Positions 1 through 64,000 of a stretch of DNA of 64,000 nucleotides are shown here, in pieces (position 1 is the stretch's first letter; each line of letters starts with the position of its first letter). A program made the translations under genes and the position numbers. Location of the stretch: contig OY759599.1 in the NCBI GenBank assembly GCA_963662465.1, positions 3,552,001 to 3,616,000 of the forward strand. Direction: 5' to 3'. The notes beneath the pieces were generated by a model. It did not search any database. It saw nothing but the letters and a program-made list of their open reading frames with translations, and had not been told where the DNA came from. The DNA comes from Desulfatiglandales bacterium. Its GTDB lineage: Bacteria; Desulfobacterota; DSM-4660; Desulfatiglandales; Desulfatiglandaceae.

Positions 1-1
1 C

Positions 2-1045
2 GAAAAATACTTCGACCTCTACGATCAGGTCTTTGCCCATCGCTTTCAGGGTGCAGAGTTAAAAGATCCCGAAGAATTCGAAATCAGCCAGGTGGCCCAG
101 GCCATGCTGGAAGAATGGCTGAAGGATCCCAAGGGCATCGCCGACGCATTGGGGATCGATGAGAAAACCCTCAATAAAATGAAGCCGGAAGAACTGCTTC
201 AATACTTCCTGGACCGCCTGAAAGAACAAACGGAAGAACATCACGGGGGCGCCAAATGGATTGGTACGGGGGGTACCTCCCCGGTGGGCCATTCGGGTTA
301 TCACCCGGGGGGTATGCGGGTGGGCGGGGTTTCCCGCAACAAGTCCGCCGTGAAGGTGGCCATGGACAGGCGATACAAAGACTATTCCCAGGACGGTCCC
401 CTGACCCAGTCCCAAATCGGCGAAGCCCTGAAACGACTGCGGAATATGGTGCCCAGCGGACCCAAGGATGTGGTCAATGTTGACGAGACCATCTACCAGA
501 CCATGAAAAACGCAGGGGAAATAGAGATCATTTTCGAACGGAGCCTAAAGGATCGCCTGAAAATCGTCCTGGCCATCGATAACGGGGGATGGTCCATGGA
601 CCCCTACATTGAAATGGTGCAGACCCTTTTCTACTACGCACGGGCCCAGTTCAAGGAAGTGAAGACGTACTTTTTCCACAACACCATTTACGACCAGATC
701 TGGCAGGATCCGTCCCGTTATCAAAAACCATACCGCATTGATGATCTGATTCGAAGGGATCCGGAGACCCGAGTGGTCATCGTGGGCGATGCCAGCATGG
801 CCCCCTATGAATTGATGGCCTCGGATGGCAGCATTCATATCGAGGAAAGATCCGGCAGGCCCAGTTATGAAAGGCTCCGGTTTATCGCCGAAACCTTTCC
901 CCACTCCGTCTGGATCAACCCGAAAATGGCGGCAGAATGGCCCTATAGCCGGACCATCAATATGATTCGAGAGATATTTCCCATGTTTGAGCTGACCATC
1001 GACGGCCTGGAAAAGGCCGTGGGCCATCTCATGAGCGATAATTGA
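2..1045 (+). CDS. VWA-domain (CoxE-like) protein, 5' end cut by window edge
   Basis: Frame is open from position 2; KWIGTGGTSP motif, DNGGWSM (MIDAS-like), FFHNTIY and VIVGDASMAPYEL motifs are typical of this family. Confidence 0.7.
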   Translation, partial: EKYFDLYDQVFAHRFQGAELKDPEEFEISQVAQAMLEEWLKDPKGIADALGIDEKTLNKMKPEELLQYFLDRLKEQTEEHHGGAKWIGTGGTSPVGHSGYHPGGMRVGGVSRNKSAVKVAMDRRYKDYSQDGPLTQSQIGEALKRLRNMVPSGPKDVVNVDETIYQTMKNAGEIEIIFERSLKDRLKIVLAIDNGGWSMDPYIEMVQTLFYYARAQFKEVKTYFFHNTIYDQIWQDPSRYQKPYRIDDLIRRDPETRVVIVGDASMAPYELMASDGSIHIEERSGRPSYERLRFIAETFPHSVWINPKMAAEWPYSRTINMIREIFPMFELTIDGLEKAVGHLMSDN

Positions 1046-1104
1046 GTGCTATTTTGATCACTTCGTTCGTTACTCTGAAAAATTGAGAAGCGAAATGGTT
1101 TTGA

Positions 1105-1413
1105 TTAATATTTTACCTTATCGAGACCTTTCAGACCCAAAATAGTTCGCGCTTCATCGGGGGTGGCGGGTTCCAGGCCCAGTTCTCTGCCGATTCGAAT
1201 AATCTTTTCCACCTGCTCCCCGTTGCTTTTGGCTTTGACCCCCTTTTCCAGGTACAGATTGTCCTCCAGACCCACACGGGTATTCCCTCCCATAAGCAGT
1301 GCGAGATTGCACATGCGAAACTGCTCACGCCCGGCCGCGCAAACCGACCACACAAACCCATCTCCGAACATCTCTTTCGCGGTATTCAGCAGAAAGATAA
1401 ATTTATTTTGCAT
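1105..1413 (-). pseudogene. C-terminal fragment of a 3-keto-5-aminohexanoate cleavage enzyme (BKACE/DUF849) gene
   Basis: GGNTRVGLEDNLYL...SNGEQV...ATPDEARTILGL is the BKACE C-terminus; about 100 aa present versus about 270-300 expected. Confidence 0.7.
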
Positions 1414-1502
1414 TTTCTTAAACCCCTTATCAATTCAGGTAAAAATAATGGGTAAACCCTCATGAATCACGCGGGCATTCACCCCCAAGCATGTAAATGA
1501 CA

Positions 1503-1549
1503 TCTACCGCTTTTAAGCTAACGGCTAACAGCTAACGGCTGCATTTTCA
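1503..1549. repeat. Heptamer-repeat element (3 x GCTAACR) with conserved flanks; inverted copy of 4596-4663
   Basis: tctaccgcttttaa-(gctaacr)3-gctgcattttca is the reverse complement of the 4596-4663 element apart from repeat number. Confidence 0.8.
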
Positions 1550-1566
1550 TGGTAAAAAAATCAGTT

Positions 1567-2202
1567 CTACAGCTCAATAACCCTTCCGACGCCCCCTTCC
1601 AAAAATTTTTCAGGATAAAGCGCCTTAATCTCCGCCTGATACTGGGTGCAATGGGTGGGGCAGATCCAATCCAGACCCTGGACCGATCCGAAATCATCGA
1701 ACCCGTGCAACCCACCCATGAGCGCCGTCACCTTACCCAATGACGACGCACTCTCAAGAATACAGGCAACGCCGGGATGGGAACATCCGGCAAGCACCAC
1801 CAGGCCCCGGGATGTCCTGACCACCAGAGACTGCTCAAAATCGTCGAGTTCACCCGTAGAAAAGATATTCTCATGCATCTGCATCGGTTCATCAACGCGA
1901 ATCACGCGGGTCGCCCCACTGGGGTCCTGACAGGAGACGGGCACATAAACATCGCACGGGTTTATTTTCAAAAAATCCGCCAATCCGCCCGTATGATCCC
2001 AGTGTGAATGGGAAATAAAGACTTCGTCAATTTCCATCGGATCGATACTGAGAGATGCCATATTCCGAAGCAGAATATCCCCTTTGGCGCCCGTATCAAA
2101 TAAAATCTTTCTCCCATCTATTTCGATTAAGCAGGAAAAGCCCCAGTCTGCAACGCAATTATCTTCAGCGGTCTCATTATCATAAAGAATCGTCGTTTTC
2201 AT
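1567..2202 (-). CDS. MBL-fold metallo-hydrolase
   Basis: ILFDTG, SHSHWDHTGG (HxHxDH), GCSHPG, GGLH and PTHCT motifs. Confidence 0.85.
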   Translation of the reverse strand: MKTTILYDNETAEDNCVADWGFSCLIEIDGRKILFDTGAKGDILLRNMASLSIDPMEIDEVFISHSHWDHTGGLADFLKINPCDVYVPVSCQDPSGATRVIRVDEPMQMHENIFSTGELDDFEQSLVVRTSRGLVVLAGCSHPGVACILESASSLGKVTALMGGLHGFDDFGSVQGLDWICPTHCTQYQAEIKALYPEKFLEGGVGRVIEL

Positions 2203-2313
2203 TTTCAGTTAAACCCTCCCGAAAAATGGGTGCCATTTCAAAATTACTGTGCTATTGTTAAGTGAATAAATTCACAACAACCTGAAAATAGAATAGGAGA
2301 GGAGGAAAAATCA

Positions 2314-2658
2314 ATGAAAAAAGTAGCAATCGTGGGATGCGGCGCCTATATGGACAGCGGATATGGATGCCCCGGGGAGTGGCGTTGCCTGAAGGCGGCA
2401 GCCCTGGGTGAAGGCCTGTTTGATGAGCCCTCTCAGGTGATGGCCTTTGTAAAATGCGAGTGCCCGGGACGAACCCTTGTCACCAACATGGGCATGGCCA
2501 TGAAGCTATCTGAAATAAAACCCGACGTGATCCATCTGAGTTCCTGTCTCGTCAACGCAAAACCGGGGTGTCCCTATGGCGCCGCCGAAGAATTTGCCCA
2601 ACTCCTTGAAAGCAAAACCGGAATCAAGGTGATTTCCGGAACCCACGACTATCATTAA
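2314..2658 (+). CDS. CGGC-domain-like Cys-rich protein
   Basis: GCPGEWRC, CECPG, IHLSSC, CPY and GTH motifs; strong SD GGAGG upstream. Confidence 0.7.
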   Translation: MKKVAIVGCGAYMDSGYGCPGEWRCLKAAALGEGLFDEPSQVMAFVKCECPGRTLVTNMGMAMKLSEIKPDVIHLSSCLVNAKPGCPYGAAEEFAQLLESKTGIKVISGTHDYH

Positions 2659-2741
2659 CGGGCAAGCAAAAGCAAGCATCCAGCGCCTTCAAATGGACAC
2701 GCTGAAGGCGCTGATGCGTGGATAAATCCCCATTGCCCTTG

Positions 2742-3518
2742 TTACTTCTCTTTCCACACCGGTTTTCGCTTCTCCAAAAATGCGTTGATGCCTTCTGCGG
2801 CATCCTCGGTAACGCACAGAGCCGCAAACATTTCATTGGAATATTCCAGCGCCTTTCCAAACTCCATATCCAACATGCCGTAAAATGCCTGTTTTCCCAT
2901 TTGGAGGGCCAGGGGGCTTTTCCGGGCCAGCTTTTCGGCCAGTGCCATGGTGGCGGACGCCAGTTCACCGGGAGGCACCACCTGATTGACCAGGCCCCAG
3001 CGCTCCGCATCCTCGGCCGTCACCATGTCGCCGGACAGCAACATCTCAAGAGAACGTTTTTTCCCAAGGTGTCGGGCCAGAGGAACAGCGGGACCCATAC
3101 AGAAAAGGCCCACATTAATGGCCGTTGTACCGATCTTTGTCCCCTCAGCTACAATGGCCAGATCGGCGGCGGCCAGAAGACCGGCCCCGTTGGCCACGGC
3201 AAACCCATGAACGGAGGCAATCACCGGCTTCTTCATTTTGGCGATCACAAGGTTCATCTGTTCCATGATGCCGACCCATTCCCGGTATTCCTGCTGAGAT
3301 TTTCCAAAAAATTCCGACACATCAATTCCGACGCTGAACGCCTTCCCTGCCCCCTTAACCACCACAACCCGAATATCCGGGTCATTATCCAGCTGAAGTA
3401 ACGCCTGGTTTAATTCCTTCGCCATTTCCGTGCTGAATGTGTTCATGGCCTCGGGGCGATTCAAGGTAATCACCCCCACGTGTTTTTCTTGATCCACCAG
3501 CACCGTATTGTAAGCCAT
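2742..3518 (-). CDS. Enoyl-CoA hydratase/isomerase family protein
   Basis: ITLNRPEAMN, AFSVGIDV, KPVIASVHG, EGINAFLEKRKP; ATG at 3518 after AGGAG. Confidence 0.9.
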   Translation of the reverse strand: MAYNTVLVDQEKHVGVITLNRPEAMNTFSTEMAKELNQALLQLDNDPDIRVVVVKGAGKAFSVGIDVSEFFGKSQQEYREWVGIMEQMNLVIAKMKKPVIASVHGFAVANGAGLLAAADLAIVAEGTKIGTTAINVGLFCMGPAVPLARHLGKKRSLEMLLSGDMVTAEDAERWGLVNQVVPPGELASATMALAEKLARKSPLALQMGKQAFYGMLDMEFGKALEYSNEMFAALCVTEDAAEGINAFLEKRKPVWKEK

Positions 3519-3771
3519 TATGAATCTCCTTTTGAAAAACTTCCTTTTTTTGCATCCGACGACGCTTTCCACGGAATTCAACTTATTTTTTTTACTTCGG
3601 TCTGTCAAGAAAGTACAACTTCTTGCCTCTAATCGAAAAAAGCATTGTATCAGCGGCTATTTTGGGATAACCTTAATACACTTTTTTTCTTAAAATGGAG
3701 AATGCGAAAAAAGCTATCGATGTTGAACCGAGCATCATGGTTTTTTTTATCAAATAAGGGGAGGAAACCAA

Positions 3772-4569
3772 TTGGATACAGAGATCCAAGGGATTGATGA
3801 TTTGACCGGATTTGCCATGCAAGCAATTCAAACAGCCGGTAAAGAGGCGCTTTCCTACTATGGAAAAGCCAGGCCGGGAGAAAGATTTGATGAAGAGCTA
3901 ATCACCAAAGCGGAACTCCATTTAACTGAGTTCTTCCAGGACCAACTCAGTAACCACTTTCCTGAACATCAGCTATTTTCGAACAACCAGAAAGATATCG
4001 GTTACTCCCACGAAAACAAACGGTACTTATGGGTTTTCGATGCCTTGGACGGGGTAGCCAATTTCCAGGGCGGTATCCCATTATGGGGGATGTCCTTGGC
4101 GCTGCTGGAAAACTCCTGGCCTATTTTCGGCGCATTTTATATGCCCGCAACCGGGGACCTGTTCCATGCCCGCGCGGAAGAAACAGCATTCTGGGGTGAG
4201 AAAAAAATATACGCCGTTCCCTCTTCAGAAATCAATGACGAAAGTGTTCTTCTGACCTATGCACATTTCAACCGCCATTATCGCCCCTCTTTTGCGGGCA
4301 AAATTCGAAGTTTCGGTTGCACATCCGCCCATATGTGCTATGTTGCCGCTGGTCGGGCGGAGGCCGCCATCATCGCTCGTGAGACGTTTCAGGACCTGGC
4401 CGCGACCCGGGTCATTATTGAGGCGGCAGGTCTGAAGATCTATAAAATGGATGGGTCCGGATTTTTCCTCAATGAATACCTGAACGGGAAAAAGATTGAA
4501 GAACACCTCCTGGTGGTGTCTTCCGAAGGCCGGCGCCGCATTCATGATTGTCTGAAACCAATCGTTTAG
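3772..4569 (+). CDS. Inositol monophosphatase family protein
   Basis: WVFDALDGVANF (DPxDGT-like), IRSFG and D-LAA motifs. Confidence 0.8.
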   Translation: MDTEIQGIDDLTGFAMQAIQTAGKEALSYYGKARPGERFDEELITKAELHLTEFFQDQLSNHFPEHQLFSNNQKDIGYSHENKRYLWVFDALDGVANFQGGIPLWGMSLALLENSWPIFGAFYMPATGDLFHARAEETAFWGEKKIYAVPSSEINDESVLLTYAHFNRHYRPSFAGKIRSFGCTSAHMCYVAAGRAEAAIIARETFQDLAATRVIIEAAGLKIYKMDGSGFFLNEYLNGKKIEEHLLVVSSEGRRRIHDCLKPIV

Positions 4570-4595
4570 GACCTCGCTTCCAATATACTTTACTG

Positions 4596-4663
4596 TGAAA
4601 ATGCAGCGGTTAGCGGTTAGCCGTTAGCTGTTAGCTGTTAGCTGTTAGCTTAAAAGCGGTAGA
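4596..4663. repeat. Heptamer-repeat element (6 x GCnGTTA)
   Basis: tgaaaatgca-(gcggtta/gccgtta/gctgtta)6-gcttaaaagcggtaga. Confidence 0.8.
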
Positions 4664-4715
4664 CAATAGGCGTTTTACGACCACTACCGGAAAGAGTGCC
4701 AACAATGGACAGTCA

Positions 4716-4967
4716 ATGAAAAAAATCATAAAAATGAGAGAGATGCTCGACAATCAAAAAGGGATCATCAAACGGGTTTCAGCAACCGGCGATATGGGTA
4801 GAAGGATCAGGGAGATGGGTCTGGTGCCGGAAACCCCCATTCAAATTCGAGGACGCGCCCCCCTCAAAGACCCCGTGGCCGTGAAAATCAGGGACTATGT
4901 CCTGACCCTCAGAAACAATGAAGCCGCCAGCATCCTTGTAGAAGTGGAGGAAACGCAATCCAGCTAA
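4716..4967 (+). CDS. feoA: Ferrous iron transport protein A
   Basis: RRIREMGLVP...APLKDPVAVKIRDYVLTLR; immediately upstream of feoB. Confidence 0.9.
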   Translation: MKKIIKMREMLDNQKGIIKRVSATGDMGRRIREMGLVPETPIQIRGRAPLKDPVAVKIRDYVLTLRNNEAASILVEVEETQSS

Positions 4968-4979
4968 AGCGTTGAACCG

Positions 4980-7184
4980 ATGGAACAAAAAATCATAATC
5001 GCCCTCTCAGGCAATCCCAATGCCGGAAAGACAACGGTGTTTAACGCCATTACCGGCGCCAGGCAGCACATTGCCAACTATCCCGGCGTAACAGTCGAAA
5101 AAAAATACGGGACCATCAAACACAAAGGGCATGAAATTGAGGTGGTGGATCTGCCGGGAACCTATTCCCTGACGGCGTACTCCATGGAAGAGATTGTGGC
5201 CAGGGATTTTGTGATCAACGAAAAACCGAGTCTCGTGGTGGATATTGTTGATGCATCTAACCTGGATCGCCACCTTTATCTGGCCGTACAGTTTAAAGAA
5301 TTGGGAGTTCCCCTGATACTGGCCCTCAACATGGTGGACGTAGCCGAAAGCCGAGGCATTAAAGTAGACCACCGACAACTGTCCGCCCAGTTCGGGGTGC
5401 CGGTGGTTCCCATGGTGGCCAGAACGGGCAAGGGCATCCAAGACCTCCTGGACAAAGTGGTGGAAGAGGCCGCCAAAAGCCCGGAGTGGATCAATGCGCC
5501 CATGAGCTACGGCATCGACATTGATTCGGCCCTGAATCAGATTTCATCCATCCTCGAAAAATCCAGTATTTTCGACAAAAAATATCCCTCCCGATGGCGT
5601 GCCCTCAAATGCCTGGAAGGAGACAGCCAGATTACGGGGTTGTTGAAAAGAGACCCGGAATCGGGGCAGTCCATAGCCGCCATCTGCGAGAATATTTTAA
5701 AGCACACCATGGATACCCTGGAGGAGGAACCGGAAGCCATCATCGCGGACCATCGGTACGGCTACATCGCGGGCATTACCAAAAAAGTCGTTAAACGAAA
5801 AATTGAAAGCCGCCTCAATCTCTCCGATCAAATGGACAAGGTCCTCACCAACCGGGCCTTCGGCCCCATCATCATGGGGTTTATTCTCTACGGCATCTAT
5901 TCCTTTACATTCTGGGCCAGCGAAATACCCCTTATTTGGTTTGAGCTGTTTTTCGATTCCCTCAAGAATCTCGCGACAGCCTATCTTCCCCCCGGAATCC
6001 TTCAGTCTTTAATTATTTCAGGCGTCATTGACGGCGTCGGAGGCGTATTGGGGTTCGTCCCCCTGATCATGTTCATGTTCTTTGCCATTGCCATCATGGA
6101 GGATTCCGGATATATGGCCCGGGTCGCCTACATGCTGGACCGGGTGTTGCGATGGTTCGGACTTCATGGAAATTCCGTAATGGCCCTGGTGGTAAGCGGC
6201 GGCATATCCGGCGGATGCGCCGTGCCGGGGGTAATGGCCACACGGATATTAAAGGACCCCAAGGAAAGGATCGCCACCCTTCTGGTCGTGCCGTTCATGA
6301 ATTGCGGCGCTAAACTGCCGGTTTACGCCATGCTCATCGGGGCCTTCTTTACAAAGGACAAGGCCCGCATGTTGTTCATTTTGACCCTTATCTCATGGGG
6401 ATTTGCGCTTTTTGCCGCCAAATTGCTCAGAGCCACGGTTCTCAGAGGCCCCACAACGCCCTTTGTGATGGAACTCCCCCCCTACCGGGCGCCCACCCTT
6501 CGCGGGCTGCTGATCCACACGTGGGAAAGAACCTGGCAGTACATCAAAAAGGCCGGCACCGTCATCCTGGCTTTTTCCGTTATCCTGTGGGCCATGATGA
6601 CCTTCCCGAGACTTTCCCAGGAACAAATCCAACCCTTTGACCAGAAACGGGAAAAGATCACAGCCGCCTTTCTGGATGAGCAGCACGCTGAAAACAGGAA
6701 ATTCCTGAAAACGGACGTCCAATACTTGGCATTTCAAAATAAAATGACCTATATTAACACCCTGCAGCAACAAACGGCTTTGAAGAGAACCATCGCGGGG
6801 TGGGTTGGCATGAAGCTGGAAGTCATTACACGCCCCTTGGGCTTTGAATACCGAACAAACATCGCACTGCTGGGCGGTTTCGCCGCCAAGGAAGTCGTTA
6901 TTTCAACCTTAGGCACCGCCTACTCCTTAAGTGATGTGAATGAAGAGGAAACAGCTCCTCTCGCCGATAAATTGAAAAATGATCCTGCCTGGAACCCGCT
7001 TCAGGCATTTACGCTGATTATTTTTATTATGCTTTACGTGCCTTGCGTGGCAACGGTGGTAGCCATCCGCAAGGAAAGTTCCTGGAAATGGGCCGGGTTT
7101 TCCATTTTCTTTAACCTGATGGTGGCCTATGGGGTGTCGCTGATCATCCGACAGGGGGGTGCATTTCTGGGGTTAGGGGGATAA
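4980..7184 (+). CDS. feoB: Ferrous iron transport protein B
   Basis: GNPNAGKT, NYPGVTVEKK, DLPGTYSL G-domain plus membrane domain with PFVMELPPY. Confidence 0.97.
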   Translation: MEQKIIIALSGNPNAGKTTVFNAITGARQHIANYPGVTVEKKYGTIKHKGHEIEVVDLPGTYSLTAYSMEEIVARDFVINEKPSLVVDIVDASNLDRHLYLAVQFKELGVPLILALNMVDVAESRGIKVDHRQLSAQFGVPVVPMVARTGKGIQDLLDKVVEEAAKSPEWINAPMSYGIDIDSALNQISSILEKSSIFDKKYPSRWRALKCLEGDSQITGLLKRDPESGQSIAAICENILKHTMDTLEEEPEAIIADHRYGYIAGITKKVVKRKIESRLNLSDQMDKVLTNRAFGPIIMGFILYGIYSFTFWASEIPLIWFELFFDSLKNLATAYLPPGILQSLIISGVIDGVGGVLGFVPLIMFMFFAIAIMEDSGYMARVAYMLDRVLRWFGLHGNSVMALVVSGGISGGCAVPGVMATRILKDPKERIATLLVVPFMNCGAKLPVYAMLIGAFFTKDKARMLFILTLISWGFALFAAKLLRATVLRGPTTPFVMELPPYRAPTLRGLLIHTWERTWQYIKKAGTVILAFSVILWAMMTFPRLSQEQIQPFDQKREKITAAFLDEQHAENRKFLKTDVQYLAFQNKMTYINTLQQQTALKRTIAGWVGMKLEVITRPLGFEYRTNIALLGGFAAKEVVISTLGTAYSLSDVNEEETAPLADKLKNDPAWNPLQAFTLIIFIMLYVPCVATVVAIRKESSWKWAGFSIFFNLMVAYGVSLIIRQGGAFLGLGG

Positions 7185-7259
7185 TTTCCATCCCTCGGAA
7201 TGGAAAAATGGCGTCAATTGAGGAGATTTACAAACTATGATGAAACGGAGTCAGAAATA

Positions 7260-7727
7260 ATGGAAAAAATGCCGATCACAAAACAGGGTCTGGAAAAAAT
7301 CAAGGCAGAGCTGCTTCATCTGCAGAAAACAGAAAAGCCCAACAACATCAAAGCGATCGAAGAGGCTCGGGCCCATGGGGACCTCAGCGAAAACGCCGAA
7401 TATCACGCAGCGAAGGAAAAACAGGGGTTTATCGCCGGGAAAATCATCGAACTGGAAACCGCCATCAGCCAGGCGGAAGTCATTGACGTCAATGAGGGAC
7501 CCATGGACCGCGTGGTTTTTGGCCGTACCGTTCTGTTGTATGACGTTAGCGCCGATAAAGAAATCACCTATCAGCTTGTGGGACACTATGAATCGGATCC
7601 TGAAAACGGACGCATTTCCATTAAAAGTCCCCTCGGGCAAGGGATTATCGGCAGGGAAATCGGTGATGAAGTCAAAATCAAAACCCCTCGAGGCATTCAG
7701 GAATTTGAAGTGCTGGAAATCAGGTAG
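7260..7727 (+). CDS. greA: Transcription elongation factor GreA
   Basis: EARAHGDLSENAEYHAAKE, ISIKSPLG; likely start is ATG at 7260. Confidence 0.95.
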   Translation: MEKMPITKQGLEKIKAELLHLQKTEKPNNIKAIEEARAHGDLSENAEYHAAKEKQGFIAGKIIELETAISQAEVIDVNEGPMDRVVFGRTVLLYDVSADKEITYQLVGHYESDPENGRISIKSPLGQGIIGREIGDEVKIKTPRGIQEFEVLEIR

Positions 7728-7766
7728 CGCAACCATAGAGGAAAACCAGCGAAAGAGGGAAATCGG

Positions 7767-8300
7767 ATGCGGATAACGGATTCGATCAACAGAATCTTCA
7801 TTCATGGACTGGAAAGCAGCAATAAAGGGACGAAATCCGTCTTTTTCCGGGAAAAATTTCCAGACATGATCATTCCCACCTTTGTGGGAACGCTTCCCGA
7901 ACGGCTTTCAAAACTCGATGGCATTCTTTCGGGAAAATCGAACATCCATATCATCGGATCCAGTTTCGGAGGACTGATGGGCGCCCTGTTCGCCATGGCC
8001 AATGAACCCAGGGTCAAACACCTGACGCTCCTGGCGCCCGCCATTCACATCATTAGCCACGCCCCCCAAAAGCTTAAGAAGATTTCCATCCCGGTGTGCA
8101 TCTACCATGGCACGGAGGATGACGTCATTCCCCTCGGGGAGGTGGAAAAAGTTGCCGGGGAATTCTTTACAAGCCTAACCTTTCACAAAGTGAAAGACGA
8201 TCATTTCCTTCACAAAACCTTCAAGACCATTAATTGGGAAAATCTTCTTTCTCAATCCGTGATGCGTACCAGTCCATCTGGCGACAAACCCCTCGAATAA
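7767..8300 (+). CDS. YqiA-like alpha/beta hydrolase (esterase)
   Basis: FIHGLES, GSSFGG nucleophile elbow, HGTEDDV and DDH. Confidence 0.8.
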   Translation: MRITDSINRIFIHGLESSNKGTKSVFFREKFPDMIIPTFVGTLPERLSKLDGILSGKSNIHIIGSSFGGLMGALFAMANEPRVKHLTLLAPAIHIISHAPQKLKKISIPVCIYHGTEDDVIPLGEVEKVAGEFFTSLTFHKVKDDHFLHKTFKTINWENLLSQSVMRTSPSGDKPLE

Positions 8301-8982
8301 TACGCACTTCTCTTGCCCGCAACGGAAGCCTGGAAAGAAACCGCCGAATATTCAACATCCAGTGTTCGGGGTTCTGGGGATCCAGAAAACCGATCTTTGA
8401 AAGCACGGCACTGAGATGGTCGTACATCCCCTCCAGTTCAAAACTGTTGGCCAACCGGGGAACGGAAGCGGATTTTTGGGCGCCGGCCGTGGCCAGAAGC
8501 AATTCATAACAGACAATGACCACGGCCTGGGCCAGGTTGAGGGATGAGAAGAAGGCCGTGGGAACAGTGGCAATGGTATGGCAAAACCGGAGTTGATCGT
8601 TGGAAAGCCCCCGGTCCTCGGGTCCGAACAGAATGGCAACAAGATTATTTTGGGAGATGGGGATCAACTGTTGTGCAAGGGATCTGGGCCGGACCAGGGC
8701 GGGCCTTGAGGCCCCAATACGTGCCGTTGTGCCCACCAGATACTGAAAAGGCGCAAGCGCTTCCCTCAGGTTCTGGTAAATCTCCATTGACGCCAGCACG
8801 CTGGTGGAACTTCCCGTGGCCGTCTTTTTCATTCGATCAGGATCAGAGTTCTTGGGATCCACCAGTACCAGTCGATTTAGCCCCATGTTGTGCATGGCGC
8901 GGGCTGCCGCCCCGATATTTTCGGGGATCTGCGGTTGCACCAGTACAATGGCCACGTTTTCAAGGGAGACTTGTAAGGTCAT
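8230..8982 (-). CDS. trmJ: SPOUT RNA methyltransferase, TrmJ family
   Basis: PENIGAAARAMHNMG, FGPEDRGLSN, SLNLAQAV. Confidence 0.85.
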   Translation of the reverse strand: MTLQVSLENVAIVLVQPQIPENIGAAARAMHNMGLNRLVLVDPKNSDPDRMKKTATGSSTSVLASMEIYQNLREALAPFQYLVGTTARIGASRPALVRPRSLAQQLIPISQNNLVAILFGPEDRGLSNDQLRFCHTIATVPTAFFSSLNLAQAVVIVCYELLLATAGAQKSASVPRLANSFELEGMYDHLSAVLSKIGFLDPQNPEHWMLNIRRFLSRLPLRAREVRIIRGVCRQMDWYASRIEKEDFPN

Positions 8983-9197
8983 CGTTTTAATAACGCGAGA
9001 ATCTCATCATTGAGTTCATCGCTGTCAAAAGAAAACATCACAGTCCCATCCTTAACCTCAAAAGAAATCAGCCGGCACCGATACTGCTCCGCCACCGATT
9101 CCAGTATATCCTTGAACTGGCTCGCATAGGGGTGGTCCGTACTGTCCACTTCCGATGGAAAAAGATCCACTTCAAAACAACCCGATGAAATTTTCAT
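8979..9197 (-). CDS. Small hypothetical protein
   Basis: 72-aa ORF that overlaps both neighbours by 4 nt, consistent with an operon. Confidence 0.6.
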   Translation of the reverse strand: MKISSGCFEVDLFPSEVDSTDHPYASQFKDILESVAEQYRCRLISFEVKDGTVMFSFDSDELNDEILALLKR

Positions 9198-10390
9198 ACC
9201 CGATACCGCCCCCAGAAAATGATTGTACCCATGGCCATGACAACGCTTCCGGAAATGAATATGGTTCCGAAATTGAAAAAGTCAAGCAACATCCCCCCCA
9301 ACAAGGGGCCCGCAAGCATCCCCACGCTGTGCCCCAGGGCGAGAAGACCCATGATGGCGCCCATTGCTCCGAGTTGCCGCCCTTCAATGACCCCGATGGC
9401 CATAACCGCCGGCAGGGAAACACCGCCGGCCAACCCCAGAATCCCATTGATCATCATCAACTGGGCAAAAGATTCAGCATGATCCAGACACAGCATGGCG
9501 ACCATTGCCAGAAATCCACCGAAAAGGGTCAAAGAACGTTTGCTGAAGCGATCAGCGGCATATCCCATGGGCGCCTGAAGTAAACCGCTGACCAGCACAT
9601 TCACCATGACCACAAGTCCAATGGCGGAACTGGAAAGTCCCAGGCGGGTGGCAGCCAGCAACGGCAAAAAGCTCCAGGTAATGCCGATGCAGGTTGTAAA
9701 ACAGGTGCGAAATACAAAAATGGAAAAGACCGACGGCATCTTAATCAAATCCAGGTATTGAACCGGTTTCCTTTCCCCGTCGGAAACACCTGTTTTTATT
9801 ATCCTCTCCGCCGGAAGCAGGACAAGGCAAAGGACAAAACCCAGAAACGTGAAGATCCCCATGCACATGAAAGACGCCTGGATATGGAACCAGTCCTTAA
9901 TCAGGCCACCCATCACGGGGCCCGCGCTCAACCCGCCAAAGAGGGAAATATTGAACAGACCCATCAGGCGGCCCTCCTGTCTGGGCGGGATCATCTCCCC
10001 CACATAGGCTTGCGCAACAGGAAGCACCATAGCCGATGCAAAGCCCTGGCCCAGCCGAAGCACAATCAGGGCCGTCACACTTTCCGACGCGGCATAAAAA
10101 AGCGAGACCAGAAAATAGAGGAAAAGCCCGGTGGTAATCAAGGGTTTTTTCCCTTTCCGATCAGATAATTTTCCAAAGTAGGGAACAAAAAGGGTCCTGG
10201 TGAGCGAAAAAGCCCCGAAAATCAAACCGATCTCAAAACCGCCGGCCCCCAGTTCATGGGCATAAATCGGCAGCAACGGCGCCACAAACCCCGCCCCCAT
10301 CGCGGTCACGAAGATGGCGATAAAAAGGGTCGCAAAGATTTTGACATTCGCCCGGTCCATAAAGCTCCCATGAATTTTGTCGGAAACCAT
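9194..10390 (-). CDS. MFS transporter
   Basis: About 12 hydrophobic segments; GKLSDRKGKK motif A. Confidence 0.9.
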   Translation of the reverse strand: MVSDKIHGSFMDRANVKIFATLFIAIFVTAMGAGFVAPLLPIYAHELGAGGFEIGLIFGAFSLTRTLFVPYFGKLSDRKGKKPLITTGLFLYFLVSLFYAASESVTALIVLRLGQGFASAMVLPVAQAYVGEMIPPRQEGRLMGLFNISLFGGLSAGPVMGGLIKDWFHIQASFMCMGIFTFLGFVLCLVLLPAERIIKTGVSDGERKPVQYLDLIKMPSVFSIFVFRTCFTTCIGITWSFLPLLAATRLGLSSSAIGLVVMVNVLVSGLLQAPMGYAADRFSKRSLTLFGGFLAMVAMLCLDHAESFAQLMMINGILGLAGGVSLPAVMAIGVIEGRQLGAMGAIMGLLALGHSVGMLAGPLLGGMLLDFFNFGTIFISGSVVMAMGTIIFWGRYRV

Positions 10391-10672
10391 CTGCTAACGC
10401 GGCAAGCCGCAGTTTTAAGTTTTAAGTTTTAAGTTTTCCTGTCAATGAATTTCTTTTTTTTGCAACAGGTTTTCAGAAAACAAGGCACTAATGGCTGTGG
10501 ACCTTCCATGTCAAGCGTAATCTCCACATTTTTACCCACGCCGGGAATAACCGCTTCCCAAAGAATCACCATAATGGTTAAAATCGACCATCAGCAGCAA
10601 CTATTTCTAAAACTTCTATTGCCTTGTTTCAAATGATAGCATAAACTTCGCGGAAATAAAAAAAACGCCTCT

Positions 10673-11032
10673 TTGATATCAAACGATTCAGCAATTATGA
10701 CAAAACTGGACTATATTTCTCTTTTTCTGATCTTTTTTTCGGTGATTACGATCATTCTTGGCATCGTAAAAATCCATACCTACCCCGGAAAAATCGCCAA
10801 AGCACGAAACCATCCCCAGACCCAGGCCATTGAAGTCACGTCCCTTTTGGGCCTGATCATATTCCCCCTGTGGATGCTGGCGCTGGTTTGGGCCTACTCC
10901 GGCGCCGTCATCGGCGTCATGTACCCTAAAACCGATAACGAACATTCGACAGAACCTTTAAAAAATACCGATAAGCCTCCGGTTGACGCAACTGAAAATA
11001 ACGCAGCGCCGACTGAAAACAAAACGACTTGA
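10673..11032 (+). CDS. DUF3302 (YibI-like) membrane protein
   Basis: IHTYPGKIAKARNHPQ...LWMLALVWAY; precedes the HlyD gene. Confidence 0.75.
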   Translation: MISNDSAIMTKLDYISLFLIFFSVITIILGIVKIHTYPGKIAKARNHPQTQAIEVTSLLGLIIFPLWMLALVWAYSGAVIGVMYPKTDNEHSTEPLKNTDKPPVDATENNAAPTENKTT

Positions 11033-11047
11033 TTTGACCGAATCTTT

Positions 11048-12178
11048 ATGGAACTTCTGATCACAATCGCCTATTTTTTTCTTGTCCGCCTGATATTCTT
11101 CGATTTCAAATTGATGAAGTTCAACCTGTTCTGGAAATTTATTGTTTTCGGACTCTGGGTGGGGGCTCTATTGACGGAAATACTCATGCTGGGTCAATTT
11201 ACCCCCTACAGCAAGGAGGCCTTCGTTCAATCCTATGTGGTACAGATGGCGCCCGAATACGGAGGCCGGGTCAAGGAAGTTTTTATTACCTCCAATACCC
11301 CCATTAAAAAAGGCGACCCGCTCTTTCAGATGGACCCGGAGCCCTGGCAGAACAGGGTCGATGAATATGAGGCGCTTCTGGCATCCGCCGGAACTACCGT
11401 TCAGCAGCTGGGTCAGCAGATTGTGGAGGCCAGGGCGAATGGGGCACGCACCCGGGCGAATCTGAAGGGGGCACTTGCAAAGCACGAGATGATTTCAAGG
11501 GCGGCGGAAAAACAAGCCGTATCCAGAATCCACCTTGAAGAAATTGAACAACGGGTGGCGGCACTCAGGGCGCAACTCCAGGCAAACAAGGCGACCCTGC
11601 AAGAGGCGCAACTGGCCTTTGACTCGGAAGTCGGAGACCAACACACTGGCATCGCGGAAGTCCTGGCCAAACTGGCCACCGCAAAATACAACCTGAAAAA
11701 TTCCATCATACGCGCCCCATCGGACGGGTATGTTTCCAACCTGCAACTCTATCCAGGCGCCTTCATCCGCATCAAAAGCCCGGTGATGACCTTTATCAAC
11801 AGCGAGCAGTACTGGATTGCGGCCAAATTGGACCAGCGGGGCATTCAGAGAGTTAGCGTGGGAGATCATGCGGAAATTGCCTTTGATATGTATCCCGGGA
11901 AGGTTTTTCCCGCAAAAGTGGTCAGCGTCATCTGGGCCAATGGCAACGCTCAGGGCGTTCCCAGTGGACGGATTCCCAGGGAAGGCACTGTTAGCGGCGG
12001 CTTTGATTTTATGGTGCGGCTTCATTTGACGGAAAATCATCCGGACTATCCGGTCCGGTTCGGGGCCAGCGGACTGGTGGCGGTATTCACCCATGAGGCC
12101 CCCGACTTTCTGGTGTTGCTGCGACAGATTGAAATCCACTCGGAAAGTTATCTTAAATATCTTTTCAACCCATTTTAA
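11048..12178 (+). CDS. HlyD-family membrane fusion protein (YibH-like)
   Basis: N-terminal TM, lipoyl half-motifs (VKEV...KKGDPLF; IRAPSDGYV), coiled coil. Confidence 0.88.
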   Translation: MELLITIAYFFLVRLIFFDFKLMKFNLFWKFIVFGLWVGALLTEILMLGQFTPYSKEAFVQSYVVQMAPEYGGRVKEVFITSNTPIKKGDPLFQMDPEPWQNRVDEYEALLASAGTTVQQLGQQIVEARANGARTRANLKGALAKHEMISRAAEKQAVSRIHLEEIEQRVAALRAQLQANKATLQEAQLAFDSEVGDQHTGIAEVLAKLATAKYNLKNSIIRAPSDGYVSNLQLYPGAFIRIKSPVMTFINSEQYWIAAKLDQRGIQRVSVGDHAEIAFDMYPGKVFPAKVVSVIWANGNAQGVPSGRIPREGTVSGGFDFMVRLHLTENHPDYPVRFGASGLVAVFTHEAPDFLVLLRQIEIHSESYLKYLFNPF

Positions 12179-12221
12179 ATCATCATGAATTGATTTTCGG
12201 CGCAAGAAGGGTAAAACGGCA

Positions 12222-13682
12222 ATGTTCAGGGCAAGGACGACCATTCCAATTATCACATTTTTGATAGCCATCGCCTTTTCATCGAGCTGCGCGCCTGTCG
12301 GGCCCAACTACCGGAAGCCGGAAATCAAAACCCCGGATGCATGGCATGAAAAGGTGACGGAAGAGATGTCGAAACAGTCCGGCGCCTCTCTTCAAACCTG
12401 GTGGACCATTTTTGAAGACCCGCTACTAAACGATCTCATCGAGCAGGCTCGCCAATCCAACCTGAATCTGAAAATTGCCCTATCCGGCATTGCCGCATCG
12501 CGCGCCCGTCTGGGTATTGCCTCCGGCCAGGAACTGCCAGATGCCAATGCCCTGGGGTCCTTTTCCCGATTCAAGCACAGCGACAAAGGCCCACTGAAAC
12601 AACTGGCCCCCACGAACGGATTTGACGGCCAGAATATGTTTATGGTGGGAGTGGACGCATTATGGGAAGTTGATGTGTTCGGCAGAATACGACGTCAGAT
12701 CGAAGCCGCGGGCGCCCAGTATGAAGCCTCTATCGAAGACTATCGGGACGTTCTGGTAACGCTTTTTGCCGATGTGGCCCTGGCCTATGTGGAGATACGC
12801 TCCTGTCAACGTCAAATTGAATGCGCCGTAACCAATGCCGCCATTCAACGCAAAATGCTGGAGTTAACCCGGGCCCGTTACGACAGCGGCATCGCCTCCA
12901 GGCTGGATACCTCCCAGGCCATGAGCAATTTGGCCAATACGGAAGCGGCCATCCCCCCCCTGACCATCCAGCTCAATGCAGCCATCAACAGACTGGCTGT
13001 TCTAATAGGCAAGGATGCCGGCGGCCTTCAGCACAAGATGAAAAAACCCGAACGTATCCCCTTTCCAAGAACGGACATCAGCGTCGGCGTCCCGGCAGAC
13101 CTCCTGCGCCAAAGACCGGATATTCGAATAGCGGAAAAACGGCTGGCAGCTCAGACCGCGTTGATTGGCGCCGCCACGGCGGACCTCTATCCCCGATTTG
13201 CCATTTCAGGGTTTTTCGGCATGGAAACCGGAAACTTTTCAGACCTGGGAGACGGCTCAATTCTGGCGTGGGGGGTTAAAACGCCTATCAAATGGAATTT
13301 TTTCAGTGGCGGCAAAACCCGCAGTAACATCGCCCTTCAAAAGGAAATTGCTCAACAGGATCTGTTCAAATATGAAAACACGGTACTCACGGCAATAGAG
13401 GAAGTAAGAAATGCCATTGTGGCCCACGCTCAGGAGAAGATTCGGCGCAACTGGCTGCTTGCGGCAGTTACAGCAACCCGTGAAGCCGTGGATCTGGTCA
13501 TTGTGCAGTATGAAACAGGGCTAACCGATTTCAACAACGTCCTGGTGACCCAAAAAACCCTATTCAACCAGCAGGTTCAGCTGATCGCCAGCCAGGCCGG
13601 CGTGGTGCTTAACCTGATCCGTCTCTACAAAGCCCTTGGGGGCGGGTGGCCCATTAAGGATTCGCCGGAATCCAGCCCATGA
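12222..13682 (+). CDS. Efflux outer-membrane lipoprotein (NodT/TolC family)
   Basis: Lipobox SSC, PADLLRQRPDI, LYKALGGGW. Confidence 0.92.
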   Translation: MFRARTTIPIITFLIAIAFSSSCAPVGPNYRKPEIKTPDAWHEKVTEEMSKQSGASLQTWWTIFEDPLLNDLIEQARQSNLNLKIALSGIAASRARLGIASGQELPDANALGSFSRFKHSDKGPLKQLAPTNGFDGQNMFMVGVDALWEVDVFGRIRRQIEAAGAQYEASIEDYRDVLVTLFADVALAYVEIRSCQRQIECAVTNAAIQRKMLELTRARYDSGIASRLDTSQAMSNLANTEAAIPPLTIQLNAAINRLAVLIGKDAGGLQHKMKKPERIPFPRTDISVGVPADLLRQRPDIRIAEKRLAAQTALIGAATADLYPRFAISGFFGMETGNFSDLGDGSILAWGVKTPIKWNFFSGGKTRSNIALQKEIAQQDLFKYENTVLTAIEEVRNAIVAHAQEKIRRNWLLAAVTATREAVDLVIVQYETGLTDFNNVLVTQKTLFNQQVQLIASQAGVVLNLIRLYKALGGGWPIKDSPESSP

Positions 13683-13713
13683 AATAAACAACCATCAGGG
13701 TAGACAGCGGCGG

Positions 13714-14625
13714 CTATGGAGAAAAGTACCGAACCAGGGCACGCTTTCTACCGCTGATCCGCTGGTATTTTTCATTGGGATATCCCAGTGCGATAACCGC
13801 ATAGGGTGTCTCACCATGGGACATACCGATTCCTTCAGGAATCCGCCGGTCTCGTTTCATGGCCTCAACGGCAAATCCGATGAGACAGGCGCCAAGACCC
13901 ATAACATGGGCGGAAAGGAGGATGTTCTGGGTGGCCAGAAGAGCATCTTCGGCTGGGCAGGAGGCATCTTTTCCGGAACCCACCACAATGGCCGCCGGGG
14001 CGCCGTGAAAAAGCAGGTCCTTGCCGCCATTTTCCCATGTTTCAAGACCTTCGCGGATGGTTTCATAGTAGTTCTGAAAATAGTTTTCAAGCGCTGGCTT
14101 GCCCAATAGCCGCAACGCTTTCCTGAGACAGATATTATCAGCGGTTCGGTTCAGTTTCCTGAAAAAATCGCCGACTCTCCTGACCAAATGCAGCACCGCG
14201 GGTCGATCAGGAAGGATGGTGAAAGTCCACTGTTGGGAGTTGGTGCCCGAGGGGGCTGAAATCCCGATTTTCACCAGGTCCTCCAGGATATCCCTTGGAA
14301 CCGGGTTCGTTCGATAGTTTCTGCAGGAACGTCTCGATTGCATGAGATTGACCAGTTCCCGGATGTTTCCTTTTCCGAAGGGCAACCACGCTGACTTTCC
14401 TTCAAAAGTCTTGAAAGTGGATAAATCCGGATCAAGTGCCCCCACCCGCACCGCACTGGTGGGGCATACGGCCTGGCAATGGCCGCAATTAAGAGACAGG
14501 GCGCCCGTGACCCATGCCTTTTTTCCTTTCATGGTGATGGTGTCGGATGGGCAAACCGCCACACAGCGGCCGCATCCGTTACAGAGGATTTCATCAATCG
14601 TGGTGGTGACGCTTCTGTCCATCAT
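13714..14625 (-). CDS. Nitroreductase with N-terminal 2x[4Fe-4S] ferredoxin domain
   Basis: CNGCGRCVAVCP, CGHCQAVCP, SRRSCRNY, APSGTNSQ. Confidence 0.9.
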   Translation of the reverse strand: MMDRSVTTTIDEILCNGCGRCVAVCPSDTITMKGKKAWVTGALSLNCGHCQAVCPTSAVRVGALDPDLSTFKTFEGKSAWLPFGKGNIRELVNLMQSRRSCRNYRTNPVPRDILEDLVKIGISAPSGTNSQQWTFTILPDRPAVLHLVRRVGDFFRKLNRTADNICLRKALRLLGKPALENYFQNYYETIREGLETWENGGKDLLFHGAPAAIVVGSGKDASCPAEDALLATQNILLSAHVMGLGACLIGFAVEAMKRDRRIPEGIGMSHGETPYAVIALGYPNEKYQRISGRKRALVRYFSP

Positions 14626-14714
14626 AGCAACACCTACATAACATGGCCCTGCCGCTTCAACGGCTTCACCTCGGCCTATCCTTCAGGTTTCTATCAGGGG
14701 TTGACTGACGTCAA

Positions 14715-15200
14715 CTATTTTTTCCATTCAGTGGATAATGGGGGCGTCATAACAGGGGGGGCTTGATCTTTGTGAAACCAACCGCCCATAGTCATCCGTA
14801 GCTCTTCATAATTCTTGAAATCGTGAAGATTCTGCCTTATTTCATCAACGGATTGTGCCTGTTTAAGCCCGGTTCGCCATGCCTTTTTTTCGACTGTGCC
14901 GATTATCAAGTAATTGTTGCCAACATCTTGAGGCATCCGTTGGGAAAATAATAGAGTCAAGTGATGCTCAATTTCATGTTTGTGCCCGATAAGTAGATCA
15001 CAATGAGAACAATACCGGTTGGTATAATTAAGGGATATTAAATTCATAGGATCGACATGAATGAGTAGCGGGAGCTTCCTCTGGCCTGTTTTGCTCTCAC
15101 AAATCGGGCATTTTGAGAATTTTAAATCCGGATAGGGGTTAAGGGAAAAACTATATTCAGGAGCCAATTGACCAAAGTGCTTTCGTTCCGCCTTCGCCAT
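14715..15200 (-). CDS. Hypothetical protein with two CxxC motifs
   Basis: 161-aa ORF with SD AGAGG; CPIC and CSHC. Confidence 0.6.
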   Translation of the reverse strand: MAKAERKHFGQLAPEYSFSLNPYPDLKFSKCPICESKTGQRKLPLLIHVDPMNLISLNYTNRYCSHCDLLIGHKHEIEHHLTLLFSQRMPQDVGNNYLIIGTVEKKAWRTGLKQAQSVDEIRQNLHDFKNYEELRMTMGGWFHKDQAPPVMTPPLSTEWKK

Positions 15201-16105
15201 AATACCTCTCTTTTACATTACTTTTTTCATTTTACGATTGCAGCGCAAACAAAACTGGAACGACTGTCCATCAGTATCCTTTTCATAACGGCATTGGTCA
15301 TAATAATTCAGTTTGCATTTGGGACAAGCAAATACAATGGATATTCTGCATATAAAACATCTCGAAAGCTCTATTTCGGTTTGCCGGGATATCCCAGTGT
15401 TTCCAACGCCGCATATGCCGCATCATAAATAGAATCGTAACACAGCTTAAATGATTTCATTCCGTTGCTCAGATCCCAGAGGGGCAAATAGACAACCACT
15501 GAGACCTCGTTATCTGGATTGTATGCCATCAAGGAAAGGTTTCCCACCCTGGCGCCATTGTGACCATAACCCAGATTCTCACGATATTCGCAACCCAGGG
15601 CATATGAAGGGTTGCTTTCGGAAACATCGTGCTGCATTAGATGAACGGTCTCTTCCTGAAGGACATTTTCCCCACACATTAGACTGCGGATATACCGGTT
15701 CACTTGACTCATTGTGCCATAACCGTTGCCTTCAGCCACCTGTGCACTCATATTCGCTTCGCAAACTACCCCTGTTTCGCTTCCCGCGTAAATGGTTCCG
15801 CACACATACGGCTCCGGCATAATCTGGTCTGTGGCAAGATAGGGAAAACCCATATCCAGGGGCACCGGAGAGGTTCCGCCTGTTATATTTTCATTCAGAT
15901 AGTCGGTGTAGGTCTTTGGGCTGTCAGATCGAAAAGAATAGACCCTGGCTATGATTTCACCCAGCATGGAATATCCCGTGTTACTGTAATGATAACCTTC
16001 CCCTGGAAAAAAATAAGAAAGCTGATTTATGGCTGCCTGCCCTACCAATTCATCCGCGGTAAACTGGTGATTGGGATCATTTAAAGTTACGTATTCAGTG
16101 TAAGT

Positions 16106-18715
16106 CCAGAGTTCCTGGTAAATGACCTTTACGCAACTTAACTGTTTGAAATCGTTATACTGGAGCTTCTCATAATTTCGTGTGCATTTCAGATTTTAGT
16201 GCAGCGTAACTAGCTGAAAATATTAGGTGGGGCAAAATATTTTTTTTATTGACAAATGAAAACTGAAAAATTATCTTCAGACCATGATTGTCAAAACAGA
16301 AAAAATTAGCGACCTATCCATATGGACCGAGCGGGATTGGAAGGAAAAAATCACTGTTACGGTTTATCATGAGTATCGTCCTGTCGTCAGTTTCGATCCT
16401 GGGAAGATAAATGATAGGAGACTCGCTGCCGTACAACTTGTCGAGCTTGGTTATTGTAAAAACCGGGTTGCCGGTAAAATCTGTGGGTTTCACCGCAATA
16501 CGGTTGGCAAACTGCTTCGCACCAAAAGACTTTTAGGTGTTGAGGCCATATTTGAGGACAACCGTGGTCCCAAGGCTCCCTGGAAATATATTGGCAGCAT
16601 TCGCAAAACCATCAAAAAACTTATCCGCGAGAATCCTGACTGGACTGACCAGCAGATTGCAAATGCCGCGGAAAAGCAAACTGAAACGACTATTTCGAGA
16701 AGTGCTGTAGCTCGTATCAGAACCGCGGACCAAGATGCAGAAACTGAAAAGCCTACAAAGCATGACTTGGAGCAACTGGCTAAAATTGCGGATAGTATTG
16801 ATTTGAAGCAACACGACGAGCGACAGCTTTCTTTCAACTTTGAGGCTGATTCTGAGTTCAAAAAGAAGGTAGATGAATTTGCTGATGAGGATACACCCAA
16901 GCCACAAACCGATACAGATAAAGTATTCCTGGATTATCTTCAACAGGGACAACGCAATGTCTTTGCCGGCATGCTTCTTCACCATCTGTTTTTAGATTAT
17001 ATCAACTTCCCAAATGCCTTTGATTTGCCTTCTTATTCCAATAATATGTATGATAATTATGAAGTGATGGAAACTGTCCTTTTCGGGTTGAACATCGGGT
17101 TGCCATCTATCGAATCCCATAAGCTGGTCAACAGTAGGGACATGGGGCTTTTGCTGGGACGAACCAGTTCCCCCGATGAGACCACTATTCGGTTGCGTTT
17201 AAAACAGATGGCCGAGTTCAAGCCCTCAGAGAGCCTGATAGATTATTTCGCAAACCTGTTTCTATCGTTGGGGTTCATCAACCCAGAGGTGTTTTTTATC
17301 GATGGGCACTTCCTTCCCTATTATGGACTGAAAGTTCTATCCAAAGGCTACCATACCGTGAGACGAATTGTCATGAAAGGAAACGAGATTTATGTTGTCA
17401 GCGACCTTGACGGGAAGCCTTTCTTTTCAATTACCGAAGGGTGTGATATCGATTTCAGGCCGATCATCATAAGAGCGGCCGACAAGATAATCAGCCTGGG
17501 TGTCGACCGCCCCATTGTGGTTTTTGATCGCGGTGGTTATGGTGTTCACTTTTTCAGTCAATTATCGAAAAGGGCTGACTTTATTACGTGGGCCAGGTAT
17601 GTGAAAAAAGATGAATTGAAAGACTTGGAATATACGAGCTGCTTGATGTTTAATGGGAAAAGATATCTCATTGCCGAGAAAACAAAACTGATTCGTGAAT
17701 CGATTTCTACAGCTGCCAAAGAAGGCCGAACAGAGGCAACTTCGACAGAAGTACGTATGGTTGTTTTCAAGGAATTGGACAAGGATAGACCTGTGGCAAT
17801 ATATACCAGCAATCATCAAAAGCCTGCTCCTGATATTGCCGCATATATGCTTTCACGATGGGGAGAGTCTGAAAACTTTTTCAAAGAGATGATGTCCCTG
17901 TACAACTTCAATTATCATCCCGGTTATGATCTTAAAGAACTTGAAGAACAGCCTCTTGTAGATAATCCTGAGGTAAAAACAATCAAAAAAACGATCAAGG
18001 GAATTAAACAAAAGATGGGGCAATTGGCGCTTGCAAAACAACAAACAGAGTCCAAAATAGAAGCACGAAAAGATCTTCGTCTTAAAAAAAAGCTAAACAC
18101 GCTCCAGGAAGAGATAGAGAAATACGACAAAGAGCTTGACGGTTTTCAGGCAGCCTTAAAAGAAATGCCTGACAAAGTATCGATAATTGAAGTGCTGAAA
18201 GGCAGACCAATGAACAAGGCAGATCTGGAGAAAAAGAAGCTCTACGACCTGATACAAATGATTGCCTTTCACTCACGCGAGCATCTGGTTGGCCTGTTCC
18301 GTTCATGTTATGATGATCCGCGGGATGTGAAACAGATCCTGACAAAGGTCACAAAACTCCCTGGTTATGTGAAATTAGTCGGGAAAACACTTGTTGTGCT
18401 TTTAGATTGGATAGAGGACAAAAAGCATCGGAAGGCAGCAACAAGATTTTGCCATCTGATAAACACTATGTCGCCCAAATTGAGAGGTCGCATGGAGTTC
18501 GACCTTTATTTTCGCATCTCCTCAATCCCTCAAGTGGGTTATTGCTGTTAAAGCCTTGCTCATCGTTTCAGCCATCCTACGCAGGGTATCGTGTTTCGAC
18601 CACATGTAGGGGCGAAAAATCTTTCGCCCTAATGGCCGAAACAATGATCAAGGCCGCTGTTGAACTAAATGCACAATTTGAATTGAGAAAAAACGTCATT
18701 TACTATGATGTCTGG
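16106..18715 (+). mobile_element. Insertion sequence (2610 bp) of unassigned family, with 21-bp imperfect TIRs and 5-bp TSD TAAGT
   Basis: Left CCAGAGTTCCTGGTAAATGAC versus right reverse complement CCAGACATCATAGTAAATGAC (17/21); TAAGT at 16101-16105 and 18716-18720. Confidence 0.9.
16284..18551 (+). CDS. Large DDE transposase (755 aa) with N-terminal HTH and coiled-coil insertion
   Basis: FIDGH, VFDRGGY, SRWGESENFFK motifs; the only long ORF inside the TIRs. Confidence 0.8.
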   Translation: MIVKTEKISDLSIWTERDWKEKITVTVYHEYRPVVSFDPGKINDRRLAAVQLVELGYCKNRVAGKICGFHRNTVGKLLRTKRLLGVEAIFEDNRGPKAPWKYIGSIRKTIKKLIRENPDWTDQQIANAAEKQTETTISRSAVARIRTADQDAETEKPTKHDLEQLAKIADSIDLKQHDERQLSFNFEADSEFKKKVDEFADEDTPKPQTDTDKVFLDYLQQGQRNVFAGMLLHHLFLDYINFPNAFDLPSYSNNMYDNYEVMETVLFGLNIGLPSIESHKLVNSRDMGLLLGRTSSPDETTIRLRLKQMAEFKPSESLIDYFANLFLSLGFINPEVFFIDGHFLPYYGLKVLSKGYHTVRRIVMKGNEIYVVSDLDGKPFFSITEGCDIDFRPIIIRAADKIISLGVDRPIVVFDRGGYGVHFFSQLSKRADFITWARYVKKDELKDLEYTSCLMFNGKRYLIAEKTKLIRESISTAAKEGRTEATSTEVRMVVFKELDKDRPVAIYTSNHQKPAPDIAAYMLSRWGESENFFKEMMSLYNFNYHPGYDLKELEEQPLVDNPEVKTIKKTIKGIKQKMGQLALAKQQTESKIEARKDLRLKKKLNTLQEEIEKYDKELDGFQAALKEMPDKVSIIEVLKGRPMNKADLEKKKLYDLIQMIAFHSREHLVGLFRSCYDDPRDVKQILTKVTKLPGYVKLVGKTLVVLLDWIEDKKHRKAATRFCHLINTMSPKLRGRMEFDLYFRISSIPQVGYCC

Positions 18716-19299
18716 TAAGTCATGCCGTCACATCCGGGCACAACATTATTGTCTACATCGTAAACGCCGGCGCTGTGTTGCAACAGCTGTTCGATTGTGA
18801 TGTCTTCCTTGAAAGGGACATCCCAATTTGACGTATCGGGGACATAGGAAAGGTTAGTGCCGGGTATTATTTCAACAACGCGATCTTTTATGTCCAACCA
18901 TCCATCCTGATGCATCTTCAATATGGCTGCGCCTGTGAAGTTCTTGGTATTGCTTGCGAAACGAAAATACGTATCTTCTGTGATTGCCTGAGCTGGGATA
19001 TCCGAAGCAGAAACAAAAATGGTTTCATTCACAGTTTGAATAATCAGATTGAGGGAAGGAACTTTATTCCCCAAATTAGCGGCCAGACTTCCTCGGACCT
19101 CGTTCACCGCAAATAGCACCCTGGCCTGTTTTGAAGAGGAACTGGAATCAGATCCACTACATGAGTAAATCAACAGCACAGCAGCAAACAACAATACAAA
19201 ACCCAACACGCGCTTGTTTTTTGAAAGCCCACACATAAAATTCCTCCCTATTTTTTCGAACGTCATACAACCCAACCCGTTTTTAAAATAAGCCTTTTC

Positions 19300-19410
19300 C
19301 TCAACAACCGCCTGTTTGCCTTTTCCAGTCCGGCAACCTTGATCAGTTATGCGGCCACCTTTGCGGTTACATTTCTCATGAGTCTTTATCTACAGTTCAT
19401 CAGGGGATCA
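19300..19410 (+). pseudogene. Short internal remnant of an MFS (DHA2-like) transporter gene
   Basis: Translates as NRLFAFSSPATLISYAATFAVTFLMSLYLQFIRG, resembling a 14-TMS MFS internal segment; no flanking ORF. Confidence 0.45.
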
Positions 19411-19522
19411 GGAATGAAATTCCTTCCCCCAAACCCGCTCCTCGCCGTTATTACGGGGGAGCAGGCCAGGAACCATAACCCCACCAAGGGTCATAAACGA
19501 ACGTTCCCATATTCTCCGTTTT

Positions 19523-20359
19523 TCAAAGGAATATCTTTGTAAACGGGCGTTCGTCAAACCGCTTTGCCTTGCCTCTGATAAGTTCTTCCACCGGGGAAAG
19601 ATCAGCTATGATTGCCTCTTCAGGACAATCCCGTACACATTGAAAACAGCAAATACAATTTTCACCGAATTTTGGATAAGGCGAAAGCGTAATGGCCTGA
19701 ACCGGACAAATTTCAGCACATACCCCGCACTCCGTACACAGTTCCTCGTTTATCTCCTTCTTCGGCATGTGTTCTTTGGCTTTCGCAAAAGTCACTTTTT
19801 CCATCTCGGCATGAACTTTTTCAGGCTGATACGCCAGGTCTGACAGGGACATAACTTCGGAGGATCCAGCCCCCATCTTTTTCAACACCCCGTTTACCAA
19901 CGCCTGAATTAACCGATCATCCTCCTCATCCGGATGGCCTTCACCCAAAGGATTTTGACATCGCCACATCATTGAATGAAGCGATAGTACCTTGCCCGCT
20001 CCGACAAGAGAGAAACCCTTGGCCGTCAGCGCTTTTCCCATGTCGTGAAGAGCAATGCCACTGCCGGCCCCGCCCCAGGTGACAAACGGAACGGCACGGA
20101 TATCCGCATTTTCAGGCAGGTCTGAAATAAACCGCATGATAGGCAAAACCGGACGATTCGAATATACCGGAGAGCCGACAAACAGACAAACTTTTCCGTT
20201 TTTAACCTCGTTGATAACCGAAGAACCGTCATCACCTTTTCCCAGGTCAGCAGATAAAACACTCACACCAAGATCTTCCAGTTCTTTCTCAATGACCTGA
20301 GCCACATGGCGGGTTGAGCCTCCGGGCGAGCAATAAACAACAGCAGCTTTCTCTAGCAT
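19523..20359 (-). CDS. EFR1-like flavodoxin-ferredoxin fusion protein
   Basis: YCSPGGST flavodoxin loop; CTECGVCAEICP and CICCFQCVRDCP. Confidence 0.85.
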   Translation of the reverse strand: MLEKAAVVYCSPGGSTRHVAQVIEKELEDLGVSVLSADLGKGDDGSSVINEVKNGKVCLFVGSPVYSNRPVLPIMRFISDLPENADIRAVPFVTWGGAGSGIALHDMGKALTAKGFSLVGAGKVLSLHSMMWRCQNPLGEGHPDEEDDRLIQALVNGVLKKMGAGSSEVMSLSDLAYQPEKVHAEMEKVTFAKAKEHMPKKEINEELCTECGVCAEICPVQAITLSPYPKFGENCICCFQCVRDCPEEAIIADLSPVEELIRGKAKRFDERPFTKIFL

Positions 20360-20539
20360 CCTAATCTCCTTTTTTAATTTTGATATATTAAAAAATACCG
20401 GGCAGGGCGGTGGTTCGGCGATTTTTTACTATATCGTACGTCCTCTTTTGCTCCCATATGCGAATGGGATCGCCCATTATAAGGGCCTGTCAAATAAAAA
20501 GCCACCAAAATGAACTACTCGCCGTAAGTAGGTTTCCCC

Positions 20540-20819
20540 CTATAATGCACTGCGTATTCGATTGAATTCTTCACAGGCCACGACCAGTGAATTCGGGGGC
20601 AATTCGAGTTGTATATTCTCTCTGCAATAATCTACAAGACTGTCGATAAAGGGATGTACATCCTTTAGCACAGAGATCTTGCCATACTTTTTTTTGTAGG
20701 TTTCCTTGTCCGCTTCATTAACATTCTCGCCATGCAGGTAGGCTATCCAAGTCTCAATATGCCATTTGGGTATGATGTAGGCTATTGGCTCAGTATTGTT
20801 TCTGGGATGCTTTACTCAT
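20540..20819 (-). pseudogene. Internally deleted partner gene of the AAA ATPase (DUF4276/TOPRIM-like C-terminus)
   Basis: ATG at 20819 overlaps the ATPase end and stops after 9 codons; another frame reads PIAYIIPKWHIETWIAYLHGE...ACEEFNRIRSAL*. Confidence 0.5.
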
Positions 20820-21486
20820 TTTCCCACCCCCTCGCCATAACTTCCGCCGTCGGCAAATCGGCTACTTTGGGGAAAGGATTTACGACAACATGCGCCCCCG
20901 CCTGTCTGGAAAACCACAGCTCCTCGCCTCTTGCCATCTTGTTTACAATTTCAGGATGATGAGATATGATCGGAGCCTGTTTGTCTTGTTCATCGCATAT
21001 GTCGTTAAGGCTTTCAAGCCAGGGTTGGATTGCTCGAATTGAAACGAAGTTGTCCGGCTCATCAAATAGCACTGTCGAAAAGGTTCCAGCGCGCAACGCT
21101 TCCAAAACCGTATAGAGAACGATCAATTGACGTTGACCGTCGGACATATTCATGAAGTCGAAGTTGCGGTCTTTGCCCCCGATGCGAAATGTCGCCGTCA
21201 ATTTTCGAGATTCGCCGATTTCTCTGAGGCTCAACTGTTCGAAACCTGGGAGAACGTCTTCCAGGAGTTGTTTTGCCCCATAACCAATAGAGGGTTGTTC
21301 CTGTAAGAGATGGCGGTACCACTGGGCAAAATTTTTTCCATGTTCCGATAGCTTGCGCGATTCGGATGCAGCGGCGTCTTTTACAACCAATGGAACCGGC
21401 TGAATCAGAAGAATCTTTTCAAGTTCTTCCCTGAACCGGATTAAAGGCTTGTTGTCGTCACGTTGTGCAATTGAAGGAGATGTCAA
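20812..21486 (-). pseudogene. C-terminal half of an AAA/ABC-type ATPase (AAA_21-like)
   Basis: MSDGQR signature, LFDEPDN Walker B and ISHHPE H-loop are present; Walker A is absent. Confidence 0.7.
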
Positions 21487-21550
21487 GACTTTTCAAGGGT
21501 ATGACAGAGGGTATCTGAGATAAGCGAAAAGTGGCGCTCATTGCACGGAT

Positions 21551-22015
21551 TCATCTGTCGCGCACCTGCCATCCATCAACCCAGGGAATTCCATAATAAC
21601 CCGGATAAACGGCCAGTTGTACCGGCAATCCGCGGGAATAATCCCCCCTTGGCCGGGAGAATTCAGCCGAAGGTTTTCCGTCCAGCATGAATACGATTTT
21701 TCGCCCTCCCCTGCCCTTGTTCAAGGTCTCCCAGACCACGGCGTCAATTTTACCGGACGCACCTTTATCCAGCCAGCCGTTTCCGAAATAACGCCAGCCG
21801 GTGACGCCAAGGCAGCATGCGGGCAAAGCAAGGACAAGAACCAAAAGAATAACGAGATGACGATCCGTGCGCGCCCTTACAAACCGCCAGGCAGCTATAC
21901 CATAGACGGCACCGCCCGAAAGACCCCACAGAAGCGCACAAAGCACCACCTGCCAAAAGACCGGAGATATCCAGATCTTCTTTGTATCATAAAACACTTT
22001 TGTATCACAAGCCAA
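21551..22015 (-). CDS. Hypothetical membrane protein, possibly truncated
   Basis: Two hydrophobic segments; GYYGIPW near the C-terminus. Confidence 0.45.
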   Translation of the reverse strand: MACDTKVFYDTKKIWISPVFWQVVLCALLWGLSGGAVYGIAAWRFVRARTDRHLVILLVLVLALPACCLGVTGWRYFGNGWLDKGASGKIDAVVWETLNKGRGGRKIVFMLDGKPSAEFSRPRGDYSRGLPVQLAVYPGYYGIPWVDGWQVRDR

Positions 22016-22264
22016 TGCGAGACAACCGGCAAGCCCACTCTTTTTGGACGATTTTTAATCATAACCTGCATGAATCTATACCTTTTATTTGAAAACCACT
22101 AACTTTCATAAAATAAGATCGATCACTTCCCTCTTCCAAATATTTTCCATAAGAGGTCACTTCCTACACAACCATATCAAAAACGAACCCATATCCCATG
22201 CTTATCTAACTTAGGCTTTCTTGAAACACGATTGTATCATAATGCCTTGTTTCCTAAAAACCTG

Positions 22265-22508
22265 GGGTCTTCGCGGATTAACGTGAAAAAGAGAATTTTG
22301 TTGTTCCCTCGGGCTGGTTCCCATGCTCTGCGTGGAAACACCTTGGACGCTCCCGCGTCCGACAATTCGTCTTTTGAACCGCTACAGGCCCATTTCTTAG
22401 GGGTCCAAACCGGGACGCAGAGCGTCCGAAAACCGTTCCCACGCAGAGCATGGGAACGAGTGCAAAAGCGAAGTCAGTAGCGATTTTCACGTTAATCCGC
22501 GATGAGCC
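22265..22508. mobile_element. MITE-like element with 25-bp TIRs enclosing an inverted REP-like pair
   Basis: TCGCGGATTAACGTGAAAA (22271-22289) perfectly inverted at 22484-22502; internal GTTCCCATGCTCTGCGTGG ... CCACGCAGAGCATGGGAAC. Confidence 0.7.
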
Positions 22509-22571
22509 AATAATTTTTGGCACAAAACCTGCTCGTAGAATTTGTAATTATTTCCTTCGGAGGGTGTAAGA

Positions 22572-22784
22572 ATGAGGCCGTGTAACGAAAGTATTAAGAA
22601 TACCATCGCTATCTCAAAAACGATGCTGAAGATTGCCGATGAAGGAGATATGGTGCGTGAAGACAATGGTTGCGGCGTACTATATGGCATTCTAAGGGAT
22701 GCTGCTTTTAAGATCAGGAAATTCGCCGAAGCAGAGAAGGATGTCCATATCCGAAAAGGCTGGTGGGATATAGAAGCTGATTGA
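22572..22784 (+). CDS. Small hypothetical protein
   Basis: SD GGAGG; ADEGD...EDNGCGVLYGILRDAAFKIR. Confidence 0.7.
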   Translation: MRPCNESIKNTIAISKTMLKIADEGDMVREDNGCGVLYGILRDAAFKIRKFAEAEKDVHIRKGWWDIEAD

Positions 22785-22842
22785 GAAGGGTATTTAAATA
22801 AATCAAGTTTCGAATTTTACCACTGAAAGGGGGTAAAGAACC

Positions 22843-23199
22843 ATGATGGGATTAGAGGAACTCAAGAAAAACGGACTCCTTATCGAGTCTATCGATTGGA
22901 GTATGACCCCTGAAGAGGCCGTAAGACTGTATCTTGAATGGGGCAATAACTGGAGCAGAGGATACGAAATGGTAAGATCAAAGGATGATCAATCCCATTA
23001 TTTTGTTTTGAATACATGGGACACGCCTGTGATCTATTTCATCAAAAGAGATTATGAAGGCGCGGAGGAACTTGCAAAGTTCGCGATTCCTGAATTTCTA
23101 AAAAATGAACGTCAGTATGACATTCCCATTCTCAAAGGGGTTTATGCGGTTGATGGTGAGTTACGGGACTGGCTGAAAAAAGAATTGAATGCGGCATAA
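22843..23199 (+). CDS. DVU0772-like protein
   Basis: IDWSMTPEEAVRLYLEWGNNW motif; lies in the oxidative-stress cluster. Confidence 0.7.
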   Translation: MMGLEELKKNGLLIESIDWSMTPEEAVRLYLEWGNNWSRGYEMVRSKDDQSHYFVLNTWDTPVIYFIKRDYEGAEELAKFAIPEFLKNERQYDIPILKGVYAVDGELRDWLKKELNAA

Positions 23200-23225
23200 T
23201 TCCAGATTTTAAAAGGAGCAATCAT

Positions 23226-23402
23226 ATGGAGAAAGAAATTCTTGAAGCCATGAAAAAGGCCGGGAAACCAGTTAAACCTGGAGAAGTGGCAAACATGATT
23301 GGTGAAGAAAGCAAGGATGTATCAAAGGTCATCAGCAAACTGAAAAAAGATGGTAATGTTATTTCGCCCAAAAGATGTTATTATGCTTTAGCAAACCAAT
23401 AA
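23226..23402 (+). CDS. Small winged-HTH protein (58 aa), absent from the supplied ORF track
   Basis: SD AGGAG; MEKEILEAMKKAGKPVKPGEVANMIGEESKDVSKVISKLKKDGNVISPKRCYYALANQ. Confidence 0.8.
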   Translation: MEKEILEAMKKAGKPVKPGEVANMIGEESKDVSKVISKLKKDGNVISPKRCYYALANQ

Positions 23403-23414
23403 GGAGGCATCACA

Positions 23415-23618
23415 ATGGCAGAACCGGAAGAAATGTGGCAGTGCCAAACCACCAACTGTGGTTACATTTTTGATCCTGACAGAGGGGACCGAAAAGGCAA
23501 GATCCCCAAGGGAACCCATTTTGAGGATCTTCCCGAAGACTGGAAATGTCCTGTTTGCGGGGCCGGGAAAAAAATGTTCAAACCCCTGGCTGGTCCCGGA
23601 TCAACCCGGGACGCTTAA
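23415..23618 (+). CDS. Rubredoxin
   Basis: [14 protein letters not shown]...[14 protein letters not shown]. Confidence 0.92.
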
Positions 23619-23653
23619 TCTTGTAATTCTTGAATCAGAGGAGACATCCATTC

Positions 23654-24226
23654 ATGGACCTGAAAGGGACAAAGACGGAAAAAAATTTACTGACGGCATT
23701 TGCCGGCGAATCACAGGCAAGAAACCGTTACACCTATTTTGCGAGCAAAGCCAAAAAAGAAGGTTTTATCCAGATCTCATCTATTTTTGAAGAAACCGCA
23801 AACCAGGAAAAAGAGCATGCCAAACGGCTCTTTAAATTCCTTCAGGGGGGAGAGGTAGAAATTTCCGCCGCGTTTCCTGCCGGCGTTATCGCCGGCACCC
23901 TTGAAAACCTCAAGGCATCCGCTGCCGGAGAACATCACGAACATACTGAAATGTATCCGGAATTCGCCGTCATTGCCCGAGATGAGGGATTTGCGGTCAT
24001 TGCCGATGTTTTTATGGCCATCGCGGTCGCCGAAAAACAACATGAAAAGCGCTATAACGATCTGGCCGCGAACATCGAAGCCAATCGCGTTTTTAAACGG
24101 GACACCGAAGAAGTATGGCGATGCAGAAACTGCGGTTTTCTTTATACGGGAAAGGAAGCCCCGGAAACTTGTCCCGCATGCGCCCACCCCCAAGCCCATT
24201 TTGAACTGTTGGGAGAAAATTATTAG
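23654..24226 (+). CDS. rbr: Rubrerythrin
   Basis: AFAGESQARNRY, EKEHAKR, EKQHE, C-terminal CRNCG...CPACAH. Confidence 0.95.
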   Translation: MDLKGTKTEKNLLTAFAGESQARNRYTYFASKAKKEGFIQISSIFEETANQEKEHAKRLFKFLQGGEVEISAAFPAGVIAGTLENLKASAAGEHHEHTEMYPEFAVIARDEGFAVIADVFMAIAVAEKQHEKRYNDLAANIEANRVFKRDTEEVWRCRNCGFLYTGKEAPETCPACAHPQAHFELLGENY

Positions 24227-24350
24227 GATTTGTCGTGTGCTTTTTTTAAAATGGTTGCACCTTCCTGTATCATAGGTGTAGAATAGCGTTGAGCATTATA
24301 AAAAGGTTTTGCGAAGCTTTAATCATAACCACAACAATAGGGAGGATTAA

Positions 24351-24725
24351 ATGGCTGAAAAATTGGAAATCTATAAATGCGAGGTGTGCGGAAATATTGT
24401 TGAGGTTCTGCACGGCGGCAAGGGAGAACTGGTCTGCTGCGGTCAACCCATGAAACTCTTTAAAGAAAATACCGTTGATGCGGCCAAGGAAAAACATGTG
24501 CCGGTCATTAATAAGTCAGCCGACGGCATCACCGTAAAGGTCGGAGAAGTAGCCCACCCCATGGAGGAAAAGCACCACATTGAATGGATCGAAATCATTG
24601 CCGACGGCGCTGTTTATCGACAGTTTTTAAAACCTGGACAAGCACCCGAAGCCACTTTCAACGTATCGGCGGATCAAGTCACCGCAAGAGAATATTGCAC
24701 CCTTCATGGCCTTTGGAAGGCTTAA
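24351..24725 (+). CDS. dfx: Desulfoferrodoxin (2Fe superoxide reductase)
   Basis: [32 protein letters not shown]. Confidence 0.95.
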
Positions 24726-24798
24726 ATGCGTTTTTTTAAAAAATAGCACGGAAGATATCGATTATTCAAGTAAAATACTAGAATGGAAGGAGCCGATT

Positions 24799-24984
24799 AT
24801 GTCAACACCGCAGCATTGCCCAGGTTTCGAACAGGCTAAAAACTTAAAGGCGTTTACGTGTAAGTGCCCAAACTGTGGACAGGAAAAAGAAATTTTTTCA
24901 GACGAGTTTGACAAAGAGCATACCTGCTCCGGATGCGGGAAAAAAATAGACTTTACCCAATGTACCCTTGAAGGCGGCGCTTAG
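24799..24984 (+). CDS. Small Zn-ribbon-like protein
   Basis: HCPG, CPNCG..EIFSDE..CSGCG; ATG after AGGAG. Confidence 0.7.
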   Translation: MSTPQHCPGFEQAKNLKAFTCKCPNCGQEKEIFSDEFDKEHTCSGCGKKIDFTQCTLEGGA

Positions 24985-25161
24985 AAAATCTTCTGATATT
25001 TCATCATAATCCAAGCCCTCACAATAGACCCCGATTCAAGTCCTGTTGTGGGGGCTGAAGTTCCTATTTTTTTAGATACCATACTCCTTAACCCCCAATA
25101 CAAAACAACCATAAAAAAAGCGGCAATTTTCCCACAGAAACTCATCACGGGAGAAATATCC

Positions 25162-25854
25162 TTGAAAGGACGCATTCGCAAACAAAAGATTCTTGAAATT
25201 CTCGCGAAAAGCGATGTTAACCTTGGGCTGGCGGAATTGAGACGCATGCCCTCCCAAAAAGTCATCAACGCTCTTTTTTCCTTCCTTTACAGTCAGCATG
25301 AAATCATCAAGTGGCGCGCCGTTACGGCCATGGGGTCCCTTGTTCAAGATCTGGCCGGCGAAAACATGGAGCAAGCCAGGATCGTATTGCGCCGTCTCAT
25401 GTGGAATCTGAACGATGAATCCGGGGGCATTGGTTGGGGCGCCCCGGAAGCCATGGGGGAAATCCTGGCCCACCATGAAGGACTTGCCGGGGAATACGCC
25501 CCAATCTTGCTCTCCTATGCCATGAAAGACGGCAACTACCTGGAACTGCCCATGTTGCAGCGGGGGCTTCTCTGGGGAATCGCAAGGCTTTCGGAAAAAA
25601 GCCCCGAGCTTGTAAAGGATGTAACCCCCCATCTTATCCCGTACCTCAAATCGGAGGATTCGACCGTCAGGGGGCTTGCGGCGCAAATCGTGGGATTGAT
25701 GGGGTCAAAAAAAGACCGGGAACTCCTTTTGCCTCTGATGAAAGATAATGCCGCCTATACAACCTATATTGAGAACCGATGTGTAACGCGCCTCGTTGGA
25801 GAAACGGTTGCGGAAGCCCTCAAATGTCTTCAAAGAAACAAATGGGCACATTAA
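25162..25854 (+). CDS. DVU0298-like HEAT-repeat protein (start uncertain)
   Basis: RRLMWNLNDESGGIGWGAPEAMGEI motif. Confidence 0.75.
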   Translation: MKGRIRKQKILEILAKSDVNLGLAELRRMPSQKVINALFSFLYSQHEIIKWRAVTAMGSLVQDLAGENMEQARIVLRRLMWNLNDESGGIGWGAPEAMGEILAHHEGLAGEYAPILLSYAMKDGNYLELPMLQRGLLWGIARLSEKSPELVKDVTPHLIPYLKSEDSTVRGLAAQIVGLMGSKKDRELLLPLMKDNAAYTTYIENRCVTRLVGETVAEALKCLQRNKWAH

Positions 25855-25882
25855 ATTGAAAAGATCAAAAAAAATCGGTTTT

Positions 25883-25898
25883 CTTGACTTAGGTCAAG
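25883..25898. promoter_or_regulatory. CRP/FNR-family (HcpR-like) operator upstream of hcp
   Basis: Perfect palindrome CTTGAC-TTAG-GTCAAG about 105 bp before the hcp start. Confidence 0.65.
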
Positions 25899-26004
25899 GC
25901 AATGTTTGCGGCTGTGGTACATAGTGAAAACAAAGAAAGAACAAACTGATCCATTGGCATATAAACCTTCACAAATTTTAAACCAACTTGAAAGGAGAAA
26001 CGCC

Positions 26005-27669
26005 ATGTTTTGTTTTCAATGTCAGGAAACCGCAAAAAATCAGGGATGTACCATCAAGGGGATGTGTGGGAAACCGGAGGAAACCGCCAATCTGCAGGAC
26101 CTCCTCATCCATGTATTGAAAGGTATCGGCATCTATGGAGAAAAGGCCGCTGAATTGGGGGTCCTGGATCGAAACACCGGGAAATCTGTTTCGGAGAGCC
26201 TTTTTTCCACCATTACCAATGTCAACTGGGTTGATGATTGGTTTGTTTCCCGAATCAAAGAGGGGCTAAAGGTCAGGGAAGATATTAAGCGCAAATTTCT
26301 GGCCGCCTACCAGGAGAAAAATGGAAAAGCCTTTTCAGAGCCTTTGCCTGATGCCGCAACCTGGTCTTCACAAAAGGCGTCCACATTTCAAACGAAAGCC
26401 AAAAAAGTGGGCATTCAGGCCACTGAAAATGAAGATGTCCGGTCTCTGCGCGAACTATTAATCATCGGACTCAAGGGTGTAGCGGCGTACGCAGACCACG
26501 CCGCGATTCTAGGGTACGAAAAAGATGACATCTATCAATTCATGATGGAAGCCCTGGCCTCCACCACCAAGGACCTTACCGTTGACGAAATGGTAGGTCT
26601 CGTTCTCAAATGCGGCGAGACGGCAGTCAATACCATGGCCCTTCTGGACGAAGCCAATACCAGCACCTACGGTCATCCCGAAATCACGGTGGTAAACATC
26701 GGGGTGAGCAAAAACCCGGGCATTTTGATCAGCGGCCATGACCTGAAAGACATGGCGGAACTGTTAAAACAAACCAAAGGGACCGGCGTGGACGTGTACA
26801 CCCACGGCGAAATGCTGCCGGCCAACTATTATCCCGAGTTCAAGAAATATGACCATTTCGTGGGGAACTACGGCAGCTCCTGGTGGCGCCAGAACGATGA
26901 ATTTGAATCCTTCAACGGTCCCATCCTCATGACCACCAACTGCATTATTCCCATTAAAAAGGATAACACCTATCTGAACCGCATATTTACCACCGGCATG
27001 ACCGGTTATCCAGGGGCAAAACATATACCGGACCGGGCTCAAGGAGGTACAAAGGACTTTTCCGAAATGATCAATCTGGCCAAAACCTGCCCCTCACCCA
27101 TTGAAATTGAGACCGGGAAGATTGTGGGCGGCTTTGCCCGCAACCAGGTCCTGGCATTGGCGGACAAGGTGGTGGATGCCGTAAAAAGCGGGGCCATCAA
27201 GCGGTTTATCGTCATGGCCGGCTGCGACGGCCGCCATAAATCCCGTAAATATTTCACAGAAGTGGCCGAACAGCTGCCAAAAGATGCCGTCATTCTGACG
27301 GCGGGTTGCGCCAAATATCGTTACAACAAGCTGGATCTGGGCGATATCGGAGGAATTCCACGGGTTCTGGATGCGGGGCAGTGCAACGACTGCTATTCCC
27401 TGGCCGTCATTGCCCTCAAATTGAAAGAAGTGTTCGGGCTTGACAGCATCAATGACCTGCCCATTTCTTTTGACATCGGCTGGTATGAACAGAAGGCCGT
27501 CGCCGTTCTCCTGGCCCTGCTCTTCCTCGGCGTCAAGGGCATCCGGCTGGGGCCGACCCTTCCCGCCTTCGTATCCCCCACCGTCCTGAAAGTTCTGGTG
27601 GAGAATTTCGATATCAAACCCACCGGTGAAGTGGCAGCGGATATTGAAGCCATGATGGCGGGGAAATAG
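26005..27669 (+). CDS. hcp: Hybrid cluster protein (hydroxylamine reductase)
   Basis: MFCFQCQET...GCT...[34 protein letters not shown]. Confidence 0.97.
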
Positions 27670-27679
27670 CCCAGAAAAA

Positions 27680-27740
27680 GCTGTTAGCTATTAGCGGTTA
27701 GCTGTTAGTCTCTAAGCTAACAGGCTAACAGCTAACAGCC
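27680..27740. repeat. Inverted heptamer-repeat hairpin (GCTGTTA / GCTAACA)
   Basis: gctgttagctattagcggttagctgttag...gctaacaggctaacagctaacagc between hcp and the cupin gene. Confidence 0.7.
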
Positions 27741-27754
27741 AAAGGAGAAACACC

Positions 27755-28075
27755 ATGATGAAAAAAGTCGAAATTTTTAAGGAAAACGATTTCAATGACC
27801 TTCACATGAGCCGGCTGCTGGTGAACGACTCGCCTTACTTCAAAATTCTGAATTTCAATTTCAAGGCCGGTCAGGAGCTTCCCATTCACTCCCATGACAT
27901 CGAGGGGCAATTGAGCATCGTCGTGCTGGAAGGAGAAGGTCTCTTCCTCGCAAAGGGGGGGGAAACCATTCCTGCCAAACCGGGTGATATTCTGATCTCC
28001 GACATCAGCGAACCCCACGGCATCAGAGCGACAGGTTCAATGCGCGTTCTGGTAACCATTGCGCCTCCCATATAA
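27755..28075 (+). CDS. Cupin-domain protein
   Basis: GQELPIHSH...GEG...PGDIL...PHGIRA. Confidence 0.85.
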   Translation: MMKKVEIFKENDFNDLHMSRLLVNDSPYFKILNFNFKAGQELPIHSHDIEGQLSIVVLEGEGLFLAKGGETIPAKPGDILISDISEPHGIRATGSMRVLVTIAPPI

Positions 28076-28203
28076 AAGAAGAGCTCGCCTCATAAGCATA
28101 AAAACAATTGACATGATTGTCCGATAAAACTATTTTTCAGAGCAACGTCTTGATAGGGTGCGATTTCATTCTGAGACCCTTATGGTTGTTGGAATCTATA
28201 GGC

Positions 28204-28617
28204 ATGACTGAACCGGAATCAAAAAAAGAGAATAATGAGGCCATACCAAAACAATCGGCTGAGAACCGTATTGTTTCAGACATCGAAGAAGCGCTGAACT
28301 TTCTTGATTCGGAAGAATATCAAGAGGAAAGTCAACCCGTCTCCCGCATAAAACCCTCACCCTCCAAAATTGCCCCCGTCCAATCTCCCAGGCCAACAGA
28401 TGCCACCCCCATAAGACCACAGCACAATATGGCATCTAATATCCAAAAAATTAAACAAGAACCCATAAAGAATCCATCAACCCCAACAACAGGCAAAAAA
28501 GAGTCCGGAAAGCGGTGGGTTCTTTACCTGGGAGGGATAGTGATACTTCTGGCAATTTTTATGCTTTATAAAATGGGCTACAGCGTCAGGATACGGTTGG
28601 ATTCAATAAGCCATTGA
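28204..28617 (+). CDS. Hypothetical protein with C-terminal TM segment; 3' end altered by the IS inserted at 28582
   Basis: Low-complexity N-terminus and WVLYLGGIVILLAIFMLY; the last codons lie inside the IS end. Confidence 0.5.
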   Translation: MTEPESKKENNEAIPKQSAENRIVSDIEEALNFLDSEEYQEESQPVSRIKPSPSKIAPVQSPRPTDATPIRPQHNMASNIQKIKQEPIKNPSTPTTGKKESGKRWVLYLGGIVILLAIFMLYKMGYSVRIRLDSISH

Positions 28618-28796
28618 ATTAACGGTATTATCTTTGATATTTTTTTCATAATTGTACCACACAAACGCTGGGAAACAAACCTTATATTTCAGTAACCACT
28701 TGATTTTATTGAATTGGAGGATTGACAAGCAATTGGCATTTTGATACATTTATTTGGAAATAGCCACAGAAAACAAATAAATGTATCAGAGGTCAC

Positions 28797-29489
28797 ATGT
28801 TATCTCCTGAAGACTCCAAAAAGGCTTTACATAAATGGTTTAGGAAGAAATACATCGCAGATCTCAATCAGCTCTTCCATGTACTGAAAACAAGTTCTCG
28901 GATGAGTGTATTCCGGAGGCTTAAACTTATCGGATACTTGACAAGCTTTACGGATGCCGGTCGTTACTACACCCTTGAGGATATTCCTTCGTTTGATTCT
29001 TGGGGTTTGTGGTTTTATCGGGGAATCGGCTTTTCAAAGGCCGGCACGCTAAAAGCGACTGTGGTGGAAATTGTGCATTTATCGAATGCCGGAATGACAC
29101 CGAAAGAGCTGTTGCATTTGTTGAAGATTCGGATTCCCAACACGTTGCACAACACGCTTCATGGGCTGGTTCAATCCCAGCAGATAAGTCGGCACCGATC
29201 CGAAGGGCTTTCCTTATATACCAATGGAGATCCGGATAAAGGAAAAGTGCAAATAGCGGCGCGTCGCGTACATATACAAGAAGGGGTTCAAATTGTCGGG
29301 CCGGTCCCAATGGAAACGACCATTGCTGTTCTTGTGGAAGCGCTGAAGGCGGGCCAAGTTATTGTATCTCAATCTGAAATAGCAACCCGCCTCGCCGTTC
29401 GGGGATTGGCCGTCACTGTCGATCAGGTGAACCGGATTTTTTCAGAACATGGCATTCAAGCAGAAAAAAAAACGTCAAGATTCCGCTGA
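28797..29489 (+). CDS. ORF A of the outer IS (probable DNA-binding part)
   Basis: 230 aa inside the left TIR; ends at an A9 run that overlaps the -1 frame of ORF B. Confidence 0.7.
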   Translation: MLSPEDSKKALHKWFRKKYIADLNQLFHVLKTSSRMSVFRRLKLIGYLTSFTDAGRYYTLEDIPSFDSWGLWFYRGIGFSKAGTLKATVVEIVHLSNAGMTPKELLHLLKIRIPNTLHNTLHGLVQSQQISRHRSEGLSLYTNGDPDKGKVQIAARRVHIQEGVQIVGPVPMETTIAVLVEALKAGQVIVSQSEIATRLAVRGLAVTVDQVNRIFSEHGIQAEKKTSRFR

Positions 29490-30526
29490 AAACGCTGGTC
29501 TACCTAAGGCATCAGGCGCATCGTTTGAATGATAGTTGTTTTAAACAAGTGGTCGGGTTAGCGGATATCGTTGTATCTGCTAAGGATGAGGTTGGGGTAT
29601 GTGAACTCTGCAATGGACCGATGCGTGTACAAAAAACGTTTGTGCATGAAGGACGGACCATCGAGCATGGTACGTTTAATGTTAGGGAAACGGTACATGT
29701 ATGTTCGGAGCGGTGCCGTAATGATGATGGGACATTGTTTACCAAGAGAGCAGAATCGGTCGTTCGGACCATTATGCCAAACGGCATTGTCGGTTATGAC
29801 GTAATGGTTTATGTGGGTCTCAATAGGCTGCTCGGCTATAAACAGAGAGAGGAAATAAAAGCAGAATTAAAGGAAAGGCACGGCATCAAATTGTCTTGCG
29901 GTGAGGTTAGCAATCTGACACGATACTTTTTGGAATACTTGCTCAGACTTCATCACGTGCGGGCTGAGCAATTGAAAGGGGTCCTGGAGGCGGATGGGGG
30001 TTGGCCGATGCAAGTGGATGCCACTGGAGAAGCCGGTCGAGGGACCCTATTTGTTGTGATGGCTGGTTGGAGAAAATGGGTGCTTGGCGCCTGGAAAATT
30101 TCAACTGAACGAGCCGATCTTTTGTTACCCTGCATGCGGGATACGGTCAGTCGATTCGGCCCGCCTTGCGGAGCCATGCGCGACTTGGGACGCGCGGTAT
30201 CGCCGGCCATCGACGAACTCGTATCTGAGATGCAATTGGATATACCCGTGTTAGCTTGCCATCAACACTTTCTTGCCGACATTGGTAAAGACCTTATAAA
30301 ACCTGACCATTCCGCTTTGCGGGACCATTTCCGGCGTACAAAAGTACGACCTAAAATCAATAACTTAGTCCGTGAGATCGGGCGAGAGATAGGCTTTGAG
30401 ATCAATGAAACACGGCAGGCGGTTCTGGATTGGCAAGAGAGGGATGACTATCGTCTCCCACCGGGACGAGATGGCCTTGCCGTTGTACGAAACATAGCAC
30501 AGTGGATAATCGACTATAAGGCAGAT

Positions 30527-32095
30527 CATTGCTGTCCGGTTAACTTTTGTCGACTTATCATAACTAATTGAAATATATGCTTATACAACGCAAAGATGTT
30601 TTTGGGACAAAAAATCCTGAAATAATCAAAGGCTGTCAAATTTTGGCGTAACATCATGCAATTTCTTGGTATTCTTATCATGACGAGCTCTAATTCGTCT
30701 TAAGGTATTGTCATGCTATTTGGGTTTCGTTATAATGCTCAACCGGACAGCAGTACTGCAAATCTTATATCAGAAAAAATGAGCAATGTCTGGTCGACAA
30801 TATGTATTCTCCCAATTCCTGAGTTTACTTCCGAGATACGAATTCCAGCGTATTGTAAACAAGTACAACGGCGATTATCGTACCAGGAACTTTAAATGCT
30901 GGAACCAGATGGCTTGCATGATCTTTTTGCCCACATGAGACAAGAAGATAGTTTGAGAGACATAGACATTGCCCTTAACGCTCATGCCAGCAAACTGTAC
31001 CATATGGGAATCCAACAATGTCCACGATCCACTTTGGCCGATGCAAATGAGCGCCGGGACTATCGGATCTACGAGGAATTCGCAAAATTGTTGATGCAAC
31101 GCGCCCGCCGAGAGTACGCTGGCACGAACTTGGCTGTCGATGTAGACAATGCGGTCTATGCGCTGGATGCATCGACTATCGACCTGACGTTGTCTCTGTA
31201 TCCCTGGGCGAAATTCCGTAAGACCAAAGGCGCCATTAAATTGCATACCATGATTGACCTGAGAGGCAACATCCCGGCGTTTCTGACCATTACTGATGGT
31301 AAAGTCCATGATGTCAAGGCTGCGCCTCTAATCCCAATTGAACCGGAAGGGATCTATGTGGTCGACCGTGCATATATCGACTTTGATTGGTTAAGATCCA
31401 TTGATGATATCTGCGCATTTTTTGTTACCCGCTTGAAAAGATCTATCAGATGGACCCGTGTTGTATCCCATCCGGTAGATAAATCCCTTGGCCTGAGGAG
31501 TGATCAGGAGATACTCCTATTCAGCAAAAAGTCCAAGGCGAAATATCCAAAACGTTTGCGAAGAGTAAGTTTTCGAGACGAGACCCAAAATCGAACGTTG
31601 GTGTTCCTAAGCAACAATTTTGCTTTTTCAGCAGAAACTATTGCCGCCCTGTACAAAGCTCGCTGGGAAATCGAGCTGTTTTTCAAATGGATCAAGCAAA
31701 ATCTCAGAGTGAAGAACTTCTATGGTACTTCCCCAAACGCAGTAAAGACTCAGATCTGGATCGCAATGATCGTTTATCTCATTCTGGCCATCATTAAAGA
31801 GAGATATTCGCTCCAAAACAGCTTGTCCCAGCTATTACACTTTTCGGAAGTCAATCTGTTTGAGAAAAAGGCGCTCATTTCTATTTTTTGGCCCAATCCG
31901 CGTAATATGCACAGCAGGGAAGATAATGGATATAAGCAACTGACATTATTTGATTATTTACAACCATAATATCTTGAATCCATAAGCAACCTCTCGCAAT
32001 TCTACTTGCAAGACTTATTATGCAGAACTACAAGTTGAAGGGCAAGTACGATTGTAACTATTTGATTTAACTGAAAAGTAAACCGGACAGCAATG
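30527..32095 (+). mobile_element. IS4-family element (1569 bp) with 9-bp TSD AAGGCAGAT
   Basis: TIR CATTGCTGTCCGGTT / AACCGGACAGCAATG; TSD at 30518-30526 and 32096-32104. Confidence 0.92.
30786..31969 (+). pseudogene. IS4-family transposase (DUF4372-like + DDE) with a frameshift near 30925
   Basis: MSGRQYVFSQFL...KCWNQMACMIF is in one frame and AHMRQEDSLRDI...ALDASTI...VDRAY...YKARWEIELFFKWIKQ in another; the shift is in a T5 run and may be a sequencing error. Confidence 0.85.
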
Positions 32096-32575
32096 AAGGC
32101 AGATCTTTCAGGCCTGGATTTTCCTTTTGACAGACCGTATTTGAGTTTTTTCAACAGGTGTATGGTTGCTCTGCGAGCAATAGATGCATTTCTTCGCATT
32201 CCTCCGAATGATAAGCATGTTGTGCGCATGATTCGTCGGCTTAGGAGGATCGCTTCGAAGGTTTCTTGTGAAGTGCCCTTTCGTCAAACTGTCAAACAGT
32301 TGCACCGCCGTGCTCTTGGGCGCTAACCAAAATGGAACCAGTTTTGCTACTCCAAACGGAACCAGATATTGCGCACTGGTCTTTTCCTTTTAGAAGGGTT
32401 TTCTTGTAAATTTGTTAGAGGTTGCATGAAAGAGTATATCAGATGGTATTTTAAAAATGCTGGTGAGACACGTAGCGTTCTGGTTGAAGAATCAGTGATG
32501 AGGATACCATCAATATGGTGATGGCAGAGAAGAGGGGATTAGATTTTTCGGTTAAGGGCAATGCTTATTGAGGAA

Positions 32576-32785
32576 CTATTTGTCTATGTCATAGTCGTCC
32601 GGTAAATTCAGGAGGCCTCCCTTCGCCAATTGATCCTCAATCAAATATCCAATTTCCCCGTTTTTTTTCAGCTGTAGAATCATCCATTTGGGGAGACGAA
32701 TGGTGAGCAGTTCACGTCTCAAATGTTCCGGTTTCTTTCTTCGGCCGGCGCCTACCCGTTTTCCACCTCTCATTTCAAGCTCCAA
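32576..32785 (-). CDS. Small hypothetical protein, possibly DNA-binding
   Basis: RGGKRVGAGRRK...LTIRLPKW; lies inside the IS21-like element. Confidence 0.5.
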   Translation of the reverse strand: MELEMRGGKRVGAGRRKKPEHLRRELLTIRLPKWMILQLKKNGEIGYLIEDQLAKGGLLNLPDDYDIDK

Positions 32786-32871
32786 GACAAGGTAATTTCT
32801 GATATTCGTGTAACGAGATTCAAACAGACCGGTGATATTCAGACCTCAAAACCGGCCCTTTGGCGAACATC

Positions 32872-33591
32872 TCATTTTCTGAGGGAAGGACCATCAATAT
32901 GAATGTTGATGCAGCGATGGTTGAGACGATCCAGCAAGGCATCGACCATGTCCTTTGGTTCAAGCAGCGAATACCATTGTTCAGGTTGAAGATTGGTCGT
33001 AATAATTGTGGACCGACCGGCTTCATAGCGATCTTTCATGAGTTTAAAAAAGGCGTTCATCTGCTCTTTTTTGAGGGTCAGGTATCCCAGTTCATCGAGC
33101 AGAAGCAGGTCATATCTGCAAAGGGCATTGAGGAGTTTCGGGGTGGACCGATCTGCCAAAGACGCATAGAGCTGATCCAGCAAATCCTGAACATTATAAA
33201 AACGCCCCCGGTACCCGGCAATAATGGCTTGACGAAGGATCCCCACGGCCAATCCCGTTTTGCCGACGCCGGTTTTTCCATGGAACACGATGTTTTCTCT
33301 TCGGCTGATAAAGTCAAGGCCGGACAACGTCATGATCCGGCTCTTCTGTATTCCCGGCTGAAGATCAAACGGAAAGGAGTTGAGGGTCCATTCCCATGGA
33401 AGCTTTGCAATCTGGACCCGATAGATCATGCTGCGCTCCTGCCGGAAACGTAATTCCTCAGCCAGGAGATTGTAGATGACCTCGTGAATGGAAAAACCGT
33501 TCTTTTCAGCCGAAGCCAACTGTTCTTCGAGAGCCTTCAGCATGCCTTTAAACTTCAAATCAATGAGTAACTGTTCAATTTTCTTTTTCAT
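32872..33591 (-). CDS. istB: IS21-family helper ATPase IstB
   Basis: GKTGVGKT Walker A, LLLLDELGY Walker B, IITTN, ALLDRL, GPSLR. Confidence 0.93.
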   Translation of the reverse strand: MKKKIEQLLIDLKFKGMLKALEEQLASAEKNGFSIHEVIYNLLAEELRFRQERSMIYRVQIAKLPWEWTLNSFPFDLQPGIQKSRIMTLSGLDFISRRENIVFHGKTGVGKTGLAVGILRQAIIAGYRGRFYNVQDLLDQLYASLADRSTPKLLNALCRYDLLLLDELGYLTLKKEQMNAFFKLMKDRYEAGRSTIITTNLQPEQWYSLLEPKDMVDALLDRLNHRCINIHIDGPSLRK

Positions 33592-34970
33592 AGATCAAAA
33601 AAGTCTCCCGCGATATAATCGAGAATAATGTTTTCCAGACGCGACAAATCAAAAAGTCCATATTTAAGCGCCTGTGTTATGGCTTTCAAAAAAGGTTCCC
33701 CGGGATAAGTGCGTTTCAGATGAAGCAACCGACGTAACTTGACCACACCGCGACCGTGACTTCTTTTCTTCAGTTCAGCCACATACTCATCCAGGATGGC
33801 ATCCTCTCCCGTCAACAGCTGTTCTTCTTTTGAAGGGATTCGGGGATCTTTTTTTCTTCGAATGGGAACATGGTGACCGGGCAGGGTTGTTCGGGTGTTG
33901 CGTTTATCCAGTATGCGGTCATGTTCCGCCACTTTTGTGTTTTTGTCGTAAACGATGACCTTGAGCCAATGTTTCTGTACTTCCAGGGAGTTCCCAATCA
34001 GCGCTTCAGGGACTGAATAGCGGTTGGTGTCCAAGTGCACATATCCCTGAACATCGGCTACCCTGTGTTCTGCCACATAGACTGGCGGCTGGTATGCCGG
34101 TAAATCAATGAGATATGGCTTTTCAATGACATAGGCCTCATCCGGCGTCATCCCTAAAGCCCGTTTAAACTTTTTATCGCTTGTATTCCGGCACCAGTCG
34201 ATTGCCTGCCGGTTCAAATCCTGCCAGCTAACAAATGTTCTACCGGGAAGAAAATTGTTTTCCACAAAATGAAAAGGCCTTTCCACACGGGCACTTCGAT
34301 TGGCGTCTCCTACAGCATGGGCCTCAAACCGGGTTCCATACATATCGCCGAAGTATTTCATTTCAGGCGCAATCAATGCATCAGGCCCGGTGCCGCCGGC
34401 CACAATAACATTGGTGTTGTCAACCATGCACCGGGAACACACCCCGTCCATAAACTCGAATGCTTTTTTTAGGAAAACCTTGCACTCAAACCGGGTAAAA
34501 CAGGGGTAATACTGAATAAAAATCCTTCGGCAAAAGGCCAGGGTCAGGGACGCGCACTGGGTCGACATTTTTTTCCCATTAATGACAACCAGATGGGGTG
34601 ACGTATCATGCTGCATCTCCTGACCGGGTTTAAAATGGTATTGGCCCGCCCGTCTTTTTTTACGTTCCCGGATCTCGTACTTTCTCATAATCCAGGTCAG
34701 ACTCTGATAAGGGATTTTGATCTGTTGGCGGCTTTCCAGTTCCTCGGCTACTCGCACGGCATTTCCTTTACATTCCTTGAAAAGCTCGCGGATCAACGGG
34801 ACATGTTCTTCATACCGGGAGTTCCTTTGGGGTACCGCCTCTTCGTCATGATCATCTAAAACCTTCGTGACGGTATTGCGACCGGCCTTCAGGGTTTTGG
34901 CGATGTCGCGCAAACTCATGCCGGTTTTTTTCAATTCCACAATGGCATCTTTTTTGGATTGTCGGATCAT
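33588..34970 (-). CDS. istA: IS21-family transposase IstA
   Basis: N-terminal HTH, PGQEMQHD, VDN, SARVER, NRYSVP; overlaps istB by 4 nt. Confidence 0.9.
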   Translation of the reverse strand: MIRQSKKDAIVELKKTGMSLRDIAKTLKAGRNTVTKVLDDHDEEAVPQRNSRYEEHVPLIRELFKECKGNAVRVAEELESRQQIKIPYQSLTWIMRKYEIRERKKRRAGQYHFKPGQEMQHDTSPHLVVINGKKMSTQCASLTLAFCRRIFIQYYPCFTRFECKVFLKKAFEFMDGVCSRCMVDNTNVIVAGGTGPDALIAPEMKYFGDMYGTRFEAHAVGDANRSARVERPFHFVENNFLPGRTFVSWQDLNRQAIDWCRNTSDKKFKRALGMTPDEAYVIEKPYLIDLPAYQPPVYVAEHRVADVQGYVHLDTNRYSVPEALIGNSLEVQKHWLKVIVYDKNTKVAEHDRILDKRNTRTTLPGHHVPIRRKKDPRIPSKEEQLLTGEDAILDEYVAELKKRSHGRGVVKLRRLLHLKRTYPGEPFLKAITQALKYGLFDLSRLENIILDYIAGDFFDL

Positions 34971-35851
34971 AATTGGGTCGCTTTCTTGAGTTCCAGTGCT
35001 TGTTTTTCTATCTTTTTCACCCAGGTTTTGAGCGTTTGTTTCTTCAACTGATCGCTTTTTGGGTAATGGACATGCGAAACGGTTTTCACCAGACGTTTGA
35101 GAACCGCATATGCCATTTCAATATCCTTGAACCATTTGCCTTCCGGTCCATCATGAACTTCTTTGGCTTGTTTAGACTGGGTTCTTTGTTCGAGAACTTT
35201 TATGAAAAGGGATGGATTTTCCAGCATGTGGTCTCGAACAGACCGGTTGCTTTTCTGGTAATGTGCGTAGAAACGGGCCAGTTCCCTTGTGGATAGAGGT
35301 TCTTTTTCCAGGTGGGCCAACAGTTTTTGTGCGTCTTCACCGTTGGCGCGCGCCAACGGCGCCATGACACGGCCGGCAGCCCAGGTTGAAAGTGAGCCTG
35401 CAATCACGGTTCTCAAAATATTTTCCGGCAGGGCTTCAACCAGGTCCAGCCGCCGTTTTACAAAACTCTTGTCGCGCCCTATTCGGGTTGCAATATGGGA
35501 GAGGCTGCACCCAAAACGCCGATGTAATTCCTGAAGTAAAACAGACTGCTCAATGACTTCCCATTGCCGTTCATTGGCCTTGGTTAAAAGCGAAAACATG
35601 GCATTTTGTTCGTTTTCTTTTGAGAATTGGACACATATCCGGTCCTTTCCACAAGCACAAAGCGCTCGAACACGCAGGTAGCCATCAATCAGAATCAGTT
35701 TGTCTTTTTCTTCAATAGCCAGGGCCGGAACGATCTGCCCGTAAGTTTCGATGGAATCCCTCAATCGCTTTAAAGCCTGGTGATTCATTATCCGGCAATG
35801 AGCGTAACGCAACTCCAGCAAATGAATATCAACGGTTCGGATGGATTCCAT
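34967..35851 (-). CDS. ParB N-terminal-domain + HTH protein
   Basis: LRDSIETYGQIVP...LIDGYLRVRAL (ParB/Srx box), then HTH SLSHIATRIGRDKSFVKRRL; overlaps istA by 4 nt. Confidence 0.8.
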   Translation of the reverse strand: MESIRTVDIHLLELRYAHCRIMNHQALKRLRDSIETYGQIVPALAIEEKDKLILIDGYLRVRALCACGKDRICVQFSKENEQNAMFSLLTKANERQWEVIEQSVLLQELHRRFGCSLSHIATRIGRDKSFVKRRLDLVEALPENILRTVIAGSLSTWAAGRVMAPLARANGEDAQKLLAHLEKEPLSTRELARFYAHYQKSNRSVRDHMLENPSLFIKVLEQRTQSKQAKEVHDGPEGKWFKDIEMAYAVLKRLVKTVSHVHYPKSDQLKKQTLKTWVKKIEKQALELKKATQL

Positions 35852-36248
35852 ACCCAGTCTCCCGAAAGATTTCCTCTATGGTTTCTCCAAGACTGACCCA
35901 ATTTCCTTGCCGGATCTCCTTTACCTGTTTCACAATCACAGGACGTCTGGGAAGCGAAAGAACCTGAAACAGACGGCCATCAAACCCAATCAGATCCTTG
36001 TCCAACAAGCCATCGCGGGCATCGATATATTGATCCAAATGCACCTTTAAAATCCGGCAGATTCTGTCGTAACCATAATAAGAGAGCCCGTTTTTGTCAG
36101 ATACCAACACCAGAAAAATGTAGAGCAGCAGCTCATGATGATTCAGGCTCTCCCAAAAGCCGTTTCTCAAAAAACGATGCTCCAGAAAGCCGAAGCTTCC
36201 ATTGATGACACGCACTCTTTCGGGAAAAAGGACTCTTTTTTTGATCAT
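35829..36248 (-). CDS. Hypothetical winged-helix-like protein
   Basis: ELLLYIFLVLVSDKNGLSYYGYDRICRIL; SD AGGAG; overlaps the ParB gene. Confidence 0.65.
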   Translation of the reverse strand: MIKKRVLFPERVRVINGSFGFLEHRFLRNGFWESLNHHELLLYIFLVLVSDKNGLSYYGYDRICRILKVHLDQYIDARDGLLDKDLIGFDGRLFQVLSLPRRPVIVKQVKEIRQGNWVSLGETIEEIFRETGYGIHPNR

Positions 36249-36260
36249 TTTTTTCTCCTG

Positions 36261-36677
36261 TCATGGATATGGGGTTTTCTCAAAGCCTGTTACATCTGAA
36301 AAAACCCTCCCTGCATAAGCACGGCGAGGAAAATGGTCCACAACAACCCCGATCGACCCGCAAAAAAGACAGCTGGGTCGGTTCCCCGACCGCTTTTTGG
36401 GTTCAATATCACAGTCTTTTTGAGGTGTTGAACTATCATCACCAGGGTTCAGTCCATTTTTTTTGGATTTTTTTGTTTTTTCGTACAAACGACGGCGCTC
36501 TTTCCCTTTTTTCGAATTGCGGTATTTCCCCTGAGCTTTCCGGTGCAGCTGTCTTTGGCGTATCCTGCGACATCGTTCCCCACAATAGGCCTGGCCACGC
36601 CAACACGACCGACAGACGTGAAAAAAGCAACCACAACATCGGCATTGAACCACTCTTAAAAGGACATCTCCCATCAT
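36261..36677 (-). CDS. Cys-rich basic hypothetical protein, putative Zn finger
   Basis: CRCCGCFFHVCRSCWRGQAYCGERCRR and CLFCG. Confidence 0.55.
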   Translation of the reverse strand: MMGDVLLRVVQCRCCGCFFHVCRSCWRGQAYCGERCRRIRQRQLHRKAQGKYRNSKKGKERRRLYEKTKKSKKNGLNPGDDSSTPQKDCDIEPKKRSGNRPSCLFCGSIGVVVDHFPRRAYAGRVFSDVTGFEKTPYP

Positions 36678-36753
36678 TCCGGCCTTGCAATTGGCCGGAA
36701 ACACACTTATATAAAATTGGCGTGTGTGTGGCTTCCGGCTCTATCCGGTGGTC

Positions 36754-36789
36754 AAAAAAGAAGGCCCGAAGCGGCTACTTCGGGCCTTC
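36754..36789 (-). terminator. Rho-independent terminator upstream of the IS21-like operon
   Basis: Minus strand GAAGGCCCGAAG-tagccg-CTTCGGGCCTTC-TTTTTT (12-bp stem plus U-run). Confidence 0.75.
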
Positions 36790-37776
36790 ACCATCCATTC
36801 TACAAAGTAAATCGCATTTCCACTTAACCAAGCCTCTGTCTTGGAAGAAGAAAACCAAATCCAAAGAAAATAGATTTTATAAAAATTTATTGAAAAGTAA
36901 ATCTACATCAACGACTCCTTTGCCGCCACTTATGGATCCCTCATCGTCCGCTATACCTGAGGGCCGTACTCACCGGCGGTGACAGCCAATGGTTCAATTT
37001 CCATTAGCAAACTTGGTTCAGTTTTGATTAGCGTTGAAGCCGTGCTGCTTTATTCGATGAGCTGCGAAATCAATTGCGGTTGGCAAAAGAACTCCCGGAT
37101 AAGGAATCAATAGAAGACCTTAACGAGATGCGGTATCAGTTTGAAACATGGACGACTGCCCTTAAAGATCGCCGGCCAAAACGAGGCCCGGGAAAAGATA
37201 TTCGGGAAGCTATTGATATTATAATCAAACATATTGACACGCATGGTGATAGTCTTTGGGGGCACAGCATATGTTTGCCGGAAAGAACAGGCGGCGGCAT
37301 ACGGCTTATGAGTCGAACCAACGAACTGCTCGAAAACTTCTTTGGAACAATGAAGCATGGAGAACGACGGCGCAGTGGACGGAAAAATCTTGGTCAGGAT
37401 CTGGAACATCTACCGGCAGAAGCGGCTCTGGCATATAATCTGGAACACGCCGATTACGTCAATATAGTTTGTGGATCGATCGATCAGCTTCCTCTTGCAT
37501 TCGCGCAATTAGATATGGAAAACCGGAATAGGAAGAATAAATGGCTGCCTTCCCAAGAAATTGTGAATCTTAAAAAAGAGCTTCAGCTTTCTACAGCATC
37601 TCTATCGACAGCAGATAGACGTTTGGTTAGGACGGATCAGATGAATCATCGCATCAAGAAAGCAGCCAGTAGCCGTGCTCCTCGCACATTGCAGTGAGGC
37701 TAAAGCTGCTGATGGATCCAACCGTATAATGACGCTTTAGAAAATGGGATATCCATAAGCAGGGGACTCAAATCCC

Positions 37777-38586
37777 CTATTCGATGATCTCTTTCAACAA
37801 ATCTCTGCTATCGAGCATCAACACCCATCCTTCGATTTCCCCATCGATTCTGAGGAGTGAAACCGTCATTTGAACAAAGGTGTTGTTCACGACAACCGCA
37901 AAGGATTTTCGTCTTAATTGCATGTTTTGCGCTACCGCTTTCAGCCCGAACAATATTTTCTTTTTTTCATTTGCCGGGAAAACCGTGGTGATGCGACGCG
38001 ACAGCAGATTTGAAAACGGTTGGTTCAGAATATCCAAACAGAGCGCATTCACAAAAACGATTCGGGCGTCTCTTTCAATGACGATGATGCCCATGCCCGC
38101 ACTTTCAACAATCCCCTGCTGGAAACTCAAAGACTCCAGCAAATCCACCGTCGCCTGCCTGCGAAAGACCTTCTCCTGATCAAACAGATCTCGATCCGTC
38201 AATGAAAGAAAGGGGGCGCCTTCAATGAATTCCATAAATCTGCCCACATAATCAGTCATTTTCTCAATGGGCTGTTTCTGAAAATAATAGTCCGCACCCA
38301 CATTTTTCTGCAACTCCCGCAGTTCGATAATGGAATCCGACATGCCAATAATGGAAAACTCGGCATCTGCATATTTCTCGCGAATAAAATGAATGAATTG
38401 TCTGCCGTCAATTCTGGGCATGAGAATATTGATGAAGATGTAATCCACCATTCGACTTTCCAACGCTGATATGCCCTGTTTGCCGTCATAGGCCTGAACG
38501 ACATCGTACCCCCGTTCCTTCAGCAACTCTCCAAGAAACTTCACAAAAAAGAAATCATTATCGACAATTAAGGCAGTTTCCGGCAT
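37777..38586 (-). CDS. Atypical response regulator receiver + PAS domain protein
   Basis: ALIVDND...INILMPRIDG (Asn where the phosphoacceptor Asp is expected); C-terminal PAS GIIVIERDARIVFVN. Confidence 0.75.
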   Translation of the reverse strand: MPETALIVDNDFFFVKFLGELLKERGYDVVQAYDGKQGISALESRMVDYIFINILMPRIDGRQFIHFIREKYADAEFSIIGMSDSIIELRELQKNVGADYYFQKQPIEKMTDYVGRFMEFIEGAPFLSLTDRDLFDQEKVFRRQATVDLLESLSFQQGIVESAGMGIIVIERDARIVFVNALCLDILNQPFSNLLSRRITTVFPANEKKKILFGLKAVAQNMQLRRKSFAVVVNNTFVQMTVSLLRIDGEIEGWVLMLDSRDLLKEIIE

Positions 38587-38646
38587 ATTGAACCTCGGTT
38601 TAATCGGAACCTATTGATCCCTGCAATTTTCTACCGCATTTGCGTT

Positions 38647-40986
38647 TTAGCTAATGCAAACGCGACGCACCTCGCTGATATCCGTCAGCCCTTTAAAAAC
38701 CTTCGAAATGCCATCCTGCGTCAAGGTTGTCATCCCTTCCTTCAACGCCTGGGCTAAAAGGACATCCAGGGGCGCTCGCTCTTTTATCAGCTGCTTAATG
38801 GGGGGCGTACCCTCCATGAGTTCATGAATCACGATTCGCCCCTTGTACCCGGTTTGTGAACAATCTTCACAACCCACCGGTTTATAAAGTAAAAGATCTT
38901 CGGAATATTCAATTCCCGTCTCTTTAAAATATTCAAGACCGTAATCCTTGGCAATCTCCTCAAAGACTTCCCTGGAGGGATGATACGCCTTTCGGCAGGA
39001 GAGACACAACCTTCGAATCAACCGCTGGGCTAGAACGCACAGAAACGCGTCTGAAAAATTAAGGGTGTTCAACCCCATATCCAGCAATCTGGCGACGGTC
39101 TCCGGCGCGCTGTTGGTGTGCAATGTCGAGAACACCAGATGTCCCGTCAACGATGCCTCCACGGCAATGGATGCGGTCTCATAATCCCGCATTTCACCGA
39201 TCATAATCACATCGGGATCCGCTCGCAGAAAGGCACGCATGACCCGGGCAAAATCGAGACCAATTTTGGGTTTCACCTCCACCTGGCTCATACCCGGCTG
39301 GGTGATTTCAACGGGATCCTCAGCCGTCCATATTTTAATGCCCGGTTGATTGATGACCCCAAGCGCCGCATGCAGGGCGGTGGTTTTGCCGCTTCCCGTT
39401 GGGCCTGCCGCCAATATCAAGCCGTGGGGCTGATGGATGGTTTTTTTGAGGACCTGAAGGTTTCGGTCGTTGAGACCCATATCCTCCAACTTCATGGCGC
39501 CGGGATCGGCCAGTATCCGCAGTGCAGCGGACTCAAAACCGCCCGTGGTGGGAAGGGTGGCCAACCTCAATTCAAACGGACGAATGCCTTTCCGGTTGAA
39601 TTTTATTTTTCCATCCTGGGGCAGCCGTTTCTCCGCAATATCCAAACCCGCCATAATCTTGATCCGGGACAGCATTCCCCTGGCCATACTGATGGGCGCC
39701 TCGATATAATTTTGGCAAACCCCGTCCGTTCGAAAACGGATATGGGTCTTTTTTGAAATAGTGGAGGGTTCGATATGAATATCCGATGCGTTATTCCGAA
39801 AGGCAGTGACGAAAACCTGATCAATCAATTTAACGATTTTACTTGAAGACTCGTCAAGCGTATCCTCTACCTCTTCTTCCACCTCTTCCTCAAAGCTGAC
39901 AAAGGACATCATATCCAGCTCTTCGAGCATATCATCATCAGGCTTTTCAGGTTTATTTTCAAAAAAATGTTGAATAAATCGCTCAATATCCTCCCTGATA
40001 CCCACCGAAAACTCAATCCGGTTGGCTTTCATCAATCCGGTGACCTGATCGATTTTCCTGAGATCCCTGGGATCATCCATGAGAATTTCCAAGCCCTTTT
40101 TGCCCCAGCTCAGGGGAACCCATCCGGCGTGTAACAGATAGGGCTGTTTTAAATTGCTGATGATCTCGACCGGAACCGGTAAATCCGCATCAAAACTTCG
40201 AAAAGGGCAATCATAGAATTCCGAAAGGGATTTCCCGATGGCATCCCGGCTGATTTTGAAATGATCGATCAGCACGAATTCCACGCTTTTGTCCATTTTT
40301 TTGGAAAGGGTCAACGCCTGTTGAAGCTGGGAAATCGTTACAATCCGCTGTTTGAGAAGATAACTGTACCTCGACCCCGGAGCAACCGCCGACATGCCGA
40401 GTTTAAGTTTCTGTGCGATCTCCCGGTTGGCGGGGTCCAGCTTAGAAGCGGATTTGAATTGCGACAGCGCCAGGTCCTTGTGCCCTCCGTGTTCCAGTTG
40501 AAGCCCCAGCGAATAATGAATCTGGGCCAGCTGCGAACCCTGAAGGCCCAGCTTGTGGACGGCCTTAAAGACCCTTTCCACGGCCTTATCCGGAGAAACC
40601 AGATTCAGCAGGCATTCCACAAAATCCGGAATAATTTTGATCACCGGATAATCTGTTTCAAACAGCTTTTCATATTCAGAGATAGACTCATTCATCAGAC
40701 CCAGTTGCTTGAAGGCCAGTGCATTATCCAGTATGCCGCTTTGCCCATCCACGGCAATGGCTTCCTTGATGACCGAAATATCCTCCTGGGAAATCTCGGG
40801 GACGTACCTTTCCTGACTGCCCATTTCCTTCTTCAGAACCCGAACCGTTCCGAGGATAATTTCCATACGGTCGGGTGCAAGCTTCGGCAGCACCGCCAGA
40901 ATTTCATCGTAAACAATCAAGGATTCCTTAAGCAACCCCATGGACCGATAAATTTCAGCTTCTTTTATTCTGATATCAACATCCAT
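38647..40986 (-). CDS. GspE/PulE/PilB-family secretion ATPase with N-terminal TPRs
   Basis: ASDIHIEP, DIAEKRLPQDG, GPTGSGKTT, AEDPVE, LRADPDVIMIGEMRD, TGHLVFSTLHTN, CxxC...CxxC. Confidence 0.92.
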   Translation of the reverse strand: MDVDIRIKEAEIYRSMGLLKESLIVYDEILAVLPKLAPDRMEIILGTVRVLKKEMGSQERYVPEISQEDISVIKEAIAVDGQSGILDNALAFKQLGLMNESISEYEKLFETDYPVIKIIPDFVECLLNLVSPDKAVERVFKAVHKLGLQGSQLAQIHYSLGLQLEHGGHKDLALSQFKSASKLDPANREIAQKLKLGMSAVAPGSRYSYLLKQRIVTISQLQQALTLSKKMDKSVEFVLIDHFKISRDAIGKSLSEFYDCPFRSFDADLPVPVEIISNLKQPYLLHAGWVPLSWGKKGLEILMDDPRDLRKIDQVTGLMKANRIEFSVGIREDIERFIQHFFENKPEKPDDDMLEELDMMSFVSFEEEVEEEVEDTLDESSSKIVKLIDQVFVTAFRNNASDIHIEPSTISKKTHIRFRTDGVCQNYIEAPISMARGMLSRIKIMAGLDIAEKRLPQDGKIKFNRKGIRPFELRLATLPTTGGFESAALRILADPGAMKLEDMGLNDRNLQVLKKTIHQPHGLILAAGPTGSGKTTALHAALGVINQPGIKIWTAEDPVEITQPGMSQVEVKPKIGLDFARVMRAFLRADPDVIMIGEMRDYETASIAVEASLTGHLVFSTLHTNSAPETVARLLDMGLNTLNFSDAFLCVLAQRLIRRLCLSCRKAYHPSREVFEEIAKDYGLEYFKETGIEYSEDLLLYKPVGCEDCSQTGYKGRIVIHELMEGTPPIKQLIKERAPLDVLLAQALKEGMTTLTQDGISKVFKGLTDISEVRRVCIS

Positions 40987-41239
40987 TTTCCACTCTCACA
41001 AAATTCAAAACGATCAGCACACTGTGATGAGACTAAAAAAACCGCCAATCTGTGTCAAGATTTAAGTTCCGGCGATGCACTTTACAGAAGTTGCTTGACG
41101 AGCTTTGTTTTTTTTGCATATGCTTTTACCCGGATTCCGTGCCATACTTAGGTTTGGCACCAAACTTGCTTATTCAATACCAAAATTAAAAATATTATGA
41201 TATTCATTGATAAATTGAGAAAATTCGGAGTGCGATTAC

Positions 41240-41845
41240 ATGGCCAACCTTAACTTTAAAACCAAAGAGATGGAATGCAAAATCGTGTTCTATGGTCCCG
41301 GAAGGGGCGGAAAAACCACAAACCTGGAATATATTTTCAAAACCTACCGAAAACAAACCACCGGAGAAATGATTTCCATCAATACAAAGGGAGACCGTAC
41401 CCTCTTCTTTGATTTCCTCCCCCTGAAACTCGGGAAAATACGCGGGTACGACGTACGGGTGAAACTTTACACGGTTCCCGGACAAGTGCGGTATGATGCC
41501 ACCAGAAAAGTTGTTTTGAGAGGCGTTGATGGGTTGGTCTTTGTGGCCGATTCCATGCTTCTCAGGCGTGAACACAACATTTTATCTTTGCAGAACCTTC
41601 AAAAAAACCTTGGCGGATACGGCTTGAAAATTTCGCAAATCCCACTGGTTTTGCAATACAACAAAAGGGATCTGGCAAAAGACGGCATTCGCCTTTTGTC
41701 CGTTGAAACCCTGGAACAGGACCTGAACAGACAATTGAAAGTCCCCTCTTTTTCCGCCAGCGCCTTCAATGGTCAAGGCGTGGGCGCCACCCTGAAAGAG
41801 TGCCTGAAGCTAACCCTGGAATCCCTCCAAAACACACTGGCGTAG
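41240..41845 (+). CDS. mglA: MglA-like small GTPase
   Basis: KIVFYGPGRGGKTTNL, DRTLFFDFLP, LYTVPGQV, QYNKRDL. Confidence 0.85.
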   Translation: MANLNFKTKEMECKIVFYGPGRGGKTTNLEYIFKTYRKQTTGEMISINTKGDRTLFFDFLPLKLGKIRGYDVRVKLYTVPGQVRYDATRKVVLRGVDGLVFVADSMLLRREHNILSLQNLQKNLGGYGLKISQIPLVLQYNKRDLAKDGIRLLSVETLEQDLNRQLKVPSFSASAFNGQGVGATLKECLKLTLESLQNTLA

Positions 41846-41860
41846 AGAGGAAACAATGGT

Positions 41861-43252
41861 TTGACCGAGCTGAATTTGTTTGATTTCATAATCATCGGAT
41901 TTTACCTGGCCATGGTACTCACCGTGGGACTGCGGGCGGGACGTCGCGTCGGAAGTTTTGAAGAATATGCGGTTGAGGGACGCTCCTATTCGTCGTTTGT
42001 GGTCTTCGCAACCCTGTCGGCTTCTTTCATCGGCGGTGGATTCACCATGGGCAACGCCGAGAAAGTCTTCATCCTGGGCGTTGTGAGCGTGGTGGCGCTC
42101 TGGGAATTCAGCCTCAAGGAAATTCTGGTGGCAAAACTCATCGCACCGCGGATCGGTGCATTTCCCAACGCCATTTCCGTAGGCGACATCATGGTCCGTG
42201 ATTACGGACGATTGGGGAAGATCATTACCGGCATCTTCTCGGTTCTTCTGTGCGCGGGGATTCTCGGCGCCCAGATCGGGGGCATGGGTTACATGTTCAA
42301 CCTCTTTTTGGGGCTTCCCGTCTGGGCCGGCATTCTCATCGGTATGGGCATCATCATCCTTTACGACACCATTGGGGGCATGCGGGCCATTGTGGCGACG
42401 GATGTCGTGCAGTTTGTGGTTCTGGCCATCGGTGTTCCCATTTGTCTGATCATGGGTATCCGCGCCGTGGGCGGCATCGATGCGATTATGACGGCAGCGC
42501 CGCCCGGTCATTTCCAACTGTTCGGTTCCATCACGCCCGTACAGTTTGTTTCCCTGTTCCTGACGTTTCTATTCGGTGAGACATTGGTGCCCCCCTACGT
42601 GCGTCGCCTGTTCATCAGCCGCGATACCCAACGGATCGTACGCGGCACCTTTTGGAGCGGGATTTTCTCCGTGCCTTTCTTCGCGGTTTCGAGCGGCATC
42701 GGTCTGGTGGCGCTGACCATGAATCCCGGCTTGAACCCCAACCTTTCGCTGCCATACATCATCCAGTCGGCGCTGCCCGTAGGGCTTCGAGGTCTCGTGA
42801 TCGCCGGCCTGATATCGGTGGTCATGTCCTCGGCCGATTCATTCCTCAACTCGGCATCCATTTCCCTCATCAACAACATCGTCAATCCGCTTCGGCGTAC
42901 GCCGCTAAGCGACCGTGAGGGTCTCCGCTGGGCACGCATCCGCCACCCTGCTGACCGGTTCCTTCGCAGTGGTTTTCGCACTCAGGATCCAAAGTTTGCC
43001 GGATATCCTGATCTATGCCTATAATTTTTGGGCCCCCATCATAATGGTCCCCCTGGCGGGGCACTTCTGGGGCTACGAGCCCCAAAAGCGGCGTTCATTG
43101 CCGGGGCCACCGCGGGAATTGCGGGCGTCGCCATATGGAACGGACTGCTGGGGTTTCCGGGCGGGTTCGACGGTCTGGTCGTCGGGGTTTTCACCAATGC
43201 CCTCGCCTTTACCTCGACATACCTGTTGCGGGGACGGATGAAGCGGGACTGA
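41861..43252 (+). pseudogene. Sodium:solute symporter family gene with a +1 frameshift near 42940
   Basis: SSS motifs (GGMRAIVATDVVQF, MSSADSFLNS); WARI|ATLLTGSFAV continues in another frame to the stop at 43252; may be a sequencing error. Confidence 0.8.
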
Positions 43253-43304
43253 ACATTTCCATTTTTCGAGATCGACTCACGGTGGAAGTTGAAACATTTT
43301 GCAG

Positions 43305-43477
43305 ATGAGCAAAGGAAAACCGAGCGTGGGTATGAAAGAAAAAAAGCTACTGATCCGCAACAGTACGGCGGAGTTTCTCATTTTCACCGGTCAGGCGGGC
43401 GGCCAAAGCATTGAGGCCCGGTACGAAGACGAAACCATCTGGCTGACCCAGAAGCTGATGTCAACTCTTTTTGAGAA
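43305..43477 (+). pseudogene. 5' fragment of a RhuM-family gene, truncated against VR3
   Basis: LIRNSTAEFLIFT...YEDETIWLTQKLM...LF matches the RhuM N-terminus; similarity ends where VR3 begins. Confidence 0.75.
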
Positions 43478-43684
43478 GAAAAGTAGGCGTAGGGACTACT
43501 CGAACAGTAATTGGACGAGCGACACTCCGGAAAATACGTCGTATCAATGCTGGGATTCACCGCCCGCATCATAACACTTCTCTATCCCCGTATCCGGTAA
43601 TTTGTAATCCCCGGCCACCACGCCGCCCCACAGACCCGTCAACAGCACCAGGCAACACCCCATCTCCACCACAACCTTTTTCAT
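43478..43684 (-). pseudogene. Decayed DGR target 3 (paralog of target 1) with internal deletion and partial VR3 (43478-43524)
   Basis: MKKVVVEMGCCLVLLTGLWGGVVAGDYKLPDTGIEKCYDAG is joined to NPSIDTTYFPECRSSNYCSSSPYAYF; shares the RBS region with 53599-54171. Confidence 0.85.
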
Positions 43685-43727
43685 TGCGTACCTCCTGTTT
43701 CTCATTCTGCCTTCCATAGGTGCTACT

Positions 43728-43803
43728 GTAGGTGCGGCTTTAGCCGCACAGCCAAACCCCCAAACGACCCCGATCCCCACTGTGCGGCTAAAGCCGCACC
43801 TAC
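43728..43803. repeat. GTAG-type REP doublet (REPIN-like)
   Basis: GTAGGTGCGGCTTTAGCCGCAC ... GTGCGGCTAAAGCCGCACCTAC. Confidence 0.8.
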
Positions 43804-43823
43804 AATCGCACTTGCTGCTTCCC

Positions 43824-44759
43824 CTATTGCGCCTCAGCCAACCGTTTCTCATCCGCCCATCGGCGCATCTCATCCAGGCTCTCCGCATCAAGAAACCGTT
43901 CCCCCAATTCCTCTATGGCGTCGGCATTCAAACCCTCGAACATGGGTTTGGCCATATCAGCGCCAACTCGAAAACGTTTAGCAATCAGCCGGCATAAAAG
44001 CGATATGCTCCCATCTTCTCTCCCAATTCTCTCGACACTCGTCACGTAAGGCATCTTTTTTCCCTCCTCATACTTTGACAATTCTTTCCAAAACAACCGT
44101 TCATGAGCTGCTGGAAGAGCCATCAGCCAATCAATGAACCGAAATAATTTGACGATATCCGCGCGGCTGTAACCGGCTGTATAGAGCTCTTTCACCAAAG
44201 CAAATTTGCGCTTGAAAAGTTCATCAGGGTCCTTCCCGCTTTCCAAAACCGACAAATGGGCGCGAACCACCACAACAAATGGATTCCCTTCTGCATCCGA
44301 CAAAAGCTCGGGCTTTGCCTGGTAATCCAGAAGCTTGACAACCGGGTAACGAAACCGCATTTCGCAGCCCCATAGGCTATAGGTGAACGCCTCGGGACGC
44401 CATTTCTTCGAATCATCCGCCAGAACCGCAAGGCTTACGACCCGCCGGTGGTACCGATCAAAAATCCGGTAATGGTAAACAAACATCCTTTCTTCAAAAT
44501 CCGTGTCCACCTGAGCCTGCACCTCGATATGCACCAGTATCCAGGCCTCCAGACCATCCAGAAGCCATATTTTCACCAGTTTATCCACAGTGCGCCTGCC
44601 CACCTCCGCATCGCGGGTAATCTGCCGAAGTTCCTTCTCCAGAAACGCATAGCCCCTTTCCCAATCGATCTGTTGGTGGGCCTCTGGGAAAAACAGCGAC
44701 ATGAACGGCTCGAAATAAACTTCCAGGATTTCTTTCCAGGGCGAATCAAAATCAGTCAT
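43824..44759 (-). CDS. Rpn/YhgA-like PD-(D/E)XK protein, copy 1
   Basis: DSPWKE, VDKLVK, LVHIEVQ, FEERMFVYHYRIFDRY, MPYVTSVERIG. Confidence 0.8.
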   Translation of the reverse strand: MTDFDSPWKEILEVYFEPFMSLFFPEAHQQIDWERGYAFLEKELRQITRDAEVGRRTVDKLVKIWLLDGLEAWILVHIEVQAQVDTDFEERMFVYHYRIFDRYHRRVVSLAVLADDSKKWRPEAFTYSLWGCEMRFRYPVVKLLDYQAKPELLSDAEGNPFVVVVRAHLSVLESGKDPDELFKRKFALVKELYTAGYSRADIVKLFRFIDWLMALPAAHERLFWKELSKYEEGKKMPYVTSVERIGREDGSISLLCRLIAKRFRVGADMAKPMFEGLNADAIEELGERFLDAESLDEMRRWADEKRLAEAQ

Positions 44760-45232
44760 GTTGAAATACCTCTTAAAAGCAGTCCGATTGTTGGCTTATG
44801 CTTGTTTTTAGGCTGGAGAAACCGTTCCCTGCTGTTTGATCTGCATGAAAAAAGCCTCATGTATAGTAACTTTTAATACTTTACTTTCTATCAGATCATT
44901 TCCAAAAGTCAATGGAGCTTTTTCGGGGGGTTCGGAATAAAGTGAGAAGAGGGGTTTTCAGCCTCGACCGGTACAGAGAGACCGAAAGACCCATGGAAAA
45001 ACCGACAAAACCAATGTGCAGGGTAAAAGACATCCTAGCGACATCCCTTTGCGCAATTTAGGCTGGCCCCCGTCCCTACCGGCTTTCTTTTCTCCATAAA
45101 AGCCCTCGCTCCTCCCTGTGATCATCCAATTCCCGGAATATGGCAGCGAGTGCTTCCTTATGTTGACCTAAATCACATGACAAGGGGGTCTATTATCCCC
45201 TCTCTCCCCTTCCCACTATCTCCGAAACCTCC

Positions 45233-48200
45233 CTACTGACTCATCTTCACAACCGACCCTTCCCTGGCTTCCATCTTGCTCTTAACCACGATATCGCTCG
45301 ATTTAAAGGTGGCCCGCGCCCCGCTTTCAATCACCACATTGGGACCTACGGTAAGCGATGTCGTGCCCGTACAGGTGCAGTCGGTGCCAGTCTTGAAGGT
45401 CTCGTCATGGACCGTCGGGTTGGCGCCGGAGCAATCGGGGCAACCGGCGGTGGTGAGCGTCTTGAAGGAACGGTTTTCCCCGTAGGCAGTGCCTGCGCTG
45501 TTGGTGGCGTAGGCACGGACGTAGTAAGTGGTCTCCTCGCTCAGTCCTGTGATGGCACAGGTAAACGCACCCGTACCCGATCCCGATGGGACCGGATGGT
45601 CACTGACAGTGGGATCTGTTGACGTACTCCAGCAGACGCCTCTGGCCGTCACCTCCGGAGCCCCTTCTTCCGTTGAAACGGTGCCGCCCCCGGTGGCGCT
45701 GGTGGAAGCGATGTCCGTGGGGGCCTTGGTGGTCACAGTGGGAAGGCTCTCTCCAGCTTCTTTCAACAGTACGGTCGAGGTATTATTCTCCTTGCTGTAT
45801 TCGGGGGTTTCATCATTTGCATTGACCACCAGATAGATGCTGGTAGCAGCGGTCACATTCTCCACAAACAACTCCCCTTCCATAGATACGCCCACCGCCA
45901 GGGCTGAAATATCCACGGTTTTGAGGATCTCCCCATCGACGGTGTTTTTGCGAAACACCAGGTGGGTGGCGCCCGACGGCAGGACCCCGGTGTTTCGCAC
46001 CCCGGCCTTGACAGAAAACTCTGTATCGGACACCCGGGTTTTGGAAACGGAAACCAGGCCCAAATCCGGAAGGGTCATCACCCGGCTCGCCTTGTTGTTG
46101 GTCCGGTCCCCGTCTTCAAAGGTGTTATCGGGGTCCACGATCACGTACAGGGTCAAAGGGGATGCCGTGGCCGCGGGAACCGTCCAGGTCAATTGAACCT
46201 GTTCGCTTGCGCCCGGCTCCAGGGTCTGGGCCGTTTGCGTGCGACCGATCTCGGTACCGCCGGTCGCCGGATCTCCATTGTAGAAGGCCGCAGGAATACT
46301 GTTTTCAGGGATATCGCCGGCATTCACCACATTGACCGTAAGGAGTACCGAATTCCCGGGGGCAGGATTCCCCGGTGCCGCCAGGAAAGTGCCTGCACCC
46401 ACGCTCAGATCGCCGGTCATGGCATATTGGGCCATATACAGGTCCGTCTGGATGAGGACAGGCTGTTCGTAGGAAACGGTTGCGCCGTAAGCCGTCCGTC
46501 GGCTCATCTGTTCCACCTGCACCACGGTTCGGTCATAGACCACCATAAGGGTCTTTTCCGCGGAAAAGGCTGCGGTCATTTGCTGTTCCGTCTCCGGGTC
46601 ATTCGTTAACTGCCGAGGGGCTCCCCACATGTCAAAGAGCGGGTCGTAGAACACCGCAAACAGGTCCGAACTGAATTCCAACGGCTCGGCCCATACCAGG
46701 GCCATGCGGCCGTCGGGCGTGTGGGCCATGGAAAAATCCGCCAGATTGCTGGAATATTCGCCTTCCAGAATGGTGGTCACCGCGTTTGATTGAAAATTCT
46801 TCTCGCTTACCAGGTCGCCGCCCCGCAGCCAGGCCATAATGAAATCCCCGCTGGGATCGATGGCCAGTTTCGGGTTTTCATCGGGCACGCTGTCATTGGT
46901 CAACCGTTCGAGAGCGCCCCAGGCGCCGGAGGAATAGGTCATGGAAAACAATTCCCGATCATCCACGGTTTCCGGATCATTATCCGCATCCAGGCTCAGC
47001 ACCGCATACCCGGTTGTACCGTCGTAAGCCAGGTCGTATTTGATCATGCCGTAGGGAATTTCCCCTGCCTGCCGCGGGTCGGTCCAGGAAGTGCCATTCC
47101 AGCGGGACCACCACAAGGTGTTGGGGGCTTCGGCATCACCCCGAATATCGTTTGCCGTATTAGCGATCCATACCAAAAGCACATCATCGGATGTGGGACC
47201 TGACAGTCTCGGGCTTCGGTCCAGGTAGTTGTTTTGGGTCAATTTTGAAATGTCCGTCCAGCCGGCGCCGGCATCATAGCGGGCCACGGAGATCTCCAGG
47301 TATTTCACCATATCTTCAAACTGCGCGTCATCGGGCATGACCTGCCCCTCATTTTCCCAGGCCAGGAGGCTGTTGCCGTCTGAATAGGCTTCCAGATCGG
47401 AGTTGAAATCCGCCGTGCCGTCATCTGAAACCGCCGCATACTCGCTCCAGTTGGCGCCGTTCCAGGCTGAGGATACCAGGACGGTGCGGTTGAGGGCAGT
47501 GCGGGTCGGATCGTCATAGAGCCATGTGAGCCGGACATTTCCGGTGGCGGCCGAGAGACACGATTCCGAATAGGGAAAGACCTCTCGCTGTACCGAGGAA
47601 AGCCTGGCAGCTCCTGCCTGGCGCGTGATGATTCTGCCGGCTGTGAAATCGCCGTATTCGGTGCTTTCCAGGTAGTTTCGCGAGGTCCATCGGGGTGTAA
47701 CGGGGTTGTTTTGAACAGAAAACATCATACTGTCGGCATCGCCGCCGTACTCCCAGTCCCAGCGGAGCAGCTCGTTTTCCCAGCTCCACAAAAAAAGGTA
47801 AGCGCTGTACCCGCCGTTCAGGTATATGGTCAGATCGGCAAGGGTGGGCTCTTGAGGAAACTGAAGACCAAAGTCGGCGCCGCCCCCAATCCAGCCCTCC
47901 ACCGCAATGACCGAATCGGCCCCAACTCCAAGGGAACCCCTGGCGTATGGTGAAACGCCAAATATGCCATTGATTTTGAAGGGACTCAAATCCACAATCC
48001 CCAGAGACGCATCAACACTTGCATTCACTGAAGCCTTGCCGTACATGGGGATCAACACGGGACCTACCGCCACAACAAAAGGCCAGGATTCCTTGGCCTC
48101 TCCCGAGCCCTTAATAGTCAGATATCCTTCCCAGTCCCAGGCGCATGAAGAACTGAAGTATTCCGCCTCAGCATCGAGGGCCACCTTGAACTCGACTTTC

Positions 48201-49747
48201 TTGCCCATAATTTTGAACTCCGCCAGCTTGCCGGTCTCAAGAGATGCCTCGCAGGTTCCGTGGCTGTCCACCTTGGCGCTGATGCGAGGCAGCCATTCCA
48301 GTTTGAATGCCTTATCACCGAACAGAGGAATCTCTGCGGGAATCACGCCCACGTCAACACCTGCCTTAATTCCATCGCTGTTAAAACCCATTTCAGTTTG
48401 GTAGAAAAACCCATCGCCCAAATCCAGTCCTTTTAACATCACGGGAAAGGGCTTGCCCGCCACCACCAGAGGCGCTTGCTTTTCAGCGGAAACGGCCCCA
48501 TCCGAGGAAACGGCCTTCACCTTCAAGCCGTTGCAGTTCCCGAATTCAGAGCCCATATTGAAGGTTTTGGATGCGGTCGTTCCGCCGGTGGCCACTTCAT
48601 GGGTGGTTGTGGGGGTAATGAAAAGTACCTTCTGCGGTGTGTGTCCGCCCCAGTCCACATTGGCGGTGTAGGTGGCATTGTAGTCCACCCCGTCAAGGTA
48701 AACCACATCCCCGTCATAGCGGGAAGTGATGTCCGTCACCACGATGCCGCCCGAAGAAGCGGTTTGCAATCGAAAATCCTGACGGACGGTTGCGCCGGAA
48801 GGGAGATACACGGACTGCACCGTATCCGCATAACCGGATTTCTTGACAGTAACGGTGTGATCCCCCGACGAAAGGCCTTGAACCGTATACCGGCCACTGC
48901 CGTCGGTGGTGGTTGAAAACCCGGTGCCGCTGACGGTGGCGATGGAAAGGGCGCTGTTGTCGGATTTGTCGTACACATACCCTTCCAGGGTTGCCGTACC
49001 TCCGCCGGTGCTGGTAATTTCATAAGTGACTACATTGCTTTTCCCGCCCGTTCCGCCGTCAATGGCCCACCATTCATACTGCCCTGCCGGGCGATCCCAG
49101 GGCACGGTGTAGGAGATTTCAAACCGGCCGTAAGCATTCACCCCCACCTCCTGGGTGGGGAATTCGGAGCCATCCGGCTTTTGGAAATGCAAAACAGCAA
49201 CCGTATAAGGGGTGAACCCCATACCCCACTGGGTCAGAACACCGCTGGGAGATGCGGACAACGGGGATTGGCCGATCAAATAATCAAATGATCCAGATGG
49301 TCCGGCGCGCACACAACGAACATAGTAGTGGTTGGCCTTATTGTTGAAGTCCACGTAGCCGTAGTAGAAAAAGACGGACCACGCGTAGTACGAATAGTTG
49401 GCGTAGGGACTACTCGACCAGTAAACGGACGAGCGACACTCCGGAAAATACGTCGTATCGATGGCGGGATTATAACGGTCCCAGGCAACCAGCGTCTCCA
49501 GCTCCCGCACATTGGGCAGTCGCCAGTCCGAATGTCCGCCCGGGGAAAGGTTCTCGCAATAGTCCAGGGCTTCCTCCCAGGTGCGGGTCATCCCATCGTC
49601 GCTCTGCTGCCACATCAGGCCGGTCACGGAATCGGAAACCGTGCCGTTGCCGTTGTCGTTGAACGCGGCAAACACGGTTCCGCCGCTGTACAGCAGAATG
49701 CTTGCCAGCAAAACACACGCGCACGCCAAAGTTCTTTTTCTTCTCAT
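45233..49747 (-). CDS. DGR target 2: 1504-aa secreted multidomain protein (signal peptide, N-terminal DUF1566 with VR2, Ig/carboxypeptidase-regulatory-like, CARDB-like x2, FN3-like, Cys-containing C-terminal domain)
   Basis: DNGNGTVSDSVTGLMWQQ...DWRLPNVREL...YWSSS...AW.V.F...YVRCVR at about aa 30-148; TTYYVRAYATNSAGTAYG near the C-terminus. Confidence 0.88.
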   Translation of the reverse strand: MRRKRTLACACVLLASILLYSGGTVFAAFNDNGNGTVSDSVTGLMWQQSDDGMTRTWEEALDYCENLSPGGHSDWRLPNVRELETLVAWDRYNPAIDTTYFPECRSSVYWSSSPYANYSYYAWSVFFYYGYVDFNNKANHYYVRCVRAGPSGSFDYLIGQSPLSASPSGVLTQWGMGFTPYTVAVLHFQKPDGSEFPTQEVGVNAYGRFEISYTVPWDRPAGQYEWWAIDGGTGGKSNVVTYEITSTGGGTATLEGYVYDKSDNSALSIATVSGTGFSTTTDGSGRYTVQGLSSGDHTVTVKKSGYADTVQSVYLPSGATVRQDFRLQTASSGGIVVTDITSRYDGDVVYLDGVDYNATYTANVDWGGHTPQKVLFITPTTTHEVATGGTTASKTFNMGSEFGNCNGLKVKAVSSDGAVSAEKQAPLVVAGKPFPVMLKGLDLGDGFFYQTEMGFNSDGIKAGVDVGVIPAEIPLFGDKAFKLEWLPRISAKVDSHGTCEASLETGKLAEFKIMGKKVEFKVALDAEAEYFSSSCAWDWEGYLTIKGSGEAKESWPFVVAVGPVLIPMYGKASVNASVDASLGIVDLSPFKINGIFGVSPYARGSLGVGADSVIAVEGWIGGGADFGLQFPQEPTLADLTIYLNGGYSAYLFLWSWENELLRWDWEYGGDADSMMFSVQNNPVTPRWTSRNYLESTEYGDFTAGRIITRQAGAARLSSVQREVFPYSESCLSAATGNVRLTWLYDDPTRTALNRTVLVSSAWNGANWSEYAAVSDDGTADFNSDLEAYSDGNSLLAWENEGQVMPDDAQFEDMVKYLEISVARYDAGAGWTDISKLTQNNYLDRSPRLSGPTSDDVLLVWIANTANDIRGDAEAPNTLWWSRWNGTSWTDPRQAGEIPYGMIKYDLAYDGTTGYAVLSLDADNDPETVDDRELFSMTYSSGAWGALERLTNDSVPDENPKLAIDPSGDFIMAWLRGGDLVSEKNFQSNAVTTILEGEYSSNLADFSMAHTPDGRMALVWAEPLEFSSDLFAVFYDPLFDMWGAPRQLTNDPETEQQMTAAFSAEKTLMVVYDRTVVQVEQMSRRTAYGATVSYEQPVLIQTDLYMAQYAMTGDLSVGAGTFLAAPGNPAPGNSVLLTVNVVNAGDIPENSIPAAFYNGDPATGGTEIGRTQTAQTLEPGASEQVQLTWTVPAATASPLTLYVIVDPDNTFEDGDRTNNKASRVMTLPDLGLVSVSKTRVSDTEFSVKAGVRNTGVLPSGATHLVFRKNTVDGEILKTVDISALAVGVSMEGELFVENVTAATSIYLVVNANDETPEYSKENNTSTVLLKEAGESLPTVTTKAPTDIASTSATGGGTVSTEEGAPEVTARGVCWSTSTDPTVSDHPVPSGSGTGAFTCAITGLSEETTYYVRAYATNSAGTAYGENRSFKTLTTAGCPDCSGANPTVHDETFKTGTDCTCTGTTSLTVGPNVVIESGARATFKSSDIVVKSKMEAREGSVVKMSQ
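49299..49438 (-). repeat. DGR variable repeat VR2 (codons 104-150 of target 2)
   Basis: Matches the surviving TR except 14 substitutions in AAY codons plus 1 at the TR break, all at TR adenines. Confidence 0.95.
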
Positions 49748-49750
49748 CTT

Positions 49751-51072
49751 TCAAACCTCCCGGCAATTTTTCATCTGTTCCAATCCACAAATCATTTTCC
49801 CCCGAAAAAGCTTCACCAGCCTGCGATGCACCATCCCATCCAGCGTCTTTTCCGCTCGAATCAGGGCAACATGATACCCGGCATTCAAAGCCTTCATCAG
49901 AAAACGGCCCAGCCACCGCCGATGGAAGCCGCACCCATACCGAAATCCTCGAAGACCCAAAACCGGTTTGAGACCCAAAACATTCCGGGCCAGCCACGCC
50001 TGATAACCATAAAACTCATAAAAGAGGCCGACCGGGAAAAAAATCAGCGCTTTTGTTTCAAAACCTCCCCCGGTCCACAGCGGATAAAAATGCCCCCGGA
50101 CTCCGGGCGCGACCGCGCTTCCCTTTTCAGGCGCCCACCAGCGATAGGCAGCCCGGAAGGTCGCATTTTTTCCCGGCGGCGCATACCTCGGAATAAGCCG
50201 CCCGTCGTCCAGGATAAAAGCGGCCCTCAACACCGCATGTTTTTCAAAAAGCTTCAGTACAAGACCATGCGTATCCGCCCACGAAAAATGCCCGAGATAA
50301 GAGGCTGTCACGGCGCGCAAGGCGTCCATGGTCAAAACAGGGTACTGCCAGGCTCTGATTTCCCGCCCCCTGCCGCTTACAGGAACCGGCTCCGCCAAGC
50401 ATTTTTCAAAATTCGCCAGTTTCTCCTTAAAATGGTTCACCACCCGCCGCCGGGCCAGCACATAACGTCGGCGAACAATATAACCCAAAAAATCAATCCC
50501 CGATGAGACCGGACGGAGGCGGTCCTGCTGCACGTTGGGCCGAAGCAACAGTTCTTCCCTCAAAAACCCTTCAATGGTCTCCCGCCATCTCATCAGCTTT
50601 TGAGGGGACGGATCCAGCAGCAAAAAGTCATCGCAATACCGGATATAATACTTGCATTTCAGCCGATGTTTCACAAACTGATCCAGCTCATTCAAATACA
50701 CATTGGCAAAAAACTGCGAACTGAGGTTTCCGATGGGAAGCCCCTTGCCGGAAGGCACCTTAAAAAGAGTCTTGTGCGGCGGTATGCGCTCCAACAACCG
50801 TTCATTACCCTTGAACCGGTAATCCACGGTGCAATCGTGAAATATCATCACCTGCGTCAGCCACAGCGCATCCTCCCGTTTGATTTTCTTTTTGATGAGC
50901 CGGCAGAGAATCTCCTTGTCCACGTTCATGAAAAACCCGGCCACATCGGCCTTCAAATAGGAGATCCGTTGGGTTCCGTTTTTCGTGGCGCGGTTCAAAA
51001 ACTCCCGGAGCCGAGAAACGCGGCGTGGACGCCCTTCCCTTTCCGGCATGCATAGGAATCATAAATAAACAT
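49751..51072 (-). pseudogene. DGR reverse transcriptase: N-terminally truncated, frameshifted near 51020, with a C-terminal MutS-I-like domain
   Basis: FIYDSYACRKGKGVHA, YLKADVAGFF, GLPIGNLSSQFFANVYLNELD (DGR-type SQ), YIRYCDDF (YCDD at 50627-50638), GIDFLGY. Confidence 0.92.
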
Positions 51073-51080
51073 CTTATTGT

Positions 51081-52878
51081 CAGCAATTCCCGCTTAGATT
51101 CTAAAGGCGCTAGGACAGTACCTTTTGGCATTTCCTTTTCGTAAAGCTTTACGTTGAATGAATAGCCTGAAAAGGCTTTTTTCTCCAATTTTTAAAATAA
51201 AACAGGAATTTTTTTGGCAATTCTCAGAAAAAGCTGGACTTTCAGATCAACTTGGCCGATGATTACTGCCTATGGGAATCAGAAGCCAAAAAGGAAGAAA
51301 AGAGAGAGGCAAGATTGGAGTTCGCAAGCATCTTAATGCAGATGCAATTTTCAAGCGTCTGCATAAAGATTTTTCTGAAGTCTCTGACTGCCGTGAGGAT
51401 CCCGATATTACTATTGCGGATGCCTTGATGTCCGGGTTTGCAATGTTTTCGCTCAAGGAGCCATCGTTGCTTGCCTTTGATGAAAGAAGAAAAACCGATA
51501 GTAATCTTGGGAACATATACCATATTGGAAAGATCCCATGTGACAGTACGATGCGCACCATTCTTGATGAAGTGCTCGCAGAAGAACTTCGGAAACCGTA
51601 TAGGAATATCTTCTGGGAACTGCAAAGGGGAAAGGTGCTTGAACGTATGGTATTTTTCGAAGGTTGTTATCTTCTATCTTTGGATGGAACGGGTTTCTTC
51701 TCATCGAAGAAACTTTCCTCTGATAGTTGTTTGGTAAAAGTATCGAAAAAAACCGGCGAAAAAACCTATTATCAGCAGATGTTGGGGGCAGCAATTGTCC
51801 ATCCGGATTTCAAAGAGGTCATTCCGCTTGCTCCGGAATTCATAGTCAAGCAGGATGGCCAAAGCAAGAACGACTGTGAGCGTAATGCCGCGAAACGTTT
51901 CTTGCAAAAGCTAAAAGAGGAGCATCCCCATCTGCCTATCATTATAACAGAGGACGCGTTAAGTTCGGATGCACCCCACATTGAAGAAATACAAAAGCAA
52001 AATTTTCATTATATTCTGGGAGTTAAAAAAGGAGATCACCATTTCTTGTTTAATCACGTCGAACAAGCGCGGATAAATGGTGACGTCACTGAATTCGAAT
52101 TGGTCGATAAAGAGGATCCGGAAAAAATACATCGTTTCCGATTTATTAACCAGGTACCTCTCAATGCCTCTAACAAGAATATGCTGGTTAACTTTCTGGA
52201 ATATTGGGAAATTACACCGAAAAAAACAAAACATTTTAGTTGGGTGACAGATTTTTTAATAGGAAAGGACAATGCATACCAGCTAATGCGAGGCGGCCGT
52301 GCGAGATGGAAGATCGAAAATGAAACCTTCAATACTCTTAAGAACCAAGGATATCATTTTGAACACAACTACGGGCTCGGCAAGAAGAATCTGAGTGTTG
52401 TTTTTGCGATGCTCATGATGCTGGCATTCTTGGTGGATCAAACTCAACAGCTTTGTTGCCCTCTATTTATAGCCGCATGGCATAAACTCGGCTCAAAAAG
52501 GGAATTGTGGGAACGGATGAGAGCTTTGTTTAGAGATTTTGAATTCAAATCGATGAGGATGCTCTATGAAGCCCTCTATTATGGCGTAAAGTTTCAAGCG
52601 CCAGTTATTCTATATAACAGTGGTTAAATTTGTCATGCCCAAGTTCGCATACAAAAATGCTCTCATTAATAAAAAACTGGAGATTCCGGAAATGGATATC
52701 TCTGCCCTAACTCGTGCTTTTATGCTCTTACTCTTGTCAAAGAAGCTCAACCTGCAAGAAATCGAGGGAGGTAATAGTGGATTTAATACAATTTTTCTGA
52801 AAAGGATCTGATCTCAGGGTTTGTTTTTGAAATATGTTTTTCAAACTCTGTGAGTAAATTCTTGACCGGGAATTGCTG
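51081..52878 (+). mobile_element. Insertion sequence (1798 bp; ISNCY/IS4-superfamily-like) in the DGR TR, with 9-bp TSD TCTTATTGT
   Basis: 12-bp perfect TIR CAGCAATTCCCG / CGGGAATTGCTG; TSD at 51072-51080 and 52879-52887. Confidence 0.93.
51272..52627 (+). CDS. DDE transposase (451 aa)
   Basis: LSLDGTG, KNDCERNAAKR, ITEDAL, GRARWKIENETFNTLKNQGYHFEHNYG. Confidence 0.88.
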   Translation: MGIRSQKGRKERGKIGVRKHLNADAIFKRLHKDFSEVSDCREDPDITIADALMSGFAMFSLKEPSLLAFDERRKTDSNLGNIYHIGKIPCDSTMRTILDEVLAEELRKPYRNIFWELQRGKVLERMVFFEGCYLLSLDGTGFFSSKKLSSDSCLVKVSKKTGEKTYYQQMLGAAIVHPDFKEVIPLAPEFIVKQDGQSKNDCERNAAKRFLQKLKEEHPHLPIIITEDALSSDAPHIEEIQKQNFHYILGVKKGDHHFLFNHVEQARINGDVTEFELVDKEDPEKIHRFRFINQVPLNASNKNMLVNFLEYWEITPKKTKHFSWVTDFLIGKDNAYQLMRGGRARWKIENETFNTLKNQGYHFEHNYGLGKKNLSVVFAMLMMLAFLVDQTQQLCCPLFIAAWHKLGSKRELWERMRALFRDFEFKSMRMLYEALYYGVKFQAPVILYNSG

Positions 52879-52983
52879 TCTTATTGTTGTTGTTCACGTT
52901 GCCGTTGTTGAAATTGACGTTCCACGCGTTGTTCGAATTGTTGGCGTTGGGACTACTCGACCAGTAAACGGACGAGCGACATT
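52879..52983 (-). ncRNA. DGR template repeat (TR), 3' end missing
   Basis: TGT CGC TCG TCC GTT TAC TGG TCG AGT AGT CCC AAC GCC AAC AAT TCG AAC AAC GCG TGG AAC GTC AAT TTC AAC AAC GGC AAC GTG AAC AAC AAC AAT AAG A (14 AAY codons); lies between avd and RT. Confidence 0.95.
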
Positions 52984-53151
52984 GTCCATCCACTTTATGG
53001 CCCGGTAACATCCGGGCCCCACTGCTTTCCGGGACCGTTTAAAACGGCTGCGAAAAGCTGTATGCATCATGCCCCCAAATCGCATGAGGGCGGGACGGAC
53101 GCACCATGAAAAAAGCACGCTTCCTCATCCCGCGGGATGGGAATTCAGGCC

Positions 53152-53544
53152 TTACCGCCGATTGTTCGAACGCTTTACAACCATGCTGCCGGGCTTATTT
53201 CCGCCCGCACTTTTTAACCACCCCTCATTTTGCCGAGACACATTGACCACCTTCTCGGCAAGCTGCAAAAATGTTTTCGGTTTATTGAATGCCTTCACCT
53301 CCCTGGCAATTACCAGGTGGATCTTAATCCTTTCCAGTAATACGCGTAATCTCAAAAGCGCCGGTGTTTTATCTACCAGCGAATTGGCTTCCATAATCAA
53401 GCCCAGCGCATCGTGACACATGCTTCTCAATTCGGTCCCGATGGTGTACTTGTGGTAGCGGGAAAAAAATTTGACCGTATTTTCCACCAGCACCGTCTCT
53501 TCCATCATGGCTTTGAATATGGGGAGATGATCGTAATTCGCCAT
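53152..53544 (-). CDS. avd: DGR accessory variability determinant (four-helix bundle)
   Basis: YDHLPIFK...FSRYHKYTIGTELR...VSRQNEGWLK; 130 aa, basic, directly upstream of the TR. Confidence 0.88.
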   Translation of the reverse strand: MANYDHLPIFKAMMEETVLVENTVKFFSRYHKYTIGTELRSMCHDALGLIMEANSLVDKTPALLRLRVLLERIKIHLVIAREVKAFNKPKTFLQLAEKVVNVSRQNEGWLKSAGGNKPGSMVVKRSNNRR

Positions 53545-53598
53545 ATAACCCTTTAGCCCGAAACGCTTAAATAACCAAAGAAAAAAATAATCCAATAT

Positions 53599-54171
53599 TC
53601 AAGGTCCGGCGCGCACACAACGAACATAGTAGTGGCTGGCCTTACCGTAGCCGCCCACGCGGCCGTAGCTGAAATGGACGAGCCACGCGTAGTCCGAACC
53701 GTCGGCGAGGGGACTACTCGACCAGTAAACGGACGAGCGACATTCCGGAAAATACGTCGTATCAATGCTGGGATACACCCGCCCAAAATCCACAATAGAC
53801 ATTAGTTCCCGCCGATCCGGCAGGCGCCAGTCCGAGTACCCCCCCGATGGAAAGGTCAGGGCCGCACAATAATCAATGGCCTCCTGCCAGGTGCGGGTGG
53901 TTCCGTCATCGGCTTGCTGCCACATCAACCCGGTGTTCAGGTCGGTCACGGTCCCGTTCCCGTTGTCCCGGTAGGCGGGTTGGGGCCCGTCGTATTGCGC
54001 ATCCTGGCCGTAAAACGGCGCCCCGGACTGGGGACAGGGAATTTCTTTACCCGCATCGTAACATTTGTGAATGCCCGTATCGGGTAATTGGTAGTCCTCG
54101 GCCACCGCACCGCTCCACAGGCCCGCCAGCAACCCCAGCCAACACCCCATCGCCACCACAACCTTTTTCAT
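53599..54171 (-). CDS. DGR target 1: secreted DUF1566 (C-type-lectin-fold) protein with C-terminal VR1
   Basis: Signal peptide; LPDTG..CYD, FYGQDAQY, DNGNGTVTDLNTGLMWQQ, DWRLP..EL, YVRCVRAGP*. Confidence 0.92.
   Translation of the reverse strand: MKKVVVAMGCWLGLLAGLWSGAVAEDYQLPDTGIHKCYDAGKEIPCPQSGAPFYGQDAQYDGPQPAYRDNGNGTVTDLNTGLMWQQADDGTTRTWQEAIDYCAALTFPSGGYSDWRLPDRRELMSIVDFGRVYPSIDTTYFPECRSSVYWSSSPLADGSDYAWLVHFSYGRVGGYGKASHYYVRCVRAGP
53603..53744 (-). repeat. DGR variable repeat VR1
   Basis: Matches the surviving TR except 21 substitutions in AAY codons plus 1 at the TR break, all at TR adenines. Confidence 0.95.
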
Positions 54172-54273
54172 TGCGTACCTCCTGTTTTCTTATTCCACCT
54201 TCCATGGGTACACCTACAACACAAAAATCACGCAGATGCGGCCCGACAAAAAAACATCACCAGCATAACCCCT

Positions 54274-54351
54274 TCAGACCCACACTGCAACCCACAACGG
54301 ATAATCCCCGATTTTTTCCATAATACCGGCCCGGATGGGGTTGGCAACAAT
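54274..54351 (-). pseudogene. C-terminal remnant of a REP-associated tyrosine transposase (RAYT)
   Basis: Reads IVANPIRAGIMEKIGDYPLWVAVWV*, matching the RAYT NPxRAG...DYP.W tail. Confidence 0.7.
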
Positions 54352-54381
54352 TGTAAGAATTTATATTTAACGGCATTTTTT

Positions 54382-54702
54382 GAACCGCAGAATATCGAAG
54401 AAGGAATAACGGCAATCGTTCACGGATTTATCGCGTCCTTCGGGATGCCGTTGTGTCGGGGTGGAAGGGGGACGGTTTGCAGTGCCCGTGAGGGCATTGC
54501 CGGGAAAAACGCCTCACGGCGTCACTACGAACGTCGCAACAGGGCTCATTAACCCCATACAAATCACACTTTCGCTGCCGAATAACCTTAGAACAATGAA
54601 CACTGAACCCGTGAAAGGTTACCAATAACCAGTGTCGAAGGAAAACTTCATAATTCGACATTCCTTGTTCGATATTCGATATTCGTTATATTCGATATTC
54701 GT
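54382..54702. repeat. Palindromic intergenic repeat/MITE-like element
   Basis: GAATATCGAAGAAGGAAT (54390-54407) inverted as ATTCCTTGTTCGATATTC (54660-54677), followed by GATATTC heptamers. Confidence 0.55.
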
Positions 54703-55096
54703 TTTAAAAATTTCAAATATCTTTGGATAGAACTCCGAAAACCGGAGCGCGCCCTGCCGCAACCGCAGTCACCATGTAGCATCGGCCCGATTCATTCCAC
54801 CGACCGCGCCGAAGGGCGCCGTAGCCGGGGTGGGTATTCGGAAGCGTCTTTTTGCATCATCAATACCATGCTTTCGATAACAGGGGCAATGGCGTTTTTG
54901 AAACAATCGGGTGCAACCCTCAAAATAACCGGCAGGCGCCAATTCGCCGGCAGACTTACGCCCATATTAGCCCCGTTGCAGGTGCGGCTGAAGCCAACAC
55001 CTCTTAAAAGCGGCTAATGTCGGCAACCTTCAGGCGCACAAAAATGCACCCTGAAACATCAATCCCAATGGGTCTCTCGGTAGGTGCGGCTTCCCC

Positions 55097-56056
55097 CTAT
55101 TGCGCCTTGGTCAACCGTTTCTCGTCCGCCCATCGGCGCATTTCGTCCAAACTCTCCGCATCAAGGAACCGCTTCCCCAATTCCTCAATGGCCTCGACAT
55201 TCAAGCCCTCAAACATGGGTTTGGCCGTATCAACGTCAACTCGAAAACGCTTGGCGATCATCTGGCATAAAAGCGACAGGCTTCCCTGCAGCATGCCCTG
55301 CTGCATCCCATCTTCTCTCCCAATTCTCTCGACACTCGTCACGTAAGGCATCTTTTTTCCCTCCTCATACTTTGACAATTCTTTCCAAAACAACCGTTCA
55401 TGAGCTGCTGGAAGAGCCATCAGCCAATCAATGAACCGAAATAATTTGACGATATCCGCGCGGCTGTAACCGGCTGTATAGAGCTCTTTCACCAAAGCAA
55501 ATTTGCGCTTGAAAAGTTCATCAGGGTCCTTCCTGCTTTCCAAAACCGACAAATGGGCGCGAACCACCACAACAAATGGATTCCCTTCGGCATCCGACAA
55601 AAGCTCGGGCTTTGCCTGATAGTCCAGAAGCTTGACAACCGGATAACGAAACCGCATCTCGCAACCCCACAGGCTATAGGAAAACTCCTCGGGACGCCAT
55701 TTCTTCGAATCATCCGCCAGAACCGCAAGGCTTACCACCCGCCGGTGATACCGATCAAAAATTCGGTAATGGTAAACAAACATCCTTTCTTCAAAATCCG
55801 GGTCCACTTGCGCCTGCACCTCGATATGCACCAGTATCCAGGTCTCCCGGCCATCCAATAGCCATACTTTCACCAATTTGTCCACGGTGCGCCTGCCCAC
55901 CTCCGCATCCCGGGTGATCTGCCGAAGTTCCTTCTCCAGAAACGCATAGCCCCTTTCCCAATCAATCTGTTGGTGGGCCTCTGGAAAAAACAGGGACATG
56001 AACGGCTCGAAGTACACCTCCAGGATTTCTTTCCAGGGAGAATCAAAATCAGTCAT
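55097..56056 (-). CDS. Rpn/YhgA-like PD-(D/E)XK protein, copy 2
   Basis: Near-identical to copy 1; ATG at 56056 after AAGAGG; tail has MQQGMLQG. Confidence 0.8.
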   Translation of the reverse strand: MTDFDSPWKEILEVYFEPFMSLFFPEAHQQIDWERGYAFLEKELRQITRDAEVGRRTVDKLVKVWLLDGRETWILVHIEVQAQVDPDFEERMFVYHYRIFDRYHRRVVSLAVLADDSKKWRPEEFSYSLWGCEMRFRYPVVKLLDYQAKPELLSDAEGNPFVVVVRAHLSVLESRKDPDELFKRKFALVKELYTAGYSRADIVKLFRFIDWLMALPAAHERLFWKELSKYEEGKKMPYVTSVERIGREDGMQQGMLQGSLSLLCQMIAKRFRVDVDTAKPMFEGLNVEAIEELGKRFLDAESLDEMRRWADEKRLTKAQ

Positions 56057-56145
56057 GTTGAAACACCTCTTAAAAACGGTTAATGTCGGCAACCTTCAGC
56101 TACACAAAAAAGCCCCCTGAAACATCAATCCCAATGGGTCCCTCA

Positions 56146-56220
56146 GTAGGTGCGGCTTCAGCCGCGCAGCCAAACCCTCGGACAGCCTCAATCCCATCGT
56201 GCGGCTAAAGCCGCACCTAC
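56146..56220. repeat. GTAG-type REP doublet
   Basis: GTAGGTGCGGCTTCAGCCGCGC ... GTGCGGCTAAAGCCGCACCTAC. Confidence 0.8.
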
Positions 56221-56252
56221 AATCGCACCTACAACCGCATTTGCAGTTTCCC

Positions 56253-57200
56253 CTATTGCGCCTCAGCCAACCGTTTCTCATCCGCCCATCGACGCATTTC
56301 ATCCAGACTCTCCGCATCGAGAAACCTCTCCCCCAATTCCTCTATGGCTTCGGCATTCAAACCCTCGAACATGGGTTTGGCCATATCAGCGCCAACTCGA
56401 AAACGTTTAGCAATCTGCCGGCATAAAAGCGACAGGCTTCCCTGCTGCATCCCATCTTCTCTCCCAATTCTCTCGACACTCGTCACGTAAGGCATCTTTT
56501 TTCCCTCCTCATACTTTGACAATTCTTTCCAAAACAACCGTTCATGAGCTGCTGGAAGAGCCATCAGCCAATCAATGAACCGAAATAATTTGACGATATC
56601 CGCGCGGCTGTAACCGGCTGTATAGAGCTCTTTCACCAAAGCAAATTTGCGCTTGAAAAGTTCATCAGGGTCCTTCCCGCTTTCCAAAACCGACAAATGG
56701 GCGCGAACCACAACAACAAATGGATTCCGACCGGCGTCCGACAAAAGCTCGGGCTTTGCCTGATAATCCAGAAGCTTGACAACCGGGTAACGAAACCGCA
56801 TTTCGCAGCCCCATAGGCTATAGGTGAACTCCTCGGGACGCCATTTCTTCGAATCATCCGCCAGAACCGCAAGGCTTACGACCCGCCGGTGGTACCGATC
56901 AAAAATCCGGTAATGGTAAACAAACATCCTTTCTTCAAAATCCGTGTCCACCTGAGCCTGCACCTCGATATGCACCAGTATCCAGGCCTCCAGACCATCC
57001 AGAAGCCATATTTTCACCAGTTTATCCACAGTGCGCCTGCCCACCTCCGCATCGCGGGTAATCTGCCGAAGTTCCTTCTCCAGAAACGCATAGCCCCTTT
57101 CCCAATCGATCTGTTGGTGGGCCTCTGGGAAAAACAGCGACATGAACGGCTCGAAATAAACTTCCAGGATTTCTTTCCAGGGCGAATCAAAATCAGTCAT
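56253..57200 (-). CDS. Rpn/YhgA-like PD-(D/E)XK protein, copy 3
   Basis: Near-identical to copy 1; ATG at 57200; tail has one MQQG. Confidence 0.8.
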   Translation of the reverse strand: MTDFDSPWKEILEVYFEPFMSLFFPEAHQQIDWERGYAFLEKELRQITRDAEVGRRTVDKLVKIWLLDGLEAWILVHIEVQAQVDTDFEERMFVYHYRIFDRYHRRVVSLAVLADDSKKWRPEEFTYSLWGCEMRFRYPVVKLLDYQAKPELLSDAGRNPFVVVVRAHLSVLESGKDPDELFKRKFALVKELYTAGYSRADIVKLFRFIDWLMALPAAHERLFWKELSKYEEGKKMPYVTSVERIGREDGMQQGSLSLLCRQIAKRFRVGADMAKPMFEGLNAEAIEELGERFLDAESLDEMRRWADEKRLAEAQ

Positions 57201-57410
57201 GTTGAAATACCTCTTAAAAGCAGTCCGATTTATTGGGTTACGCTTTTGCATTGCATCTTTTTCAATACTTTACTTTCTATCAGATCATTTTCAAAAGTCA
57301 ATAGGGGCTTTTCATGGGGATATGCTCATTCATAGGGGGCTTTTCGGGGGGTTCTAAATAAAAGACATCATGGCAACATTCCTTTGCTCAGTTGAGGCTG
57401 GCCCCCATCC

Positions 57411-58193
57411 CTAATAACCCCTGTAAACCGGCTTTCTTTTTTCCATAAACGCCCTTGCCCCTTCCTTCATGTCCTCGGTGGCCGTCAGGTTGGCCCAGTA
57501 ATCGCTTTCCAGCGCCAAACCCGAAGGCAGCCCCATATCCTTTGTACGGTTCAGCACTTTTTTGGCGGCAGCCACCCCCAATGGCCCCCGCCGAGCGATC
57601 TTATCCGCCAGGGCCAGGGCCGCATTCATGACCTCTCCTTCGGGGGTCATTTTCTCAACCAGACCCAATCGCAGGGATTCCGGTGCATCGATCATATCAC
57701 CCGAATAGATCAGCTCCTTAACCTTTCCCAGCGGCACATGATAAAGGGCTCTTTTTGTCCCGCCGTTTCCCGGAAAAATCGAGAGCCTGACCTCGGGAAA
57801 ACCCAATCGAGCGCTTTCATCCGCATACCGGATGTCGCAGCAGAGGGCCAATTCAAGACCCGCCCCCAGACAGAATCCATGTATGGCCGCAATGACCGGC
57901 CATTCGAAATTTTCAATCATGCCGTAAATCTCGTGACTCCGTGCAAGGCGACGTTGGGCCGTATCCGGCCTCAATTCCAAAAATGTTTTGATATCGGCCC
58001 CAGCGGCGAAAGCCTTTTCCCCGGCCCCCCGCAGGATCACCGCCCGAATTTCCGCTCTGCGATCATCCAATTCCCGAAACACGTCAGCGAGCGCTTCCTT
58101 GGTGGGCACATCCAGTGCGTTCATGGGGGGATGGTCGATGGTGACAACGGCAGTCAGGTCTTCAATATCGTAGTACGCAAGTCCTCTGCCCAT
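57411..58193 (-). CDS. Enoyl-CoA hydratase/isomerase family protein
   Basis: AFAAGADI, PVIAAIHGFCLGAGLELALCCD, GFPEV, EGARAFMEKRKP. Confidence 0.92.
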   Translation of the reverse strand: MGRGLAYYDIEDLTAVVTIDHPPMNALDVPTKEALADVFRELDDRRAEIRAVILRGAGEKAFAAGADIKTFLELRPDTAQRRLARSHEIYGMIENFEWPVIAAIHGFCLGAGLELALCCDIRYADESARLGFPEVRLSIFPGNGGTKRALYHVPLGKVKELIYSGDMIDAPESLRLGLVEKMTPEGEVMNAALALADKIARRGPLGVAAAKKVLNRTKDMGLPSGLALESDYWANLTATEDMKEGARAFMEKRKPVYRGY

Positions 58194-58196
58194 GTT

Positions 58197-59072
58197 TCAT
58201 CCTCCCTGTTTGGTACTGTCTTCCCCATAGCAATACCATCCCCGACCGGTCTTGCGGCCCAACTGCCCCGCCTCCACCTTGCGCCGCAACAGCTGCGGGG
58301 GATAATAACGCATATCCTTGCTGTCTTCATAAATGGCCGTAAGCGCCCCACAAGAAACATCCAGGCCCACCATATCGCCGGTTTCAAAGGGCCCCATTTT
58401 TCTGCCGAAGGCAAGTTTCACCCCTTTGTCGATGTCCTCAACGGTTCCGATACCCTGCTCCAGCAGACGAATGGCCTCCACATAACTGATGAGATTGATA
58501 CGATTGAGCAGAAAACCGGGTACATCGCTTTTTACATGAATGGGCGTTTTACCCAATCGCTTCACAAAGACTGTACCCGTCTCAATAGTGCCATCTGAAG
58601 AACCAATACCCCGGACCACCTCCACCACATGGCTCATGGGGACGGGACTGAAAAAGTGGAGCCCCAACACCCGGTCAGGGTGTTGGGTCACAGATCCGAG
58701 GGACGTAATGGGAATGGCGGAGGTATTACTGGCCAGCACCGCATGGGGCCGACACACTTCATCCAGTTTTCGAAATACTTCCTGCTTTAGTTTTAGGTTC
58801 TCAGGCACCACCTCAATGGCCAGATCCGCATCCGCCCCTCGGGAAAAATCCGTCGTCCCTTCAATCCTGGCAAGGATGGCGTCTTTTGTTTCCGACAGTT
58901 TTCCTTTCTCAATGAATTTTCCCACCGACCAGGCAATGCCTTGAAGCCCCTTGTCTATCACCCCCTGACTCACATCATTCAAAATGACCTGAATGCCCGC
59001 CTGGGCGCATACCTGGGCGATCCCGCTGCCCATCAACCCGGCGCCTACAATGAAGATACGGTTTATTTCCAT
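58197..59072 (-). CDS. 3-hydroxyacyl-CoA (3-hydroxybutyryl-CoA) dehydrogenase
   Basis: GAGLMGSGIAQ, LASNTS, GLHFFSP, MGPFETGDMVGLD, LGRKTGRGWY. Confidence 0.92.
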   Translation of the reverse strand: MEINRIFIVGAGLMGSGIAQVCAQAGIQVILNDVSQGVIDKGLQGIAWSVGKFIEKGKLSETKDAILARIEGTTDFSRGADADLAIEVVPENLKLKQEVFRKLDEVCRPHAVLASNTSAIPITSLGSVTQHPDRVLGLHFFSPVPMSHVVEVVRGIGSSDGTIETGTVFVKRLGKTPIHVKSDVPGFLLNRINLISYVEAIRLLEQGIGTVEDIDKGVKLAFGRKMGPFETGDMVGLDVSCGALTAIYEDSKDMRYYPPQLLRRKVEAGQLGRKTGRGWYCYGEDSTKQGG

Positions 59073-59177
59073 GGCTTATCCGCTCCTTATGTTTGTGTGT
59101 AAGGTCTTTAAAAAGATGAAATAAAAAAAACGTTTCGGATGCTATTCCATTTTTTTAAATGCGTCAAACAAATAGTT

Positions 59178-59193
59178 TGACATTTATATGTCA
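59178..59193. promoter_or_regulatory. Putative GntR/FadR operator in the divergent promoter region
   Basis: Palindrome TGACAT-TTAT-ATGTCA between the divergent dehydrogenase and regulator genes. Confidence 0.55.
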
Positions 59194-59259
59194 GTTCATT
59201 ATACATTTGCACAATCAAACTGAAGATGCTCATTTTTCCTCTCAGGAACGGATGCCGCC

Positions 59260-59997
59260 ATGTTTACCAAAATAAAACAGAATCGAATGTCGGAAGATAT
59301 TGTAAACCAGGTGCTGGAAGCGATCTCCCGGGGGGATCTGGCCCCCGACGATAAGCTTCCCTCCGAAAAAGAACTGGGAGATATCTTCGGGGTAAGCCGC
59401 GTTACCATCCGGGAAGCCATCCGATCACTGGAACAGTTCGGCGTCATCGTGGTCCGACAGGGGAGCCGCGGGGGCGCCTACGTCAAAAAGATGGATCAGG
59501 AGGCTGTGGTCAATCAGATCGGCAATGTCTTGAAGATGGCCAACGTAACCTTTCCCCATCTGGCCATGGCCAGGGCCTCCATCGAAAGGGAAATACTCGT
59601 TGAACTGATTCCATCAAAAATAACGCCCGCGGACTGCGACAGACTCACCCAAAACATCGATCTGGCCGAGGCCCATTATCGAGACAGGGAAAGTACGGAA
59701 AGGCTTCACACCAACTTCGGCTTTCACACCACCCTGGCCCGGATTACGGAAAACCCGGTGATTATTCTCATGCACAAGGTCATCGTGGATCTCTCCAGCC
59801 ATTTTTTTGAAAATGTGGAGGCTACCACCCCCATGGTGGAAAAGACCTTTGCCCAGCACCGGGAGATTGTGGAATTGTTAAGAAAGGGGCAATTCCAGGA
59901 AGCGGGAGAGGTCTGTTTTCACCATATCGCGGACGTTAGCAAAACCATCGTGGACAAATCCAAGCAACAATCACTACTGGTCTCAAGGAGAATTTGA
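59260..59997 (+). CDS. FadR/GntR-family transcriptional regulator
   Basis: KLPSEKELGDIFGVSRVTIREAIRSL, FCD domain. Confidence 0.92.
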   Translation: MFTKIKQNRMSEDIVNQVLEAISRGDLAPDDKLPSEKELGDIFGVSRVTIREAIRSLEQFGVIVVRQGSRGGAYVKKMDQEAVVNQIGNVLKMANVTFPHLAMARASIEREILVELIPSKITPADCDRLTQNIDLAEAHYRDRESTERLHTNFGFHTTLARITENPVIILMHKVIVDLSSHFFENVEATTPMVEKTFAQHREIVELLRKGQFQEAGEVCFHHIADVSKTIVDKSKQQSLLVSRRI

Positions 59998-59998
59998 T

Positions 59999-61372
59999 TT
60001 GGAAAAAAATTTTTATCTGGTTCCTGAATTGAACCGGATGTCCCAGGAAGAAATCCGTCGATATCAGGAGAAAAAACTCACCCGCCAACTGGCATACTGC
60101 TATAAGGCCTCGGAATTCTACCGGCGGAAGTTCGACGACATCGGCGCAAAGCCCGAAGACATTAAAACCATTGAAGATTTGCGCAAACTGCCCATTTTCA
60201 TGCTCAAGGACGATGAAAGAAAAAGCGCCGAGGATTCCCTGAAACAACAGGGGCACCCCTTCGGTCTTCATCTTTGCGCGCCGGTGGAGGATCTCTACCT
60301 CACCGGCACCACCTCCGGCACCACGGGAACTCCCACCTTCAGCTACACCTTTACGGAAAAGGACATCAATTTCGTGGGGCGTCATCTGGGCCACAGGCTG
60401 TCGCTTGCGGGCATCGGCAAGGGAGACCGGGTGGTCTTCTTTTTTGCCCTGGGCATTTACGCCACTACCATGACCCTTTGGGGACTCAGGCATCTGGGGG
60501 CACTTCCCATTGATATCGACGCCAGGGCCGGGACCGATTTACTGCTCCAATTCATTGAACTGACCCGTCCCACCTATTTGGCCTGCACCCCGTCCCTGGC
60601 GGAGTTTCTGGTTTACAAATCGCCCAAAGTCTTAAACAAGTCGGTGGGTGAATTCGGTCTCAAGGGACTGCTGACGACGGGAGAAGTGGGCATTGCCTTA
60701 CCTGAAATCAAAAACCGCCTTGAAACCGCCTATGGGTGCCGGGCCTGGGACTATTGGGCGCCCTGCGGCAACTGCATGGGCATTTCCTGCGACTCGGATG
60801 AATATTACGGCCTTCATGGGGTATCCCCCGATGTCTGCACCAGTTATGACGATCTGGTGGATCCCATTACCAAGGAACCGGTGGATTCCGATGTGGACGG
60901 GGCCGTGGGAGAAATGGTCATCACGAGCCTGGAACGGGAAGCCGCTCCAGCCATCAAATATGCCTACGGCGACGTGGTGGAGATTTCCACCAAAGAATGC
61001 CCGGCCTGCGGGTTCAAAGGGAAACGAGCCCGGCTCATTGGCCGGGCCGACGACATGCTGATTGTCAAGGGGGTCAATGTCTATCCCGTGGCGGTCAAGG
61101 ACATTATCTGCGGCTTTGCGCCGGCGGTCACGGGAGAGATGCGGGTGGTATTAACGGAAAAACCCCCTCGGGTAACACCGCCCCTGCACCTGAAAATTGA
61201 ACACGGCAACCATATCGGCCAATCCGACCTGCCGGATCTCGAAAAAAGAATCATCAACGCCCTTCATGATAAAATAAAGATCAGACCTCAAATTCAATTT
61301 GTGGCACCCGGGGAACTCCCCAGAGAAACGCGCAAAACACCCATCTTTGAAAAGCAATACGAGCATCGGTAA
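59999..61372 (+). CDS. Phenylacetate-CoA ligase family protein
   Basis: TSGTTGTP, CTPS, GRADDMLIVKGVNVYP. Confidence 0.88.
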   Translation: MEKNFYLVPELNRMSQEEIRRYQEKKLTRQLAYCYKASEFYRRKFDDIGAKPEDIKTIEDLRKLPIFMLKDDERKSAEDSLKQQGHPFGLHLCAPVEDLYLTGTTSGTTGTPTFSYTFTEKDINFVGRHLGHRLSLAGIGKGDRVVFFFALGIYATTMTLWGLRHLGALPIDIDARAGTDLLLQFIELTRPTYLACTPSLAEFLVYKSPKVLNKSVGEFGLKGLLTTGEVGIALPEIKNRLETAYGCRAWDYWAPCGNCMGISCDSDEYYGLHGVSPDVCTSYDDLVDPITKEPVDSDVDGAVGEMVITSLEREAAPAIKYAYGDVVEISTKECPACGFKGKRARLIGRADDMLIVKGVNVYPVAVKDIICGFAPAVTGEMRVVLTEKPPRVTPPLHLKIEHGNHIGQSDLPDLEKRIINALHDKIKIRPQIQFVAPGELPRETRKTPIFEKQYEHR

Positions 61373-61509
61373 TAGGTAACGGCTCTTTTTATATGGCGAT
61401 TTTCATGGTCTCAAAGTGTTTACCCCAATCCGGAAAGGAGGTGAAAGTTCAAACAGCGACCGATTCAGAAACGATTTGAAACATCACCCGAAAACAAAGG
61501 AGAAACCGC

Positions 61510-62577
61510 ATGAAAACCAGATCCTTATTCTTCAAAATGATCCTGCCAATGGCTTGTTTGGGGCTGGCTTTTTTACTGCCCGGCGCGGCAGCGGCCAAGA
61601 AGGCCCCGAAACTGTTGAGCTGCACCACCTATTCAGTGGGCTCAACGGGCTATGCCACATCCATGGGGCTCATGGAAGCCATCAAGAAAAACGAGGGCAT
61701 CAAAGTCAAGGTGGTGCCCGCGGGAACCGACAAAAGCAAGATCATGCCCCTTAAAAACGGAATGATGCAATTGAGCCTGTTCACCGGCGCCGGTCAATAC
61801 TATGCCCTCATGGGCCTGGGCGACTTTGCCGCCAAGGACTGGGGCCCCCAGCCCCTGCGTCTGGTGTATGGTTGCCCCGAAGGATCCATCGCGGGCATGA
61901 TGGTTCGGGAAGATTCCGGCATCAAGACTTTGTCCGACCTCAAGGGAAAGAAAGTCGCCATGATCCCGGCAAGCCCCGCCTGCAAGGCCCTGCATGAAGG
62001 GTATCTAGCCTTTGGGGGACTGGGCCCGGACGATGTAACGGTGGTTCCCGTTTCCAGTTGGGGGGCGGCATGGAAAGCGGTGATCGATGGTTCGGCGGAC
62101 ACGGCCCATTGCCTGGTGGCATCGAGCAAGGCCGTTGAACTGGCCGCATCTCCCCATGGCATCCACTGGCTCCCGGCGCCTCCCGAAGACAAGGAAGGCT
62201 GGGCCAAACTGAATTCATTCTGTCCCTACCTGCGTCCATACAATGCCGTCAAAGGGGCCGGCGTATCACCTGAAAAACCCGCTCAAGTGGCGTCCTATTA
62301 CTATGGGCTCGTCGCCTACCCGGACCTGGACGAAGAAGTGGTTTACAAACTGACCAAGGGCATATGGAACGGCTATGATATTTACAGCCCCATGCACCCA
62401 TCCCTCAAACTATGGACCCGGAAAGGCGCCCTCGAAACAGACCGTTTTCTGAGCCCCTATCATCCCGGCGCCGTGAAGTTTTTCAAGGAAGTGGGCGTAT
62501 GGACCCCGGCCCATGAAAAACGACAAGCCGAACTGCTGGCCGGGGAGCAGGAAAGAATCAAGAAGTTCAATAAATGA
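61510..62577 (+). CDS. TAXI-family TRAP transporter substrate-binding protein
   Basis: Signal peptide, SGIKTLSDLKGKKV, PYHPGAVKFFKEVG. Confidence 0.88.
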   Translation: MKTRSLFFKMILPMACLGLAFLLPGAAAAKKAPKLLSCTTYSVGSTGYATSMGLMEAIKKNEGIKVKVVPAGTDKSKIMPLKNGMMQLSLFTGAGQYYALMGLGDFAAKDWGPQPLRLVYGCPEGSIAGMMVREDSGIKTLSDLKGKKVAMIPASPACKALHEGYLAFGGLGPDDVTVVPVSSWGAAWKAVIDGSADTAHCLVASSKAVELAASPHGIHWLPAPPEDKEGWAKLNSFCPYLRPYNAVKGAGVSPEKPAQVASYYYGLVAYPDLDEEVVYKLTKGIWNGYDIYSPMHPSLKLWTRKGALETDRFLSPYHPGAVKFFKEVGVWTPAHEKRQAELLAGEQERIKKFNK

Positions 62578-62608
62578 CGGCATCGGTTCAGGGAGGGGAA
62601 AAATAAAC

Positions 62609-64000
62609 ATGGCCAAAACGGATAATCTCAAACCATCCTCCGATAGATATCGGACGCTTACAGGGCCCCTGCGATGGATCTTCATCCTGTTTTCACTTGC
62701 GGGGATTCTTGTGGCGATCTACCAGTTGTTTCATTTCAGTTTTCTGGGCGTCATGGTGGGGGATGCATATTATTACCTTTTGATCACCCTGTTTCTTCCC
62801 CTCCTTTTTCTCATTTCACCCATAAAGAAAAGCCTGAACCGTCAAAAGGTGCCCTGGTACGACCTTTTGTTTGCTCTGTTGAGCTTCATGGGTCCTCTGT
62901 ATCTTTTTCTACATTCATACCAAATCATCCAGAACGGCTGGGAGATCGTTCCGCCCATTGAGGCCTATGTCCTGGGCGTCCTCCTCATGATGATGGTCCT
63001 GGAGGGGGCCCGCCGGGCCGGGGGCTCAGGCTTTGCGCTCATCTGCCTCTTTTTTGTGACCTACGCCCTCTATGCCGAACATATGCCGGGGCTCCTTGAG
63101 GGGTACGGATGCGACCTCAGGCGACTGGTAGGCTTTTTCACCATGGGCACGGAAGGGGTCACCGGACTCCCCATGAAAGTGGTGGGGAATATCCTCATCG
63201 GATACATGGTCTTTGCCGTGGCGCTTCAAGCCACGGGAGGCGGCAAATTTTTCATGGATCTGGCAACCTCCCTTCTGGGAACCTACCGGGGCGGACCCGC
63301 AAAGATGTCCATCGTGGCCAGCGCATTCTTCGGAAGCATCAGCGGCAGCTCCATCTCCAATGTGCTGACCACGGGGGCGCTGACCATCCCCACCATGAAG
63401 CGCACGGGCTATCCGCCCCACTACGCCGGCGCCATTGAAGCGGCCGCCTCCACCGGCGGCGTTCTCATGCCCCCCATCATGGGGGTCACGGCCTTTGTCA
63501 TGGCGGAATTTCTGGCCGTCCCCTATTCCACCATCTGCATTGCGGCCGTCGTTCCATCGTTTCTCTATTTTAGCGGGCTGTTTCTACAGATCGACGCCTA
63601 TGCCGCCAAGGCGGGTTTGAAGGGGCTCCCCAAATCGGAACTGCCATCCGCTAAGAAGACCCTGGCGGCGGGCTGGTTCTATATCGTGGGCATGGCCTTT
63701 CTGGTCTATGCATTATTGTACCTGCACTGGGAAACCCTGGCGCCCTTCTGGGCCAGTCTCCTCTTGCTCGTGACCTGCAACATTCGAAAGGAAACTCGGC
63801 TCAACTGGGCTAAATTCGTCAATTTTATTGAATCCACGGGAAAAGTATTGACCGAACTGGTGACGCTGCTCTGCGCCATCGGCAGCATTATCGGCGCCCT
63901 GTCCCTCACGGGCGTTGCCCATTCCTTTTCCAGCGACATCATCGCCCTGGCCGGCGGGAATATCGCACTCTTGTTGATTCTAGGGGCCTTTACCAGTTTT
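62609..64000 (+). CDS. TRAP transporter fused 4TM/12TM permease (runs off the window; absent from the ORF track)
   Basis: ATG at 62609 after GGAGG; GGPAKMSIVAS..FGSISGS, TIPTMKRTGY, IEAAASTGGVLMPPIMG. Confidence 0.9.
   Translation, partial: MAKTDNLKPSSDRYRTLTGPLRWIFILFSLAGILVAIYQLFHFSFLGVMVGDAYYYLLITLFLPLLFLISPIKKSLNRQKVPWYDLLFALLSFMGPLYLFLHSYQIIQNGWEIVPPIEAYVLGVLLMMMVLEGARRAGGSGFALICLFFVTYALYAEHMPGLLEGYGCDLRRLVGFFTMGTEGVTGLPMKVVGNILIGYMVFAVALQATGGGKFFMDLATSLLGTYRGGPAKMSIVASAFFGSISGSSISNVLTTGALTIPTMKRTGYPPHYAGAIEAAASTGGVLMPPIMGVTAFVMAEFLAVPYSTICIAAVVPSFLYFSGLFLQIDAYAAKAGLKGLPKSELPSAKKTLAAGWFYIVGMAFLVYALLYLHWETLAPFWASLLLLVTCNIRKETRLNWAKFVNFIESTGKVLTELVTLLCAIGSIIGALSLTGVAHSFSSDIIALAGGNIALLLILGAFTSF

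Follow-up and report, generated by a model that had tools for sequence, protein, structure and literature searches.

In the DGR of Bordetella phage BPP-1 (Mtd), sequence passes from the TR to the variable repeat (VR) with adenine-specific changes, a GC-rich IMH lies at the 3′ end of the VR, and a cis element is needed in the ~24 bp that follow the VR (Guo 2011, PMC3240598). That VR is C-terminal and followed by a GC-rich hairpin past the stop codon; the usual view restricts VRs to C-termini, on the grounds that cis homing signals have to escape coding constraint (Roux 2021, PMC8144416). N-terminal and internal VRs have nonetheless already been listed by Wu et al. 2018 (PMC5758913), among them a DUF1566 target whose RT bears MutS_I. 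Section 11 of that survey describes three N-terminal-VR DGRs, in which the IMH must overlap coding sequence, and the GC-rich inverted repeat downstream of the VR is not universal there (127 of 372). According to row 18 of its Table S1, Candidatus Magnetobacterium bavaricum (FP929063.1) has a MutS_I RT, TR-RT-target order and a CLec2/DUF1566(ext) target; its VR (11521..11642), close to the 5′ end of the target gene (11121..12554, ~478 aa, with ~300 aa past the VR), is scored "internal" and has no GC stem-loop. DUF1566/CLec2 variable domains on exported surface proteins are also represented by Legionella pneumophila LdtA, which has a C-terminal VR and an N-terminal lipid anchor, and by the other category "d" DUF1566 targets, about half of which have appended adhesion-type domains (Wu et al. 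2018, section 14).

Here we analyze a 64,000-nucleotide stretch of a Desulfatiglandales genome (the window) containing a DGR whose features all lie on the minus strand, arranged as short target, avd, TR, RT and long target. The long target gene (45233..49747; P0001, 1504 aa), defined from the ORF list, Pfam, AF2, contigs and the homolog P0003, is one unbroken frame under translation table 11. Its ATG at 49747 follows the RT stop codon (TGA, 49753-49751) after a single AAG, with GGAGG upstream. The preliminary description, which placed a VR at codons 104-150 of a long exported ORF starting 3 nt past the RT stop, is thus confirmed, on the minus strand. As 1354 further codons follow codon 150 in the same ORF, the IMH overlaps coding sequence. 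N-terminal diversification with a coding-overlapping IMH is shared with the three cases of Wu et al. 2018, and the order known from LdtA is reversed in P0001. Compared with M. bavaricum, which likewise lacks a GC stem-loop, the sequence past the VR is far longer, the scaffold is a different one and the DGR is broken.

VR2 (49298..49439; CRSS...VRCVRAGP) can be compared with the surviving 5′ part of the TR (52880..52982; 103 nt, 34 adenines, 14 AAY codons) over 49439-49337. All 15 mismatches fall at TR adenines and none of the 69 non-A positions is changed, a pattern with a chance probability of 4.5e-9 (hypergeometric). The remaining GC-rich 3′ part (49336-49298), which encodes ANHYYVRCVRAGP, is IMH-like and common to VR1. 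The latter (about 53743-53602) belongs to the short target (53599..54171; 190 aa, signal peptide plus Lcl_C), where the stop codon comes straight after VRCVRAGP; its mismatches to the TR are at adenines in 21 of 21 cases (chance 2.3e-13). Given the VR/TR adenine pattern and the adjoining DGR-type RT, the 1504-aa ORF qualifies as a second, genuine DGR target. The mismatch pattern shows that VR2 received 15 adenine-specific changes, which by the BPP-1 model past mutagenic retrohoming would have introduced. Letters present in a minority at 52913, 52916 and 53743 were considered as variation and rejected, each coming from one contig near its end and fitting the cross-laying of other repeat copies. 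The locus also holds an Avd-like accessory gene (53152..53544; bAvd E 6.3e-7, 30.3 bits, under the 40-bit cut-off) and the remnant of a third target (43478..43683). The remnant shares its start and signal peptide with the VR1 target and has an internal deletion, 80 nt of the 5′ part of a VR (90% identical to VR2) and a premature stop.

P0001 begins with a hydrophobic segment that is signal-peptide-like by eye only, followed by the Lcl_C head, an Ig-like domain, CarboxypepD_reg, a second Ig-like domain, a poorly modeled beta-rich region, a beta-propeller, two CARDB domains, an FN3-like domain and a Cys-rich tail. Pfam places the CLec2-type Lcl_C/DUF1566 domain (PF07603) that contains VR2 at residues 35-147 (124.6 bits against a cut-off of 34.9; profile positions 1-117 of 117), CarboxypepD_reg at residues 253-328 and CARDB in two stretches. 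Of the modules first proposed, Ig-like and CARDB thus stand, while the fn3 match (22.3 bits) falls under its 25-bit cut-off. An AF2 model of residues 1-345 built on an 11-row alignment is poor over the head (pLDDT ~42-58 across residues 20-160, ~45 for Lcl_C), and a PDB sequence search gives only a weak match (8q4e, E 0.0027). In the AF2 model of residues 331-1110, residues 450-690, where Pfam is also empty, stay under pLDDT 50; the scaffold core is confidently predicted as a beta-propeller like those of PLL/PHL lectins and sialidases. In a PDB profile search, all matches were CARDB-like or Ig-like chains. Beyond the N-terminal hydrophobic segment, neither an anchor nor a secretion signal was identified, including in the last 120 aa, where Pfam is empty as well; the homolog P0006 ends in SLH domains.

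A search for homologs of the downstream 1350 aa that lack the N-terminal DUF1566 head succeeded (P0004, P0008, P0014, P0015, P0023, P0032, P0044 and P0090), and a metagenome scan with the family alignment found the Lcl_C head in none of 11 loci, thus supplying no DGR context for P0003, P0006 or P0009. Because such homologs exist, the head of the long target is an exchangeable module. Of the adhesin-like stalk in the preliminary description, the Ig-like modules are present; with its beta-propeller and conserved core it is more than a spacer, and no anchor accompanies it. The "stalk" is a conserved scaffold (Ig-like, beta-propeller, two CARDB) whose relatives bear other N-terminal heads. A variable head on such an exchangeable-head scaffold probably gives variable ligand binding at the end away from the C-terminus.

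The same genome contains a second system, DGR-2 (401-412 kb), with an intact RT and, as here, the Avd-like gene between target and TR. Its VR occupies codons 110-157 of P0122 (1091 aa, lipase-type), with mismatches at 19 A sites and one other; genome G008 shows the same synteny as these loci. Other taxa contribute at least four more long targets next to an RT. Among 17 RT-downstream VRs examined, four (L055, L067, L083 and L061) continue over 728 to 1175 aa or until the contig stops, nine stop at the VR, three are C-terminal in long proteins and one was left unclassified. The N-terminal-VR layout is rare yet already documented, and it recurs in related bacteria. Across these loci it forms a recurrent design of the RT clade with a C-terminal MutS_I domain, in which the gene right after the RT consists of a signal peptide plus Lcl_C and either ends at the VR (TGA) or continues (TCT) as a passenger protein.

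In this RT clade, two to four tandem 8-nt units (about GNNATTTG), and no GC hairpin, come after the VR; the TRs lack these units. The array occupies 0-40 nt past the VR, the GC-rich IMH always being the last codons of Lcl_C. After VR1 it is 3′ untranslated DNA (53560..53598; ATATTGGATTATTTTTTTCTTTGGTTATTTAAG). After VR2 it lies inside the ORF (49271..49297; TCT GGA TCA TTT GAT TAT TTG ATC GGC) and encodes the linker SGSFDYLIG. For long targets in general, the encoded linker is SG.F.(D/G).L(V/I)I(S/G), and the conserved peptide motif reads SG.F/L.(D/G/N).L(V/I)I(S/G). Periodicity was scored in the first 40 nt past the VR as lag-8 self-identity, with 0.5 as the minimum, and 45 of 96 VRs are positive. 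By the same measure, 0 of 96 are positive at each of the offsets -140, -90 and -45; the 66 stretches that follow TRs yield none, and random windows yield 33 of 3000. The element is present in 34 of 60 loci with a detected TR/VR pair; for all these counts, loci were picked by RT similarity and VRs within a locus are paralogous, so that rows are not independent. Apart from a GCGCGC palindrome, no inverted repeat of at least 6 bp occurs within 130 nt downstream of the VR, and the post-VR folds are weak (-11.7 and -5.4 kcal/mol). The homing signals had been assigned to coding DNA from GCC GGA CCA through TTG ATC; that stretch does hold the post-VR motif, which is conserved in coding and non-coding settings alike, and the hairpin is absent. 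In contrast to BPP-1, the locus thus has an N-terminal VR, no hairpin and a periodic array in the ORF. The array is not described for M. bavaricum in the cited parts of PMC5758913, and full-text searches and the available text of PMC5758913, PMC3240598, PMC6602519, PMC5006420 and PMC8144416 yielded no description of a periodic post-VR array. New here are the tandem 8-nt units in place of a GC hairpin and their translation in long targets.

From its position and periodicity, the array could be the embedded cis homing signal, a proposal to which we give about an even chance. The 3′ homing signals tolerate coding; in long targets, the units code for a linker and the opening strand of the domain that follows. 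More tentatively, and at somewhat below even chances, the clade may use the array rather than a GC-rich hairpin for target recognition. With the array readable as a harmless linker peptide, one TGA-to-TCT change would then fuse a portable cassette of signal peptide and variable lectin in frame to any downstream passenger. The strongest competing explanation, which we regard as possible though rather doubtful, is that the 8-nt DNA has no role as DNA, being a coding by-product of a conserved linker in long targets and a decaying relic in short ones. The conserved peptide motif could have such a protein-level cause or reflect shared ancestry, the short and long forms are alignable at the DNA level, and the long target of L083 keeps little of the periodicity. 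Against this, the array is also present in many DGRs where the target gene stops at the VR, CPR and gammaproteobacterial loci included; there the units have diverged and the period is kept. It is also confined to its 0-40 nt interval, the very spot where BPP-1 needs its 24-bp cis element (PMC3240598), and Leu in the linkers over-uses TTG (9 of 13, against 74 of 434, or 17%, elsewhere).

Whatever signal VR2 carries, a functional DGR requires a complete TR with its 3′ IMH* and a full-length RT, and this locus has neither. TR homology ends after 103 nt, at an IS element (51081..52878, plus strand; 1798 bp) that encodes a 451-aa DDE transposase (51272..52627), and the 3′ end of the TR, including any IMH*, is gone. 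The truncated RT with its C-terminal MutS_I domain (49751..51072; listed ORF 49751..51049) matches RVT_1 (E 1.5e-10) and is 55% identical to the intact RT2 of DGR-2; it lacks about 90 N-terminal residues. The first ~92 columns of the RT alignment (A3) are absent, and the RT Pfam match covers the profile from position 56 of 205 onward, against a start at position 9 for the intact paralog. A frameshift in the RT was considered and rejected: contigs of runs X1 and X2 carry one extra base behind 51019, which identifies an assembly error in the window, and once that base is counted the true frame begins at ATG 51072. The lost TR/RT piece was not found elsewhere in the genome by tblastn. The IS is not bridged by any contig; a single joint of low depth (51594 to 53762; depth 3.5, side 21) was disregarded. 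The IS has 10 further copies in the genome, 99.9% identical, and a 9-bp target duplication flanks 10 of the 11 copies, including the one in the TR (51072-51080 and 52879-52887). This intact duplication argues against the IS as the cause of the TR-RT deletion and favors a plain insertion at a junction from which the sequence would already have been lost. Judged by its sequence, the DGR is now dead: the IS sits in the TR, and the TR 3′ end and the RT N-terminus are lost. With these lesions, the head is therefore predicted to be frozen. The loss of DGR function had been overlooked in the preliminary description.

Could the intact RT and Avd of DGR-2 still diversify VR2 in trans? The two RTs are related at the identity given above, and the Lcl_C VR scaffold and post-VR array are common to both systems. 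However, TR1 has lost its 3′ end and all TR-to-RT sequence, flanks that BPP-1 priming requires (Handa 2018, PMC6182149), and TR1 and TR2 differ in sequence. No contig carries an alternative VR2, which is weak evidence, as contigs drop rare variants. We consider continued diversification in trans very unlikely.

The VR-to-linker junction (AGPSGSFDYLIGQSPL) lies within sequence confirmed by short reads. Logan contigs from two runs of one sample match 46866-49328 with 0 differences and 0 gaps (the listed contigs leave the VR core, 49329-49429, uncovered), a stretch that includes VRAGP|SGSFDYLIG (49306-49271). A check of the frame at 49250-49300 accordingly finds no stop or frameshift after VRAGP; contigs of runs X3 and X4, from other samples, give no useful coverage of this junction or of the TR/IS region. 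P0003 (1509 aa) is 76% identical to the long target over 100% of its length and keeps the junction as SGSLGYLIGQSP. An artefactual long ORF, in which an assembly indel or a recently lost stop codon would have joined a short Lcl_C target to a separate downstream gene without yielding a functional fusion protein, is extremely improbable. The assembly does contain at least one 1-nt indel error (in the RT), short and long forms differ by essentially one post-VR codon (TGA versus TCT) and in L062 that very codon is an in-frame stop, with an open frame beyond it, but the contigs are gapless, P0003, P0006 and P0009 are equally continuous, the sequence past the junction enters the Ig-like domain at once with no start codon, ribosome site or signal peptide, and the fusion recurs in P0122, L055, L067, L083 and L061. 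Taken jointly, a genuine N-terminal-VR target of a now dead element, in a recurrent layout with coding-compatible homing signals, is the reading we consider likely.

For this genome, the more ordinary conclusion is that of a fossil element, which would leave the head of the 1504-aa protein fixed. For the family, the locus and its relatives would represent a clade in which the coding constraint on the homing signal is solved. The post-VR signal would be a short periodic array serving also as a peptide linker, and a hypervariable lectin head could therefore front very different exported proteins, the propeller scaffold here and LCAT-type lipases elsewhere. If true, the array-as-linker would explain the repeated origin of N-terminal VRs. 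If the array is the recognition signal, it would provide a simple and testable rule for the sites open to these DGRs and a design handle for engineering DGR targets inside genes.

The long target gene of the window's element is a minus-strand open reading frame, as are all features of this finding, and encodes 1504 residues with no internal stop (45233..49747); its ATG, preceded by GGAGG, lies three bases past the stop of the upstream RT frame (TGA AAG ATG). BLAST of its N-terminal region against the window returned three more copies: one within a 190-aa ORF (53585-53856), one between this ORF and the RT (52880-52981), and an 80-nt fragment (43478-43557). The copy at 52982-52880 is rich in asparagine codons, reading CRSSVYWSSSPNANNSNNAWNVNFNNGNVNNNNK, and behaves as the template repeat (TR). 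Over the 103 nt of the TR, the variable repeat of the long target (VR2; 49439-49337) has 15 mismatches and that of the short target (VR1) has 21; all 15 and all 21 fall on TR adenines, with none at the 69 non-A positions (chance probabilities of 4.5e-9 for VR2 and 2.3e-13 for VR1). Together with the GC-rich tail common to VR1 (to 49298), VR2 occupies codons 104-150, as given in the preliminary description, which is right about the N-terminal variable repeat. In Pfam, the head scores as a complete Lcl_C/DUF1566 domain (residues 35-147; 124.6 bits), followed by CarboxypepD_reg at 253-328 and, from residue 1113 of the 1504-aa protein, by two stretches of CARDB; the fn3 match falls below the cut-off. 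A decayed third target gene is also present (43478-43683). Its signal peptide resembles that of the VR1 target, but an internal segment is deleted, 80 nt of VR are left, and the frame stops prematurely; the remnant adjoins the gene of a DUF4351 protein (43824..44759).

For one sample, Logan short-read contigs of two sequencing runs agree with the window over 45000-46871 and 46866-49328, with 0 differences and 0 gaps; the VR core (49329-49429) lies outside the coverage of the contigs listed. The agreement extends across VRAGP|SGSFDYLIG and so confirms the junction without recourse to the window's assembly, and the unbroken frame claimed for it holds. The junction peptide between VR and linker is AGPSGSFDYLIGQSPL, and no start-codon-like or second signal-peptide-like sequence occurs past it. 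The metagenomic protein P0003 (1509 aa) shares 76% identity with the long target from end to end, with Lcl_C at 34-152 and a junction reading SGSLGYLIGQSP; the same layout is found in P0006 (1541 aa; Lcl_C at 37-150 and C-terminal SLH domains) and P0009 (2001 aa; Lcl_C at 77-190). The long-target observation is confirmed.

Homologs of residues ∼230-1330 bear other N-terminal heads, namely laminin-G, MG2-like Ig, PKD, MAM and TIG, FG-GAP, PQQ-like propeller, and LRR; the scaffold is thus conserved, with a binding slot at the head position whose content is exchangeable, as had been supposed. An AF2 model of residues 331-1110 (12-row alignment; mean pLDDT 69.9) is confident for an Ig-like domain (331-440) and a β-propeller (∼730-1080) and unreliable for the β-rich stretch between them (450-690). 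The best Foldseek matches of this predicted propeller are the seven-bladed PLL/PHL lectins of Photorhabdus (target-normalized TM-score 0.62-0.66) and bacterial sialidases. In P0006, the SLH tail is consistent with a C-terminal anchor that would make the N terminus the distal tip. No cell anchor was found in the window's 1504-aa protein, for which we infer that the N terminus may likewise be the distal tip.

The preliminary description overlooked that the window's retroelement is broken, a fossil with an insertion sequence (IS) in its TR. Homology to the TR stops at 52880, where the IS begins (51081-52878; 1798 bp; CAGCAATTCCCG as terminal inverted repeat; IS4-like DDE transposase of 451 aa). 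The 8.16-Mb genome holds 10 further copies, 99.9% identical, and a 9-bp target duplication flanks 10 of the 11, the window's included, with none at genome position 2835436; the IS is active-looking. When the IS and one duplication are removed in silico, the TR reads in frame directly into the RT (...NNNNK-MFIYDSYACRKGKG), so that ∼45 nt of the TR 3′ end and ∼90 N-terminal RT residues are absent. The missing RT part corresponds to columns 1-92 of the RT alignment (A3); the Pfam RVT_1 match begins at profile position 56 in the window's RT and at position 9 in the intact paralog. No displaced copy of the missing TR/RT part was found by tblastn, and the RT-side junction lies within one short-read contig (49430-51108). 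A frameshift in the RT was rejected: the contigs hold an extra base behind 51019 that restores the frame (34/34 and 44/44 depth units in the contigs of the two runs). The base missing at 51019-51020 is an assembly error, and the assembly contains at least one 1-nt indel error. At its end the RT matches MutS domain I (49790-50060; residues 332-414; E 2.1e-6), as does the RT of the second DGR of this genome; such a MutS_I tail is reported for three RTs by Wu et al. 2018 (PMC5758913).

An N-terminal or internal VR is already in print, which the preliminary description had also missed. The cited part of the same survey describes VRs as mostly C-terminal, counts one CLec2 DGR whose VR is internal and three DGRs in which it is N-terminal, and states that in such cases the IMH, the GC-rich 3′ end of the VR, must overlap coding sequence (Wu et al. 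2018, PMC5758913). The closest precedent in that material is the DGR of Candidatus Magnetobacterium bavaricum (Table S1, row 18), with TR, RT, and target in that order, DUF1566(ext) as target type, "I" as VR location, MutS_I in the RT, and no stem-loop. Roux et al. 2021 (PMC8144416), in the passage cited, ascribe the C-terminal VR position to cis elements.

The layout recurs within the same genome. A second DGR (L026; C1:401500-412500), apparently intact, starts with a CHAP + Lcl_C target whose VR is C-terminal, followed by avd, the TR, and an intact RT (RVT_1 and MutS_I); next comes P0122, by sequence an LCAT-type lipase/esterase that is exported and bears a variable Lcl_C head at its N terminus (1091 aa; signal peptide, Lcl_C, CarboxypepD_reg, LCAT-type α/β hydrolase, TSP3 repeats). 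Its VR (codons 110-157; genome position 407843-407983) has 19 A-site mismatches and 1 other. In a congeneric genome (G008), a 4.9-kb contig has this synteny too. Scanning one genome per species with the RT alignment gave 80 loci, and of 82 loci examined, 60 contain a TR/VR pair recognized by an A-bias repeat finder. Target fate was inspected for 17 VRs located 3′ of the RT: four read on past the VR (L055, 997 aa; L067, 1175 aa; L083, 728 aa; L061, to the contig end), nine stop at the VR end (targets of signal peptide and Lcl_C only), three are C-terminal VRs of long proteins, and one is unplaced. The long targets of L055 and L067 are lipase-type like P0122 and orthologous to it. In a Candidatus Magnetomicrobium MAG (L062:12250-13500), an in-frame stop falls exactly between VR end and linker, and beyond it come QSGSFDNLIIS and an extended open frame. 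The stop has either split a long target recently or serves as a site of readthrough.

Elsewhere in the genome, large ORFs at C1:6758959-6760750 and 6769350-6780407 (frames of 1457, 1143, and 562 aa) carry two to three tandem Lcl_C domains each, one stretch being 72% identical to the VR2 region. A third RT (C1:1133325-1134167; 344-aa frame) is 29-38% identical to the DGR RTs, and a 439-aa RT frame, present in ∼14 copies, may represent group II introns. Around both DGRs, a palindromic REP-like unit (TGTGCGRCTNAAGYCGCACCTACAG) is repeated many times (window 43731-43808; L026 406-5772); the L026 copies adjoin a 159-aa ORF, a putative REP-associated tyrosine transposase.

The hairpin expected behind the VR did not materialize: neither VR1 nor VR2 is followed by a GC-rich inverted repeat. 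Directly behind VRs of this RT clade lie two to four tandem 8-nt units, roughly GNNATTTG, as in TCTGGATCATTTGATTATTTGATCGG (VR2), TGAATATTGGATTATTTTTTTCTTTGGTTATTT (VR1), and the long (TCTGGGTCATTTGGTAATTTGGTTATTTCC) and short (TGATTAGGTTATTTGATTATTCGGTTATTTGA) targets of L067. Of 99 VRs, 28 have the strict motif TTTG....TTTG ≤60 nt downstream, compared with none of 68 TRs and 93 of 20000 random windows, a tally in which the window's own rows count as misses because its TR is truncated. Lag-8 self-identity averages 0.42 behind VRs, compared with 0.25 behind TRs and 0.26 at random; it reaches ≥0.5 at offset 0 in 45 of 96 VRs, in none at offsets -140, -90, or -45, and in 9, 6, 0, and 1 at +20, +45, +90, and +140, respectively. 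This signal is present in 34 of the 60 loci with a detected TR/VR pair; these counts overstate independence, since loci were picked by RT similarity and VRs of one locus are paralogs.

In long targets the array lies within the ORF, in keeping with the earlier proposal that homing signals are embedded in coding DNA, and translates as SG.F/L.(D/G/N).L(V/I)I(S/G); TTG encodes 9 of 13 leucines in the linker, against 74 of 434 in the rest of these genes. Efficient homing in BPP-1 needs a 24-bp element at the post-VR position (PMC3240598, in the part cited), and for this reason we regard the array as the counterpart of that cis element in this clade, a reading with about an even chance of being right. 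The portions of the DGR literature considered, including that of PMC3240598, describe post-VR elements only as GC-rich hairpins. The codon after the VR separates the two target forms, TGA in short vs. TCT in long; the most interesting outcome is this periodic post-VR array, along with a single codon that switches targets between the short and the long form.

Follow-up and report, generated by a model that had tools for sequence, protein, structure and literature searches.

A MutS domain I on the reverse transcriptase of a broken DGR, and a one-sided link between this module and host mutS1 and mutL

DGR reverse transcriptases (RTs) fused to MutS domain I were described in 2018, so the novelty that the original prediction implied for such a fusion does not stand, and the locus reported here adds one broken copy to a known type. 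According to the accessible parts of Wu et al. (2018, NAR 46:11, PMC5758913), three related DGR RTs carry a C-terminal MutS_I domain; they come from Ca. Magnetobacterium bavaricum (FP929063), an uncultured Desulfobacterium (FR695874) and a bioreactor metagenome (AMWB01060384). In the same source, a stand-alone MSL gene defines Architecture D, which comprises 16 DGRs (Table S1). The available text of a preprint (bioRxiv 10.1101/2024.11.15.621889) places Msl in the DGRs of Bacteroides fragilis, B. thetaiotaomicron and B. uniformis. Our literature search, in which subscription journals and bioRxiv supplements lay mostly outside, returned no functional test of Msl or of a fused tail and no match to the connection between this module and host repair. 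That connection, a one-sided link of the module to host mutS1 and mutL, is what this analysis adds.

We analysed a stretch of 64,000 nucleotides (the window) from a Desulfatiglandales bacterium (GCA_963662465.1, contig OY759599.1, positions 3,552,001 to 3,616,000). Its open reading frames and Pfam matches revealed a DGR with two targets on the minus strand, whose parts are as follows.

53599..54171, minus strand: target gene 1, 190 aa, C-terminal Lcl_C domain (DUF1566/CLec; Pfam PF07603, 127.7 bits)
53641..53742, minus strand: variable repeat 1 (VR1), the portion still matching the template repeat
53152..53595, minus strand: avd (accessory variability determinant), Pfam bAvd-like with E 8.7e-7 and 29.8 bits, below the cut-off of 40
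52879..52981, minus strand: template repeat (TR), AAC-rich, 3′ end missing
51081..52878, plus strand: insertion sequence (IS) of 1798 bp, with a DDE transposase at 51272-52627 (Pfam DDE_Tnp_1, E 8.4e-5)
49751..51080, minus strand: DGR RT with YCDD active site, thumb, linker and tail, about 90 N-terminal residues missing
49808..50056 (Pfam span), minus strand: fused MutS domain I-like module, F-Y-E at 50015-50023
45233..49747, minus strand: target gene 2, 1504 aa, N-terminal Lcl_C followed by carboxypeptidase-regulatory, CARDB and Fn3-like domains (Pfam)
49337..49438, minus strand: variable repeat 2 (VR2), close to the 5′ end of target gene 2

The DGR context with Avd that had been predicted is borne out, as the cassette combines a DGR-class RT (RVT_1 with YCDD), adenine-specific TR/VR pairs, avd and CLec-type targets whose domain, Lcl_C (PF07603), we take to be the former DUF1566. 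Over 107 nt, VR1 differs from TR at 24 positions, 23 of them TR adenines and the remaining one at the 5′ edge, and VR2 differs at 18, of which 17 are TR adenines; about 40 further bases are common to both VRs and absent from TR. Adenine-specific pairs were likewise found in 32 of 45 tailed loci, and in 20 of the 27 that exceed 9 kb. The product of target gene 1 begins with a hydrophobic stretch that, by eye, reads as a signal peptide, and target gene 2 starts 4 bases past the RT stop. The position of avd between target and TR recurs in an intact element of the same layout (L010) from a named isolate, Desulfamplus magnetovallimortis, and the placement of a VR near the N-terminus of a long second target recurs in L010 and in L001, a second DGR of the window's own genome. 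Elsewhere in the window (43380-43760) lies a broken copy of an Lcl_C target gene, 86-88% identical to the VR regions over 84 nt before running into unrelated sequence; it adjoins Rpn-like DUF4351 genes, which are present as three repeats (43824-44759, 55097-56092 and 56253-57251).

The window copy would not be active as assembled. It has neither an intact TR 3′ end nor a full-length RT: at the IS site, the last ~40 bases of TR and the first ~90 codons of the RT are gone. Since the VR/TR differences fall almost exclusively at TR adenines, the element was active once. The IS carries terminal inverted repeats, has duplicated 9 bp of its target, is one of 11 near-identical copies in the genome (blastn, window copy included), and its contig reaches ~12 times the depth of the RT in the short-read contigs. 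Because the 9-bp duplication is perfect, it suggests that the deletion preceded the insertion of the IS. No second copy of the RT DNA, nor the missing 5′ part of the RT, was found elsewhere in the genome by blastn; by tblastn, only the genome's other two non-intron RTs matched, and none of the short-read contigs listed carried an IS-free allele. An apparent frameshift near 51019 was rejected, as both short-read contigs have one more base at this position, which makes it an assembly error. One other IS copy, at G000:C1 2835436-2837233 in the same genome, lacks matching flanks, whereas the other ten have 9-bp duplications; it is possibly the product of an IS-mediated rearrangement.

The RT tail had been predicted by eye to be a MutS domain I joined covalently to the RT. 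The peptide on which that reading rested lies in a minus-strand frame of 432 aa (49751-51049), with K333 at 50053 as claimed, in which RVT_1 (aa 17-191, E 1.5e-10) and MutS_I (aa 332-414) follow each other without an intervening stop. MutS_I scored 28.4 bits on the frame against a curated Pfam cut-off of 20.6, and 32.3 bits (E 1.2e-7) when only the last 109 aa were searched. The F-x-E motif, aligned to both host MutS and Taq MutS, is present as G341-L-F343-Y-E345. MutS/MSH folds were also matched by an AlphaFold2 model of the C-terminal 137 aa, built from a 40-row alignment in which one row was the host MutS domain and five were stand-alone Msl; its mean pLDDT was 78.9, rising to about 91-97 over residues 41-100. 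Foldseek returned solely MutS/MSH chains among the 40 matches listed (the best with E 1.3e-5 and an rmsd of 2.3 across 90 columns), and VIA-align gave Z scores of 11.0 (Taq MutS), 10.9, 9.5 and 9.2 to MutS/MSH chains compared with 4.3 for the best unrelated one among 48,161 chains. A full-length model of an intact homolog (P0007), built from 101 RT rows only, arranged the strands and helices of the tail in the same order (pLDDT 94, pTM 0.88), its top match being the Bordetella bRT 8ub7 (E 4e-25, TM 0.90 by target). Single-sequence phmmer against PDB yielded no significant match (best MSH6, E 0.14).

We rejected the possibilities that the tail forms an ORF of its own and that it results from an assembly join. 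The tail is in frame in all 16 other proteins returned, and a single contig spans 49430-51108 in each of two short-read runs, both from one sample, without substitutions over the RT and tail. Nor is the tail a separate ORF of 112-283 aa of the kind that defines stand-alone MSL, and the host's own mutS lies at another place in the genome. The fold also takes in an N-terminal helix near 50130-50158, ahead of the Pfam span, and contains a roughly 26-aa insertion after its first helix that is seen in the window's subclade. The frame ends 18 residues beyond the Pfam span, leaving no connector, lever, clamp or ATPase domain. The last ~130 residues of the RT are a MutS domain I without the MutS clamp or ATPase.

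In MutS, residues named as DNA contacts are Phe39, Glu41, Asp38, Arg76 and Arg110, and mismatch detection combines domain I with the partner's clamp, half the interface (accessible parts of PMC10432192). We examined the equivalent columns, in Taq numbering by alignment, across 77 strong tails (at least 80 bits with an HMM built in this analysis). Gly37 is kept in 77, Glu41 in 76, Arg110 in 76 and Arg76 in 41, and the Phe39 column holds F in 41 and Y in 27. The window's subclade has F/Y and E in 19/19 and the Arg110 equivalent in 18/19. The columns of Asp38 and of Met70, the methionine of the second contact loop in Taq MutS, are not kept: the window protein has L and G there, and the commonest states across the 77 tails are R/C/K and G/gap/R, respectively. 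The tails have a median net charge of +9, compared with 0 in two MutS domains. Stand-alone Msl proteins are near neutral and have lost the Glu, with F-M-Q in 6/9 and F-x-R-A-Y in the three others. With most contact columns kept and the clamp absent, the tail likely binds DNA and may be specific for mismatches.

A survey of other DGR RTs for the same fusion, as the original prediction had proposed, found 32 Pfam-positive for MutS_I among 80 GTDB loci, a set enriched in tails as it was collected with a fused query (family alignment) and a tail pattern. The Pfam test covered long tails plus the second RT of the window's genome and put 34/49 above the cut-off. With our own HMM, a tail of at least 20 bits was detected in 140 of 252 RTs (the loci together with representatives at 50% identity); classed by HMM columns, 84 of these tails have F/Y-x-E and 56 lack it. 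Hosts of tailed RTs include Thermodesulfobacteriota, Nitrospirota, Pseudomonadota, Myxococcota, Elusimicrobiota, Planctomycetota and Chloroflexota; within the window's phylum, 15/401 genomes gave a match, ten of them with a whole or partial tail. Two loci of Magnetobacterium casense (L014 and L036) fall inside the tailed clade. The fusion marks a large RT clade.

In a clade of ten loci the tail is shortened to below Pfam detection, and eight of the ten have a stand-alone msl with F-M-Q. The eight loci with both tail and msl (L038, L046, L047, L049, L054, L062, L082 and L085) share a Trp-rich tail motif, G-x-W/Y/C-W/C-E, and their hosts come from five phyla, which suggests horizontal spread and a division of labour. 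The second DGR of the window's genome, mentioned above (L001 4404-12790; G000:C1 402400-410800), has an intact tailed RT with the motif Y-V-E, two targets (CHAP plus Lcl_C, and Lcl_C plus a lipase-like domain) and an in-frame TAG inside avd; a third stretch resembling its TR (83%) is found at C1:591994-592133. A third DGR seems to have left a remnant on the minus strand (L005 6075-6323 and 6403-8031; G000:C1 near 5920200): a truncated msl of 82 aa (Pfam MutS_I, 21.5 bits) immediately follows an Lcl_C gene, the 3′ end of which is 69-72% like both TRs. The same genome codes for a DGR-like RT of 334 aa without a tail (L002 6290-7294; G000:C1 near 1133300), for which no TR/VR pair was found within 13 kb. 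One Desulfobacteraceae MAG (L034, L037) carries at least four near-identical copies of a tailed RT, three of them N-terminally truncated to frames of 410-427 aa, a loss similar in extent to that of the RT in the window. In a Patescibacteria-group genome without mutS1 or mutL (L111 1252-2838, minus strand; G490:C2), a DGR RT is in frame with a C-terminal Avd (RVT_1 64 bits; bAvd 59.3 bits, cut-off 40).

For each genome we recorded whether a single DGR-type RT locus had the module, defined as a fused tail or an adjacent msl, and whether the genome had repair genes, defined as mutS1 or mutL. Among 125 genomes, 55 had module and repair genes, none had the module without repair genes, 17 had repair genes without the module, 51 had neither, and two were ambiguous (G370, with a divergent long MutS, and G042, with a sub-cut-off MutS). 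The module is therefore present in 55/72 hosts with mutS1 or mutL and in 0/51 with neither. The four module-bearing genomes without a mutS1 match all have mutL above the cut-off; by comparison, mutL was found in 0/53 genomes lacking both module and mutS1. The 17 module-less loci in repair-positive hosts include three Xanthomonadales loci nested among tailed RTs. Three loci were scored as module-positive despite imperfect tails: L030, whose tail is in another frame, and two with an msl, L046 (stop in the tail) and L062 (weak tail). The tally leaves out loci whose RT is broken, cut or masked (L033, L039, L040, L043, L056 and L059), a remnant tail (L081), cut loci (L112 and L152), split ones (L102/L105), additional loci of genomes already counted, and RT matches without a locus (G349, G388, G444, G456, G602 and G616). 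For the many loci with flanks of only 1.5 kb, absence of msl comes from genome-wide searches, plus wider flanks for 11.

The pattern repeats within a small clade of Omnitrophota and the Patescibacteria group, where msl occurs in three mutS-positive hosts (G287, G243 and G640) and was not found in four repair-less sisters. One of the three, G243, had at first been scored as repair-positive without the module; its msl, missed by Pfam, was located after the pattern had predicted one. The cassette of the repair-less G313 has target, avd, RT and downstream gene in the same order as G287, minus msl. Among the matches examined in a module-profile scan of 251 Omnitrophota and 351 Patescibacteria-group genomes, which leaves aside weak matches in G365, G549 and G607 (mostly long frames), no intact msl-like or fused module occurred in a mutS-less genome. 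Three candidate counter-examples were rejected: G262 (a mutS that is gapped and broken, at the end of a contig, in a genome without a mutL match), G321 (a contig-edge fragment in a mutS- and mutL-positive genome) and G409 (four internal stops, on a contig other than that of its RT). A MutS-type match is patchy in both groups (about 107/251 Omnitrophota and 65/351 Patescibacteria-group genomes), which makes them a natural test bed for repair-dependent traits.

Fisher tests of the association gave values of 4e-8 to 1e-17, which overstate it because related genomes are not independent. Independent contrasts yielded five pairs on well-supported branches, of which 3.6 on average agree and 0 oppose (sign test, p = 0.125). 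By mutS1 alone, before mutL was checked, the same test had given no signal (p = 1, then 0.6), and an intermediate run gave p = 0.5, the pairs being too few at every stage. The module changed state 7 times on the tree. All repair-less hosts have genomes of at most 2.0 Mb, mostly MAGs of unstated completeness, so streamlining could have removed module and repair separately; msl is nevertheless retained in the repair-positive small genomes (1.6-2.0 Mb) of G287, G243 and G640.

A clamp-less, ATPase-less, basic domain that is tethered to the RT and occurs, among the hosts sampled, only in repair-positive ones is best read as a local shield. We thus propose, with a probability of roughly 45%, that the tail is a putative tethered shield that keeps host MutS off the mismatch-rich cDNA/VR heteroduplex. 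RT and Avd would copy the TR RNA with mis-incorporation at adenines, as is established for DGRs, and the cDNA would pair with VR, in the literature model, to give a dense run of mismatches. The RT-borne tail might then bind this heteroduplex through Phe/Tyr-x-Glu and the conserved arginines, its strong positive charge substituting for the lost clamp. Having neither ATPase nor connector, the bound tail would load no MutL and might thereby block repair until replication fixes the variant; a stand-alone Msl would serve as a shield in trans.

That host repair opposes DGRs is indicated by two published observations. According to the accessible text of the Bacteroides preprint (bioRxiv 10.1101/2024.11.15.621889), a mutS knockout in B. 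ovatus, whose DGR is Msl-less, increases VR mutagenesis by 5- to 10-fold, in an all-or-nothing fashion, and two engineered E. coli DGR systems include a dominant-negative MutL, as far as the available descriptions go. The original prediction had named shielding as one possible function, and both the B. ovatus result and the one-sided link to host mutS1/mutL lend it indirect support. Other observations count against the shield. The module is absent from 17/72 repair-positive hosts, the independent pairs are few, and genome streamlining could account for both losses. The Asp38 and Met70 columns are lost, Msl lacks the Glu, and 56/140 tails are without F/Y-x-E. In the accessible part of the same preprint (bioRxiv 10.1101/2024.11.15.621889), the three Msl-bearing Bacteroides DGRs are 100- to 10,000-fold less active than two Msl-less ones, a difference that its authors attribute to transcription. 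Homing of BPP-1 is reported to be independent of mutS in the available parts of Wu et al. (2018, PMC5758913); the accessible text of another study describes an 18-nt insertion reporter, not a MutS substrate, on which mutS is without effect (PMC12875486).

The tail could instead be a homing factor that acts independently of repair, binding distorted target DNA (heteroduplex, hairpin or fork) and docking the RT-Avd-cDNA complex there, which we consider unlikely. This role would liken the tail to the domain with which group II intron RTs bind DNA, which occupies the same place after the thumb; the pTM of 0.88 of the full-length model suggests a fixed pose of the tail on the RT, and the strongly basic charge and the loss of the Met70 column would suit it, as would the scoring, in the accessible parts of PMC5758913, of two of Wu's three fused DGRs as lacking a stem-loop rich in GC after VR. 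However, it leaves unexplained both the absence of the module from 51 repair-less hosts and the differences between sister cassettes according to host repair status, and module-less RTs of the same clade also occur in DGR cassettes.

It is distinctly unlikely that the module works together with host repair, either damping or gating retrohoming or passing the heteroduplex to MutS/MutL for removal of the parental strand. The co-occurrence with mutS1/mutL fits this equally well, and there is room for a damping role in that the Msl-bearing Bacteroides DGRs, as presented in the accessible text of the preprint, are the tightly regulated, far less active ones. The same text reports that loss of host MutS raises DGR mutagenesis, which speaks against such a partnership. 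The tail also lacks the connector and ATPase, and no clamp-binding motif is conserved in it. These two domains are the parts of MutS that load MutL. A search of tail ends with a beta-clamp-binding motif pattern matched 2/140 tails and 1/67 tail-less RTs, and the motif was rejected as a general tail trait.

A role inside the RNP, with the tail attached to TR RNA or to the mismatched hybrid of RNA and cDNA and aiding the RT past mis-incorporations, seems quite improbable. The tail is basic and covalently bound to the RT, and RNA/cDNA mismatches arise beside it; yet, going by the available description, the RT and Avd of BPP-1 produce mutagenized cDNA in vitro without such a domain, and this role has no tie to host repair genes and sits poorly with the near-neutral stand-alone Msl. 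We regard as very improbable that the tail is a mere passenger, acquired from mutS a single time in a lineage with repair genes and shed by small genomes among many other genes so that ancestry and genome size produce the link to repair: the few module-state changes on the tree, the many decayed tails (56/140) and the small genomes of all repair-less hosts would fit, but the DNA-contact columns at the surface hardly vary across 77 tails from many phyla and msl persists in small genomes with repair.

Extending the shield to all forms of the module, we tentatively suggest that DGRs may own an anti-mismatch-repair device, a MutS domain I that is RT-fused, Avd-fused or free as Msl, is kept only with host MutS/MutL and masks the heteroduplex. 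If true, this would assign a function to Msl and account for the fixation of dense mutations by chromosomal DGRs in repair-proficient hosts; DGR-based mutagenesis tools would gain a local alternative to global inhibition of MutL. The link between module and repair bears on how DGR cDNA integrates and escapes mismatch repair, and it makes the function of Msl addressable by a two-by-two cross of tail or msl deletion with mutS deletion.

Set beside the published description of Wu's three RTs, as far as it is accessible, the window DGR has the same MutS_I domain after the thumb and the same DUF1566/CLec2 targets, and two of the three share its TG-avd-TR-RT-TG layout with two targets. The accessible account of the three gives a weak identity and no motif, fold or function analysis, whereas here the Pfam cut-off was passed, the fold was matched, and the fusion was found in many phyla and tracked host repair genes; the ~26-aa insertion of the window's subclade may be a further difference from the three. 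Stand-alone Msl resembles the window tail in being MutS domain I alone and in always having avd present, and in several published cassettes, in the parts available, msl overlaps the RT stop codon as a split version of the fusion. It differs in being a separate near-neutral gene product with the Glu mostly replaced, the fused tail being basic with F/Y-x-E kept. Domain I of MutS1/MSH6 (PF01624; PDB 1fw6, 1e3m and 2o8b) is like the tail in fold (Z 11.0, rmsd 2.0-2.3 over ~90 residues), in G-x-F-Y-E and in the columns of Taq Arg76 and Arg110; the tail is unlike MutS1/MSH6 in having no connector, lever, clamp or ATPase, in its lost Asp38 and Met70 columns and in a charge of about +9 against 0. Finally, the DGR of Bordetella phage BPP-1 (mtd-avd-TR-brt; PDB 8ub7) shares with the window DGR its RT fold, Avd, a CLec-type target and adenine-specific TR-to-VR mutagenesis, but its bRT of 328 aa has no tail, and mutS is reported to be dispensable for it in the accessible parts of PMC5758913.
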